From Longimicrobiales bacterium (GTDB lineage: Bacteria > Gemmatimonadota > Gemmatimonadetes > Longimicrobiales > Gaopeijiaceae), in contig OZ241869.1 of NCBI GenBank assembly GCA_965202805.1, positions 960,001 to 1,024,000 of the forward strand: a stretch of 64,000 nt of DNA, given 5' to 3'. Below are positions 1 through 64,000 of this stretch, piece by piece. The notes beneath the pieces were generated by a model. The model made no database searches and was not told the origin of the DNA. It saw only the letters and a program-made list of their open reading frames with translations. The position numbers and the translations under genes were made by a program. The first letter of the stretch is position 1. Each line of letters opens with the position of its first letter.

Positions 1-10334: not shown

Positions 10335-12038
10335 TCAGAACGCCCGCAGGATGAGGAACGCGGCCAGCAGCACGGCGACCCAGAGCACCATGCTTCCGGT
10401 CGGCCAGGAGCGGGCCAGGGCGCCGTGCGGGCCGGTATGGCGGAAGGCGTTGCCGAGCGCCCAGTTGACTCCGCCCATGGCGACACCGCGAACGGTGGAG
10501 TCCGCCGTCCGGATCACCGATCCCACCCGCCGCACGATCGCCGGAGCCAGCTTCCTGTAGGTCCACTCCACGTCCAGGTTGACGGCGCGGATCTCGTCGG
10601 GATAGATGCGCATCAGACGGAACAGCACCACCGCGCCGATCGCGAAGGCCAGCAGCTGGAGCTGCGTCACCACGTGCGTGACGTCGTAGGGACTGTAGTC
10701 CACGTCGTACGGCAGGAGGTCGTAGAGCAGCCACGGCATCGAGCCGATCGCGATGCAGCCGACGGCGCCCACGGTCATGGCGGCGAGCATGTTCCAGGGC
10801 GGCTCGCGCGTGCGGATGCCCGAGTCGTGTGCGAAGAAGGCGAAGAAGGGGATCTTGATGCCGGCGTGCTCGACCACGCCCGCGGAGGCGAACAGCATCG
10901 CGAGCCAGATCCAGTAGTGGTGCTCCTCGAGCAGGGCGCTCATGATCAGCGCCTTGCTGACGAAGCCGTTGAAGAGCGGGACCGCCGAAATCGAGGCCGC
11001 TCCCACGATGCACAGCACCGTCGTCCACTTCATCGTCTTCCACAAGCCTCCAAGCTCGGAAGCCTTGGTGGTTCCCGTGCGATAGAGCACCGCGCCCATC
11101 GACATGAAGAGCAGGCCCTTGAAGAGCACGTCGTTGAAGGCGTGCGCGACGGCCCCGTTGAGGGCCTTCGCGGTTCCCACGCCCACGCCGCACACCATGA
11201 AGCCGATCTGGTTGATCATGCTGTAGGAGAGGACGCGCCTGAGGTCGTTCTCGATGACGGCGAAGAAGATGGGGTAGCAGGCCATCACCGCGCCGACGTA
11301 GATGAGCAGTTCGGTTTCCGGGAAGCCGCGCGCAAGGGCGTACACCGCAACCTTCGTAGTGAACGCGCTCAGGAAGACGGTGCCCGTTGGCGTGCTCTCC
11401 GGATAGGCGTCGGTCAGCCAGTTGTGGACCAGCGGGAAGGCGCCCTTGACCGCGATGGCAAGGAAGATGAGCCATCCCGAGAGGCCCTCAAGCCCGATGT
11501 GGTCGAAGGAGATGCTCCCCGTCTGCGCGGCCCGCGCCATCGCCCCGGCCAGGAGCGCCACGCCCGACACCACCTGGATCACCAGGTAGCGCATGCCCGC
11601 CCTGCGCGCCCGCTCGGTGCCGCGCGCGAAGATGAGGAACACCGAGCTGACGGCCAGCACCTCCCAGAAGAGGAAGAGCGTGATCAGGTCGCCCGCAAAC
11701 ACCGCGCCCAGCCCGCTCCCCGCGTAAACGAGCGCCGCGGTGTGCTGGAGGGTCGCGGAATCCTCCTTCTTCAGATGCAGCGAGTAGAGGATGGCGATGA
11801 ACGCACCGAGGTGGAACAGATAACCGAAGAGCAGGCTCAATCGGTCGGCTCGAACAAGCGACAGCTCGTAGCCGAGGATGCCCAGGGAGAGCCCGAAGTT
11901 CTCGGGGATGCCCGCCACGTTGAGCGCTCCCAGCACCGGGACGGCCAGCAGCAGGACGTAGCGCGGCCATCCGCGCACGAAGGGCACCAGCAGGGCGCCG
12001 GCAAAGAAGATTGCGAACGGAGGGAGGCTAGTCGGCAT
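10335..12038 (-). CDS. Na+/H+ antiporter subunit D-like (proton-antiporter membrane subunit)
   Basis: FLFWE, HNWLTDAYPE, LSAFTTK, FKGLLFM motifs. Confidence 0.9.
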   Translation of the reverse strand: MPTSLPPFAIFFAGALLVPFVRGWPRYVLLLAVPVLGALNVAGIPENFGLSLGILGYELSLVRADRLSLLFGYLFHLGAFIAILYSLHLKKEDSATLQHTAALVYAGSGLGAVFAGDLITLFLFWEVLAVSSVFLIFARGTERARRAGMRYLVIQVVSGVALLAGAMARAAQTGSISFDHIGLEGLSGWLIFLAIAVKGAFPLVHNWLTDAYPESTPTGTVFLSAFTTKVAVYALARGFPETELLIYVGAVMACYPIFFAVIENDLRRVLSYSMINQIGFMVCGVGVGTAKALNGAVAHAFNDVLFKGLLFMSMGAVLYRTGTTKASELGGLWKTMKWTTVLCIVGAASISAVPLFNGFVSKALIMSALLEEHHYWIWLAMLFASAGVVEHAGIKIPFFAFFAHDSGIRTREPPWNMLAAMTVGAVGCIAIGSMPWLLYDLLPYDVDYSPYDVTHVVTQLQLLAFAIGAVVLFRLMRIYPDEIRAVNLDVEWTYRKLAPAIVRRVGSVIRTADSTVRGVAMGGVNWALGNAFRHTGPHGALARSWPTGSMVLWVAVLLAAFLILRAF

Positions 12039-12369
12039 CGTAGTAGTCCTCCGACCGCATCACGATGCGCCTGAGCCCCTTGGCGGCCAGGATCAGGCCC
12101 GCCACCCCGAAGAGCCCCCACAGCGGGTAGAACGCCTTGAGGTTCTCCCAGGGATGTTCGATGTACCGGTCCACGAAGAAATCGGCGATCACCAGACCGG
12201 CGGAAATCACGAAGAACGTGCCCAGGATGATGCGCGTCGCCTTCGGGCCGACGCTCGAGGGCGGGTGTCCGGCATCGTGCCCGTCGTGACCGCCGCCATC
12301 GGAGCCGTGGTCGGACGGACGCCCGGATCCGTAGCCGCTGTCGTGAACCGAGTCTCGCCTGTTCATCAC
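12028..12369 (-). CDS. Small 2-TM protein of the Mrp cluster
   Basis: Two TM helices, FY..WG and MRSEDYYD tail; overlaps flanking genes. Confidence 0.75.
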   Translation of the reverse strand: MMNRRDSVHDSGYGSGRPSDHGSDGGGHDGHDAGHPPSSVGPKATRIILGTFFVISAGLVIADFFVDRYIEHPWENLKAFYPLWGLFGVAGLILAAKGLRRIVMRSEDYYDAD

Positions 12370-12403
12370 GTCACCCCTGCTTCATCGTGCTTCCTGCCCG
12401 CGC

Positions 12404-13879
12404 TCATGGCCCCGCCACCATCGAAATCAGCTGGAAGAAGGGGTCCGGGTACACGAAGAGCGCGAAACAGCACAGGCTCGTGATGACGATCGCGATCAGC
12501 GAAGGGAGCGGCGCCTCGTGTATTCCTCCGTTCGCGTGCCCGTGTCCGTGGGGGTTGGAAGCCGGGCTGAAGAACGCCCTCACCGGCACGATCATCAGAT
12601 ACCCGATGGACAGCAGTGAACTCACCATCAGCACCGCCACCAGCCCCACCTGGCCCGCGTCCAGCGCCCCGAGACCCAGGAACCACTTGCTCCAGGTGCC
12701 GCCCGCGGGCGGCAATCCGATAATGGAGAGCGTCCCCACGAAGAAGGCGGCGAAGGTGACGGGCATGGTGCGCCCCAGGCCCTTCATGTCGCTGATCTCG
12801 GTCTTGTGCGCGGCCACCATGACCGCGCCCGCGCAGAAGAACAGGGTGATCTTGCCGAAGGCGTGCATGACGATGTGCATGCCGCCGCCGATGATCCCCA
12901 TGGTGTTGGCCAGCATGGCGCCCAGGACCACGTAGGAGAGCTGGCTGATGGTCGAGTAGGCCAGCCGCGCCTTCAGGTTGTCCTTCCGGAAGGCGACCAG
13001 GGACGCCAGGATGATGGTCGCGGCGGCCACCCACATGAGCCAGACGCTCGCGCCCAGCTGTGTGAGGAAGTCGATGCCGAAGACGTAGATGGTGACCTTG
13101 AGGATGCTGAACACCCCCGCCTTCACCACCGCCACCGCGTGCAGCAGCGCGCTGACCGGGGTGGGCGCCACCATGGCCGCGGGCAGCCAGCGGTGGAAGG
13201 GCATCACCGCCGCCTTGCCGATGCCGAAGACGTAGAGCGCCAGCAGCACCGCCACCACGCCCGCCCCCGCCCTGCCCTCCAGGATTCCGCCCATCTCGAA
13301 GTCGATGGTTCCGGTCAGCAGGTAGGTCCAGATGATGGCGAACAGCTGGAAGGCGATCGACGTGCTGAGCAGGATGCCCAGGTAGACCCGCCCCGCCCGC
13401 TTCGCCGCGTCGGTCCCCGCGTGCGTGACCAGCGGGAAGGTGGAGAGCGTCAGCGCCTCGTAGAAGATGAAGAGCGTGAACAGGTTCCCCGCGAAGGCGA
13501 CCCCCATGGTGCAGGAGATGGCCAGCGCGAAGAAGATGTAGAACCGGGTCTGGTTCTGCTCGTGATGCCCGCGCATGTAGCCGATGGCGTAGAGCGTGGT
13601 CACGATCCAGAGACTGCCCGCCACCAGGGCGAAGATCATCCCCAGCGGCTCGACCTCGAGTTCCAGGGGGATGCCGGGGAGGGGCTCCGCCAGCACGAGG
13701 CGGGGGATTTCGCCCGCGGCCACCGCGCGGTGGATCTGCATCACCACCCCCAGCAGAACCCCGCCGGTAATCAGCGATGCCGCCTCGCGCAGGTTGGGCT
13801 GCGCGCGCAGGAGCCCCACGAGTCCCGCCCCGACCGCGGGGATGACGAGGGCGAGAAGCGCCAGCTCGCCGGGGTTCAC
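12404..13879 (-). CDS. mrpD: Monovalent cation/H+ antiporter subunit D family
   Basis: HRWLPAAMVAPTPVSALLHAVAVVKAG. Confidence 0.92.
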   Translation of the reverse strand: MNPGELALLALVIPAVGAGLVGLLRAQPNLREAASLITGGVLLGVVMQIHRAVAAGEIPRLVLAEPLPGIPLELEVEPLGMIFALVAGSLWIVTTLYAIGYMRGHHEQNQTRFYIFFALAISCTMGVAFAGNLFTLFIFYEALTLSTFPLVTHAGTDAAKRAGRVYLGILLSTSIAFQLFAIIWTYLLTGTIDFEMGGILEGRAGAGVVAVLLALYVFGIGKAAVMPFHRWLPAAMVAPTPVSALLHAVAVVKAGVFSILKVTIYVFGIDFLTQLGASVWLMWVAAATIILASLVAFRKDNLKARLAYSTISQLSYVVLGAMLANTMGIIGGGMHIVMHAFGKITLFFCAGAVMVAAHKTEISDMKGLGRTMPVTFAAFFVGTLSIIGLPPAGGTWSKWFLGLGALDAGQVGLVAVLMVSSLLSIGYLMIVPVRAFFSPASNPHGHGHANGGIHEAPLPSLIAIVITSLCCFALFVYPDPFFQLISMVAGP

Positions 13880-15354
13880 GGAGCACCTCCCAGCAGGGCG
13901 CGCGCCGCCTGGCCGGCGACGCTGGTGGTGAGGGTGGCGTCGATGCCGAAGTAGAGGTTGGCGGCGATGAGCGCCCAGGTGGGCACCAGCAGCGAGAGCG
14001 GCGCCTCGGTAGCGGACTCGGCGCGCGCGGACGGGTCACCGAAGTAGACGGCCTCAACCACCCGCCAGATGTAGACGACCGCCATGGTCGAGGTGACGAG
14101 CACCAGCGCCGCCACCGGCCACATCCCCTGTTCGAGCGCCCCCAGCACCAGGAACCACTTGCTGACGAAGCCCACTGTGAGCGGCACCCCGATGAGGCTG
14201 AGGCCGCCGGCGGTGAAGGCGGCCATCGTCCAGGGCATGCGCCGGCCGAGGCCGCGCAGGGCGTCGATGTGGACGGAGCCCACGCGATACATCACGCACC
14301 CGAGCGCGAGGAAGAGCGCCCCCTTCATGAGCGCGTGGTTGAAGAGGTGAAGGGTGGCTGCCGTCAGCCCGGTCACAGAGGCGAAGCTGATCCCCAGGAT
14401 GATGTAGCCGATCTGGGCGACGCTCGAGTAGGCCAGCATGCGCTTCACGTTGCCCTGGAAGATCGCCACCAGCGACATGGTGAAGATCGCGACCAGGGCG
14501 AGCGGAAGCAGCCACATCCCGAGCCTCAGGTCCCCGAAGGAATAGGCGGCGCCGAAGACGGTGAAGAAGAAGCGCAGCAGCACGTACACGGCCACCTTGG
14601 TGGCGGTGGCGGCGAGGAATGCCGTGACCGCCGAGGGCGCGAAGGTGTACGCGTTGGGAAGCCAGAGATGCAGCGGGAAGAGCGCCAGCTTGAGGCTGGT
14701 GCCGACCGTGAGGAAGGCGAACGCCACCAGGATGGTCCGCTCGCCGTGCAGCGCCGGGAGGCGCTCGGCCAGGTCGGCCAGGTTCAGGGTGCCGGTCTCG
14801 ACGTAGAGCAGCCCGATGCCGATCACGATGAAGCTCGCTCCCACGCTGCCCATGATCAGGTAGCGGAAGGCCGAAACCAGCGCGCGCCGGTCCGAGCCCA
14901 TCGCGATCAGGGCGTAGGCCGAGAGCGAGGAGATCTCCAGGAAGACGAAGATGTTGAAGGCGTCGCCCGTGATGGCGATGCCCAGGAGCCCGCACAGGCA
15001 CAGCATCCAGGCCCCGTAGAAGAGGGGGATGCGGCGCCCGTCCAGTTCGCGCTCCACGCTCTTGAGCGCGAAGGGCGTCACGATCACGCCGATGCCGGCG
15101 ACGATGAGCAGCACCAGGGCATTGACGGCGTCGATCCGGTACTCGATTCCCCAGGGGGCGGCCCATCCCCCGAGCGCGTAGCGGATCTCCTCGCCCTCCA
15201 GAACGCGGGACAGCAGCCCGATGGCGGCGAAAAAGGCGGCCACCGAGCCCGCGAACGCGATCCCCCACGAAACCCGCTTCCAGGGAACCAGAACGCACAC
15301 GGCGGCCGCCAGCAGGGGCACGACGATCTGAATGGCGGGGAGGTGCGCGCTCAT
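13876..15354 (-). CDS. mrpD: Monovalent cation/H+ antiporter subunit D family
   Basis: DAFNIFVFLEI, HLWLPNAY, KRMLAYSS, NHALMKG. Confidence 0.93.
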   Translation of the reverse strand: MSAHLPAIQIVVPLLAAAVCVLVPWKRVSWGIAFAGSVAAFFAAIGLLSRVLEGEEIRYALGGWAAPWGIEYRIDAVNALVLLIVAGIGVIVTPFALKSVERELDGRRIPLFYGAWMLCLCGLLGIAITGDAFNIFVFLEISSLSAYALIAMGSDRRALVSAFRYLIMGSVGASFIVIGIGLLYVETGTLNLADLAERLPALHGERTILVAFAFLTVGTSLKLALFPLHLWLPNAYTFAPSAVTAFLAATATKVAVYVLLRFFFTVFGAAYSFGDLRLGMWLLPLALVAIFTMSLVAIFQGNVKRMLAYSSVAQIGYIILGISFASVTGLTAATLHLFNHALMKGALFLALGCVMYRVGSVHIDALRGLGRRMPWTMAAFTAGGLSLIGVPLTVGFVSKWFLVLGALEQGMWPVAALVLVTSTMAVVYIWRVVEAVYFGDPSARAESATEAPLSLLVPTWALIAANLYFGIDATLTTSVAGQAARALLGGAP

Positions 15355-15755
15355 GCCCTCGCTCCCTCGGCCGCCTCGTCGGCGAGCACCTGTTCCTGGA
15401 TCTCGTCCTCCTCGACGGTGCCGTAGGTCTCCCTGATGCGCACCACCAGCGCGAGCGCCATCGCCATGGTCGCCACGCCCACCACGATCGCGGTGAGCAT
15501 GAGCACGTGCGGGAGGGGATTGGAGTAGAGCACCTCCGCGCCCGCCTCCCCTGCCCCGTGGTCATCCCCGATCAGGATCGGCGCGGTCCCGCCGACGATC
15601 TTCCCGGTGCTCACGTAGAAGATGATCACCGAGGTCTGGAAGATGTTCAGCCCGATAACCTTCTTGACCAGGTTGCCTCGGGAGATGAGGGCGTAGAAGC
15701 CCACCATCATCAGGAAGATGACCACCCAGTAGTTGAACAGGCCGAGAACTTCCAT
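15351..15755 (-). CDS. mrpC: Mrp subunit C
   Basis: NLVKKVIGL and NPLPHVLMLTAIVVG. Confidence 0.93.
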   Translation of the reverse strand: MEVLGLFNYWVVIFLMMVGFYALISRGNLVKKVIGLNIFQTSVIIFYVSTGKIVGGTAPILIGDDHGAGEAGAEVLYSNPLPHVLMLTAIVVGVATMAMALALVVRIRETYGTVEEDEIQEQVLADEAAEGARA

Positions 15756-16178
15756 CTACCCGGCCCTCCGTCTTCCGGCGAAGCCGTAGAAGAGGGTGAC
15801 CATGACCCCGAAGACGGTCACGAGGACCCCGAGCTCGACGAGCAGAATGCCGATGTGCTGGGCGTGGCTGGCGTCGTGCAGGAGAACGCCGTAGTCGAGG
15901 TAGTTTCCGCCCATCAGCATCGCCACCACCCCGACGCCGCCGAAGATCAGCACCCCCAGGGTGCCGCACCACATCACGACGCCCATGGGCAGGACCGCTT
16001 TTGCCCGGTCGAGTCCGAAGACCAGGGCGTAGAGGATCACCCCCGCCGCGAAGATGACGCCCGCCTGGAAGCCGCCCCCCGGCCCGTAGTCGCCGTGGAA
16101 CTGGACGTACAGGGCGAAGAGCAGGATCGGCCCGATAAGGATCTTGGCGGCGATGCGCAGGATGATCTGGTCTCTCAT
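15756..16178 (-). CDS. mrpB: Mrp subunit B
   Basis: HGDYGPGGGFQAG motif. Confidence 0.92.
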   Translation of the reverse strand: MRDQIILRIAAKILIGPILLFALYVQFHGDYGPGGGFQAGVIFAAGVILYALVFGLDRAKAVLPMGVVMWCGTLGVLIFGGVGVVAMLMGGNYLDYGVLLHDASHAQHIGILLVELGVLVTVFGVMVTLFYGFAGRRRAG

Positions 16179-16786
16179 GACGCGCCGTCCGGATCGTCGT
16201 TCCCATCGCTCGCGCCGCGCGCTCCCGCTCCACGCCGTCTTCCCGTGCCGACGAAAAGAAGCAGGACTCCCACCATGGCGGCGAAGACGACGGTGGTCTC
16301 GCCCAGCGTGTCGTAGCCGCGATAGCTGGCCAGCACGGTGGTCACGATGTTCGGGATGTGCACCTCGAGCGCTTCGTCCCCCGGCCCGGCGAGGGGTACG
16401 TGGTCGGCCAGGTACTCGGGCGCGACGTGGCCGTGGATGGGGTTGTCGGGCTGGCCCCATCTGGGAAGGTCGTATGTGCCGTACACCAGCATGCCGCCGG
16501 TGACGAGCACGATCAGCAGGGGAATCAGCGGCGACTTCGCGTGGCGTTTCTGCCGGGTTCCCACCAGCGCCACCGTGCCGAGCGCCAGGATGGTCGATAC
16601 GCCGGCGCCCACCGCCACCTCCGTGAACGCCACGTCCACCGCGTCGAGCACGACGAACAGCGCGGCCGACAGGAAGCTGTAGATGCCCATCAGCATCACC
16701 ACGGCAACAAGATTGCGCACCCGCAGGACGGCGATCGCGGTCACGGCCAGCAGCCCGAGGAGCGCGAGGTCGACGGCGGATTCCAT
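16175..16786 (-). CDS. Mrp DUF4040/MnhB-type subunit (corresponds to the MrpA C-terminal part)
   Basis: DAVDVAFTEVAVGAG and PNIVTTVLASYRGYDTLGE. Confidence 0.88.
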   Translation of the reverse strand: MESAVDLALLGLLAVTAIAVLRVRNLVAVVMLMGIYSFLSAALFVVLDAVDVAFTEVAVGAGVSTILALGTVALVGTRQKRHAKSPLIPLLIVLVTGGMLVYGTYDLPRWGQPDNPIHGHVAPEYLADHVPLAGPGDEALEVHIPNIVTTVLASYRGYDTLGETTVVFAAMVGVLLLFVGTGRRRGAGARGASDGNDDPDGAS

Positions 16787-16787
16787 C

Positions 16788-17108
16788 TCAGTCCCCTCCC
16801 TCGTCCTCGTGCACGACGGGCTCGACCTTGCCGTGCAGGGCGGCCTTGGCCAGCGCATGGGTCGCAACCGGACTGGTGAACCACAGGAAGCCGAGGATCA
16901 TCGCGAGGCGCAGCGTCACGCCGTCGAACCCCGTCTGCAGCATGAGCCCGGTGAGGATGAAGAAGCTGCCCATGGTGTCGGTGAGTCCGGCCGCGTGCAT
17001 GCGCGTGAAGACATCGGGCATGCGCAGGACGCCGATGCCGCCGACGACCACGAAAAAGCTGCCGAGGAGCAGGAGCGCGGGGCTGAGGTAGTCGAGGACC
17101 ATCTCCAT
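16788..17108 (-). CDS. mrpG: Mrp subunit G
   Basis: RMPDVFTRMHAA and TSPVATHALA. Confidence 0.92.
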   Translation of the reverse strand: MEMVLDYLSPALLLLGSFFVVVGGIGVLRMPDVFTRMHAAGLTDTMGSFFILTGLMLQTGFDGVTLRLAMILGFLWFTSPVATHALAKAALHGKVEPVVHEDEGGD

Positions 17109-17401
17109 CAGCCGGACTCCGTCTCGCCGGGATGGGGCCCTGATGCGCCCAGGCTCCCGAACTGAAAGAACTTCAGCACCGCGATCGTGCCGATGAAGTT
17201 GAGCAGCCCGTATGCGAGCGCCAGGTCCAGGAATTCGGGCCGACCCGTGAAGAACCCGATGAGCGCGATGGTGAGGACGGTCTTGGTGCCGAACATGTTG
17301 ACCGCCAGGACGCGGTCGTAGACGGTGGGCCCGAGGAGCGCGCGAACCATGGCCATGCCCATGGTGACGAGCACGGCGATCGAGGCGCCGACCACCATCA
17401 T
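17108..17401 (-). CDS. mrpF: Mrp subunit F
   Basis: GPTVYDRVLA and DLALAYGLLNFIG. Confidence 0.92.
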   Translation of the reverse strand: MMVVGASIAVLVTMGMAMVRALLGPTVYDRVLAVNMFGTKTVLTIALIGFFTGRPEFLDLALAYGLLNFIGTIAVLKFFQFGSLGASGPHPGETESG

Positions 17402-17889
17402 GACGCGCCTTCCAGGCGGCACACCCGACGATCCATCTCGCCCTCCTCTGTTCCGTCCAGCGCCTCCTCGGTAAGGGCGTGGATGCGGAATCCCTCGGCA
17501 TCCAGGCGCACCGTGATGGTGCCCGGCGTCAGGGTGATGGAGTTGGCGTAGATGAAGCGCCCCAGATCCGTCTTCTGATGCCCGTGGAAGTCAACGACCC
17601 GGGGCTGGATGGGCAGCCGCGGCGAGAGGATGACGCGGGCCACGGCGAGGTTCGACCTGAAGACCTCGACCACGAGCCAGGGGAGATAGAAGAGGAGCCC
17701 CAGGACGACGTGGAAGGGGGCCCCTTCCCTGTCGGGCAACTGCATCCTGGTCACCAGCAGCGCCACGCCCACGACCGACGCCGCGCCCAGACTGAGGAGC
17801 AGCGTTGTGTAGTGTCCCGACATGAGCAGCCACATGGCGTACCACAACAGGCACAGGCCGGCTACGTGCGCGACGGGACGTTGGGTCAA
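17398..17889 (-). CDS. mrpE: Mrp subunit E (start uncertain)
   Basis: ANSITLTPGT and IHAL motifs. Confidence 0.9.
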   Translation of the reverse strand: MTQRPVAHVAGLCLLWYAMWLLMSGHYTTLLLSLGAASVVGVALLVTRMQLPDREGAPFHVVLGLLFYLPWLVVEVFRSNLAVARVILSPRLPIQPRVVDFHGHQKTDLGRFIYANSITLTPGTITVRLDAEGFRIHALTEEALDGTEEGEMDRRVCRLEGAS

Positions 17890-17938
17890 AAGCGAATGCG
17901 GGCGGCTGGGGGAGGCAGGGGGTTCGGCGACGGGCAAC

Positions 17939-18517
17939 CTACCAAGTGGACTGTGCCCCGTCAATGATCAGCTGGGCCAGTCGTTCGATCGCCTCTTCGC
18001 GGGCCACTTCCTCGGTTTCGGACGCTTCCAGGAACTGCCCCTGCGCGCTGAGGCCGCCGTTCTCCCACAGGATCTCGTTGTTGACCACGTCGATCAGCTC
18101 GACCTGAAGGCTGATGCTCACCTGCCGCTGCAGCACCTCGGGGCCGCCGCCCCTGTCCCCGGCGCGAAAGTTGGGGGTCCGGAGGTCGTAACGGCTGATG
18201 GTGCCGCGCAGGATCGCGTCCGCGTTTTCTTCCGCACCCTGGTTGACGCCCAGGCCTCTGGGAACCTCGCGCAGCAGGAACTGGTGGATTTCCTGGGTGA
18301 TCTCGAAGAGGCCGGTCTCGTTGTCGAAGGGAAGGATCGCCAGGCTCCGGATGTGATCCGGAAAACTGCCCCCTCGAAAGCTGTAGTTGCATCCCGACAG
18401 CACCACCGTGGCCAGAAGCGCCGCGCGCCACGCTACAAGGGAGAGGGTCGGGGCAACGGCGGGTCGTCCGCCGGCGGGGCGTTTCGATCTGGACGGGATT
18501 CGCGGACTCACGCTCAC
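17939..18517 (-). CDS. lptE: LptE-family LPS assembly lipoprotein
   Basis: Lipobox LSGC followed by YSF.G...P.HIRSLAILPFDNET. Confidence 0.75.
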   Translation of the reverse strand: MSVSPRIPSRSKRPAGGRPAVAPTLSLVAWRAALLATVVLSGCNYSFRGGSFPDHIRSLAILPFDNETGLFEITQEIHQFLLREVPRGLGVNQGAEENADAILRGTISRYDLRTPNFRAGDRGGGPEVLQRQVSISLQVELIDVVNNEILWENGGLSAQGQFLEASETEEVAREEAIERLAQLIIDGAQSTW

Positions 18518-19224
18518 TCCTGGTTGCGGGGGAACCAGATGTCGGACGGATACGGCTCCACGCTTTCGACCGTGTCGAGCGTGAAGGTCAGCTCGCGGAA
18601 GTCGATGAGATTGCGGTAGGTCGCTTCGGTCGGAAAGCCATCCCGCAAGGGGAGCGACAGGGAGAGCCGGTCCACCGTCTCGCCGCCGCGCAGGAGAGCG
18701 AGGGCGGCCACGTCGCCGTTGCCGTCCACTTCGTACAGGAGATCCGGCCGGCTGCTCGAGTCATAGCTGAGATGAAACGTCCCGTCGTCCGCCTCCCATC
18801 CCTGGGCCAGGCGGTAGTCGCCTCCGGGGCGAAAGATGCCGAGGGAGGACCAGAAAAGAGCGGGCGGCGGGACCAGCTCGCCCGAAGCGCCTTCGGGAAG
18901 CCGGAGGTCGTCGCCCACGAGAGCCGCGCGCAGGACGGTCTCGCCCCGCCCCGTGAAGAGGTCCAGCCGCGCGCGGTAGGGGGGCTCCAGACGGGCGACC
19001 CCGCGCCCACCCGAGCGCAGCCCCGGTTCGCGCACGCTCCAGTCGAAGATGAGCCGCACCGGGGTGGTCAACTGCGAGCGTGCCTCGACCAGCAGCGCGC
19101 GGCGGTGGTAGTCGACGGTGGACGAGGCCGGGGGCGGCGGCAGAGGGACCTGCTGCAGCCAGCAGCTCGCGGTCAGCATGGCGCCGGCGAGGACAGACAC
19201 GCGCCGGAAGCGGGAACAGCTCAT
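18514..19224 (-). CDS. Hypothetical lipoprotein
   Basis: Lipobox LTASC; beta-rich; overlaps the lptE start. Confidence 0.7.
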   Translation of the reverse strand: MSCSRFRRVSVLAGAMLTASCWLQQVPLPPPPASSTVDYHRRALLVEARSQLTTPVRLIFDWSVREPGLRSGGRGVARLEPPYRARLDLFTGRGETVLRAALVGDDLRLPEGASGELVPPPALFWSSLGIFRPGGDYRLAQGWEADDGTFHLSYDSSSRPDLLYEVDGNGDVAALALLRGGETVDRLSLSLPLRDGFPTEATYRNLIDFRELTFTLDTVESVEPYPSDIWFPRNQE

Positions 19225-19290
19225 ACGGAATCGCGGTTTCAAGGCCGATGCGCTTGCCAGTGTGGGGACCACTGCCTACAACGATAATCG

Positions 19291-20094
19291 ATGTCAGACC
19301 GGAATCCGAGACCGAATCCCAGGAAGCCGCGGGGAGGTCGTTTGCCGGCCGGAAGGCCTGCCTACGTGGTGAGCGACGCCCACCTCGGGGCGGTGCCGGG
19401 CGCGCGCGCCGCCGATCTCGCGGACTGGTTGCGGTACGTGCGCGAACGCGCGTCGCACGTGGTGCTGAACGGCGACATCTTCGACTTCTGGTTCGAGTAC
19501 CGGAGCGCTATTCCGCGCGGGCACGTGCGTGTGCTCGGCGCGATCGCCGAGGTTGTGGACGCCGGCGTGCCGGTCACCTTTCTGGGAGGAAACCACGACT
19601 GGTGGGGCGGCCCCTGCCTGGCGGAAGAGATCGGGGTGTCCTTCCACCGCGCCCCCGTCCGCACGTCCCTCGCCGGGCGAAACGCCTACATCGCGCACGG
19701 CGACGGGCTGGGCCGGGGCGACTACGGCTATCGGGTCGCGAGCGGAATCCTCAGGTCGCGCGTCTTCCGCCGCGTTTTCCGCTGGCTCCATCCGGACCTC
19801 GGCGGCCGGCTGGCCACGTTTCTCTCCAGGACCGAAAGGCACGAACGGCGTCCCGGGGAAGGAAACCGCCAGCGCGCCAGGGCGCTCGAGGCGCTTGCGG
19901 TACGGAAGCTGGAGCGTGACGAGACCCTCGACATCGTGTTGTTCGGGCACACCCATGTCGCTGCAGTGGTGGAGGTTGCGGGCCGCTACTACGTGAACGC
20001 CGGCACGTGGATGCGCGAGCGATCCTATGCGGTGGTCGAAGCCTCGGGACCCCCGCGCATCGAGCACTGGAAGGACGGGCCGCCCGCGGACTAG
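19291..20094 (+). CDS. lpxH: UDP-2,3-diacylglucosamine diphosphatase
   Basis: SDAHLG, GDIFDFW, GNHD, HGDG, GHTH metallophosphoesterase motifs. Confidence 0.88.
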   Translation: MSDRNPRPNPRKPRGGRLPAGRPAYVVSDAHLGAVPGARAADLADWLRYVRERASHVVLNGDIFDFWFEYRSAIPRGHVRVLGAIAEVVDAGVPVTFLGGNHDWWGGPCLAEEIGVSFHRAPVRTSLAGRNAYIAHGDGLGRGDYGYRVASGILRSRVFRRVFRWLHPDLGGRLATFLSRTERHERRPGEGNRQRARALEALAVRKLERDETLDIVLFGHTHVAAVVEVAGRYYVNAGTWMRERSYAVVEASGPPRIEHWKDGPPAD

Positions 20095-20741
20095 TCCCGG
20101 AAAAACTCCGGTGTCCAGGGCAGCGACAGACCGACCTCGAACGCCGTGCCGGAAGGACCGGCGACCGGTTCCACCGTCAGGGGCGCGGGAAAATCGGCCA
20201 GGTGGGCCGAGACGAAGCCGTCGGCTCCCCCGAAGAAGGTGAAGAAGACAAGCAGTGCGACCCAGTCCTCCAGCTGCTCGTCGCGGGCGGTCGCCAGCAG
20301 GCGAATGTCCTCGATGCGCTCGTCGGCCGCCAACTCCGCCTCGATGGCCTCCGGGTCGACGCCGCCGCGCAGAAGCTCGGCAGTCTTCGCATCCTCGAGC
20401 ATCCGCTGCTGCCGTCGCGCGGTGCCGCGTAGCGAGTGGGTCTTGTAGGCCATCCACACGTTGCCCGCCTGGGCGAGGAAGTAGAAAGCCGCGCGGCCGT
20501 ACGAGCCTGAGGACGCCTGTCCCCAGCCGGGGACGAGGACGCTGCGCAGGAAGGCGCCGCCGGGGGATGGGCGGCCCGTGGATGCCGACGCTTCAACCGA
20601 ATCCGCCGCTCCGGGCACGGCGTTCGCCGGCGCTTCCTGGGCGCCTGCGTCTCCGGGCATGACCAGGGCGGCCATCGCCACTGCGGTAGCCGCAAGCACC
20701 CGCGCCGCGGGAGCAGAGCGCTGACGGGACGGAGGGTGCAT
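20091..20741 (-). CDS. DUF5683-like membrane/secreted protein
   Basis: AFLRSVLVPGWGQ and ADGFVSAHL motifs; signal-like N-terminus. Confidence 0.7.
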   Translation of the reverse strand: MHPPSRQRSAPAARVLAATAVAMAALVMPGDAGAQEAPANAVPGAADSVEASASTGRPSPGGAFLRSVLVPGWGQASSGSYGRAAFYFLAQAGNVWMAYKTHSLRGTARRQQRMLEDAKTAELLRGGVDPEAIEAELAADERIEDIRLLATARDEQLEDWVALLVFFTFFGGADGFVSAHLADFPAPLTVEPVAGPSGTAFEVGLSLPWTPEFFRD

Positions 20742-21084
20742 CACCGGGAGTCGTGGGCGGGCGCGCCGACCATGCGGTTCCGACATCCGGAAGCACATCC
20801 GTAAATCCATCAATTATAAAATCCTATGCGGCACCGTACCGTCTTTGCGGAGAGGCCCGCCAGCCAGCGTGCAAACGAGCCTGAGCCTGCAGGCGAACGC
20901 GGCTGATACCCGGCAGCTATCGAGACGTTCTGCATTCCCGCGGGCTGCCGGAGCCCAGGCTGATTGCTCGAGCCCGGATTCTCGGTCCGGGGCACGGACA
21001 GCTTCGCTTCATCGTCTCGGGGCGCCCCCCATCCCGCCACCGTCCCCGCGAACGTCGACGAGGGGCCGCCGTGCCGCCCATCAC

Positions 21085-21100
21085 AGGCTCGGGAATTGCA
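21085..21100 (+). promoter_or_regulatory. Putative sigma54 (-24/-12) promoter for tonB
   Basis: AGGCTCG-GGAA-TTGCA has the GG-N10-GC spacing of TGGCACG-N4-TTGC. Confidence 0.5.
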
Positions 21101-21179
21101 TGCAACTCGATAACGGACGACGCTGATGCCGTTGCGTCGTCCTCGCGACCTATTCGGAACGCCGCACGGAGGAAAGACC

Positions 21180-21860
21180 ATGACCGACCGCGACCACCAC
21201 GACCAGGCCTCGTCTCGGGCAGCCGCCAACGACCGCTTCAAGAGGTCGTTCAACACGTGGCTCTGGGGTTCCCTCCTCACCGCAACCGCGCTGCACTTCG
21301 CCATGTTCATGTTCTGGCCCGACATGACCGCAGCGACTGTCCCCGCCGAGCCGGACCTGATCCATGTGGTGGATATCCCCGACGCAATCCCGCTTCCGCC
21401 TGAGCCCGAGCCGATCAGCCGGCCGGCGGTCCCCGTGATCACCATCGATATCAGCGAGGAGATCACCATCTCGCCGACCACGTTTCGGGACAACCCGGTC
21501 GAGACGCTCCCCGACCCGCGCGAAGGCGAAGCGCGCACCCGCCTCATCGACCAGCCCGGGTTTACGCCGATGACCGTACCTCCGCGCCTCACCAACGAGC
21601 GTGAGGTGCGGCGCGCGCTCGAGCGGGAGTATCCCTCGATCCTGCGCGACGCGGGAATCGGCGGGAGGGTGTTTGTGCACTTCTTCATCGACGAGGAAGG
21701 GATCGTGCGTAAGACGCTGGTGGCGGCGACATCCGGACACGCGTCGCTCGACGAGGCCGCTCTGAGGGTTGCGAGCGTGGCCAGATTCACGCCGGCGCTC
21801 AACCTGGACAGGCTGGTGCCGGTGTGGATCCAGCTTCCGATTACCTTCGAGGTACGGTAG
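21180..21860 (+). CDS. tonB: Energy transducer TonB
   Basis: GGAGG RBS, TM helix with His, Pro-rich linker, YP...R.AGIGG.V.V.F.IDEEG TonB_C domain. Confidence 0.9.
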   Translation: MTDRDHHDQASSRAAANDRFKRSFNTWLWGSLLTATALHFAMFMFWPDMTAATVPAEPDLIHVVDIPDAIPLPPEPEPISRPAVPVITIDISEEITISPTTFRDNPVETLPDPREGEARTRLIDQPGFTPMTVPPRLTNEREVRRALEREYPSILRDAGIGGRVFVHFFIDEEGIVRKTLVAATSGHASLDEAALRVASVARFTPALNLDRLVPVWIQLPITFEVR

Positions 21861-21912
21861 AGGACGCCCCCCCGCCGCCTTCCAGGGCGGCGCATCCCGA
21901 TGCATCGATTCA

Positions 21913-22467
21913 ATGGCTGAACCAGTCACGCTGAGATCCGATCGCCTGTTGCTGCGCCCGTTCGAGCTCACGGACGCAGACGACGTTTACGCCTACGCGC
22001 GGGACCCCGAGTGGGGTCGGCATCTGCCTCTCCCAAGCCCCTATGAGCACAGGCACGCCGTCGAGTTCGTGGCGCGTTCCGTGCTCACCTCGTGGGACGC
22101 GAATCCCGCCTTCGCCATCTGCCTGGACGGCAGGTGCGTCGGGGGAATCAACATCAGGGTCGACGCGTCCAGGGGGACCGCCGAGATCGGGTACAGCATC
22201 GCCCGCGAACACTGGGGCCGCGGACTCGTTTCCGAAGCGGCGAGGGCGGTCATGGACTGGGCCTTCAAGGCGTTTGATCTCGCGAAGATCACCGCGATGG
22301 CGGACCTGGTGAACAGCCGCTCCTGGAGGGTGATGGAGAAACTGGGGATGAGGCGGGACGGCGTGCTGAGAAGTGAGCGCCCGAGCGACGCGGATCCGGG
22401 GATCCGGCAGGACATGGTCGTCTATTCGGTCCTGCGCGAGGAGTGGCGGGAGCGTGCCGCGGGGTAG
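21913..22467 (+). CDS. GNAT acetyltransferase, RimJ/RimL family
   Basis: RLLLRPF, EIGYSI....WGRGL..EA, N.RS.RVMEKLGM. Confidence 0.92.
   Translation: MAEPVTLRSDRLLLRPFELTDADDVYAYARDPEWGRHLPLPSPYEHRHAVEFVARSVLTSWDANPAFAICLDGRCVGGINIRVDASRGTAEIGYSIAREHWGRGLVSEAARAVMDWAFKAFDLAKITAMADLVNSRSWRVMEKLGMRRDGVLRSERPSDADPGIRQDMVVYSVLREEWRERAAG
22440..22456. repeat. 17-bp copy of the tRNA-Sec 3' end (putative distal att)
   Basis: ggagtggcgggagcgtg is identical to 27327-27343. Confidence 0.6.
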
Positions 22468-22512
22468 TCTGCCGGGCATCTGACGGGCATCTGACGGGCT
22501 CCCGGACCTCCG

Positions 22513-24417
22513 CTACGGCCAGAGGTCCACGTCGCCCTTCAGGTGGCGATCCAGGAAGGCCAGCATCCCAGGCATCCACTCGAGCCGGGCGGCCCGGCCG
22601 GCGACATCCTGGTATCGCTCGTAGGTGACCGGCTTGTAGTAGCGGGCGGCCTCGGTGGCGAACGCCCGCATCTGCACGTCGCTCTCCCCGGCGATGATCA
22701 GCATCGGCACGCCGACATCCTGCGCGAACAGGGTTGGGGAGGCCCGCCGGAAGGTCTCGCGGTTCTCGGCGAGCAGGCCGAGCTCGTACTGGTACATGTT
22801 GATGTTGGCCAGAGGCGACTCGCGCTCCACCAGCTGAATGCGGTTGGCGTATCCCTCGCGCAGGGGAACCGCGGCCCGGAACGCGTCCGGGGCGAAGGTG
22901 CCGGCCGCGAAGCTCAGGTAGGCCCCGTAGCTCACGCCCGTCACCGCGATGCGGTCTCCGTTGATGTCCGGCAAGGTGCCGAGGTAGCGCGCGCCCGCAA
23001 CGACGTCATCCAGGTCACAGCGCGCCCAGCAGCCGTTGTTGGCCTCCTCGTGTTCCCGGCCGAAGCCCGAGCTGCCACGGATGTTGGGCGCCAGCACCGC
23101 GAATCCGTGCTTGATGAAGTACTGGGCGTCGGAGTGTCGCCTCCACCCGTCCTCGAACTGCGACGAGGGGCCCCCGTGGACCCACACGATTGCGGGATGT
23201 CCCCCGGGCGGGGGCGGCCCGGCCGGCCGGAAGAGGTAGGAGTGGATGGTGAGCCCGTCGTTCTCGTAGCTCACCCTCTCGGGCATGAAGAACGCGTCGG
23301 CGAGCGAAGGATCCGGCAGCGACCGGGTCAGGCGCGTCGTATCCCCGGCAGCCGCATCCATGACGAAGAGGTCCGGGACGTGCGCCGGAGTGTCGAAGGT
23401 GAAGGCGATCCGGCTCCCGTCGGGAGACCACGCGGGGTTCGCGACCAGCCCCATCTCGGGCGCGAAGAGCGTCCGGACGGTGCCGTCGTCAACCGACGCA
23501 ACCCGGAGAACCTGACGCCCCTGCAGGTTGGAGGTGTAGGCCACCATCGCGGCGTCGGGGGACCAGCGGGCATAGCCCCGGAAGGGCTTCTGGGAGCTCT
23601 GATCGGCTGCTTCGGGCGCAAGCGGACGGGGCTCTCCCCCTTCCATCGGCGCGAGCCACCAGTTGATCCAGCCGCTGCGGTAGGAGCGGAAGAGCACCAG
23701 GTCCCCTCTCGGCGAGACCTGGCCCGGCCCGAACTCCTGCCCGGTGCGATAGTCCATCCAGTCCCGGTCGCTCACGATGAGGCGCTCGCCGGCGCCGGTC
23801 TGGGCGTCGATGGCGATGACGTCGCGGTGAACCCACCACTGGTCCATGCGCACGAACACCACCCTGGAACCGTCCGGCGTCCAGGTGGGCTGCACGTCGT
23901 AGCGGGCGTCGGTGGTGAGCCGCGTCACCTGGCCCCCGGGCACCGAGACCGTGTAGATGTCGTAGTTGCCGCGCAGCGAGTTGGAGAAGGCGATCGACTG
24001 CCCGTCAGGGGACCAGCTCCAGGCGAGCGTGCGGGCACCGAGGTCGGTCAGCTGGAACGCTCGCTGCTCGGGGACGGACCAGAGCCAGACTTCCTGCCCG
24101 TCGCCCGACGCGCTCGACACGTAGCCGATCCACTCCCCGTCCGGCGAGTACGCCGGGCTGGTCACGCCTTGGGCGGGGATCGCCCGGGGATCGCCTCCGT
24201 CGGCGTCGACGGTCCACAGCGTGTCCCGCCCGAGGAAGAGGATCGTCGAGCCGTCCGGGGACCAGTCGGGCACGGCTCCGTCCACGAGGGAACTCGTCGA
24301 GACGAACTCCTCGAGGGTGAAGTCGCCCGGGGTGCGGCTGGACGCCGTCGTGCCGCCGGTTTCCGCGCAGGCCGCGCCGGCGAGAGGAACGAGGATTGCC
24401 CACAGCGCTCGCTTCAT
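22513..24417 (-). CDS. S9-family peptidase-like protein with PD40 beta-propeller
   Basis: WSPDG repeats, VHGGP, GVSYG nucleophile elbow; catalytic His motif not seen. Confidence 0.88.
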   Translation of the reverse strand: MKRALWAILVPLAGAACAETGGTTASSRTPGDFTLEEFVSTSSLVDGAVPDWSPDGSTILFLGRDTLWTVDADGGDPRAIPAQGVTSPAYSPDGEWIGYVSSASGDGQEVWLWSVPEQRAFQLTDLGARTLAWSWSPDGQSIAFSNSLRGNYDIYTVSVPGGQVTRLTTDARYDVQPTWTPDGSRVVFVRMDQWWVHRDVIAIDAQTGAGERLIVSDRDWMDYRTGQEFGPGQVSPRGDLVLFRSYRSGWINWWLAPMEGGEPRPLAPEAADQSSQKPFRGYARWSPDAAMVAYTSNLQGRQVLRVASVDDGTVRTLFAPEMGLVANPAWSPDGSRIAFTFDTPAHVPDLFVMDAAAGDTTRLTRSLPDPSLADAFFMPERVSYENDGLTIHSYLFRPAGPPPPGGHPAIVWVHGGPSSQFEDGWRRHSDAQYFIKHGFAVLAPNIRGSSGFGREHEEANNGCWARCDLDDVVAGARYLGTLPDINGDRIAVTGVSYGAYLSFAAGTFAPDAFRAAVPLREGYANRIQLVERESPLANINMYQYELGLLAENRETFRRASPTLFAQDVGVPMLIIAGESDVQMRAFATEAARYYKPVTYERYQDVAGRAARLEWMPGMLAFLDRHLKGDVDLWP

Positions 24418-24537
24418 CGGAGCCTCCCGACCGAGCACGTCGGTCCTGCAGGAAGTCGGGTGTCGAGGGGGACCTTCAACGTGGACCGGTGCGGACCTGC
24501 GGAACAAGGGGCGTCCGCGCCGCGCGCAGGTCCGGAT

Positions 24538-25965
24538 CTACCCGTGCAGCGCCTCGATGCGCTCGACCATCGCTCTGGATTCCTGCGGCCCGAAGAGTCC
24601 CCCGAGGATCATCGCCGCGGCGCTGGCGAAGAGGGCGACCACCACCGGCGCCAGGCCGATGTCGATGAGGCCGGACTGCACCAGGATGTAGACGCCCGCG
24701 CCCGACACGACCGCCCCGACCCCTCCCGCCAGGTTGGCCCTCTTCCACCACAGACCGGCGATGGTGGGCACGAACAGGCTGGCGCTCAGGACTCCCACCC
24801 CCGCCGTGTAGAACTCCGTGATCAGCTCGGGCGGCGAGAACGCCCACAGGAGCGCCGCGATCCCGATCACCCAGGTCGAGCCGATGCGTACGAGGTTCAT
24901 CGTCCGCTCGCTGGCCCGGCCCCGCAGCAGGCCGCCGAGAAGATCGTGCGAGATGGCCGAGCTGCACGCCAGCAGGAGCGCATCCGTGGTGGACATGACC
25001 GCGGCGAGCACCGCGGCGACCGCGATCCCGCGGATGAGCGGCGGGAACTGGGTCTCCATCACACGCAGGAAGAGCTGGTCGGCATCCTGCAGTCCCGGAA
25101 AGTCGATCCTTCCGACCGGCACGATCGCGAGCACCGCCGCGAGGATCATCACGCTGTACGCCAGCATCGACAGGTTCAGCGAAAGCCGCGCGCTCCGGGC
25201 GTCCCTGGCCGTGAAGACCCGCATGACGATGTGGGGGATCACCGGGATGGCCGTGGCCCAGATGATGAAGTAGCCGAGGTAGCTGGACACCGGCCGGTTC
25301 GCGACCTGCCCCAGTTCCGGGGCCACGGCCGTGGCCTGGCTCATGATCTCGAAGGGCGATCCCACGCGCCAGACGATCACGAGCGCCGTGCCCATGATCA
25401 CGAAGAGCATGAGGAACCCCTGGATCACATCCGTCCAGGTGATGGCCACCATGCCCCCGAAGGAGACGTAGATGATGAACACCAGCGTGGCCAGCGCCAG
25501 CGCCGTGTTGTACGGGATGCCCAGCAGCGCCTCGGCGGTGATGCCCGCCGCCTTCAGCTGCGCCACGATGTAGATGGTGAAGGCCGCGACGATGAGGATC
25601 GGGACCAGATACCGGACCAGCGCGTGCGGGTACCGGAAGCTCATGAAGTCGGTGATCGTGAACTTGCCGAAGTTGCGCAGCGGCCTGGCAACAAGGACGG
25701 ACGCCAGCGGAAACCCGACCACCGCGCCCCCGAAGAGCGCGAGCGTCGCGGGGATGCCCTGGGCGTAGGCGAGGCCCATCACGCCGATGATCGATCCGCC
25801 GCTGGCCAGCGCCGCCATGATCGCCATCGAGTTGACGACGGTGCCGATGCGCCGTCCCGCGACCCAGTACTCGTCCCGGGAGCCCATCACCCTCTTCGAC
25901 ACCGCGATCCCGATCCCGATGCAGGCGGCGAGGTAGACCCCGACGAGTACGCGTTCGAGGAGCAT
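24538..25965 (-). CDS. Sodium:solute symporter family protein
   Basis: YWVAGR, GGMVAITWTDVIQG, AAVMST motifs; about 13 TM helices. Confidence 0.93.
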   Translation of the reverse strand: MLLERVLVGVYLAACIGIGIAVSKRVMGSRDEYWVAGRRIGTVVNSMAIMAALASGGSIIGVMGLAYAQGIPATLALFGGAVVGFPLASVLVARPLRNFGKFTITDFMSFRYPHALVRYLVPILIVAAFTIYIVAQLKAAGITAEALLGIPYNTALALATLVFIIYVSFGGMVAITWTDVIQGFLMLFVIMGTALVIVWRVGSPFEIMSQATAVAPELGQVANRPVSSYLGYFIIWATAIPVIPHIVMRVFTARDARSARLSLNLSMLAYSVMILAAVLAIVPVGRIDFPGLQDADQLFLRVMETQFPPLIRGIAVAAVLAAVMSTTDALLLACSSAISHDLLGGLLRGRASERTMNLVRIGSTWVIGIAALLWAFSPPELITEFYTAGVGVLSASLFVPTIAGLWWKRANLAGGVGAVVSGAGVYILVQSGLIDIGLAPVVVALFASAAAMILGGLFGPQESRAMVERIEALHG

Positions 25966-26234
25966 CAGCCGTCTCCTCCGTCCCCTGCCGAGCCTCTTCC
26001 GGATTCATCGCCACTCGCTCCGGCCCCGGCGCCTCCGGTCCGGTCACGCCCCAGGATCGTGACGAGAGCCAGCGCCGGCGAGATCAGCATCAGCGCGGCG
26101 ATGAGCCAGCCGAATACGGCCATGCCCCCCACCTCGATGGTGCGCCACTCGGGGATGAACGCGAACGCGGCGAACGCGATGAGGAAGACGAGGGTCGCGC
26201 CCTCGCCGCGCCTCAGCGGAAAGAAGGATTTCAT
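25965..26234 (-). CDS. Small 2-TM accessory protein of the SSS transporter
   Basis: Two hydrophobic helices; overlaps the symporter start. Confidence 0.65.
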   Translation of the reverse strand: MKSFFPLRRGEGATLVFLIAFAAFAFIPEWRTIEVGGMAVFGWLIAALMLISPALALVTILGRDRTGGAGAGASGDESGRGSAGDGGDG

Positions 26235-26329
26235 GGACGGTAGGGTGCGCGCCGCGGGCGGTTGGCGCAACCGGGGATGCGGTTGAAGTGCCGCCTGGCG
26301 GAGACGGTGCGGCTCCCGCGCTTGCGGGC

Positions 26330-27292
26330 CTACCCGTCGTTCCGCTCGCAGACGATGCCGTCGCCGTCGGCGTCCCGCATGAACGGGTAGGCCGGGTGGC
26401 CGCGGCGAACCGGGGCGATGCCGTGGCGCCGCGCTTCAGCGCACGTAATCACCCCGTTTCCGTTGTCGTCCCACAGCCGCAGGGCGTCAGGCAGCCCCGT
26501 CCGTGATGCGGGAGCCTGCGGTGCACCCGCCGGTTCACCGGCCCGCTCGCACACGACGCCGTCCCCATCCCCGTCCCGCATGAACGGATAGGCCGGATGG
26601 TCGCGCGGCACCGGGGCGATTCCGTGACGGCGCGCCTCCGCGCAGGTGATGGTCCCGCTCCCGTTGTCGTCCCACAGCCGCAAGGCCTCAGCCGAGGCCA
26701 CGCTCCCTTGCGCCGCATCGGCCCAATCGCCGCCGCCGACGTCCAGCTCGGTGGTCGCGCAGCCGGACAGAACCGTTTCCAGAGTCTCCGCCTCCCGCGC
26801 GTCGATGGTAAGGCCCCAGCGCTGCCGGACGGCCACCACACGTGCGGCGAACCAGCACCGGTTTCGCTGGGGCATCCATTCGGCGGCATCGCTCGCGCCC
26901 TTGAACCCCCGGTTCAATCCCGGGCTTGCGAGCGTGAGGTTGAGCAGGTCCCGGGCGAAGGCGCGCCGGGTCTCGGGGTCGGCCGCGCAGAGCCCCGAGT
27001 CGTGGGCCTCGCTGCGCGCGACCATGTGCTCGATGTCCGTCTCCCCGGTAGACGCAAAGCGCTGGCCGGTGTACGGGGAGTAGATGCCACCGAGGTCGCG
27101 AACGATCGAGGCCTCGACGGATTGCGGGTAGCTGTAGTCGCCGGCCCGATAGGGGGAGCACCTGCGCTCAGGGGCTACTACCAGCCCCCTCCACGTCTGG
27201 CCGGAGGCATCGGTCGCCGCCGACGCGGCAACCAGGAGCAACAGCAGGGGGAGCGTCCGCGACATCTGCGCCCAATAGCCCGTGTGTTTCAT
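26330..27292 (-). CDS. Secreted DUF1524/HNH-type nuclease with two Excalibur Ca-binding domains
   Basis: Signal peptide; DIEHMVA..EAHDSG and NLTLA....N..KG..D..EW; two copies of CAEARRHG...HPAY.FMRD.DGDG.VCE. Confidence 0.85.
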   Translation of the reverse strand: MKHTGYWAQMSRTLPLLLLLVAASAATDASGQTWRGLVVAPERRCSPYRAGDYSYPQSVEASIVRDLGGIYSPYTGQRFASTGETDIEHMVARSEAHDSGLCAADPETRRAFARDLLNLTLASPGLNRGFKGASDAAEWMPQRNRCWFAARVVAVRQRWGLTIDAREAETLETVLSGCATTELDVGGGDWADAAQGSVASAEALRLWDDNGSGTITCAEARRHGIAPVPRDHPAYPFMRDGDGDGVVCERAGEPAGAPQAPASRTGLPDALRLWDDNGNGVITCAEARRHGIAPVRRGHPAYPFMRDADGDGIVCERNDG

Positions 27293-27330
27293 GGCCTTCG
27301 GCGAAGGCCGGCAACCTTGAGTATCCGGAG

Positions 27331-27427
27331 TGGCGGGAGCGTGTGAGAATCGAACTCACCAGCCCGGGTTCAAGCCGGGCCAGACGGTTTTGAAGACCGC
27401 TGGGGTCACCAGACCCCACCCGCCCCC
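27331..27427 (-). tRNA. selC: tRNA-Sec(UCA)
   Basis: TCA anticodon, 6-bp D stem with 4-nt loop, long variable arm, extended acceptor arm, G73 and encoded CCA. Confidence 0.93.
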
Positions 27428-27701
27428 CTGCAACTCCGGCGCGCACAGTATCGGAGAAGTTAACCCGGCTACCGCCGCGCTGACAGGCTGCGACACGGGT
27501 GCCGCTCGCGGACCTTTCCATATCGCGCCCAGCCACGGGGATCGACGCCAACCCTGACGATACGTAAGGGTTGTGCTCGCCACGCCAAGCACCCGGAGAT
27601 CCCCACTGGCGCCACTCCCACCGCGGATCAAGGGACCCGGCGCCCCGCCCCGATGGCCGACCGGGTAGCAAATCACCGTGTGCCGGGGGTAGTTTCCCGT
27701 C

Positions 27702-28793
27702 ATGCCTGACGACATCACCCCCACCGGATCATCCGCCTTCGCCCGCAGGGGACGGCGCCCGCCCGCCACCTCCGAATCCCATGACGGGCATCCGTCCGCG
27801 CGCGACGCCCCGGTGCGGCCGGACCGGACGGTGCGCTCCGACCACGAGCCCTGGAACCCGGGAACACCCCTCGAGCTGGACTGGCTGCGCCACGTTCGCG
27901 TGAACCGGAGCGCCGCGGAGCGCCGGGCCGCTTCCCTTCCCGGCCGCCGGAGCGTCAAACGCCAGTGGCAGGCGGCCTGGCTGCTGCGCGCGGTCACCTG
28001 CATCGACCTCACCACGCTCGCGGGTGACGACACGCCCGGGCGCGTGGGCCGGCTGTGCGGCAAGGCCCGCAACCCCGTGCGCGCCGACCTGCTGGAGGCG
28101 GCGGGCGCTTCCGGGCTGCCCATCCGGGTCGCGTCCGTGTGCGTCTACCCCAGCATGGTCGCCGCCGCGGTCGAGGCGCTGGCCGGGTCCGGAATACCGG
28201 TCGCGGCAGTAGCCGCGGGCTTCCCCGCCGGCCTGACGCCCTTCGCCGAGCGACTCGACGAGATCCGGGCGGCCGTGGCGGCAGGCGCCGCCGAGATCGA
28301 CATCGTCATCACCCGGGAGCACGTCCTGCGCGGCCGCTGGGGCGACCTCTACGACGAGGTCGGCGCCTTCCGCGAGGCCGCCCGGGGGGCGCACCTGAAG
28401 ACCATCATCGCCACCGGCGAACTCGCAACCCTCACCAACGTGGCGCGCGCGAGCCTGGTCTGCATGATGGCCGGGACGGACTTCATCAAGACCTCCACGG
28501 GCAAGGAGAGCGTGAACGCCACCCTGCCCGTCGGGCTCACGATGGTGCGTCAGATCCGCGCCTGGCGCGAGCGAACCGGCTATCGCGTCGGCTTCAAGCC
28601 CGCGGGGGGAATCGGCAAAGCGAAGCAGGCGCTGCAGTGGATGGTGCTGATGCGCGAGGAACTGGGCCCCCGCTGGATGCAGGCCGGGCTCTTCCGCTTC
28701 GGCGCCAGTTCCCTGCTGGGCGACATCGAACGCCAGATCGAGCACTACGTCACGGGCCGCTATTCCGCCACCCATCGACATCCCATGGCCTAG
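27702..28793 (+). CDS. deoC: Deoxyribose-phosphate aldolase
   Basis: IDLTTL.GDDT, EIDIVI, DFIKTSTGK, FKPAGGI, RFGASSLL. Confidence 0.95.
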   Translation: MPDDITPTGSSAFARRGRRPPATSESHDGHPSARDAPVRPDRTVRSDHEPWNPGTPLELDWLRHVRVNRSAAERRAASLPGRRSVKRQWQAAWLLRAVTCIDLTTLAGDDTPGRVGRLCGKARNPVRADLLEAAGASGLPIRVASVCVYPSMVAAAVEALAGSGIPVAAVAAGFPAGLTPFAERLDEIRAAVAAGAAEIDIVITREHVLRGRWGDLYDEVGAFREAARGAHLKTIIATGELATLTNVARASLVCMMAGTDFIKTSTGKESVNATLPVGLTMVRQIRAWRERTGYRVGFKPAGGIGKAKQALQWMVLMREELGPRWMQAGLFRFGASSLLGDIERQIEHYVTGRYSATHRHPMA

Positions 28794-28832
28794 CGGCCCG
28801 TGGACGAACTCCCCCTGAGCAAGCCCCGCGCG

Positions 28833-31277
28833 ATGCCGAGACTCCCGGAGATCTTCGAGACCCTCGAATACGGACCCGCCCCGGAGAGCGCGGACCGGGC
28901 GCAGGCCTGGCTGGAGGAGCGCGGACGCTCCTTCGGCCTGTTCATCGGCGGCGAGTGGGTCGAGGGTGCGCGGGCAGAGACGTTCGACACCGTCAACCCG
29001 GCCAACGGCATGGCCCTCGCGCGGATTGCCCAGGGAGGTCCCGAGGATGTCGACCGGGCCGTGCGCGCCGCCCGCGCCGCGCAGGAGCCGTGGTCGCAGC
29101 TGGGCGGTCACGCCCGGGCCCGCTTCCTGTACGCGCTGGCCCGCCGCATCCACCGGCACGCGCGCCTCTTCTCGGTCCTGGAGACGCTCGACAACGGCAA
29201 GCCCGTGCGCGAGTCGCGCGACATCGACATCCCGCTGGTCGTGCGCCACTTCTACCACCACGCGGGATGGGCGCAGCTGATGGATGCCGAGTTCCCGGAT
29301 CAGGTCCCGGTCGGCGTGGCCGGCCAGATCATCCCCTGGAACTTCCCGCTGCTGATGCTGGCGTGGAAGATCGCGCCCGCGCTGGCCACCGGGAACACGG
29401 TGGTGCTCAAGCCCGCCGAGTTCACGCCCCTGACCGCCCTGCTCTTCGCGGAGATCTGCCGGGAGGCCGGACTGCCCCCCGGGGTCGTGAACGTGGTGAC
29501 CGGTGACGGCCGCACCGGCGCCGAGCTGGTCGGGCACCCCGGCGTCGACAAGATCGCCTTCACCGGCTCTACGGAGGTGGGCCGCCTCATCCGCAGCCGG
29601 ACCGCCGGCAGCGGCAAGCGTCTCTCCCTCGAGCTGGGGGGCAAGTCGCCCTTCATCGTCTACGACGACGCGGACCTGGACGGCGTGGTCGAGGGGGTCG
29701 TCGACGCCATCTGGTTCAACCAGGGGCAGGTGTGCTGCGCGGGCTCGCGCATTCTGGTTCAGGAGGGCGTCGCGGAGGCGCTGGAACGCAAGCTCAAGGC
29801 GCGCATGGAGACGCTGCGCATGGGCGATCCGCTGGACAAGGCCGTGGACATGGGCGCCATCATCGCGCCGGTTCAGCTCGAGAAGATCCGGCGGCTGGTG
29901 GACCAGGGCCGGCAGGACGGCGCGCACATCTGGCAACCGTCGTGGAGCACGCCCGCGGAGGGATTCTTCTACCCGCCGACGCTGTGCACCCGGGTGGCGC
30001 CCGCATCCGCCATCGCGCAGGTCGAGATCTTCGGGCCGGTGGTGGTGATGATGACCTTCCGCACGCCGGAGGAGTCGGTCCGGCTCGCCAACGACACGCG
30101 CTACGGGCTCGCGGCCAGCATCTGGAGCGAGAACATCAACCTGGCGCTGGACATCGCGCCGAAGGTGAAGGCGGGCACGGTGTGGATCAACTGCACCAAC
30201 GTCTTCGACGCGGCCTCCGGGTTCGGCGGCTACCGCGAGAGCGGCTTCGGGCGCGAGGGCGGGCGCGAGGGGCTGCACGAATACCTGCGGCCCAGGTGGC
30301 AGGCGCGCGGGCGGGACAACGCGGGAGGCGCGGGCGAAGTCGACGCAACGAAATCCGTTTCGTCCGGGGATGGGCGGCCGGCCATGCTCCCGGGGGACGA
30401 CGGGCCGCCCCGCGCGCGCGATGCGATGCCGCAGGTGGACCGCACCATCCGCATGTACATCGGGGGCCGCCAGATGCGGCCCGACGGCGGCTACACGATG
30501 CTCGTCCGCGGGGCCTCGGGAGAGGTGGCGGGAGAGGTGGGCCGCGGCAACCGCAAGGACATCCGCAACGCGGTCGAGGCGGCCCGCCGCGGCGCCGGAT
30601 GGGCGGACCGTACCGCCCATAACCGCGCGCAGATCCTCTACTTCATCGCCGAGAACCTCGCCGTGCGCGCGCCCGAGTTCGCGGCTCGCATCCGGTCACT
30701 CACCGGCGAGAGCCGGGAGCGCGCGTCCGAGGAGGTCGATCTCTCCGTCCGGCGGCTCTTCACCTACGCGGCGCACGCCGACAAGTGGGACGGGCTCGTG
30801 CACCGCACGCCCTATCGCAACGTCACCCTGGCCATGCCCGAGAGCCTGGGGGTGGTCGGCATCGTGTGCCCGGAGCGAAACCCGCTGCTGAGCTTCATTT
30901 CGCTGATCGCGCCCGCTATCGCAGCCGGCAACACCGTGGTCGCCCTCCCGTCTCGGCGCTGGCCGCTCTCCGCCACCGACTTCTGCCAGGTCCTGGACAC
31001 CTCCGACCTGCCCGACGGGGTGGTCAACGTCGTCACGGGCGAGCATGTGGAGCTGGCCCCGGTGCTGGCCGCGCACGACGACGTGGCGGCAATCTGGTAC
31101 TTCGGTGCCGAGGCCGGAGTGGAGGAGATCGAGCGGCTCTCCACCGGAAACATGAAGCAGACCTGGACGGAAGCCGGACTCCCCAGAAGATGGCGCACGC
31201 GCGCGCAGGGGGAAGGTGACGAGTTCCTGCGCCGCGCTACGCAGGTCAAGAACATCTGGATTCCCTACGGGGAGTAG
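28833..31277 (+). CDS. Two-domain aldehyde dehydrogenase (ALDH16-like)
   Basis: PWNFP, FTGSTEVG, LELGGKS, GQVCCAG, EIFGPV, plus a second truncated ALDH domain ending KNIWIPYGE. Confidence 0.92.
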   Translation: MPRLPEIFETLEYGPAPESADRAQAWLEERGRSFGLFIGGEWVEGARAETFDTVNPANGMALARIAQGGPEDVDRAVRAARAAQEPWSQLGGHARARFLYALARRIHRHARLFSVLETLDNGKPVRESRDIDIPLVVRHFYHHAGWAQLMDAEFPDQVPVGVAGQIIPWNFPLLMLAWKIAPALATGNTVVLKPAEFTPLTALLFAEICREAGLPPGVVNVVTGDGRTGAELVGHPGVDKIAFTGSTEVGRLIRSRTAGSGKRLSLELGGKSPFIVYDDADLDGVVEGVVDAIWFNQGQVCCAGSRILVQEGVAEALERKLKARMETLRMGDPLDKAVDMGAIIAPVQLEKIRRLVDQGRQDGAHIWQPSWSTPAEGFFYPPTLCTRVAPASAIAQVEIFGPVVVMMTFRTPEESVRLANDTRYGLAASIWSENINLALDIAPKVKAGTVWINCTNVFDAASGFGGYRESGFGREGGREGLHEYLRPRWQARGRDNAGGAGEVDATKSVSSGDGRPAMLPGDDGPPRARDAMPQVDRTIRMYIGGRQMRPDGGYTMLVRGASGEVAGEVGRGNRKDIRNAVEAARRGAGWADRTAHNRAQILYFIAENLAVRAPEFAARIRSLTGESRERASEEVDLSVRRLFTYAAHADKWDGLVHRTPYRNVTLAMPESLGVVGIVCPERNPLLSFISLIAPAIAAGNTVVALPSRRWPLSATDFCQVLDTSDLPDGVVNVVTGEHVELAPVLAAHDDVAAIWYFGAEAGVEEIERLSTGNMKQTWTEAGLPRRWRTRAQGEGDEFLRRATQVKNIWIPYGE

Positions 31278-31326
31278 GGTGCCATGGCCACCCTCAAAGC
31301 GCCCTTTGCCGGGGAGGAAATGAGCG

Positions 31327-33675
31327 TTGACAGGTGATTCCGAGGCGCTGCGCGACCGGGTCGAGGTGCTGGAGCGGCGCGTTTCCGAACTGAGCCGCGC
31401 CGCCGTGCGCATCGGCGCGAGCCTCGATCCCGACGCGGTCCTGCAGGAGGTCGTCGACAGCGCCCGCGCGCTCACCGGCGCGCGCTACGGCCTGATCACG
31501 ACGGTCGACGAGGCGGGCCGCCCCCGCCGGTTCGTGGGCTCCGGGGTCACCGACGCCCAGTACCGGCAACTGAAGGGATGGGCCGACGGGCCGCGGCTGT
31601 TCGAGCATCTGACGAAGCTGCCGGGGCCGCTGAGGTTCGAGGACGTGCCCGGACACCTCCGGCGCCACGGGTTCGGGGCGGGCGTGCTGCCCTACGGCAC
31701 GGCGCTGGGCGCGCCGATCGATAGCGGCGGCGTGCGCGTCGGCTACCTCTTCGTCGCCGACAAGCGGGGCGGGGGTGACTTCACGGACGGGGACGGGAAG
31801 GTGCTCCCGCTGTTCGCGTCGCAGGCGGGGACGGCGATCGCCAACGCGCGCGCCTTCCGGGACGAGCAGCGGGCGCGGGCGCGGCTGGAGGCCCTGGTCG
31901 CCACCTCTCCGGTCGGGGTGGTGGTGCTGGACGCCGGATCCGGCGGCGTCGTGTCGGTGAACGGCGAGGCGAAGCGGATCGTCGAAGGCGTGCGGGTGGC
32001 GGACCGCACCGTCGAGCAGCTGGTCGAACTGGTCACGTGCCGGCGAGCCGACGGGAGCGAGGTGGCCCTGAGGCACTTCCCGCTGGAACGGCAGCTTCGC
32101 CGCGCAGAGACGGTTCGCGCCGAGGAGATCGAGCTCTCGGTGCCCGACGGCCGGAGCGTGAAGACGCTGATCAACGCGACGCCGATCCAGGGGTCGGACG
32201 GCGAGGTCGAGTCGGTCGTGGTCACGATGCAGGACCTGGCGCCCTTCGAGGAGATCGAGCGGATGCGCACGGAGTTCCTCGCGATCGTGGGCCACGAGCT
32301 GCGCACGCCGCTCACCTCGATCCAGGGCTCGACCGGCGCGGTGCTCTCTGCCGAGCCGGGGTTCGCGCGGCCCGAGATGATGCAGTTCTTCCGCATCATC
32401 GACGAACAGGCGGCCCGGATGGGCGGACTGATCCGCGACCTGCTGGATGCGGGGCGCATCGCGACCGGCACGCTGTCGGTCTCGCCCGGACCCGCGGACG
32501 TGGCGGCGCTCGTGGACGCGGCGAGGACGAGTTTCCTGAGCGGCAGCGGCCGCCACGCGGTCGTCGCCGACCTGCCCGCGGACCTGCCCCGCGTGATGGC
32601 GGACCGGGAGCGCATCGTCCAGGTCCTGACCAACCTGCTGTCGAACGCGGCCCGGCACTCCGCCGAGTCGTCGCCCATCCGCATCGGCGCACGGCGCGCC
32701 CGCGACGCCGTCGAGATTTCGGTCTCCGATCGGGGCCGGGGCATTCCGCCGGAGCAGCTCCCGCACCTCTTCAAGAAGCACGCCGTCGGCGGCGACGGCG
32801 CACGCGGTCTCGGGAGCGGTCTCGGCCTGGCCATCTCCAAGGGGCTGGTCGAGGCGCACGGCGGGCGCATCCGGGCCGAGAGCGAGATCGGCCGGGGCGC
32901 CCGGTTCACCTTCACGGTCCCGGTGGCCGACGATCCCGCGGCGACGCTCCTGGCGGCGGATCCGGCCCGAGGCCCGGGGGTGATGTTCGGGGAGGGACGG
33001 GAGCCGGTGACGATCCTCGTGGTGGACGACGAGCCCGAGGTGCTCCGCTACGTCCGCGACGTGCTCCGTGCGGCAGGCTACGCCACGGTCTCAACGGGCG
33101 ATCACCGGGAGATCTCCGGCCTGATCCGCACCGAGAAGCCCCACCTCGTCCTGCTCGACCTGATGCTGCCCGGAACGGACGGCGTCAAGCTGATGGAGCG
33201 GGTGCCCGAGCTGGCCGACGTGCCGGTCGTCTTCATCTCCGCCTACGGGCGCGACGAGACGGTCGCCAGGGCGCTCGAAGCCGGGGCGGTCGACTACATC
33301 GTCAAGCCGTTCTCCCCGACGGAACTGACGGCGAGAGTCCGGGCGGCGCTGCGGCGCGGCGGCGAGCCCGCCCCGTTCGAGTCCGAGGGGCTGGCCATCG
33401 ACTACTACAGCCGCCGGGTGACCGTGGCCGGCCGCCCCGTGAAGCTGACGCCGACCGAGTACGAGGTGCTGCGGGTGCTGTCCCGGAACGCGGGGCGGGT
33501 CTCGACCTATCGCTCGCTGCTCAACCAGGCGTGGAGCAAACATCCGGGCAAGGTCGACCCGAAGCTCGTGCACGCCGTCGTGCAGACGCTCCGCCGCAAG
33601 CTGGGCGAGGACGCGTCCCGGGCCGCCTACATTCTGAACGAGCGCGGCGTCGGCTACCGGATGCCCGCCCCGTGA
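31327..33675 (+). CDS. Soluble hybrid sensor kinase/response regulator (GAF-PAS-HisKA-HATPase-REC-OmpR wHTH)
   Basis: [52 protein letters not shown]...LRRKL...ERGVGYR. Confidence 0.92.
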
Positions 33676-33741
33676 CCGCTAACCGACGCCCGGGATCACG
33701 CGAGCGGCGCCGGGCAGGCCTGACGGAGCCGGGCTGACGCG

Positions 33742-34179
33742 CTAGTTGAAGGTGTAGGTGCAGACCACCTCCGGGACTTCGTCCGACAAGACCGATGCCA
33801 CCTCGCAGATGGTCTCGTCGCGCACGAACAGCTGCAGGCTCACCTGTGGCGTGGCCTCCGTCTCCGGAGGTCGGCCAACGCTCACGAAAATGCGGGCCCC
33901 ACCGCCCAGTTCGAGATCTGCCCGGTAACCCGGATCGACGGTTGAAGTGTCGGCCGACACGACCTCTTCGCGGCGGTTGCCGAAGTTGTCGAAGATGTAG
34001 ACGAACTGGTTCGACGTGACCAGGGTCAGGGGACCCGGGCCCGGGCCGCCGACGACGATGCTTGCGGTCGTGGGAGCTTCGGTGGGCCCGTCCAGGATCG
34101 AGCACGCCGTCAGGGCCGAGAGGCCCGCAACGGCTGCGAACCAGCTAATCCGCATCCGCTTCGCGGCGCATGCACTCAT
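33742..34179 (-). CDS. Hypothetical lipoprotein
   Basis: Lipobox LTAC; coding-like codon usage. Confidence 0.7.
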   Translation of the reverse strand: MSACAAKRMRISWFAAVAGLSALTACSILDGPTEAPTTASIVVGGPGPGPLTLVTSNQFVYIFDNFGNRREEVVSADTSTVDPGYRADLELGGGARIFVSVGRPPETEATPQVSLQLFVRDETICEVASVLSDEVPEVVCTYTFN

Positions 34180-34388
34180 GAAATCACCTCATCGCAGGGG
34201 AACCGCGGGGCCCGCGGGCACGGTCGGGACGCCGTGGGCGCCACCTCCCTAATCGTGCCGGATTCGACAACGCTCCGCCAGTGGGCCGGCAGCCGAGGAA
34301 CGACGTGGCCGACCCGCGGCAGGCCCCGGATCCCACGGTGACGCGCCGCCGGAGCGTAGCGGAACGTCGACCCGGGGAGCGGCCCCGG

Positions 34389-34775
34389 TCAGGGAACCAG
34401 CGCGATGGCGTCGATCTCGACGCTCACGTTCCTGGGCAGCGCGCCCGCCTGCACGGTCGAGCGGGCGGGACGATGGTCGCCGAAGTGCTCGGCATACACC
34501 TCGTTCATGGCGGCGAACTCCCCCATGTCGGCCAGGAAGACGGTGGTCTTGACGACGGTGGAAAGCGACGCTCCGGACGCCTCCAGCACGGCCGCCAGAT
34601 TGCGCAACACCTGGTGCGTCTGCTCCTGGATGTCACCCCTGAGTAGCTCGCCCGTCGACGGGACCAGCGGGATCTGCCCGGAGGCGAAGAGAAGCCCGCC
34701 CGCCCGGATCGCCTGGGAATAGGGACCGATGGCCTTCGGGGCGCTGTCCGTGTGCACGACCGTTGTTCCGCTCAT
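34389..34775 (-). CDS. ridA: RidA-family enamine deaminase
   Basis: [29 protein letters not shown]. Confidence 0.95.
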
Positions 34776-34781
34776 TGGGTG

Positions 34782-35933
34782 TCAGACTCCTTGGCTGGAT
34801 GCCGTTGTATGGTCGGGTTTCACCCGATTCCAGGACGCGACGCGTCCTCTTCCCTCGATGGGCCAGGTTTCCCAGCGCTCTCCTTCGTGCGCGATGACGC
34901 GGTCCTGCAGGTTCACCGAGACACAGACGTGGTTCGGCAGCAGACGCACCAGCTCGCCCACCCGTGGCCGCCAGTCCGTGCCCGTGACGTCCAGCACGCC
35001 GTGCTCTTCCGACAGGGCGACCACGCGCACCTCCGGCCGGCCGGCGAGGGCGGCGTACCCGGTGCCGGCCGTGTCGTGCAGCTCCTTCGAAAGCGCCTTG
35101 GAGCCCGCGTCCACCACCGCCCGCCCGGGGACCGCCGTGCTCACCACCGTGGCGAGGATCGAGTAGGCGCACTCGTGGTCGCGAGCCACGCCCATGCCGG
35201 TCATGTCCAGGTCGTTGTAGATGACTGTGCCGGCCCGGACCTCGGTCAGGCGGGGAAGCAGGTGGCTGTGCCAGAGCGTGGGGCTCGAGCCGCCGCTTAC
35301 GACCTCGGGGGCCAGGCCGGCTTCGGCGAGCGTCGCGCAGCATGACTCGAGCCGCTCCGCCAGCTCGCCGATCGCCTGCTCCTGCCCCGAGACGTGCGTG
35401 CGGATGTGTCCCGGGTAGAACATGATGCCCCGGTACTCCAGCCCCCCCGCATCGCGCGCCAGCGTCGCCAGCCGGGCGGCCTCGCCCGCCGTCTGCACCC
35501 CCACCCTTCCCAGCCCGACATCCATCTCCACCAGGACGCCGACCGTCCTTGCGGCCGCCCGGGCCGCCCCCGCGAGGCCGAGCAGCGCCACCTCCGAATC
35601 GAGGGCCACGGTCAGCGTGACGCCTTCCGGCAGCGCCATCAGGCGCGCCAGCTTCTTCTCTCCGAGGGGAGGATAGGCGAGCAGCAGGTCATCGCACACC
35701 CGGGACATGACCTCCGCCTCGTGCGGCGTGGCAACGGTGAGCCCCTGCGCGCCGGCTTCCAACTGGATGCGGGCGAGCGCGAGGCTCTTGTGGGTCTTCA
35801 CGTGCGGGCGCCAGGCGATCCCGTGGCGCGCCGTGTAGCCGGCCACCCTGGCCGCGTTGGCGCGCGCCCTCGCCAGGTCCACGAGGGCGACGGGGGTCTC
35901 CGCGTCCGCGAGACCGGCGGGGAGCCCGTTCAC
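34782..35933 (-). CDS. PLP-dependent enzyme, D-threonine aldolase/D-serine dehydratase (DSD1) family
   Basis: RPHVKTHK, GRVGV, EVRAGT, DAGSKAL, SEEHG, PNHVC. Confidence 0.9.
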   Translation of the reverse strand: MNGLPAGLADAETPVALVDLARARANAARVAGYTARHGIAWRPHVKTHKSLALARIQLEAGAQGLTVATPHEAEVMSRVCDDLLLAYPPLGEKKLARLMALPEGVTLTVALDSEVALLGLAGAARAAARTVGVLVEMDVGLGRVGVQTAGEAARLATLARDAGGLEYRGIMFYPGHIRTHVSGQEQAIGELAERLESCCATLAEAGLAPEVVSGGSSPTLWHSHLLPRLTEVRAGTVIYNDLDMTGMGVARDHECAYSILATVVSTAVPGRAVVDAGSKALSKELHDTAGTGYAALAGRPEVRVVALSEEHGVLDVTGTDWRPRVGELVRLLPNHVCVSVNLQDRVIAHEGERWETWPIEGRGRVASWNRVKPDHTTASSQGV

Positions 35934-36472
35934 CCGAGGGCCGCCTCCAGGGCGTCGAAGAACTCGCGGTCCTGCTCGGAAACCGGACCGATGCGCACGA
36001 AGCGGATCGTCCCCTCGCGATCGACGAGGTAGGTGGCCGGCAGACCGACGGCATGGAACGCGTCCATCGAGCGCATCTCCGGATCGTGCAGGATCGTGTA
36101 GGTCACGCCGTACTCGCCGGCGAACTCCCGCACGACATCCTCGAACCCGGCGTCGTCGACCGAGATGCCCACGATCTCGAAGCCCCGCCCGCGATGCTCT
36201 TCGTAGAGCGACTGCAGGAAGGGAGTCTCGAACCGGCAGGGCGCGCACCAGGTGGCCCAGAGGTTGACCAGCACCACCTGGCCGCGCAGATCGGAGAGCG
36301 CGATCGCCTCGCCGTCCAGCGTGGCCGCCTGGACGTCGGGCACCGGGTCTCCGGCGACCGGGGGGCCTTCGACGGGCGCGCACGCCGCGCAGAGCCAGAG
36401 GACGGGGAGGGCGGTCCGCAGGAGACCGGCGGCCGATCGTACCGGGATGAACCGGCGGAAGAGGGACCTGAT
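35930..36472 (-). CDS. TlpA/ResA-family thiol-disulfide oxidoreductase (probable ATC start)
   Basis: VNLWATWCAPC and GLPATYLVDREG; AGGAG RBS 7 nt before ATC 36472; lipobox-like CAAC. Confidence 0.88.
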   Translation of the reverse strand: MRSLFRRFIPVRSAAGLLRTALPVLWLCAACAPVEGPPVAGDPVPDVQAATLDGEAIALSDLRGQVVLVNLWATWCAPCRFETPFLQSLYEEHRGRGFEIVGISVDDAGFEDVVREFAGEYGVTYTILHDPEMRSMDAFHAVGLPATYLVDREGTIRFVRIGPVSEQDREFFDALEAALG

Positions 36473-36701
36473 GTCGATGCTCCTGGTTCGAAGGCAGCGT
36501 AGCGCAGTCGAGGGCGCGCGCCGTAAGTTCAACCTCCGCTCCCGCAACCGCAACGATGCCGGAGTCAATTCCGGAGGCAACCCTTGCTCGCGCGCGCGGA
36601 CCTTACCCCCGAGCGCCGTGTACTGACGCCATCGCCCGCCACGCTCGCCCACGCCTCCAGTCAGCATCCGGCTGCGCGACGACATACGCCAAGGTCAGGC
36701 C

Positions 36702-39700
36702 ATGACATCCAACTCTTCGTCCGCCGTCCGCCGGAGCCTGCGCGCCGGGATCCTTTCTGCCGTCGCCGCACTGTCGGCCCTGCTCCCGCCCGAACCGATC
36801 GAGGGTCAGTACTTCGGGCGAAACAAGGTGCAGTACGATTCCTTCGACTTCCTGGTCATGAAGACCCCCCACTTCGACATCCACTACTACAACGAGGCCG
36901 CAGTCGCCATCGAGGACGCCGCCCGCATGTCCGAGCGCTGGTACGAGCGGCTGGCCCGCACCTTCCAGCACGAGTTCGAGCGGCCCAAGCCGGTCATCCT
37001 GTACGCCGACCATCCCGACTTCCAGCAGACCAACACCCTCTCGGGGTTCATCAGCGAGGGCACCGGCGGTGTCACCGAGTCGCTCAAGAACCGCGTCATC
37101 ATGCCGCTGGCGGGCACCTATCACGACACCGACCACGTGCTCGGACACGAGCTGGTGCACGCCTTCCAGTACAACATCGCCCAGTCGCGGACCGGAGGCG
37201 GATTGCGCGGCATGGCCCAGTTGCCGCTCTGGGTGGTGGAGGGGATGGCGGAATACCTCTCGGTCGGCAGCGAAGACCCTCTCACGGCCATGTGGCTGCG
37301 CGATGCCCTTCTGCGCGACGATGTGCCGACGCTCGAACAGATGACCCGCGAACGGCGCTTCTTCCCGTACCGCTTCGGCCAGGCCTTCTGGACATACGTT
37401 GGCGGCACCTACGGCGATGAGGCCGTAACCGAGCTGTACCGCCGCTCGCTCCGCGTGGGCTGGGAGAACGCCATCGTGAGCGTGCTGGGCAAGACGCAGG
37501 ACTCGGTGTCGGCGGATTGGCACCGGGCGATCGAGAGCGAGTACCGGCCGCTCATGGCGGGCCGCTCGGCGCCGGGCGAGGTGGGCGCCCTGCTGCTCGC
37601 TCCTTCCACGGGGGCGGGGGGCCAGAACGTGGCTCCCTCGGTCAGCCCCGACGGCCGCTACGTGGCCTTCATCTCCGAGAAGGACCTCTTCTCGGTCGAC
37701 CTGTTCATGGCCGACGCGCGCACCGGGAGAATCATCCGCAGGCTGTCGAGCGCCGCCTCCGACGCGCACATGGACGCGCTCCGCTTCCTGGACTCCTCGG
37801 GTTCATGGTCGCCGGACGGGCAGCTGTTCGTATTCGTGGCGATCGCTGACGGGGACAACCAGCTGGTGATCGTGGACGTCGATAACTCGGACGTGGAACA
37901 GCGCATCGCGGTGGAGACCGCCAACATCGGGGCCATCTCCAACCCCGCCTGGTCGCCGGACGGCCGTTCGATCGTGTTCGCGGGGCAGTCGGGGGGCATC
38001 TCCGACCTGTTCATGATCGACATCGAGACCGAACAGATCACCCGCCTCACCAACGACAAGCACGGGGACATGCAGCCCGCGTTCTCACCCGACGGCTCCA
38101 TGCTCGCCTTCGTCTCCGACCGGGGACCGGAAACGGATTTCACCGACCTCGTCTTCAGCCGCCCGCGCATCGCGCTTCTCGACATGGAGACCCGCGAGGT
38201 GCACACGCTCGACCTGTTCGAGAACGTCAAGCACCTCAACCCGCAGTTCACGCCGGACGGCCGGGGCCTCTACTTCATCTCCGACCAGGACGGCTTCAGC
38301 GACATCTACCGCGTGAATCTTCCCACCGGCGAGATCTACCGGGTGACCAACATCGCGACCGCGGTCAGCGGGATCACGAGCGGTTCGCCGGCCATGAGCG
38401 TCGCCGCCGAAACCGGCACCCTCGTGTTCTCGGTCTTCGATGAGTTCGAGTTCCACATCTACTCGCTCTCCTCGCAGGAGGCGGGGGCGGCTCAGGAACT
38501 GGCGCGCGAGGGTACGGAAATCCCCCTGGGCCGCCTGATTCCGCCGTCGGAGCCGCTCGTGCGCAGCCGGGTCGCGAACTACCTGGCCGATCCGCTCACC
38601 GGATTGCCTCCCTCGGGGACATACCGCTCCGAAGAGGCATCCACCTACGACCCCGGCCTGAAGCTCGACTACGTGGGTCAGCCCATGATCGGCATCGGAG
38701 CCGGGGACATCTACGGCAACAACCTGCAGGGCGGAGCCGCGGCGTTCTTCAGCGACATGCTGGGGGACCGCAGCCTGGGGGTCGCCGTTCAGGCCCAGGG
38801 CACCTTCAAGGATGTGGGCGGACAGTTCCTCTACCAGAACATGAAGCGGCGCTGGAACTGGGGCGTCTCCGGGGGACGAATACCCTATCAGCTGCTGTGG
38901 GCGAGCTTCGAACGTTCGCCGAACGGCATGCCGGCCTACCGGGCCCTTCGGGAGCGAATCTACATCGACTCCGCGATCGGGATGCTCGCGTACCCGTTCT
39001 CGACCACGCAGCGGATCGAGACCCGATTCGGCCTGACCCGCTACTCCTTCGACCTCGAGGAGGAGTACCTCTTCTTCGACCCGCTCGGGCGCCTGATGGA
39101 TCGGCGCGTCCGCGAGCTGGAGGATCCCCAGGCGCCGCTCACGCTCGTTCACGGGGCGATCGCGCTGGTGGGCGACAACTCCTACTCCGCCTTCACGTCG
39201 CCGGTGCGGGGGTCCAGGTACCGCTTCGAGTACGAGAACACGGTGGGCACCGCCGACTTCCATACCCTCACCGCCGACTACCGGCGGTACTTCAATCCGA
39301 TGCGCGAGCTCACCATCGCCTTCAGGGGGATGCACTACGGGCGCTACGGGATCACCGCCGCCGAGACCCAGACCGGCCTGCGCCAGATCTTCCTGGGGTA
39401 CGAGAGCCTCATCCGCGGCTACGCGAGAGAGAGTTTCGACTTCACCGGGTGCGTACAGGTGGAGGTCTGCATGGAATCGGAGCGCTACCGGCAGCTGTTC
39501 GGCCAGCGCATCCAGGTGTTCAACTTCGAGTTCCGGGTGCCCATAACCGGCGTGAGTCAGTTCGGCCTGCTCAACCTGCCTTTCCTTCCCATCGAGCTGG
39601 TCACCTTCGCCGACGTGGGCTTGGCGTGGGACAACTTCGGGGATGTCGATCTGCGCTTTGACAGAACGACGACGGACCGGGTCCCCGTCTTCAGCACCGG

Positions 39701-39818
39701 CATCTCGGCGCGGGCCAACCTGCTCGGCTTCCTGATCCTGGAGAGCTACTACGCCTACCCATTCCAGCGGCCCGACAAGGGCTGGCACTGGGGCTTCACC
39801 CTGGCGCCGGGCTGGTAG
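36702..39818 (+). CDS. Outer-membrane protein: zincin-like domain, PD40 propeller and Omp85/BamA-like barrel
   Basis: Signal peptide; FGRNKVQY, HELVH, EGMAEY; WSPDG repeats; IRGY and terminal aromatic beta strand. Confidence 0.85.
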   Translation: MTSNSSSAVRRSLRAGILSAVAALSALLPPEPIEGQYFGRNKVQYDSFDFLVMKTPHFDIHYYNEAAVAIEDAARMSERWYERLARTFQHEFERPKPVILYADHPDFQQTNTLSGFISEGTGGVTESLKNRVIMPLAGTYHDTDHVLGHELVHAFQYNIAQSRTGGGLRGMAQLPLWVVEGMAEYLSVGSEDPLTAMWLRDALLRDDVPTLEQMTRERRFFPYRFGQAFWTYVGGTYGDEAVTELYRRSLRVGWENAIVSVLGKTQDSVSADWHRAIESEYRPLMAGRSAPGEVGALLLAPSTGAGGQNVAPSVSPDGRYVAFISEKDLFSVDLFMADARTGRIIRRLSSAASDAHMDALRFLDSSGSWSPDGQLFVFVAIADGDNQLVIVDVDNSDVEQRIAVETANIGAISNPAWSPDGRSIVFAGQSGGISDLFMIDIETEQITRLTNDKHGDMQPAFSPDGSMLAFVSDRGPETDFTDLVFSRPRIALLDMETREVHTLDLFENVKHLNPQFTPDGRGLYFISDQDGFSDIYRVNLPTGEIYRVTNIATAVSGITSGSPAMSVAAETGTLVFSVFDEFEFHIYSLSSQEAGAAQELAREGTEIPLGRLIPPSEPLVRSRVANYLADPLTGLPPSGTYRSEEASTYDPGLKLDYVGQPMIGIGAGDIYGNNLQGGAAAFFSDMLGDRSLGVAVQAQGTFKDVGGQFLYQNMKRRWNWGVSGGRIPYQLLWASFERSPNGMPAYRALRERIYIDSAIGMLAYPFSTTQRIETRFGLTRYSFDLEEEYLFFDPLGRLMDRRVRELEDPQAPLTLVHGAIALVGDNSYSAFTSPVRGSRYRFEYENTVGTADFHTLTADYRRYFNPMRELTIAFRGMHYGRYGITAAETQTGLRQIFLGYESLIRGYARESFDFTGCVQVEVCMESERYRQLFGQRIQVFNFEFRVPITGVSQFGLLNLPFLPIELVTFADVGLAWDNFGDVDLRFDRTTTDRVPVFSTGISARANLLGFLILESYYAYPFQRPDKGWHWGFTLAPGW

Positions 39819-39824
39819 GCCGAG

Positions 39825-39862
39825 GGCGGCGCGCTACCGCTTGCCCGGCGGTCGCCGCCGCC
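39825..39862. terminator. GC-rich hairpin between convergent genes
   Basis: GGCGGCG..ACCGC-loop-GCGGT..CGCCGCC. Confidence 0.4.
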
Positions 39863-39914
39863 TGTCTGTCTGGCGGACGTTACGCCGGAATCGGCTGCCG
39901 GAACCCGCGGGCCG

Positions 39915-40871
39915 TCAGAAGATCGAGAGGCTGATGTACCTGCCGGGATTCTCCCGGATGTCGTCCAGCAGCAGCTGAAGGCTCGATGCGGCCGCGGTCA
40001 GGTTGACGTAGAGCGAGTCGTCGTGGGACAGCATTCCCAGCGTACCCTCCCCCCGCTCAACGCGAGCCAGGATCCCGCGCAGGTCGGTAATCGCCGGTTC
40101 GAGGACCTCGAGGTTCCGGTTGACGGCCGCGAGCGCGGAGTCCGCCCGCATGGCGGCGCTCTCGAGCGCGGGCGCCGTTGACGACGTCGTGCTGCTCACC
40201 GCGCGCGCGGCCTCGTTGATCGACTCCACGAGCTGGGCGAGCTCGCTCCGCTGCTCCCGCCCGATGGCCGCCAGATCCGTCAGCAGGGACTCGAGCTCCT
40301 GCGCGCTCGCCTGAAACGACGCCACCGTGGGCTCGGTCAGCAGGTCGGCGACCCGCTGGATCACGTCGGTGGCTTCGTCCCCGATATCCGACACGATTCC
40401 GAAGACGTCGGAAGTCACAGTCCCCTCAAGGACGTCGCCGCCCTCCGCCATGGCGGGGGAGTTTCCGGGCAGAATCTCCACGGTGCGGCCTCCGAGCAGG
40501 CCGATGCCCACCAGCCGCACCTGCGAGTCACCGGGAATCTCGTATTCCCCTTCGATCTCGAGCTCGATGCTCACCCCCTCGGGCACCATGACGAAGCTCA
40601 TCACACGCCCGATGTTGACGCCGCGCATCTGCACGGGATCGGATCTTCGCAGGCCTCCCGCGTTCTCCACCACGGCCATGACCGAGTAGCGCCCGCGGAA
40701 CATGGACGGATCGGTCAGCATGAAGAGGGCGATCAGCGTGGCCAGCACTCCGGCTACGATGAAGATCCCGACGCGCGCCTCGCTCATGAGCGCCCGCGGC
40801 GGGACGGCCTGGCTGAGTTCCGCGTCCGAGGGCCCGGAACTCGTCCGGTAGTCTGTTTCCGCTTCGTTCAT
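39915..40871 (-). CDS. mlaD: MlaD/MCE family protein
   Basis: N-terminal TM helix, GL...DPV.MRGVNIGRV, GLLG, GEGTLG..L.DDSLY. Confidence 0.9.
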   Translation of the reverse strand: MNEAETDYRTSSGPSDAELSQAVPPRALMSEARVGIFIVAGVLATLIALFMLTDPSMFRGRYSVMAVVENAGGLRRSDPVQMRGVNIGRVMSFVMVPEGVSIELEIEGEYEIPGDSQVRLVGIGLLGGRTVEILPGNSPAMAEGGDVLEGTVTSDVFGIVSDIGDEATDVIQRVADLLTEPTVASFQASAQELESLLTDLAAIGREQRSELAQLVESINEAARAVSSTTSSTAPALESAAMRADSALAAVNRNLEVLEPAITDLRGILARVERGEGTLGMLSHDDSLYVNLTAAASSLQLLLDDIRENPGRYISLSIF

Positions 40872-41650
40872 GTCGTTGCCACCAGGTCTACCGCCGCCTC
40901 GGCGGCGGTTCTGTCCACGAATGCTCTCACGATCGGATCGCTGCTTACCCGGAAGGCCGTGGGGCTGCCGAGGAACCGCAGCCGCCCACCTTCCAGCATC
41001 GCCACCCGGTTACACATCTCCAGCCCTCCCTCGATGTCGTGGGTCACGATGACCGAAGTCACATCCAGTTCGCGGGAGAGACGCCGGATCTGACGCTGCA
41101 CTCCCGCGGTGTTGACCGGATCCAGCCCGGTGGTCGGTTCATCCCAGAGGAGGATGTCCGGCCCTCCCACGATGGCGCGCGCGATCCCCACCCGCTTCTT
41201 CATCCCTCCGGAGAGCTCGGCGGGAAGCTTGGTCATCACTTCACGCGGGTCCAGGAGCACCCGTTCCAGCGCCTGCCACACCAGTCGCGCGATGCGCATG
41301 CCGGTCATGGCGCGAAGACGCCTGAGAGGCAGTCCCGTCTCCACGTTCTCGAAGACGTTGAGGGAGTCGAAGAGCGCCGCATGCTGAAACACGTACCCGA
41401 CCTTGTCGCGGATCTGCCGCAGGTCCCTGCGATCCCCGAAGAACACCGACCTGCCGTCCACCTCCACGTCGCCCCGGTCCGGCACGATGAGGCCGATGGT
41501 GGTCTTGAGCAGGACGCTCTTGCCGGCGCCCGAGGCGCCGAAGAGGCCGAACATCTCTCCCGGGTGGATGTCCAGGTCGATGCCCTCCAGCACGGGGAGG
41601 TCGAACGCCTTGTGGACTCCTCGATACCGGATGACCGGACGAGTCTGCAT
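40868..41650 (-). CDS. mlaF: MlaF-type ABC ATPase
   Basis: GASGAGKS, LSGGMKKRV, DEPTTGLDP, VTHD. Confidence 0.92.
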   Translation of the reverse strand: MQTRPVIRYRGVHKAFDLPVLEGIDLDIHPGEMFGLFGASGAGKSVLLKTTIGLIVPDRGDVEVDGRSVFFGDRRDLRQIRDKVGYVFQHAALFDSLNVFENVETGLPLRRLRAMTGMRIARLVWQALERVLLDPREVMTKLPAELSGGMKKRVGIARAIVGGPDILLWDEPTTGLDPVNTAGVQRQIRRLSRELDVTSVIVTHDIEGGLEMCNRVAMLEGGRLRFLGSPTAFRVSSDPIVRAFVDRTAAEAAVDLVATT

Positions 41651-41674
41651 CGCGCCAGCAGTCCCCACGGGCCG

Positions 41675-42478
41675 TTAGTCCAGCAGGAGGGGTGGGAAGA
41701 GTGCGTCCATGATCAGAACCGCCAGCGTCATGAACATGACCGCCTGCGTCGTCGTCTTGCCGACTCCTTCGGCTCCTCCCTCCGTCCGCAGTCCCATGTG
41801 GATGGCGACCACGGGGATCGTGAAGCCGAAGACGAGCGCCTTCGTGAGCGAGTAGAAGAGATCCCAGGACTGCCAGTAGAGACGAGCCCCGTACAGGAAG
41901 CTGTTGGGCCCGAGCCCCACGGTGAGCTGCGCCGAGACCATGCCCGCCAGGATTCCCACCAGGTTTGCGATCGCGACCAGGATGGGAACCACGATGATGC
42001 CCGCGACCACCCTGGGAGCGGCCAGAATCGACACCGGATCCCGCCCTACGCTGTAGAAGGCGTCGATCTGCTCGGAGACCTTCATGGTCCCGAGTTCCGC
42101 GGTGATGCGGGCGCCTACGCGGCCCACCAGGACGATCGCGGTCAGCACCGGTCCCATCTCCAGGACCACCGACTCGGCGACGATGCTGCCCAGCACGTAA
42201 AGGGGGATGGCCCCGGTGAACTGGTAGCCGCCCTGCTGGCTGGTGACGATGCCGGCGAGCACGGCCGTCAGGACCACGATGGGGATGCTCTGCACGCCCA
42301 TCACGTACATCTGGCGCAGGATCGACCGCAGCGAGACCCGGAGGCCCACGAGTGCGGCGACGATGTCGCGCAGCAGGATCGCGATCTCGCCGGAGTGCTG
42401 CAGCACGGTGCGGCCGGCGCGCGCCACCTGCGCCAGTCCGCGTTCGACCCGGGAAGGGGCCTCGGAGCGCCCCGTCAC
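41675..42478 (-). CDS. mlaE: MlaE-type ABC permease
   Basis: EMGPVLTAI...GRVG..ITAELGTMKVSEQIDA, GGAEGVG. Confidence 0.93.
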   Translation of the reverse strand: MTGRSEAPSRVERGLAQVARAGRTVLQHSGEIAILLRDIVAALVGLRVSLRSILRQMYVMGVQSIPIVVLTAVLAGIVTSQQGGYQFTGAIPLYVLGSIVAESVVLEMGPVLTAIVLVGRVGARITAELGTMKVSEQIDAFYSVGRDPVSILAAPRVVAGIIVVPILVAIANLVGILAGMVSAQLTVGLGPNSFLYGARLYWQSWDLFYSLTKALVFGFTIPVVAIHMGLRTEGGAEGVGKTTTQAVMFMTLAVLIMDALFPPLLLD

Positions 42479-42722
42479 GGCCGGGAATCCGCGAGCGGCG
42501 CAGGCGCCGAACCCGTTCCGGCGAATGGCCCGATGCTCCTCATGCCTGCCGTTTTCTCCCTGGGTAACCTGCTGAGGTACAAGGGCTCTCCAACCAGTGC
42601 GCCACGAAGTGCCGCCGGGTACGCGCAGGATCCGCCCGCGCGCGCAGCCCATCGGCGTGGGAAGCATCTACGATTGCGGAGCCGATGGCAAGGGATCGCG
42701 GCTCCACCCGCGCATCATCGGC

Positions 42723-43436
42723 TCATGCGTCGGACACCGCGACCTCATCGGCACGGCGCGTCACCTCGTTCAACAGGGATTCGAGCCGATGCCGGTCCCC
42801 GGAATCGGAGTCGTGGTCCGGATCCCCGCCGGAGTGGCGGTCGGCCTCGAAGCGGCGCACGCATACGCGTACCCGGGCAAACGGCTTGGGGACGGCCATC
42901 CGGTCCCAGGAGTTCAGTCGCCAGTGGCGGTCCGACGCCAGGCCCATGGCCAGGACGGGCGCGCCGGACACGCGAGCCAGTACCAGGATTCCACGCTTCA
43001 GGTGTCGCGCCGGGCCTCGGGGCCCGTCCGGGACCAGGATGGGAGAGGAACCGCGGCGCCGAACGACGGCGCGAAGGGCCCACATCGCCTCGCGCCCGCC
43101 CGCGCTCGAGGAGCCGCGGACGATGCGCGCGCCCCATCGCCGCATGATGCGCGCAACCAACTCGCCGTCTCCCGACCGGCTGGTGAGGGCCGTGACGTCC
43201 ACGCCCTCCCCCCGCGCCATGCGCGCACCCGTAAAATACGCCCCGAGGATGACGCGGTCGTGCCAGAAGGCGAGGATGGCGGGCGGGCCGCCCGCGGCGA
43301 GCTGGTCCAGGTGCTCGCGGCCCTCCGCGATCTCGATGCGCCAGGTGCGGCCGAGGGCCTCGACGAACCAGCCCAGCAGCGTGGTTGCGAGGGCTCTCCG
43401 CCCGCGCTTGAGCCGCGTCGCGATGTCAGCACGCAT
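42723..43436 (-). CDS. DUF374 lysophospholipid acyltransferase family protein
   Basis: FWH, SRSGDGE, VRGSS, PDGPRGP, SWDR...PKPF. Confidence 0.88.
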   Translation of the reverse strand: MRADIATRLKRGRRALATTLLGWFVEALGRTWRIEIAEGREHLDQLAAGGPPAILAFWHDRVILGAYFTGARMARGEGVDVTALTSRSGDGELVARIMRRWGARIVRGSSSAGGREAMWALRAVVRRRGSSPILVPDGPRGPARHLKRGILVLARVSGAPVLAMGLASDRHWRLNSWDRMAVPKPFARVRVCVRRFEADRHSGGDPDHDSDSGDRHRLESLLNEVTRRADEVAVSDA

Positions 43437-43503
43437 GCGGCGCTTCCCCTGCGGCGAGAAGTCGACCCGAACCTCGGAGGAGCGAAGTCCGCGAGGAGGC
43501 AAG

Positions 43504-43587
43504 TGCCGGGAGTGGGACTCGAACCCACACGCCCCAACGGGCAAAGGTTTTTGAGACCTTCGCGTCTACCTGTTCCGCCATCCCGGC
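43504..43587 (-). tRNA. tRNA-Leu(CAA)
   Basis: GCCGGGATGGCGGAACAGGTAGACGC...CTCAAAA..long variable arm..GGTTCGAGTCCC...CCCGGCA. Confidence 0.96.
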
Positions 43588-43593
43588 AGGATG
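43575..43593. repeat. att core (left junction)
   Basis: ccgccatcccggcaggatg is identical to 54929-54947. Confidence 0.92.
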
Positions 43594-43619
43594 TTCCCAG
43601 TGGTAATCTGGCTGAAACC

Positions 43620-43635
43620 ATTGAACTTACGCGAT
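43620..43635. repeat. Putative arm-type integrase site
   Basis: attgaacttacgcgat matches 54884-54899 at 15/16 positions. Confidence 0.7.
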
Positions 43636-43667
43636 TGCGTGTTCGGGTTCCAGCCAATTGGGTCCCG

Positions 43668-44837
43668 CTAATTGCGCGGAGAGCAGACGCCTCGGCGGTC
43701 CTCAAGGGCTCTCCTGAGCTGATCTTCGTCGGCTCGCTGGTAGCATTGGAGCACCGTTCGGGCCGTCTGCCAGCCGCCGAGCTCGCAGAGCACCTTGAGC
43801 GGCTGGTTCATCAGATCCGAAGCGAACTTCCGCCGAAGCGAGTGCCAGCCCCGGCCACGCTTCGGCTCCAGTCCCGCGCGTGCTTCGGCCTTCTGCCACC
43901 AGTCACGGACCAGCCAACGGCTGACGCATGTGGAGGGATCCTTGAAAGTAGGTAGCACAGGTAGGTCCCCGGGGCTGAAGCTCCCTTGCCGCGCCTCGTC
44001 GAGGACCGCGAGCGCCTGGACGGTCAACGGCGTTCGGTGCTCGTAGCCGGACTTGTCGTGCTCGCCCCGCCACCGGACGGTCTTGGTCTCGGTGTCGATA
44101 TCGGACCATCGAAGCTGCCGAATGGCCCCGATACGATGCCCCGTCTCGTGTGCGAGGACGAAGGCGACGCGGAAGCGCCAGTCCATCTCCGCCGACACGC
44201 CGAGCAGGGCCTCGTATTCCGCCTGTGTAAGAAGCACCCGGGTCGGATTCTTCTCCTTCGGCGTCCTGAGGCCTCTCAGGGGATTCGAATCGAGGAGGAG
44301 TCTCCCCTGCTCGTCCCTCGATTTCGCAGCCCAGTTGAGGACTGCGATCAGGAGCTTGAGGTCGTGTTCGATCGTTCGATCGGACACCGGCTTGCCGCTC
44401 GGTCCGACCTCGCCCGACCGCCGCGCCCGGATGAACCGGTCCCAGTCCCTCCGCGACAGCGTAGCCGGATCTCGATTCCGTCCGAGGAATCCGAGAAACA
44501 TCTTCATCGCGGCTCTGTCGTGGAGGCGCGACTGGCAGCCCTTGGTGGGCGTCACCTCCTCACCGTAGATGTCAAAAAGCCTCTCCAGCGTGAGCGGCTC
44601 GGGCTCGGCTTGTGCCTTGCCGTTCAACTCCGGGCCGACGAATCCGGCGGCGAACTCGTCCGCCTGCCGTTTCGCCCTCGCCCAGTCGCGGTGTCCGAGC
44701 GACCGGGTGCGCCTGCGCCCGTTCTCGCGCCACTCCACCTGGAACAAGCCGGTTTTCGGATCCGGGAAGACCCGGACCCTGTTCCGGCCCCACTCGCCGG
44801 CGCCGTAGCTCCGGCGGCTTCGTTTCGTGCGTGCCAT
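43668..44837 (-). CDS. Tyrosine recombinase/integrase
   Basis: ETGHRIG (R), HDK (K), WHSLRR (HxxR), LGGW (W), QCY (Y); basic N-terminal arm-binding region. Confidence 0.95.
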   Translation of the reverse strand: MARTKRSRRSYGAGEWGRNRVRVFPDPKTGLFQVEWRENGRRRTRSLGHRDWARAKRQADEFAAGFVGPELNGKAQAEPEPLTLERLFDIYGEEVTPTKGCQSRLHDRAAMKMFLGFLGRNRDPATLSRRDWDRFIRARRSGEVGPSGKPVSDRTIEHDLKLLIAVLNWAAKSRDEQGRLLLDSNPLRGLRTPKEKNPTRVLLTQAEYEALLGVSAEMDWRFRVAFVLAHETGHRIGAIRQLRWSDIDTETKTVRWRGEHDKSGYEHRTPLTVQALAVLDEARQGSFSPGDLPVLPTFKDPSTCVSRWLVRDWWQKAEARAGLEPKRGRGWHSLRRKFASDLMNQPLKVLCELGGWQTARTVLQCYQRADEDQLRRALEDRRGVCSPRN

Positions 44838-44983
44838 CGTTCGATTCCTCCCGATTCGATGGACTGCACGATCTGCGCGTTTGAAACCTCGCGCAGGGCT
44901 CGCCCGTCGTCCAGAGTTGGCGGCCCGGCCGGTTCTGGCGCGGGCGCGCCACGGGGGCGCTGGTTTCTGCGGTTTGTGGAGGA

Positions 44984-45018
44984 GCCAGATGTGTTTTCGC
45001 TGCACGAAAACCTCTGGC
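44984..45018. other. Putative oriT inverted repeat
   Basis: GCCAGA..GTTTTCG-ctgca-CGAAAAC.TCTGGC immediately upstream of mobC. Confidence 0.6.
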
Positions 45019-45081
45019 CGGGGGATGCCCCCGGACCCCCGAAACGACACTTCCGCGCGCCACCAAAGGAGGCCGCCCGAC

Positions 45082-45426
45082 ATGGCCCGTCCCCGGAAGC
45101 CCGAGGCCGAACGCAGGAGCCGCACGATCGGCGTGCGCGTCACGACCGCGGAGGCCGCGGAGATCGCCGAGCGGGCCGGAGCGGCCCGCATGACGAGGGG
45201 CGGCTACATGCGCCGCAGGGCGCTCGGGCAGCCGGTCCGCGAGGCGGCCGTTCACCGTCTCGGCGCCAGGGAGCGGGTCGAACTCCACCGGATCGGCGTG
45301 AACCTGAACCAGATCGCCCGCGCCCTGAACTCGGGAGCGTCCGCACCGGCCGGGACGCTGGAGGCGGTCGAGCGGGTGGGCGATCTTGCGGCCGATCTTC
45401 TGAGCGGCGAGGGGCTGGACCGCTGA
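45082..45426 (+). CDS. mobC: MobC relaxosome accessory protein (RHH)
   Basis: AAAGGAGG RBS; RTIGVRVT..E; ELHRIGVNLNQIARALN. Confidence 0.92.
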   Translation: MARPRKPEAERRSRTIGVRVTTAEAAEIAERAGAARMTRGGYMRRRALGQPVREAAVHRLGARERVELHRIGVNLNQIARALNSGASAPAGTLEAVERVGDLAADLLSGEGLDR

Positions 45427-46619
45427 TCCCGAAGATCAACGGACTGGGCCGCTCGTTCGCCGGGGTCGCGGCGTACTGCCTCCACGATGCCCCGGAGCCG
45501 GACGACCGCCGGCCGAGGACGTCGGAGCGGGTCGGGTGGGCCGACACCCGCAACCTCGCGACGTTCCGGCCGGAGCGGGCCGCGCGGCTGATGGCCGCGA
45601 CGGCGAGGGCGGCTCCCGACCTCAAGCGGCTTTCGGGCGTGGCGCGAGGGGGCCGGAAGCTGGCGAAGCCGGTCCTGCACTACTCGCTCAGCTGGGCGCA
45701 GGACGAGACGCCCGACAAGCGGGAGATGAGCCGGGCGGTGGACCGGAGTCTGGAGGCGCTGGGGCTGGAGGGCCACGAGGCGCTGATCGTCGCGCACGAG
45801 GACACCGGGCACCCGCATGTCCACGTCATCGCCAACCGTGTCGATCCAGAGACCGGGAAGGCGGCGACGCTGGGCAACAGCAAGCTCCGGCTGTCGCGCT
45901 GGGCCGAGGGCTACGAGCGCGAGCAGGGCCGGATCCGGTGCGAGAGGCGGGTCGAGAACAACGAGCGGCGGCGGGCGGGCAAGCAGGTGCTTCGCCTCAC
46001 GGGGGATCGGCCGCGCCACTGGGCGCGCGTCCGCCGCGAGGGGATGCAGCCCGGGCGGGCGCGGCGGGCGAGGACGCCGCGCGAGGAGGAGCGGGTCGAC
46101 TTGGAGGCATGGCGGCACCTTGAGGCGGAGGCTTGGGAGAAGGTCGAGGACGGGCGCGAGTGGGGCTTCCGGCACCTTGAGACCCGGGCGCGGAGGGAAT
46201 GGGCCGAGCTGCACAAGCGGCAGGAGGAGATGCGGCAGAGGCTCGACCGGGAGAGCCGTACCGTGCTCGGGCGGCTCCGGATCTGGCGGATCGAGCGCTC
46301 GTTGCGGGAACTGGTCGGTGCGGTCCGGGGCCGGGAGGACCTGGTCGAGGGCTGGCGCGACGATCTCGCCCGGAATCACAGGGACGAACGGGCCGCGCTG
46401 GGCAAGGCACACGGCGAGCGCGCCCGGGAGATCGAGCGCGGTGTGCGTAAGCACTATCGAAGCGGGCTGGTGGACGCGGAGCGGCGCGCATGGGCAGTGC
46501 GGGAGACGATGAGGGAGCGCCAAGAGACGGGGGAGCGGGAGAGCGGTCCGAGCATCATCATCCCCATTTCCCCCCGGCGCAAAGGCCCCGAGCGTGGCGG
46601 GGGAGGGTTCGAGCGATGA
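45423..46619 (+). CDS. Relaxase/mobilization nuclease (MOBP/VirD2-like), CTG start
   Basis: (L)IPKI...RSF.GVAAY, PVLHYSLSW, AHEDTGHPHVHVIANRV HUH motif. Confidence 0.9.
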   Translation: MIPKINGLGRSFAGVAAYCLHDAPEPDDRRPRTSERVGWADTRNLATFRPERAARLMAATARAAPDLKRLSGVARGGRKLAKPVLHYSLSWAQDETPDKREMSRAVDRSLEALGLEGHEALIVAHEDTGHPHVHVIANRVDPETGKAATLGNSKLRLSRWAEGYEREQGRIRCERRVENNERRRAGKQVLRLTGDRPRHWARVRREGMQPGRARRARTPREEERVDLEAWRHLEAEAWEKVEDGREWGFRHLETRARREWAELHKRQEEMRQRLDRESRTVLGRLRIWRIERSLRELVGAVRGREDLVEGWRDDLARNHRDERAALGKAHGERAREIERGVRKHYRSGLVDAERRAWAVRETMRERQETGERESGPSIIIPISPRRKGPERGGGGFER

Positions 46620-46844
46620 CCCTTGACGCGCGCCGAGATCTTCCGCCTCGGGATGTTGCCGGTGACCGCGTGGCGGAAAGTCGGTGCGATCAGCCGCGTG
46701 TAACGCCGCGCCGATTCAGGCGGCGGAACACAGCAAGCTGCCCAAAGTGATCCGGTTGCTTCTCGAGATCCCCGGATTGGACACGCTCCCGGCTGGCTTC
46801 GGTCCTACGCCCCCGCCTGGGAGAACCGGCGGCGCCATCCCCGC

Positions 46845-47261
46845 TCACGGAGAGCGCGCGACGAACACGGCCTGCAAGTGCGTCTCCCCCTCTTCCTTGG
46901 CAGCTATGAATCTGTGCCTGCCGTCCAAGACCGCCAGCGTACCGCCGGGCAGGCCGCGCACAACGAGCGGGCGGTCTCGATATGTCCGCTCCCGGCGCAG
47001 CTTTTCAATCCACTCGCGACAGGCGAGCGCGGGATCCTGAATGGAGACCACACGACGAAGCGCGATCCGTTCAGCGGGCAACGTCGCGCTCATGGTATCC
47101 ATGACATGCGTCCTCAGGTCCATTGCAATGGCGTGACCGGAGTCGTCGTCCCGAGTCGCGTCAATTGCTCGTTCGAGGCTAACAAACCAGCGCCTTAACG
47201 TCTCGCCATCGTACGTCCCCGCCGCCAACCCGTCCTCAATCTTCCCGACGGTCATGCTCAT
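46845..47261 (-). CDS. Small ParB/Srx-fold protein
   Basis: PLVV......VLDGRHRFIAA motif; GGAGG RBS. Confidence 0.72.
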   Translation of the reverse strand: MSMTVGKIEDGLAAGTYDGETLRRWFVSLERAIDATRDDDSGHAIAMDLRTHVMDTMSATLPAERIALRRVVSIQDPALACREWIEKLRRERTYRDRPLVVRGLPGGTLAVLDGRHRFIAAKEEGETHLQAVFVARSP

Positions 47262-47660
47262 TTCAGTTGGCCTCCCGGCCTCTGGCCGCTGGCGGCCGTC
47301 CGTCGTCTCCAGCAAGCCACGGCATTTGGCCATCTCACGCGGGGAGGCGTCGGTGCCGATGTGGGCCAGTAGAGCGGCCGCGGTGGATGGCCGGAAGCCC
47401 CTGCCCTCTCATCCAAACCGAGCACCCGCGCGATAGCCGTCAGCCTGCCATGACACACCCCGTCCGCGAGGTGTCGAAAATGTCGGGGTCCGAGCGCTGT
47501 CCCGCGGGAGAGAGCGGAGCGCGGGCGCCGGTCAATCGGAATGGTGCGCAGGAAAGTCCCGTCGCGCGCGTCCGGTACGTCACTTCGCCGGTGACGCCAG
47601 AGGGTGCAAGCATCCGGTGCCATGCGGTCGCCGGCAGGCACGTGCCGGCACCGAGGACCC

Positions 47661-48221
47661 TCACCGGGCGGATTCCTCCCCACGAAAGGCCATCTGGATA
47701 GCGCGGCGTCGGTTGTCGGTGGCTTCTTTGTCCGCTCCCCAAGCGGCAATCCGTCTGGTTTGGGCAGCGCGCGTCTCCGGTGTCTCGTGCTCCGGGCACC
47801 AAACCGCGATTTTGACTCGCTCAGGGTGTTCCTGTAAGCACTCGGGACAGGGCTCTACGGCCGCGATGCGCCGGGCGGCCTCAAGGCAGACGCCGAACTC
47901 CGTTGCGTCTTCCAATTGCTGCGCCAGCTCCCACAGCATCAGGCCGGCACTGTCCCGTTGCCATGCACTGGCGTCCCGCAAACGGCCCGTGGCCACCCCG
48001 ACCGCCTTGAGTGCGTCCCGCTCGGTCGCCAAGCCCTTGCGAAGGGTTGCTGCGTAGCTCCAAGCCAGGGCGATCAGAAGAGACACCGCAATCGCCGCCC
48101 AGAGGGGAATCCCCCACCACAAGGCCAACACCGCAAGCACCGCCCACCGCCAGATCACGTCACCGGCGCTCCGGCTTTTCGCCCGCACTGGAGCAAGTCG
48201 GGAGTCACAGCCCGCCCCCAT
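47661..48221 (-). CDS. Hypothetical membrane protein with CPEC/CPEH motifs
   Basis: Trp-rich hydrophobic hairpin followed by a helical region; start uncertain. Confidence 0.5.
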   Translation of the reverse strand: MGAGCDSRLAPVRAKSRSAGDVIWRWAVLAVLALWWGIPLWAAIAVSLLIALAWSYAATLRKGLATERDALKAVGVATGRLRDASAWQRDSAGLMLWELAQQLEDATEFGVCLEAARRIAAVEPCPECLQEHPERVKIAVWCPEHETPETRAAQTRRIAAWGADKEATDNRRRAIQMAFRGEESAR

Positions 48222-48381
48222 GAACAACGGGTGCCGCACCGACCGAAAGCTCCCTGTAGCGCGATGGAGAAGCCACGGTACACCGAGTCGAAAAGGTTGA
48301 CTTGTGGTTCCGGCATCCGTTCACCCCGCACTCCAAGCGGCTCCGAGTCGACCTCCAAGGAGGTCTCGCTCCGGTACGACG

Positions 48382-49809
48382 CTACCGTCCTCCAACGTCG
48401 CGTCTTGCCCGCTCAAGATCCCCTTGTCGGTATTGGAAACTGGAGCAGCGATCGTTGTAGCGGTCCACTATTCGGTCGAAGGCATCATGATCCCCCTCGC
48501 TCACTACGTTGGGGCGGTACCTTTCGATCATTCGATCCTCGCGTAGGCACCACCTCAGTTGCGGCAGGGACAGGATCAGGTCGGTGCCGGGCGGCGGCAT
48601 TTCGAAGCCGATTTCCTCCGCGGCAGGCGGCGACGAACGTACCGTGTCAGGCGGCTTACCGGTGTCGAGTAGCTGCTCGACCGCATTCTCGATGGTGACG
48701 TAGTCGGTGCCCGGCAGCCTTCTCGCGGCTCCGCTTCCGCGGCTGACCAGAACGATCGGGGTACCGGTGAGGTTGAGCGCGCTGGCCAGTCGGAGATTCG
48801 CCGACACGCGGTCGGCGTGTCGGTCCGAGTTGAGGCAGTCGCGAAACGCGCCGTCGTCGAGCCCCAAGGTACGGGCGTAGCCGACGAAGTTGCGAACAGG
48901 ATCGCCCGAAGCCGCCCACGAGAGCTGATTGTCGAAGAGCGTGGTGTGGTATTCCCAGTAGCGGTGCTGGTCCCCGGCACAGTGGGACGCTCTCGACGCG
49001 AGGAACGAGTTGGAGTGAATGCCCACAAGCGGCAGGTCGTAGAAGACGAACTTCGCCCGCCCCGTGCCAACTAGGTTCAACTCGATGAGAGGCTTGACGC
49101 CTGAGGCGAACATGGCGCAGCCCTGGCACTGATAGCCCCCGAACTCCACAACCGAGATGGGAGCGGCTGGGTCTCCCATTTCGCTTCCGTATGCCAGGTT
49201 GACGAGTTCTTCGTCGGAGAGATCGCCCAGGTCCACGGGCTCGGTGACCGCGCTGTTGAACACCGTCGAGCCGGTCGTATAGACCGCCGGCACCACGTTG
49301 ACGAGTACTTCGTTCATTCGATCGCGGATACCTTCCGTTGCGACCAACGCCCCTGCCACCACAACCAACCCAGCAGGTACTGCTACAAGCCACTTACGAC
49401 GCTGGCTGTTGGGCCTTCTGTTACGTCCGATCCCACTCGGGGAAGCGGCAGGTGGCCGCTGTGGATCCTCTTGGTCGTGCGAAGCCCACGCCCGCTCTTT
49501 GTCCCGCTGATCACGCTCTCGGTGGTTACGTTCCGAGCGCTGTTGCGGCTCGCGCTCTGGTTGTCGGGGGCCTTGCGGTCCCCGATGCTTGTGATCTTCC
49601 CGCCGTCGGGATCGCGTCCCTTCGATAGGCTTAAGGCGCTCGTAAGCTTCGCCGACCTGTTTGAAGATCCACTCAGAGGCCTTGTCTCCCGGATTCTTGT
49701 CCGGGTGGTGCTTCTTTGCCAAGCGTCGATATGCCGACCGGATCTCTTCCCAAGTTGCCCCTTGTTCGAGGCCGAGGACTTCGTACGGATCCAAGTCGCG
49801 ACTTCTCAT
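48382..49809 (-). CDS. DnaJ-domain / TM / DsbA-like thioredoxin fusion protein
   Basis: [21 protein letters not shown]; one TM helix; [22 protein letters not shown]; Cys-containing C-terminal domain. Confidence 0.85.
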
Positions 49810-49952
49810 TCCGTCTCCGCAGCCGGTCTGTCGCCCCGCTCCCGCTGCCGGGCATTACGTTTCGAAACACGACCGCTCCCGGATCATGAGGGCGTGTGCG
49901 AGCATCGTACGGATCGAGAACCATGTCGGGCAAGCCTCCGGTTCTCCTGACC

Positions 49953-52379
49953 TTATCGCGCGGCCTCCCAGGCTTGCCGCATCCCCGGGAGCGCTTCGCG
50001 CAGGACCGCATCGATCCGGATGTACAGGCCCTGTATCCGCCGCTCCTTTTGCCCGGCCGTCAGGCTTCTGTCCATGCGGACCTGATCCCCTTCACGGCGA
50101 AGGCGCGACGCTTGCCGCTGAGCTCGCTCGCTTCGATTGTCCGCACGGCGGATGGCTGGCGGGATTCGAGCACGATTCCGTGAAGCCCCGGCGATCTGCC
50201 TGTCCAGCCAATCGGCCAGTTCATAGAATTCGTCGCTGGCTCGCGTGAACGTCCTCGGTCTTGTCGGTTGCAGGCTGTACACGCCGGTCAGCAGACGCGC
50301 GGTCTTCGGAAAAGGCTTGGGGCCGTTGCGCCTCGTATCCCACATGACTTGCTCGTCGAGTACCGCCACCACCGCGTTGCCAAGATGGCCCGTCCATCCC
50401 CGCACGAAGGTCTGGACGTGCAACGGCGACACGCTCAGCACCGATCCGACGGCCCGGTACGGCAGCGGAGTGCTGCGGTGGAAGTATCGTTCCTCAGCGG
50501 GCCAGTACATCATGTAGGCGGGGATGACTTCCTCCCCGAAGAAGTTGCGGTTGGTCCGGACTTCGACGAAGGGCTGTGCAACGGCCGGAATCCAACCCAC
50601 TGCCAGGTTGCCGTGAATCAACGACCAGACGAACTTCGGTCCCGCTTGGGTGCCGCTTCCGAACGTGAGGTCCAACGCCACTTCGGGCAGTTTCACGAAC
50701 ACGGCGCCGATTTGAAACGGAACCGGAATGCGGACGTCCGTGTCGCCCCAAGCATCGTATAGCGTCACCCAGGACGCTTTCTCGTAGTCGGTCTGATTCC
50801 GGTACTCGGCGCGCCGGGCATTCCAAAGATCGTTGTGCCACCACCCCGCTGCGGCCAGCAGCGACAGGCAGAGTCCCGACGCAAACGTCTTGGCGACGTG
50901 GCGCCTCCGCTCATGTCCCCACCGCGGCGCGCCCTTCGCGGCCCGCCGACGGAACCGGACGATCTGGTAGAGTTGATCGAAGCCCTGGATCGCGGCGTTC
51001 AGGAACGGCACGGTGTGGACGTACATTCGCCATCCCCGGGACGACCCGATGTTGGCGAAGTCCGCGGAGACCATGCGTGCGGCCCGGGCGGCCATGTAGT
51101 CCGTGGCGCCCGCCCTCCGAGCCCTCTGGAACTGATCGACCCGGGTACCCGCTTCGGCGATCCACGCGGGCCGTGTCAGCACGTAGACGAAGCGGGTCCA
51201 TCGTCGCCGAGTGATCCCACCCTGGATCGTGCCCCGGTTCTCGCCCCGCACGTCCCCCAGATGAACTTCCGATTCCACCAAGCCCGAGTAGAAGCCCCCT
51301 TGAAGCAGGTACTCGCGCATGCGGCGCGATCTCCCAGTGGCCAGATCGTGCATCGCGTGCAAGCCGCCAAAAAGCGTTCCCAAGAAGGGAAGCTGCCAGT
51401 ACCGGCCCGCCACGAAGCCTGCAAGCGTATCGCGGAAGAAGTTCTTGACGATGAACACCGGCATCGCGGTAATCATCGTCGAGACGGCCGTCTTGAAGGC
51501 GGCCAGGAATCGGATGAGTCCCGGCATCGGCGCCTCCGCGATGCTGCTCAGCATGGAGGCAAGCGCGTCGTCGCGGACCACGAAGCGTCTTCGTCTGCCC
51601 CGTACCACTGCCACGGTGGGACCGGCGCCATGTGTCTGGGTAGGACCGAGCGTTTCCGACGCGATACGGTTCCCATCGGGATGGCTCGTCACAGTATCGA
51701 ACAGTTCGCTACGGGCGCGACACGCGAGCGCGTTGTAGATGTTCCGGGCAAAGACGTTCCTGAGCGCGATGACCAGATCCCCGTCGAGCGCTTCCATCGC
51801 GTCATCATGTTCCGGTCGGTCCCGTAGAGAACCGTCGGCATTGCCGAAGGGCGCCAACACCGGGATGCCTTCCCTCCTGTAGCGCTCGGCTTCGGCCGCG
51901 GTCAGGTAGCGCATTTGGGTGTAGTAGAGCAGCATCGCGCGGTGAAGTCCGACGAGCCGGACCGCGAACTCGGCTACGTCGGGGTTCTCCGAGGCGTACC
52001 GGAGCAGACGGTGTTGCGCGGGCGAGAGCGGCTGCGCCGTGGCGCGGTGGTGATCGCCTCCGAACAATGCGGCGCAGTGGACGGCCTTCTCGAAATGGCT
52101 GTGGCCTTTCCTCGCGACCGGCTTGACGATGCTCCGCAGGCTATGCGTGTCCTCGACAGCCACTCGCCCGGTGCCGTCCGGCGACTCAGCGAACGCTCCG
52201 TAGCGCCAGATGTATTCAGCGAGGGATCTGGCGTGGTTGATGTCCTCGAAGCGGTAGCCCACGTCGTCGTTCCCAAACCACTCGCCTATCGTCTGTGCCG
52301 CGTGCCAGCGGTGAACGAAACGCGTGCGGATGGAGCGTAGGCGGCTGTCCGCAAGTCGCCCGATGCGCCGTGTACTCAT
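49953..52379 (-). CDS. LPD38-like (large polyvalent protein domain) protein
   Basis: KNFFRD, VPFLNAAIQG.DQL, RIPVPFQIG..F..LPE, P..EV.TNRNFFG..IP and GWTG.LG motifs. Confidence 0.72.
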   Translation of the reverse strand: MSTRRIGRLADSRLRSIRTRFVHRWHAAQTIGEWFGNDDVGYRFEDINHARSLAEYIWRYGAFAESPDGTGRVAVEDTHSLRSIVKPVARKGHSHFEKAVHCAALFGGDHHRATAQPLSPAQHRLLRYASENPDVAEFAVRLVGLHRAMLLYYTQMRYLTAAEAERYRREGIPVLAPFGNADGSLRDRPEHDDAMEALDGDLVIALRNVFARNIYNALACRARSELFDTVTSHPDGNRIASETLGPTQTHGAGPTVAVVRGRRRRFVVRDDALASMLSSIAEAPMPGLIRFLAAFKTAVSTMITAMPVFIVKNFFRDTLAGFVAGRYWQLPFLGTLFGGLHAMHDLATGRSRRMREYLLQGGFYSGLVESEVHLGDVRGENRGTIQGGITRRRWTRFVYVLTRPAWIAEAGTRVDQFQRARRAGATDYMAARAARMVSADFANIGSSRGWRMYVHTVPFLNAAIQGFDQLYQIVRFRRRAAKGAPRWGHERRRHVAKTFASGLCLSLLAAAGWWHNDLWNARRAEYRNQTDYEKASWVTLYDAWGDTDVRIPVPFQIGAVFVKLPEVALDLTFGSGTQAGPKFVWSLIHGNLAVGWIPAVAQPFVEVRTNRNFFGEEVIPAYMMYWPAEERYFHRSTPLPYRAVGSVLSVSPLHVQTFVRGWTGHLGNAVVAVLDEQVMWDTRRNGPKPFPKTARLLTGVYSLQPTRPRTFTRASDEFYELADWLDRQIAGASRNRARIPPAIRRADNRSERAQRQASRLRREGDQVRMDRSLTAGQKERRIQGLYIRIDAVLREALPGMRQAWEAAR

Positions 52380-52571
52380 GCCGTCCCGTGCGTCAAGTGA
52401 CCGTCACCATCAGCCAGTGAAGGGCGAGTCGGATGAGGGGGCACTGCATGTCGCCCCGCCCACTAGGAAATGCTCCCGGGCGGACGGGGTCCTTCAAGAT
52501 TCAACCCGATCTCCCAACAGCCGAGCGTGACGGACATATAACGTTGCTCGGCCCGCATCAAAAGGAGGCAC

Positions 52572-53072
52572 ATGGGACCCAGCCAGTTTCTCGCGCCCTC
52601 GATGGCTGTCAATTCGCGCCACGCGGCGGCGTCGGCCTAAGAGGCCATCGTGGGAGATGCAACCTTCCCCGACGGCCAAGCGCCGGATGTTCTCCCGCGG
52701 ACCACCGATTCACCGCCGGTCGAGGCCGTCGGTTTCGCAGGTGAGGTCTGGGGCGTGACCGGCGACCGCGTGGTCGGCGTTGCCACCGCTCCGGCGCCGG
52801 TCCCCCGGCCTCCGGGACGGGCTTCGCCCGTCCCTCCCGCCGGGTCGAGCCGCCGCGCCGACACCGACGGAAATCCCAAGGGTCTCAGGGAAGCGGAGCG
52901 TCCCTTGCCAGACCGCCGTGTTCAAACACGGCATCGGCTGGCTCTCCCGCCGCAGCGGCGTCTGTCCCCCTCCGTGTTCTCCTGCCTGAGGTCGATACCG
53001 CTGAACCGCTCCCGAAAACTCTCGGCGAGGGGGGAAAGCACCGTGCAACCGGGCGGCGGATCGACTGGGTAG
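52572..53072 (+). pseudogene. Possible interrupted ORF (or 22-aa peptide 52572-52640)
   Basis: Strong AAAGGAGG RBS and ATG, in-frame TAA at 52638-52640, frame then stays open to 53072. Confidence 0.3.
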
Positions 53073-53151
53073 ACCGGCCTCGGTCACCTCGCTGTCCACA
53101 GGCCGTAACAGTCCGCGGCCATCGAGGAAACGCGGAGGATCGGAGCCAGCT

Positions 53152-54144
53152 TCACGGGTTTCGCCTCTCGCAGCGTCGCAGTTCCTCACGCCAAAATTCC
53201 GCCACCGCCGCCACGCCATCCGCGAAACCCGAAGCAAACGAGGGTTGCGCGAGTCGGTCCGCCAGATAGGAGGAGGGGCTATAAGAGGAGGAGTGTGGCA
53301 TCCATGCCGCCGCCACCGCCGCCGCGCTCGCGGCCCCGCTAACGAAGCCAGATGTGGCGTCCGCCACGTTTGGCTCCTCGCCCCGGCGAATCTCGTTGGT
53401 CCGTTCGATGGCGAGGGCTCCCGCCCACGCCGCCGCGTCATAGGCAATCCACCAAGCGACCGTCCGCGCCTTCGCCGCCGCCTCAAACTCCGCCCAGTCC
53501 GCCGCCGCCTCCGCCTCTTGTCTCGCGCTCATCGCCGCTTGCGCGGCCTCGAAGTATACAGAATCCCGGCGTGCCGATATGGCATTTCGCTTCACGAACG
53601 GTGAAAGTCCCTCCCATCGCGGCCCATACCTCGCCCGGGCCGCTGCCTCCGCCGCGCCCATATCTGCCGAAAACGCCTCCCACGCGTCCGCCTCCGTCTC
53701 TTCCGCCAACGCCCTCGCTTCTTCCGCCGCCCAGTACTCCCGCACTGCCTCCCACGCCGAATTCCTGGCCGCCCAGCTCCCATGCAGCGGCCTCATCACG
53801 CTCCCGGGTCCTAAGGTCGGGTCCGTAATCAGGTCCGCGATCCCTGTCAAACTCGCAGGCGCTCCCTCGGGGGCCGGTGCTAGGTCCGAGAGCCAAGCCG
53901 CTATTCTTCGGGGAAGTTCGCAAAGGTCCCTGTCCGGCAGGTCTTGGCCCGTGACGGCGACGGGGAGCACCAACAAGACCGCAAGCGTGATCGCCGTACG
54001 TCTTGCGGCCTCGGCTCTCAATGCCTTCGCCCACATCCGCGCTGCGCTGCGCTTCCCCCTAATAGGGCTCAAGGCCCGCGCCGCGCTTGCAGAGGCGTGG
54101 GCGCAAGACCCTGTGGACGCCGCCCTGTCGTTCGGTCCCGTCAT
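53152..54144 (-). CDS. Hypothetical Ala-rich helical protein with a hydrophobic segment
   Basis: GGAGG RBS; TLAVLLVLPVAVTG segment, then Ala/Glu/Trp-rich helices. Confidence 0.55.
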   Translation of the reverse strand: MTGPNDRAASTGSCAHASASAARALSPIRGKRSAARMWAKALRAEAARRTAITLAVLLVLPVAVTGQDLPDRDLCELPRRIAAWLSDLAPAPEGAPASLTGIADLITDPTLGPGSVMRPLHGSWAARNSAWEAVREYWAAEEARALAEETEADAWEAFSADMGAAEAAARARYGPRWEGLSPFVKRNAISARRDSVYFEAAQAAMSARQEAEAAADWAEFEAAAKARTVAWWIAYDAAAWAGALAIERTNEIRRGEEPNVADATSGFVSGAASAAAVAAAWMPHSSSYSPSSYLADRLAQPSFASGFADGVAAVAEFWREELRRCERRNP

Positions 54145-54198
54145 GCTGTCGCCTCCATGTACCGGGGGAGCGCGAGCGTGGCCCAGTCTGCCTCTGGG

Positions 54199-54444
54199 TT
54201 ACGTAGCCACCTCAGGCACGCACACCGCCGCGTCGGGCCACCGGGCCACCACGGCCAGCGCTGCTCTCTTGGCTGTCGCCGTCTTCCGTGCCTCATCCGC
54301 CTCCACCGCAGCCAAGATATCCGCATCCTCCACCCCAGCCGCCTCCAGCACCTCCCGCACTGAATCCGCCAGCCTCCTTGCCGAGGCCGCCTTCGCCTCC
54401 GCTCTCCACGCCTTTGCTAGGTCCCTCGCTTTACCATGGCTCAT
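54199..54444 (-). CDS. Small hypothetical helical protein
   Basis: GAGG RBS; 81-aa Ala/charged helical ORF. Confidence 0.45.
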   Translation of the reverse strand: MSHGKARDLAKAWRAEAKAASARRLADSVREVLEAAGVEDADILAAVEADEARKTATAKRAALAVVARWPDAAVCVPEVAT

Positions 54445-54883
54445 TTGGCGGCCTCGTGCTCCTCAGGTGTGTCCGTTACGGGACCGGGACGTTCCGCCCC
54501 GCCTGGTCCGCTAAAACCTACCATCGTCCACGCGGCGTCGCCAACGAGTTGGCTGGAGCCGTTCCTCACGTCCAAACGCGCCAATTGGGTTGCCGCTCAA
54601 GCGGCTCCGATCCTTGGAAGTTCGGTCTCACGTCAACGATCACGGCGAGGACAACGAGGGCCGCGCGATCGCAGACCGAGGGGGCATGAACCAGCGTCGA
54701 GCGAAAGGAAGCTGGCTTGTGACGCGCCACGGCTTGCGACGGCAGTAAAGGGCGAAGGAAAGCCCTGACACGGGAGGCGGAAATAGTCCGAAGTCCCGCC
54801 ATCTGATACGGTTTCCCCGCCGTTTTAGCGCGCTGGAAGCAGACAATGGTGCAACGGCAAGAAACGCAGATCGTGCAGCCCTG

Positions 54884-54899
54884 ATTGAACTTACGTGAT
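54884..54899. repeat. Putative arm-type integrase site
   Basis: attgaacttacgtgat matches 43620-43635 at 15/16 positions. Confidence 0.7.
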
Positions 54900-54928
54900 C
54901 TCTTGCCGTGATTCGCGCCACCTGCAAC

Positions 54929-54947
54929 CCGCCATCCCGGCAGGATG
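54929..54947. repeat. att core (right junction): first 13 nt of tRNA-Leu plus 6 nt of leader
   Basis: Identical to 43575-43593. Confidence 0.92.
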
Positions 54948-54956
54948 GAGCGGTAT

Positions 54957-54984
54957 AAGCTACCCTGTAGCGCTTCGCCCGCAA
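54957..54984 (-). promoter_or_regulatory. Putative native tRNA-Leu promoter, now facing into the element
   Basis: TTGCGG-16 bp-TAGCTT ending 15 nt before the duplicated tRNA 5' end. Confidence 0.55.
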
Positions 54985-55086
54985 AATGGGACTTGGCGCG
55001 GGTCTGCCGTCCTTGCAGGAGGTACGCCCAGGTCGACAAGGGACGCCGAGGCGGGGACGAGCGTCCGAGCGTAGCGCGGGAGCGAC

Positions 55087-55764
55087 TCAGAGTGCGACCT
55101 GGTCGCCCGCCGGCGTCTCCAGCACGGCAACCAGCCCCGCCCGCCCCACCGCCACTCCGAGCCCGACGCCGAGCCGATCCAGTTCGCGCCGCACCAACGC
55201 CGGATCGGGATGGCGCCCACTCAGCCGGACGAGGCGGACTCCCCGGTCGGGGAGTTGGGCACAGGGATGCGGGGTGTCACCCCAGTCGATGAAGAAGGGG
55301 ATGATGCCCTGCCGGGGAAGCGGCTTCCGGGGCATCGTGAGCGTCCAGGCGATGCGTTCGCCGCCGGGCCTGGTGCGGGACATGGGTCGCAGCGGACCCA
55401 GGAGGTGGCCGCCCGGACCGGCGGCCAGGCCGTCCAGATCGGCGGAACGGACCGCCCAGGTCACCAGCGCCGGCAGCGGGGCCTTGCCGCCGGTGAACCA
55501 GAGGCCGCCGGCCGGCGCCGGTTGCTCCGGGTCCGGACCCACGACCTCCAGGTAGATGCGGTCACCGATGCGCAACAGGCAGTTGCGCGTGCCGAGTCCC
55601 GGATGGCTGCCTCCGGGCGTCGGGTGTGCGCCGAGGCGTTCCTCGATGTCGCGCACCCCGGCCGCGAGGTCGGGAACCCCGTAGACGAGGTGGTCGGTTC
55701 CCGGGGGCACCGGCTCATGACCAGGACGAGTCGCCACCCCGCGCGCACATTCGGAATCAGTCAT
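55087..55764 (-). CDS. VOC/glyoxalase-like family protein
   Basis: DHLVYGVPDL, GGSHPGLGTRN, YLEVVG, PFFIDW. Confidence 0.9.
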   Translation of the reverse strand: MTDSECARGVATRPGHEPVPPGTDHLVYGVPDLAAGVRDIEERLGAHPTPGGSHPGLGTRNCLLRIGDRIYLEVVGPDPEQPAPAGGLWFTGGKAPLPALVTWAVRSADLDGLAAGPGGHLLGPLRPMSRTRPGGERIAWTLTMPRKPLPRQGIIPFFIDWGDTPHPCAQLPDRGVRLVRLSGRHPDPALVRRELDRLGVGLGVAVGRAGLVAVLETPAGDQVAL

Positions 55765-55997
55765 TGATCGCGGGGTGGGAGGACGAGGTTGACGCATGGG
55801 GGTCCACGGCCGAGGGAAGGTTCGTCAACGTAGCACCGAACTGCGCTGTCCGGCGATGTGCGACAGGCGATGCCGGTACGATCATCGGCGACCCTCTGGT
55901 GAGCATCATCAGGAGGCGGGATGTTAGTTTGAGGTTGACGAGAATCCGTCGCCCCCGCGCGACGATGCGCCGGCTCCACGACCCAGGTAGCAGACCC

Positions 55998-58754
<2,757 letters not shown>

Positions 58755-58755
58755 C

Positions 58756-59544
58756 CTATCCCGCTTCGCGCGGGTCGGACGGGCGCTCGGAGGCCGGCGC
58801 GTCCAGAATCTCCTTGAGCACGAAGGCCCGCCGCAGCGAATCCCGGTCGCCGCCGCCGAAGAGCTCGCGGTAGAGCCGGGTGCGCCTGGGCGAGCGGCGC
58901 GTGGCACCCGGTGGGCCACCCGGCATGGGCACCAGTCCATCCCGATCCCGGTCGACGGCCGAGTCCCGCAAGGGCGCCGGTGCCCGGACGGCGGCAGCCG
59001 GCCGTGATCTTTCGTCCTGCCGAGCCGGCAATCGGCGGTCGCCGTCCGACTGTGGCCCATCGACTACCCGCCGCCGGCCGGGGCTCGGCACGCGCTCGTC
59101 CCGTGACCGCCCCCTGGCCTCGCCCCTCCGGCGCTCCTGGTCCGACGCTCGGCGGTCGCGGGCGATCGTCCTGCGCTCCTCGCGGCCGAGGGAGGACCCG
59201 CGACGCTCATCGGGCTCGGACGCCGCGGGCTCCGCCTCCGGTGTCTCCGGGGCGTCCTCCTCATCCTGTATTACACCCGTAATACCGGGCCCCATCAGCT
59301 TCTCGAGGTACCCCGGGCCCATGAGCTTCTCCAGCCCCACAAGCTCGCCCATGGCCTCGTCCGGCTCCTTCTTCCGCGCCCGGCCCTCTTCCGCCTGAGC
59401 CGGCGACGGCTCCGCACCCCACTCCTCGTCGCCCTCGTCCCCAGGGAGCGGCACCTGCTTCTGCTGGCCGCGGCGCGCCCTCGCGACGCTGTCGATGATG
59501 GACAGCGCCATAAAGATCAGGAAGAGGAGAAGTCCGGTGCTCAT
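58756..59544 (-). CDS. Membrane-anchored protein of the floA operon (YqfB-like position)
   Basis: N-terminal TM helix, disordered middle, LRRAFVLKEILD.P tail. Confidence 0.7.
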   Translation of the reverse strand: MSTGLLLFLIFMALSIIDSVARARRGQQKQVPLPGDEGDEEWGAEPSPAQAEEGRARKKEPDEAMGELVGLEKLMGPGYLEKLMGPGITGVIQDEEDAPETPEAEPAASEPDERRGSSLGREERRTIARDRRASDQERRRGEARGRSRDERVPSPGRRRVVDGPQSDGDRRLPARQDERSRPAAAVRAPAPLRDSAVDRDRDGLVPMPGGPPGATRRSPRRTRLYRELFGGGDRDSLRRAFVLKEILDAPASERPSDPREAG

Positions 59545-59623
59545 GCTTTGTCGCGCATCCTGTGGCAGGAGCTCATCCGCCGCCGCCGTCGTCGAGCCAG
59601 AACCTCATCGGCCACCCTGCCGA

Positions 59624-60610
59624 CTACGCCAGGGGCTCGCCCGACCCGGTCTCGTCGTCGCCTGCGATGGAGTTCCGCATCGCGGTGTCCGCCTGCACGT
59701 TACGGTAGCGGATGTAATCCATCACTCCAAGGTTGCCGTCCCGGAAGGCGTCCGCCATGGCAAGCGGCACCTGCGCCTCGGCCTCCACCAGGTTGGCGCG
59801 CATCTCCTGCACCTTCGCGACGTTCTCCTGCTCGGAAGCCACCGCCATCGCGCGCCGCTCCTCGGCCCGGGCCTGGGCGACGCGCTTGTCGGCTTCGGCC
59901 TGGTCGGTCTGCAGCTCGGCGCCGATGTTCTTGCCCACGTCGACGTCCGCGATGTCGATGGAGAGGATCTCGAAGGCGGTCCCGGAGTCGAGCCCCTTGG
60001 CCAGCACCGCCTTGGAGATGCTGTCCGGGTTCTCCAGCACCGCCTGGTGCGTGTCCGACGAACCGATGCTGGAGACGATGCCTTCCCCGACGCGCGCGAC
60101 GATGGTCTCTTCGCCGGCGCCGCCGACCAGACGGTTGATGTTGGCGCGCACGGTCACGCGCGCGACCGCGATCAGCTGAATGCCGTCGCGCGCCATCGCC
60201 GCCACCCGGGGCGTGGTGATGACCTTGGGGTTGACCGAGACCTGGACCGCCTCGAAGACGTCACGGCCGGCCAGGTCGATCGCCGCGGCCTGGTTGAAGG
60301 AGAGTTCGATGTTGGCCTTGTCGGCGCTGATGAGCGCCGTCACCACGCGGTCCACCCGTCCGCCGGCGAGGTAGTGCGCTTCAAGGTCCGCGATGCGGAT
60401 GAAGAGCCCGGCCTTGGTGGCCCAGATGAGGGGCCGCACCACCGCGGGCGGAGGCACTTTGCGCAGGCGCATGCCGATCAGGTAGGTGATGCCCAGCCGC
60501 ACGCCGGCCGAGATGGCCTCGATCCACAGGCGCACGGGGACCGCCCACAGCACCATGAGGACGAGGACGATGATCAGAACCGGGAAAAACAGAGCGGCGA
60601 CGGCTTCCAT
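59624..60610 (-). CDS. floA: Flotillin-like protein FloA (YqfA)
   Basis: [38 protein letters not shown]. Confidence 0.95.
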
Positions 60611-60648
60611 TGGATGTCATCCGTGTGGGGGCAGGGGAGGCTTGAGTA

Positions 60649-62022
60649 TCAGGATTCGTGCTGCCTGGTGTTCGAGGATTTCTTCTTCACCGGTCTGACC
60701 ACGCACCGATAGCCTTCGGCGCTCAGAACCCGGATGTCTTCGCCTTCGGAGATGAACTCCGAATCGGCGACGACGTCCACCCTCTCGTCGCCGAAGAGCC
60801 CGGTCCCGGCAGGACGCAGGTCCGTGAGGGCCACGCCCTCCGACCCGATCAGATCGTCGCGCCGGCGAGCCGACTCGAAGCCGTGTTCGCGGTCGGTGGC
60901 GTCCTTCAGCAGCAGGCCGGAGCGCGCGATGTGGCGGCTGCGCGGGAGGCGTCGCAGCAGGGCCCAGGAGGTTACCAGGATGATGACCAGGCTGAGCGAG
61001 ACCACGGTGCTGGCCTGGGAGAAGTCCGCGGCCGTGGGAAGGCCGCCGAGCATGCTCATGAACACGCCGCCCACGATGGCCGCGATGCCGAGCAGGCCGA
61101 AGATGCCGAAACCCGGGATCAGGAGGGCTTCCACGGCCAGGAGCCCGACACCGCCCCCAACCAGGAGAAGATCGGTCCACCCGGCCAACCCCACGATCAG
61201 GTGCGAGCCGAAGTACGCCGACAGGCAGAGGACGCCTACCAGCCCCGGAGCGCCGAGCCCGGGAGTGCGGATTTCGATGATGAGCCCCAGGAACCCCAGC
61301 GAGAGCAGGAACGGGGCGACGGTCGGGTGGGAGAGGAAGCGCACCAGGCGCTCGGACCAGTTGATCGTGTGCCTGCGGATGGGGGCTTCGCGGGCGCCGG
61401 CCACCTCCAGCACCGCGTCGAGGTCGTCGACCTCGCGCGCGTACCCGAGGGCCACGGCCTCTTCGGTGGTGAGGGTGAGGAGCTGACCCTCCTCCACCAC
61501 GTCGGGAATGGCGATGGCCTCGTCGACCATGGCTTCGGCGACCGCCGGATCGAGTTCCGCGGCCTCGGCCAGCGCGCGCATCTCGCTTCGCATCGCCGAT
61601 ACGATCTTCTCGCTGGCCTTCTGGCCGGAGCCGTCCACCGGGGTCGCCGCGCCGATCACCGAGCCGGGGCGCATGAGGATGCCGTCGGTGGCGAGGGAGA
61701 TCAGGGCGCCTGCGGACAGTGCGCGGCGATTGACATAGGCGTACACGGGAATGCCGGCGTCCGCGATGGCGTCGCCGATGCGCTCGGCGGCGTCCACGCG
61801 ACCTCCCGGGGTGTCGATGTCCAGAACGAGCGCCGCGGCGCCCTCCGCCTCCGCTTCGCGGATGGCCCGCTCGATGGAGGGTGCAAGACCAAGCTCGATC
61901 ACGCCTGTGACCGGCACCACCACCACGGGTGCACGGCCCCCGGCGTCCTGTGGCGCTTCGCCAGCGACGAATCCCAGACTCGCGCCGGCGGCGACGAAGA
62001 TCCCGCCGGCCATGACACGCAT
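60649..62022 (-). CDS. nfeD: NfeD-family membrane-bound serine protease (long form)
   Basis: IDTPGG, ALSAGALI, GAATPV, TM region and C-terminal TDLRPAG OB domain. Confidence 0.92.
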   Translation of the reverse strand: MRVMAGGIFVAAGASLGFVAGEAPQDAGGRAPVVVVPVTGVIELGLAPSIERAIREAEAEGAAALVLDIDTPGGRVDAAERIGDAIADAGIPVYAYVNRRALSAGALISLATDGILMRPGSVIGAATPVDGSGQKASEKIVSAMRSEMRALAEAAELDPAVAEAMVDEAIAIPDVVEEGQLLTLTTEEAVALGYAREVDDLDAVLEVAGAREAPIRRHTINWSERLVRFLSHPTVAPFLLSLGFLGLIIEIRTPGLGAPGLVGVLCLSAYFGSHLIVGLAGWTDLLLVGGGVGLLAVEALLIPGFGIFGLLGIAAIVGGVFMSMLGGLPTAADFSQASTVVSLSLVIILVTSWALLRRLPRSRHIARSGLLLKDATDREHGFESARRRDDLIGSEGVALTDLRPAGTGLFGDERVDVVADSEFISEGEDIRVLSAEGYRCVVRPVKKKSSNTRQHES

Positions 62023-62367
62023 TGACGTCTTCACCTGTGTCGGTCCTCCTCCTTGCCGGCCTCCGAAACCTGCGGCTCTCCGCGTCGTCCTGTAATCCCC
62101 CGGTCCGCGCGCGCCGTTCCCGCAAGTTAGCAGCCCGTGGATGAATCCGCGCGCGCCGGGAGCGGCGCCCCGTCCCGCGCGCGGCGCGAAAGGGGCGGAG
62201 CATGGCTGCGGCGTGCCCGACGGCCCGGAGTTGAAACGGCACTTGCCCGCAGGGGCGCTCCCCGGCATGGTGGCGGTGTCCCGAAGCCATTGGCCGGCCC
62301 GCGATGGATCCGGCAATCCGTTTGCCCGCCCCGTTGCGCGCGCCGCAGCCCGACTCTTCCCAACCCC

Positions 62368-64000
62368 ATGTCAGCCATGCCCATCATCGCCCGCTCCGCC
62401 CGACGCTCGCTCGCCGCTCTGGCGCTCCTGACCATCGCGCTCCCCTTCCCGGCCCGCGCCCAGGTCTCCGTCGCCGACGCCCTCTCCAGCCTGTCCCTGC
62501 GCGAGATCGGACCGGCGGTTGCGGGGGGTCGCATCGCCGACATCGAGGTGAACCCCGCCGACCCGTCCGTGTGGTACGTGGCCGTGGGCTCGGGTGGCGT
62601 GTGGAAGACGACCAACGCCGGGGTCACATGGACCCCCGTGTTCGACGACCAGCCCACCTATTCCATCGGCGACCTCGCCCTCGACCCCGCGAACCCGGAG
62701 GTGGTGTGGGCGGGCACCGGCGAGAACGTGAGCGGCCGGCACGTGGCGTGGGGCTCGGGCCTGTACCGCAGCCGCGACGGGGGCGGAAGCTGGGAGCAGG
62801 TGGGCCTCGCGGACAGCGAGCACATCGGCAAGATCCTCATCCACCCCGACGACGGGAACACCGTGCTGGTCGCGGCGGAGGGCCCGCTCTGGTCGGCCGG
62901 CGGCGAGCGCGGCGTCTACCGGACCCGCGACGGCGGCAACACCTGGCAGCAGGTGCTCGCCCTCGACGAGCACACCGGGGTGACGGACCTCGAGTTCGCG
63001 CCCGGCAACCCGGACGTGGTGTACGCCGCCGCCTTCCAGCGCCGGCGCCACGTCTGGGGCTACATGGCGGGCGGACCGTCGTCTGGCATCCACAAGTCCA
63101 CCGACGGCGGAGACAACTGGCGCGAGGTGACGCGCGGGCTCCCCTCGGGCGACATGGGCAAGATCGGGCTCGCCGTCACGCCGGCCGACCCGGACATCGT
63201 CTACGCCACCATCGAGGCCGGCGACGAGGAGCGGGGCTTCTACCGGTCCACCGACCAGGGCGAGAGCTGGGAGCAGCGCAACTCCTACATCTCCGGGGGC
63301 ACGGGCCCGCACTACTACCAGGAGATCGAAGCCTCCCCCACGGACGCCGACCTGGTGATCCAGATGGACGTGTTCTACCAGATCACGCGGGACGGCGGCG
63401 CCACCTTCGCGACCCTGGGCACGGGCCGTGAAAAGCACTCCGACAACCACGCCCTCTGGTTCGATCCCGACGACACGCGGCACATGCTCGCCGGCACCGA
63501 CGCCGGACTCTACGAGACCTTCGACGAGGGCGAGACCTGGCGTCACTTCCCCAACATGCCCATCTCGCAGTTCTACAAGGTCGCCATCTCCAACCGGGAG
63601 CCCTTCTTCGAGATTCTGGGCGGCGCGCAGGATCTGGGGACGCTGTGGGGACCCTCGCGCACCACCCATGTCGAAGGGGTGCGCAACTCGGACTGGTACT
63701 TCCCCATGGGCGCGGACGGCTACGGGGTGCAGTTCGATCCCTCGGACCCGGACATCCTCTACCTGATGACGCAGGTGGGGAACCTGTACCGCGTCGATCG
63801 CCGGAGCGACGAGGCCATCCAGATCCAGCCCCAGCCCGAAGTCGGGGATCCGCCCGAGCGCTGGAACTGGGATTCGCCCATCCTGGTCAGCCCGCACTCC
63901 ACGAGCCGCCTGTACTTCGCGTCGCAGCGCCTTTGGCGGAGCGAGGACCGGGGCGATTCCTGGACGGCGATCAGCGGCGACCTGACCACGAATACCAATC
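62368..64000 (+). CDS. Secreted BNR/VPS10-like beta-propeller glycosyl hydrolase (runs off window end)
   Basis: Signal peptide; REIGPA..GGRIADI; repeated Asp-boxes (S.DGG.TW). Confidence 0.9.
   Translation, partial: MSAMPIIARSARRSLAALALLTIALPFPARAQVSVADALSSLSLREIGPAVAGGRIADIEVNPADPSVWYVAVGSGGVWKTTNAGVTWTPVFDDQPTYSIGDLALDPANPEVVWAGTGENVSGRHVAWGSGLYRSRDGGGSWEQVGLADSEHIGKILIHPDDGNTVLVAAEGPLWSAGGERGVYRTRDGGNTWQQVLALDEHTGVTDLEFAPGNPDVVYAAAFQRRRHVWGYMAGGPSSGIHKSTDGGDNWREVTRGLPSGDMGKIGLAVTPADPDIVYATIEAGDEERGFYRSTDQGESWEQRNSYISGGTGPHYYQEIEASPTDADLVIQMDVFYQITRDGGATFATLGTGREKHSDNHALWFDPDDTRHMLAGTDAGLYETFDEGETWRHFPNMPISQFYKVAISNREPFFEILGGAQDLGTLWGPSRTTHVEGVRNSDWYFPMGADGYGVQFDPSDPDILYLMTQVGNLYRVDRRSDEAIQIQPQPEVGDPPERWNWDSPILVSPHSTSRLYFASQRLWRSEDRGDSWTAISGDLTTNTN

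Follow-up and report, generated by a model that had tools for sequence, protein, structure and literature searches.

An island in the first bases of a tRNA-Leu(CAA) gene and the candidate promoter at its near end

Genomic islands almost always leave the tRNA in which they integrate attached to its own promoter, and the viability of the rare insertions on the 5' side has been little tested so far. Such an insertion is found in the window analyzed here, a stretch of 64,000 nucleotides from a Longimicrobiales bacterium, and it raises the question of how a tRNA parted from its promoter is transcribed. An 11,354-bp island lies at the very start of tRNA-Leu(CAA) and has the host promoter at its far end. 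Its tyrosine integrase likely inserted it through positions +3 to +9, and its near end would serve as a replacement promoter that keeps the tRNA expressed. Because the island end likely replaces the promoter, we regard the insertion as one of a rare type for which precedents exist, and an on/off switch as improbable.

Borders, gene content and the displaced promoter

tRNA search located an intact, single-copy tRNA-Leu(CAA) at 43503..43587 (minus strand), and a Rfam scan of 42000-56000 returned nothing else. The earlier note had described a perfect 19-bp direct repeat composed of 6 nt of leader and the first 13 nt of the tRNA (-6 to +13 on the minus strand), and this was confirmed: identical copies lie at 43575-43593 and 54929-54947, with a period of 11,354 bp. 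A search of the whole 4.02-Mb genome gave these two copies only, where 0.0002 were expected by chance. The tRNA-side att core (43575..43593, minus strand) contains the putative 7-bp overlap CGGGATG at 43585..43579. The promoter-side core (54929..54947, minus strand), identified by repeat search and contig joints, is a displaced 5' fragment of the tRNA with its leader.

All sequencing runs were compared as contigs. Those of run X2 span both junctions and one contig of run X1 spans the right junction; these two runs may be the source of the assembly, and their depth is even across island and flanks. A joint from 43574 to 54929, which omits exactly 11,354 bp and has 19 ambiguous letters, is present in runs X3 and X6 (two of four runs, from two studies). 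Its flanks are ∼99% identical, as in near-identical strains, and by this comparison occupied and empty alleles coexist in the species. The proposed check on excision products was answered in part, with the empty site recovered in two read sets and no excised circle among the 15 joints listed. No empty-site joint was among those listed for X1 and X2, where contigs drop rare variants. Assembly errors caused by paralogous integrases are conceivable in these metagenomes, and integrase and end types are swapped at two loci; however, the junction-spanning contigs, the exact empty-site joint, occupation of the same site in eight further genomes and the low chance expectation rule out the artefact that the earlier note had named as a risk, and leave a negligible probability for it or for a chance repeat.

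The integrase gene (43668..44837, minus strand; 389 aa; PF00589, 1e-17) is whole and co-oriented with the tRNA. Its stop codon lies 75 nt from the core and 81 nt before the tRNA, and a scan found no terminator in between. The catalytic residues R235, K262, H332, R335, W356 and Y366 are intact and are conserved across 64 aligned homologs. The N terminus is AP2-like by weak matches only (Pfam, E = 0.012; PDB 6sy0, E = 6.5e-4 over profile 30-70), and no NCBIfam family reached its cut-off. The integrase-proximal end (43620..43668, minus strand) is conserved in the family and comprises the arm-like motifs GCGGGA (43668) and GCTGGAA (43654) and the end motif CGTAAGTTCAAT (43631-43620). The far end (54794..54895, minus strand) contains CGTAAGTTCAAT (54895-54884), CTGCACGATCTG (54878-54867) and arm-like motifs at 54832, 54820 and 54799. 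Both element ends are also marked by ATTGAACTTACG, a second repeat found at 43620 and at 54884. At the sequence level, the island has a core dyad around the putative overlap and arm-like repeats on both ends, the layout expected of a lambda-type integrase. Among the 78 loci kept from 572 integrase matches, only the integrase and the ends are common, with no conserved small gene that could be Xis-like or encode an RDF.

The mobilization functions previously noted inside the unit are present: a NikA/MobC-like protein (45082..45426, plus strand; PF21983, PF05713) and a MobA/VirD2 (MOBP-like) relaxase (45423..46619, plus strand; PF03432), the frame of which starts with CTG here versus ATG in two homologs. 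An integrase and a relaxase without conjugation pore genes match the gene content of an integrative mobilizable element; no oriT was located. The remaining cargo, all on the minus strand, consists of two ORFs of 162 and 192 aa that match no Pfam family (46845..48239), a DnaJ domain fused to a DsbA/thioredoxin domain (48382..49809, domain search), an 808-aa LPD38-domain protein (49953..52379; PF18857) and two ORFs of 330 and 81 aa that are co-oriented with the displaced host promoter (53152..54444). Cargo is wholly different between elements at the tRNA-Leu(CAA) site, and on sequence comparison the mob genes are variable, exchangeable cargo outside the conserved unit.

The native promoter, TTGCGG-16-TAGCTT (54957..54984, minus strand), sits beyond the right repeat and 15 nt upstream of the displaced +1; it now faces into the element. 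The note had called this site promoter-like, and all eight empty-site genomes conserve it immediately in front of the tRNA. The host VOC/glyoxalase gene (55087..55797, minus strand; PF13468) is the upstream neighbor at the empty site. The host DUF374 gene (42723..43436, minus strand; PF04028, ATG position) begins 66 nt downstream of the tRNA; a scan found no minus-strand terminator between the two, which are possibly co-transcribed. The predicted order VOC-promoter-tRNA-DUF374 is contiguous in four genomes of the genus as well as in the two read sets. Across 18 genomes of the genus, the CAA locus has the native promoter in 8, an element end in 9 and neither in 1 (G007); the corresponding numbers at the TAA locus (n = 19) are 7, 10 and 2 (G005 and G018). 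G017, which has a second promoter-plus-far-end copy (6% contamination), was counted once, as empty. The proposal that integration parts the tRNA from its promoter was thereby borne out, with the two still joined in 8 of 18 genomes. Both UUR-reading tRNAs are cut from their own promoters in 7 of 18, the present genome included.

Crossover position and target choice

The identity common to six attL/attR pairs is limited to tRNA +1 to +9, and in all six the repeat stops short of the D-loop (ending at +9 to +14). CCT is absent from all seven native TAA leaders but present in nine of ten element-side leaders. Comparison of these sequences places the exchange within +1 to +9, and the integrase likely acts through the 7-bp CGGGATG at +3 to +9. 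Such a crossover falls outside the usual subsite scheme; Williams sublocations I-III, summarized in PMC8371274 as the anticodon loop, the T loop and the 3' end, do not fit the Leu clade.

The nine Leu integrases form a single clade (support 100/99 in the tree) that targets tRNA-Leu(CAA) as well as tRNA-Leu(TAA). Across the family, whose members are 72-93% identical, integrases hit anticodon loops (in either orientation), the acceptor strand or palindromes outside tRNAs. When att positions of homologs were tabulated, as the earlier note had advised, the Leu clade mapped to +1 to +9, whereas its sisters use anticodon stem-loops (Pro, Val and Ile) or non-tRNA palindromes. The Leu, Ile, Pro and Val target dyads lie at equal distance from the end motif, and CGGGATG likely forms a dyad that mimics, at this spacing, the anticodon stem-loops used by the sister integrases. 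The family would recognize a C(C/A)(T/C)GC-N7-GC dyad that lies 29 nt beyond a fixed end motif, and the Leu-clade mimic would consist of the leader, G1C2 and the start of the D-stem, common to tRNA-Leu(CAA) and tRNA-Leu(TAA). The idea that acceptor-stem symmetry flipped a 3'-end integrase to the 5' end was rejected, because the crossovers of the Pro, Val and Ile integrases all lie in the anticodon loop.

The element end in front of the tRNA

The near end contains a predicted replacement promoter, TGGAAC (43652-43647)-17-TAAGTT (43629-43624), at 43624..43652 on the minus strand, 36 nt upstream of tRNA +1. An arm-like motif and the end motif would double as -35 and -10 (TGGAAY-17-TAASTT) at ends facing a tRNA 5' end, and all 14 such ends carry this promoter-like site. 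The combination of T at -23 and TAnnnT is found in 14 of 14 ends that face a tRNA 5' end and in 5 of the 82 others. At the 547 TAnnnT sites of the host, no upstream position is more enriched than T at -23 (2.16x). Since TAnnnT also occurs in 48 of the 82, the motif is primarily a signal for recombination. The 14 ends represent no more than one or two origins, as the tree test does not reject a single clade of Leu and Ile integrases (p-AU = 0.059). These counts cover ends tied to an integrase, with 8 Pro/Val ends among the 82, and replace an earlier, noisy tally of all loci (126 "other"); an integrase with an internal stop, a short match, one case without motif and one at a contig end were excluded.

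A strict sigma-70 scan listed no promoter at either the native site or the element end, and a host-trained model, which is crude, was therefore used. It gave 8.2-8.6 bits for the 5'-facing sites against a median of 0.2 for other ends; the native promoters reached 10.2 (CAA) and 6.3-9.2 (TAA). Since 6-8% of random 80-mers attain the score of the predicted promoter, that score is not significant alone. A reading of the site as GGAAC..CGTAA, which we take to be an ECF-type consensus, was discarded on account of its spacing of 15 and of the recurrence of the motif at the far end.

Decay of the island is frequent in relatives, and this end is then all that is left in front of the tRNA, where it would be retained as the tRNA promoter. 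G001 has lost the integrase and the native -10 and has a divergent gene upstream, and the element end is retained. The only tRNA-Ile(GAT) of the present genome, which serves 38,505 ATC/ATT codons, lies behind the same kind of end, with the -10 of the end site 6 nt before +1. TGGAAC is missing from the CAA remnant of G013, and G005, G018 and G007 have neither promoter source; other transcription routes must therefore exist. From these motif comparisons, we propose that the near end likely supplies the promoter of tRNA-Leu(CAA).

A rival account is read-through from the integrase or an upstream host gene, with the promoter-like site being only an att motif. The co-oriented integrase without a terminator, a co-oriented upstream ORF at most integrase-less TAA remnants, retention of the TAA tRNA without an end motif in G005 and G018, and the read-through reported for archaeal pTN3-like elements are all in keeping with this; yet the CAA remnants of G001 and G013 follow divergent genes, the -35 T is associated with ends that face a tRNA 5' end, and an integrase promoter would be unlikely to drive a major tRNA-Ile(GAT). 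We therefore regard read-through as unlikely, if still to be reckoned with. The tRNA could instead be only weakly expressed and the host tolerate this, given that UUR codons are rare (TTG is 4.1% and TTA 0.17% of Leu codons) and that a UAA anticodon reads UUG by wobble. Three loci without a recognizable promoter source point this way, but 7 of 18 genomes have both decoders displaced, 1464 of 2058 long ORFs use TTG (among them the two ORFs of RNA-polymerase size that follow tuf), and the Ile case is left unexplained, which makes this account quite improbable.

The earlier note had raised a possible recombination switch, with the tRNA off while the element is integrated and restored by excision; by a regulated gene-integrity switch we understand, similarly, a target that is inactive until regulated excision. 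The intact repeats would allow excision to rebuild the promoter-tRNA junction exactly, the catalytic residues of the integrase are preserved, and the species holds both alleles. Against this, depth is even in X1 and X2, the joints listed for them include neither an empty site nor a circle, and elements at this site differ wholly in cargo. Irreversible states occur in relatives, with integrases lost and promoters inverted or deleted: the G002 promoter is inverted and 38 kb away, sibling elements split the integrase in G002 and G006, and the integrase is absent in G001, in G013 and at the TAA locus of the present genome. Because both UUR decoders are displaced in so many genomes, several of them irreversibly, and because tRNA-Ile(GAT) lies behind the same kind of end, itself promoter-like, the switch is not supported and is very improbable. 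Replacement of the promoter by the island end is the reading that we retain.

Relation to known systems

At three tRNAs, the genus has alleles in the empty, the occupied and the decayed state. With this allele series and an integrase family that retargets, one can test directly which residues and bases determine the target of an integrase. It can likewise be tested whether a host may recruit att arms as promoters. Islands inserted on the 5' side of tRNAs have been published before (Klebsiella arg2, archaeal pTN3 and 159 Islander cases). The unusual 5'-end specificity that the earlier note ascribed to the integrase is thus supported as a specificity but has precedent. The literature searched, which did yield the Klebsiella case, contained no acceptor-strand crossover in a tRNA.

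In Klebsiella, islands with subclade I.d tyrosine integrases lie upstream of tRNA-Arg arg2 with a repeat over the 5' acceptor strand, as here; that repeat continues through the D-stem and D-loop (termed the D-loop sublocation), whereas ours includes leader and ends at +9 to +14 (bioRxiv 10.1101/2020.11.02.365908). Archaeal pTN3-like integrases are described as targeting the 5' part of tRNA-Leu(CAA) itself and as parting the restored tRNA from its original promoter. The pTN3 identity is 41 bp to the anticodon region, the integrase is split on integration and the tRNA is reported to depend on the integrase promoter; in the present island the integrase stays whole, unlike a suicidal integrase, and an end promoter is predicted (PMC8371274; PMC5495485). 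Of the 3919 islands in Islander, 159 consist of a tRNA with a displaced 5' fragment upstream and, like ours, a separated native promoter, but all of these were assigned to either the anticodon (A) or the T/junction (J) subsite (PMC4383910); the Ile clade is of type A, and the Leu clade fits neither. Integrative mobilizable elements share an integrase and a relaxase without type IV secretion genes in about 11 kb. The tRNA targets listed for them are 3' ends and the 5'-end targets are protein genes (ebfC, tatD) (PMC5704250), and in the island described here the mob genes are exchangeable cargo. Phages with tRNA-dependent lysogeny also use a short core in a single-copy tRNA and must make good the damage; they destroy the tRNA and bring their own (PMC10865867), whereas the present island restores the gene and likely replaces its promoter alone.

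The island, its empty site and the displaced promoter

The island on contig OZ241869.1 is bracketed by identical 19-mers at window positions 43575-43593 and 54929-54947, spaced 11,354 bp apart. As the earlier note had stated, the repeat is perfect, and these are its sole copies in the 4.02-Mb single-contig genome (0.0002 expected by chance, computed). On the minus strand it comprises 6 nt of leader and positions +1 to +13 of tRNA-Leu(CAA), which is intact (43587..43503, minus). Between the repeats lie genes for a tyrosine integrase, NikA/MobC, a MobA/VirD2 relaxase, a DnaJ-DsbA fusion and an LPD38 protein, together with four further ORFs without a confident family. The relaxase frame opens with CTG (45423-45425), which is ATG in both close homologs, so whether the island can still move is uncertain. 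No directionality factor was detected in it. The family-conserved CTGCACGATCTG stands just upstream of the integrase start (44862-44873), with an inverted copy at the far end (54867-54878), and the pair is possibly a site for a regulator or host factor. A MITE-like repeat of ~180 bp (52673-52854) recurs in three other genome regions at 84-86% identity.

The DUF374 locus was found in 18 of the 19 genomes of the genus. In these 18, tRNA-Leu(CAA) follows a native promoter in eight, an element end (the integrase-proximal terminus) in nine and neither in one; some genomes and integrase loci may be identical records, so the two sets of counts should not be summed, and relatives cannot be treated as independent. 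The contiguous empty site that the earlier note looked for, in the order VOC-promoter-tRNA-DUF374, is present in four of the eight native-promoter genomes. Metagenome contigs were compared for 4 of 24 runs listed. Two of them, X3 and X6, come from different studies (flanks ~99% identical) and join 43574 directly to 54929, leaving out 11,354 bp; 19 letters at this joint are ambiguous. Depth is even across the island in X1 and X2, possibly the source of the assembly, and both junctions are crossed by X2 contigs. The proposed search for an attP circle yielded no excised-circle joint among 15 of 25 joints inspected, in contigs that drop rare variants.

The native promoter (TTGCGG-16-TAGCTT, 54984..54957, minus) lies beyond the far repeat. 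Its consensus, TTGC..-16-TAG(C/G)TT, is kept in all eight native-promoter genomes and also precedes the displaced core in six others (G000, the genome containing the window, and G002, G003, G004, G006 and G011). This conservation makes it very likely that the predicted site is the real tRNA-Leu(CAA) promoter; as first proposed, the insertion has separated it from the gene. Downstream of the tRNA, its strand also carries genes for DUF374, mlaE, an ABC ATPase and mlaD (39915-43436), and the promoter swap might reach them too. The closest integrases among the matches listed come from Longimicrobiales, Gemmatimonadetes or Ca. Palauibacter, and sponge metagenomes contain the window stretch; the host is therefore likely to be a sponge-associated Gemmatimonadota.

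Crossover position and the integrase family

Six junction pairs share -6..+13, -6..+11, -6..+9, -3..+14, -3..+11 and +1..+11 relative to the first base of the tRNA. Their common part, +1..+9, bears out the 5'-end specificity claimed for the integrase. At tRNA-Leu(TAA), the other UUR-reading tRNA, the Leu clade behaves likewise, with an element end in 10, a native promoter in 7 and neither in 2 of 19 genomes. The CCT of element-side leaders is absent from native TAA leaders, which indicates that the leader before an occupied tRNA derives from the element.

Of 572 family matches, the best 78 loci were surveyed. Downstream of every integrase with a mapped end in this set come two GC(G/T)GGA repeats and the motif CGTAAGTTCAAT (or a variant of it), then a dyad after a spacing of 29 nt. 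The dyad is the anticodon stem-loop in its usual orientation for tRNA-Pro (7), tRNA-Val (1) and tRNA-Ile (1), the same stem-loop reversed in five tRNA-Ile cases, CCTGC-CGGGATG-GCGG in nine Leu cases and a non-tRNA palindrome in most remaining loci. From the dyad register, we infer that the overlap would be tRNA +3..+9. The Leu integrases form one clade (100/99) with mutual identity of at least 83%, and are ~72-73% identical to both the Ile clade and the single labelled 3'-side Ile integrase. The end-plus-core pattern occurs in G000 and four of seven congeners; a search of 143 further genomes from the class found it in none. The unit common to family loci is the integrase, its upstream region and two ends, nothing else; close homologs of mobC or the relaxase accompany 2-3 of the 78, and G011 carries at tRNA-Leu(CAA) a 12.75-kb element with no cargo in common with the island.

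Several family loci deserve mention in their own right. At L017, L070 and L049, integrase clade and end type are mismatched (a Pro-type protein with a non-tRNA end, or the reverse), through either paralog recombination or assembly chimeras. At L051, one tRNA-Ile(GAT) sits between two family integrases that use its anticodon loop from the 5' and 3' sides, respectively. G000 carries two more family elements at non-tRNA CCTGAC-N5-GTCAGG-type palindromes (C1:1109251-1115772 and 3196647-3215520), several orphan far ends, and an integrase-less end adjoining the 3' end of tRNA-Pro(TGG) (C1:967769, window ~7770).

Transcription of the occupied tRNA

The top-scoring site within 80 nt upstream of tRNA-Leu(CAA) is TGGAAC-17-TAAGTT (43652..43624, minus); its first hexamer falls in the second arm-like repeat and its second in the end motif. 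In host intergenic DNA, no base upstream of TAnnnT is more strongly enriched than a T at a distance of 23 nt (2.16-fold, 547 sites). This combination is present in 14/14 ends facing a tRNA 5' end versus 5/82 other ends, and promoter scores are 8.2-8.6 bits versus a median of 0.2; native promoters score 9.7-11.0 (CAA) and 6.3-9.2 (TAA). The -10 of the Ile-clade ends stops 6 nt short of tRNA +1. In G001, a deletion fused the native -35 region to the first arm of the element; the integrase and native -10 are gone, and the upstream gene is divergent. On balance, we lean toward the element end as a predicted replacement promoter. Against it, 6-8% of random 80-mers match or exceed its score, TAnnnT by itself occurs in 48/82 other ends, the 14 tRNA-facing ends may share one origin (p-AU 0.059), the G013 CAA remnant has lost the -35, and such a site is absent from three loci. 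The tRNA may alternatively be transcribed by read-through from the co-oriented integrase, since no terminator was found between that gene and tRNA-Leu(CAA). The stretch from integrase stop to tRNA (43594-43668) can form a long hairpin (-32 kcal/mol) via an inverted arm-motif copy at 43611, which could exist in read-through RNA only or represent an operator pair flanking the predicted -10.

The earlier note went further and proposed a recombination switch that silences the tRNA while the island is integrated. This is probably not the case. Both UUR-reading tRNAs are off their native promoters in 7 of 18 genomes, G000 among them; there, a 70-bp integrase-less element end lies upstream of tRNA-Leu(TAA) (C1, 370660-370810), which has no native promoter in front, unlike in seven congeners. 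TTG turns up 3922 times, in 1464 genes of a crude set of 2058 long ORFs. It is used six times in the 1382-aa ORF and four times in the 1433-aa ORF that follow tuf and are presumed, from their location and length, to be rpoB and rpoC. The sole credible tRNA-Ile(GAT) of G000, which serves 38,505 ATC/ATT codons, also sits directly behind the end of a paralogous element (C1:2001249-2045917, 44.6 kb; integrase 74% identical), and its 5' half up to the anticodon loop is duplicated 44.6 kb upstream with one D-loop mismatch. This gene is not part of a 2.9-kb cluster that holds 17 tRNA genes (C1:2827836-2830698). Several displaced states are, moreover, irreversible: the promoter in G002 is inverted and 38 kb away; a sibling element splits the Leu integrase near residue 46-49 in G006 and G002 (L140:2251-18765 and L141); and, in the stretches inspected, no integrase is present at the CAA locus of G001 and G013 or at the TAA locus of G000, G011, G013, G014 and G016.

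Comparison with known tRNA-targeting elements

Islander reports a 5' fragment for 159 of its 3919 islands and assigns crossovers to the anticodon loop or T/junction (PMC4383910), and a review states that bacterial tRNAs retain their promoter with very few exceptions (PMC8371274). Also described are pTN3-like archaeal integrases that target the 5' half of a tRNA, which is then on the integrase promoter (PMC8371274, PMC5495485), and Klebsiella arg2 5'-end islands with repeats spanning acceptor strand, D-stem and D-loop (10.1101/2020.11.02.365908); further context is in PMC5704250, PMC8138268, PMC10865867, PMC13626063, PMC11476347 and PMC12884075. Our search found no crossover at +3..+9, no att-derived tRNA promoter and no paper combining Palauibacter with an integrase; it is no proof of absence, with Williams 2002 and Mageeney 2020 outside its coverage and Klebsiella supplements that may show shorter cores. 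The island is real, recently gained or lost, and of a known rare kind. It works in the same way as other 5'-side tRNA islands, but it falls outside all three classic tRNA sublocations and is not a member of the pTN3 type; its crossover position is unusual, and it has a likely built-in replacement promoter.
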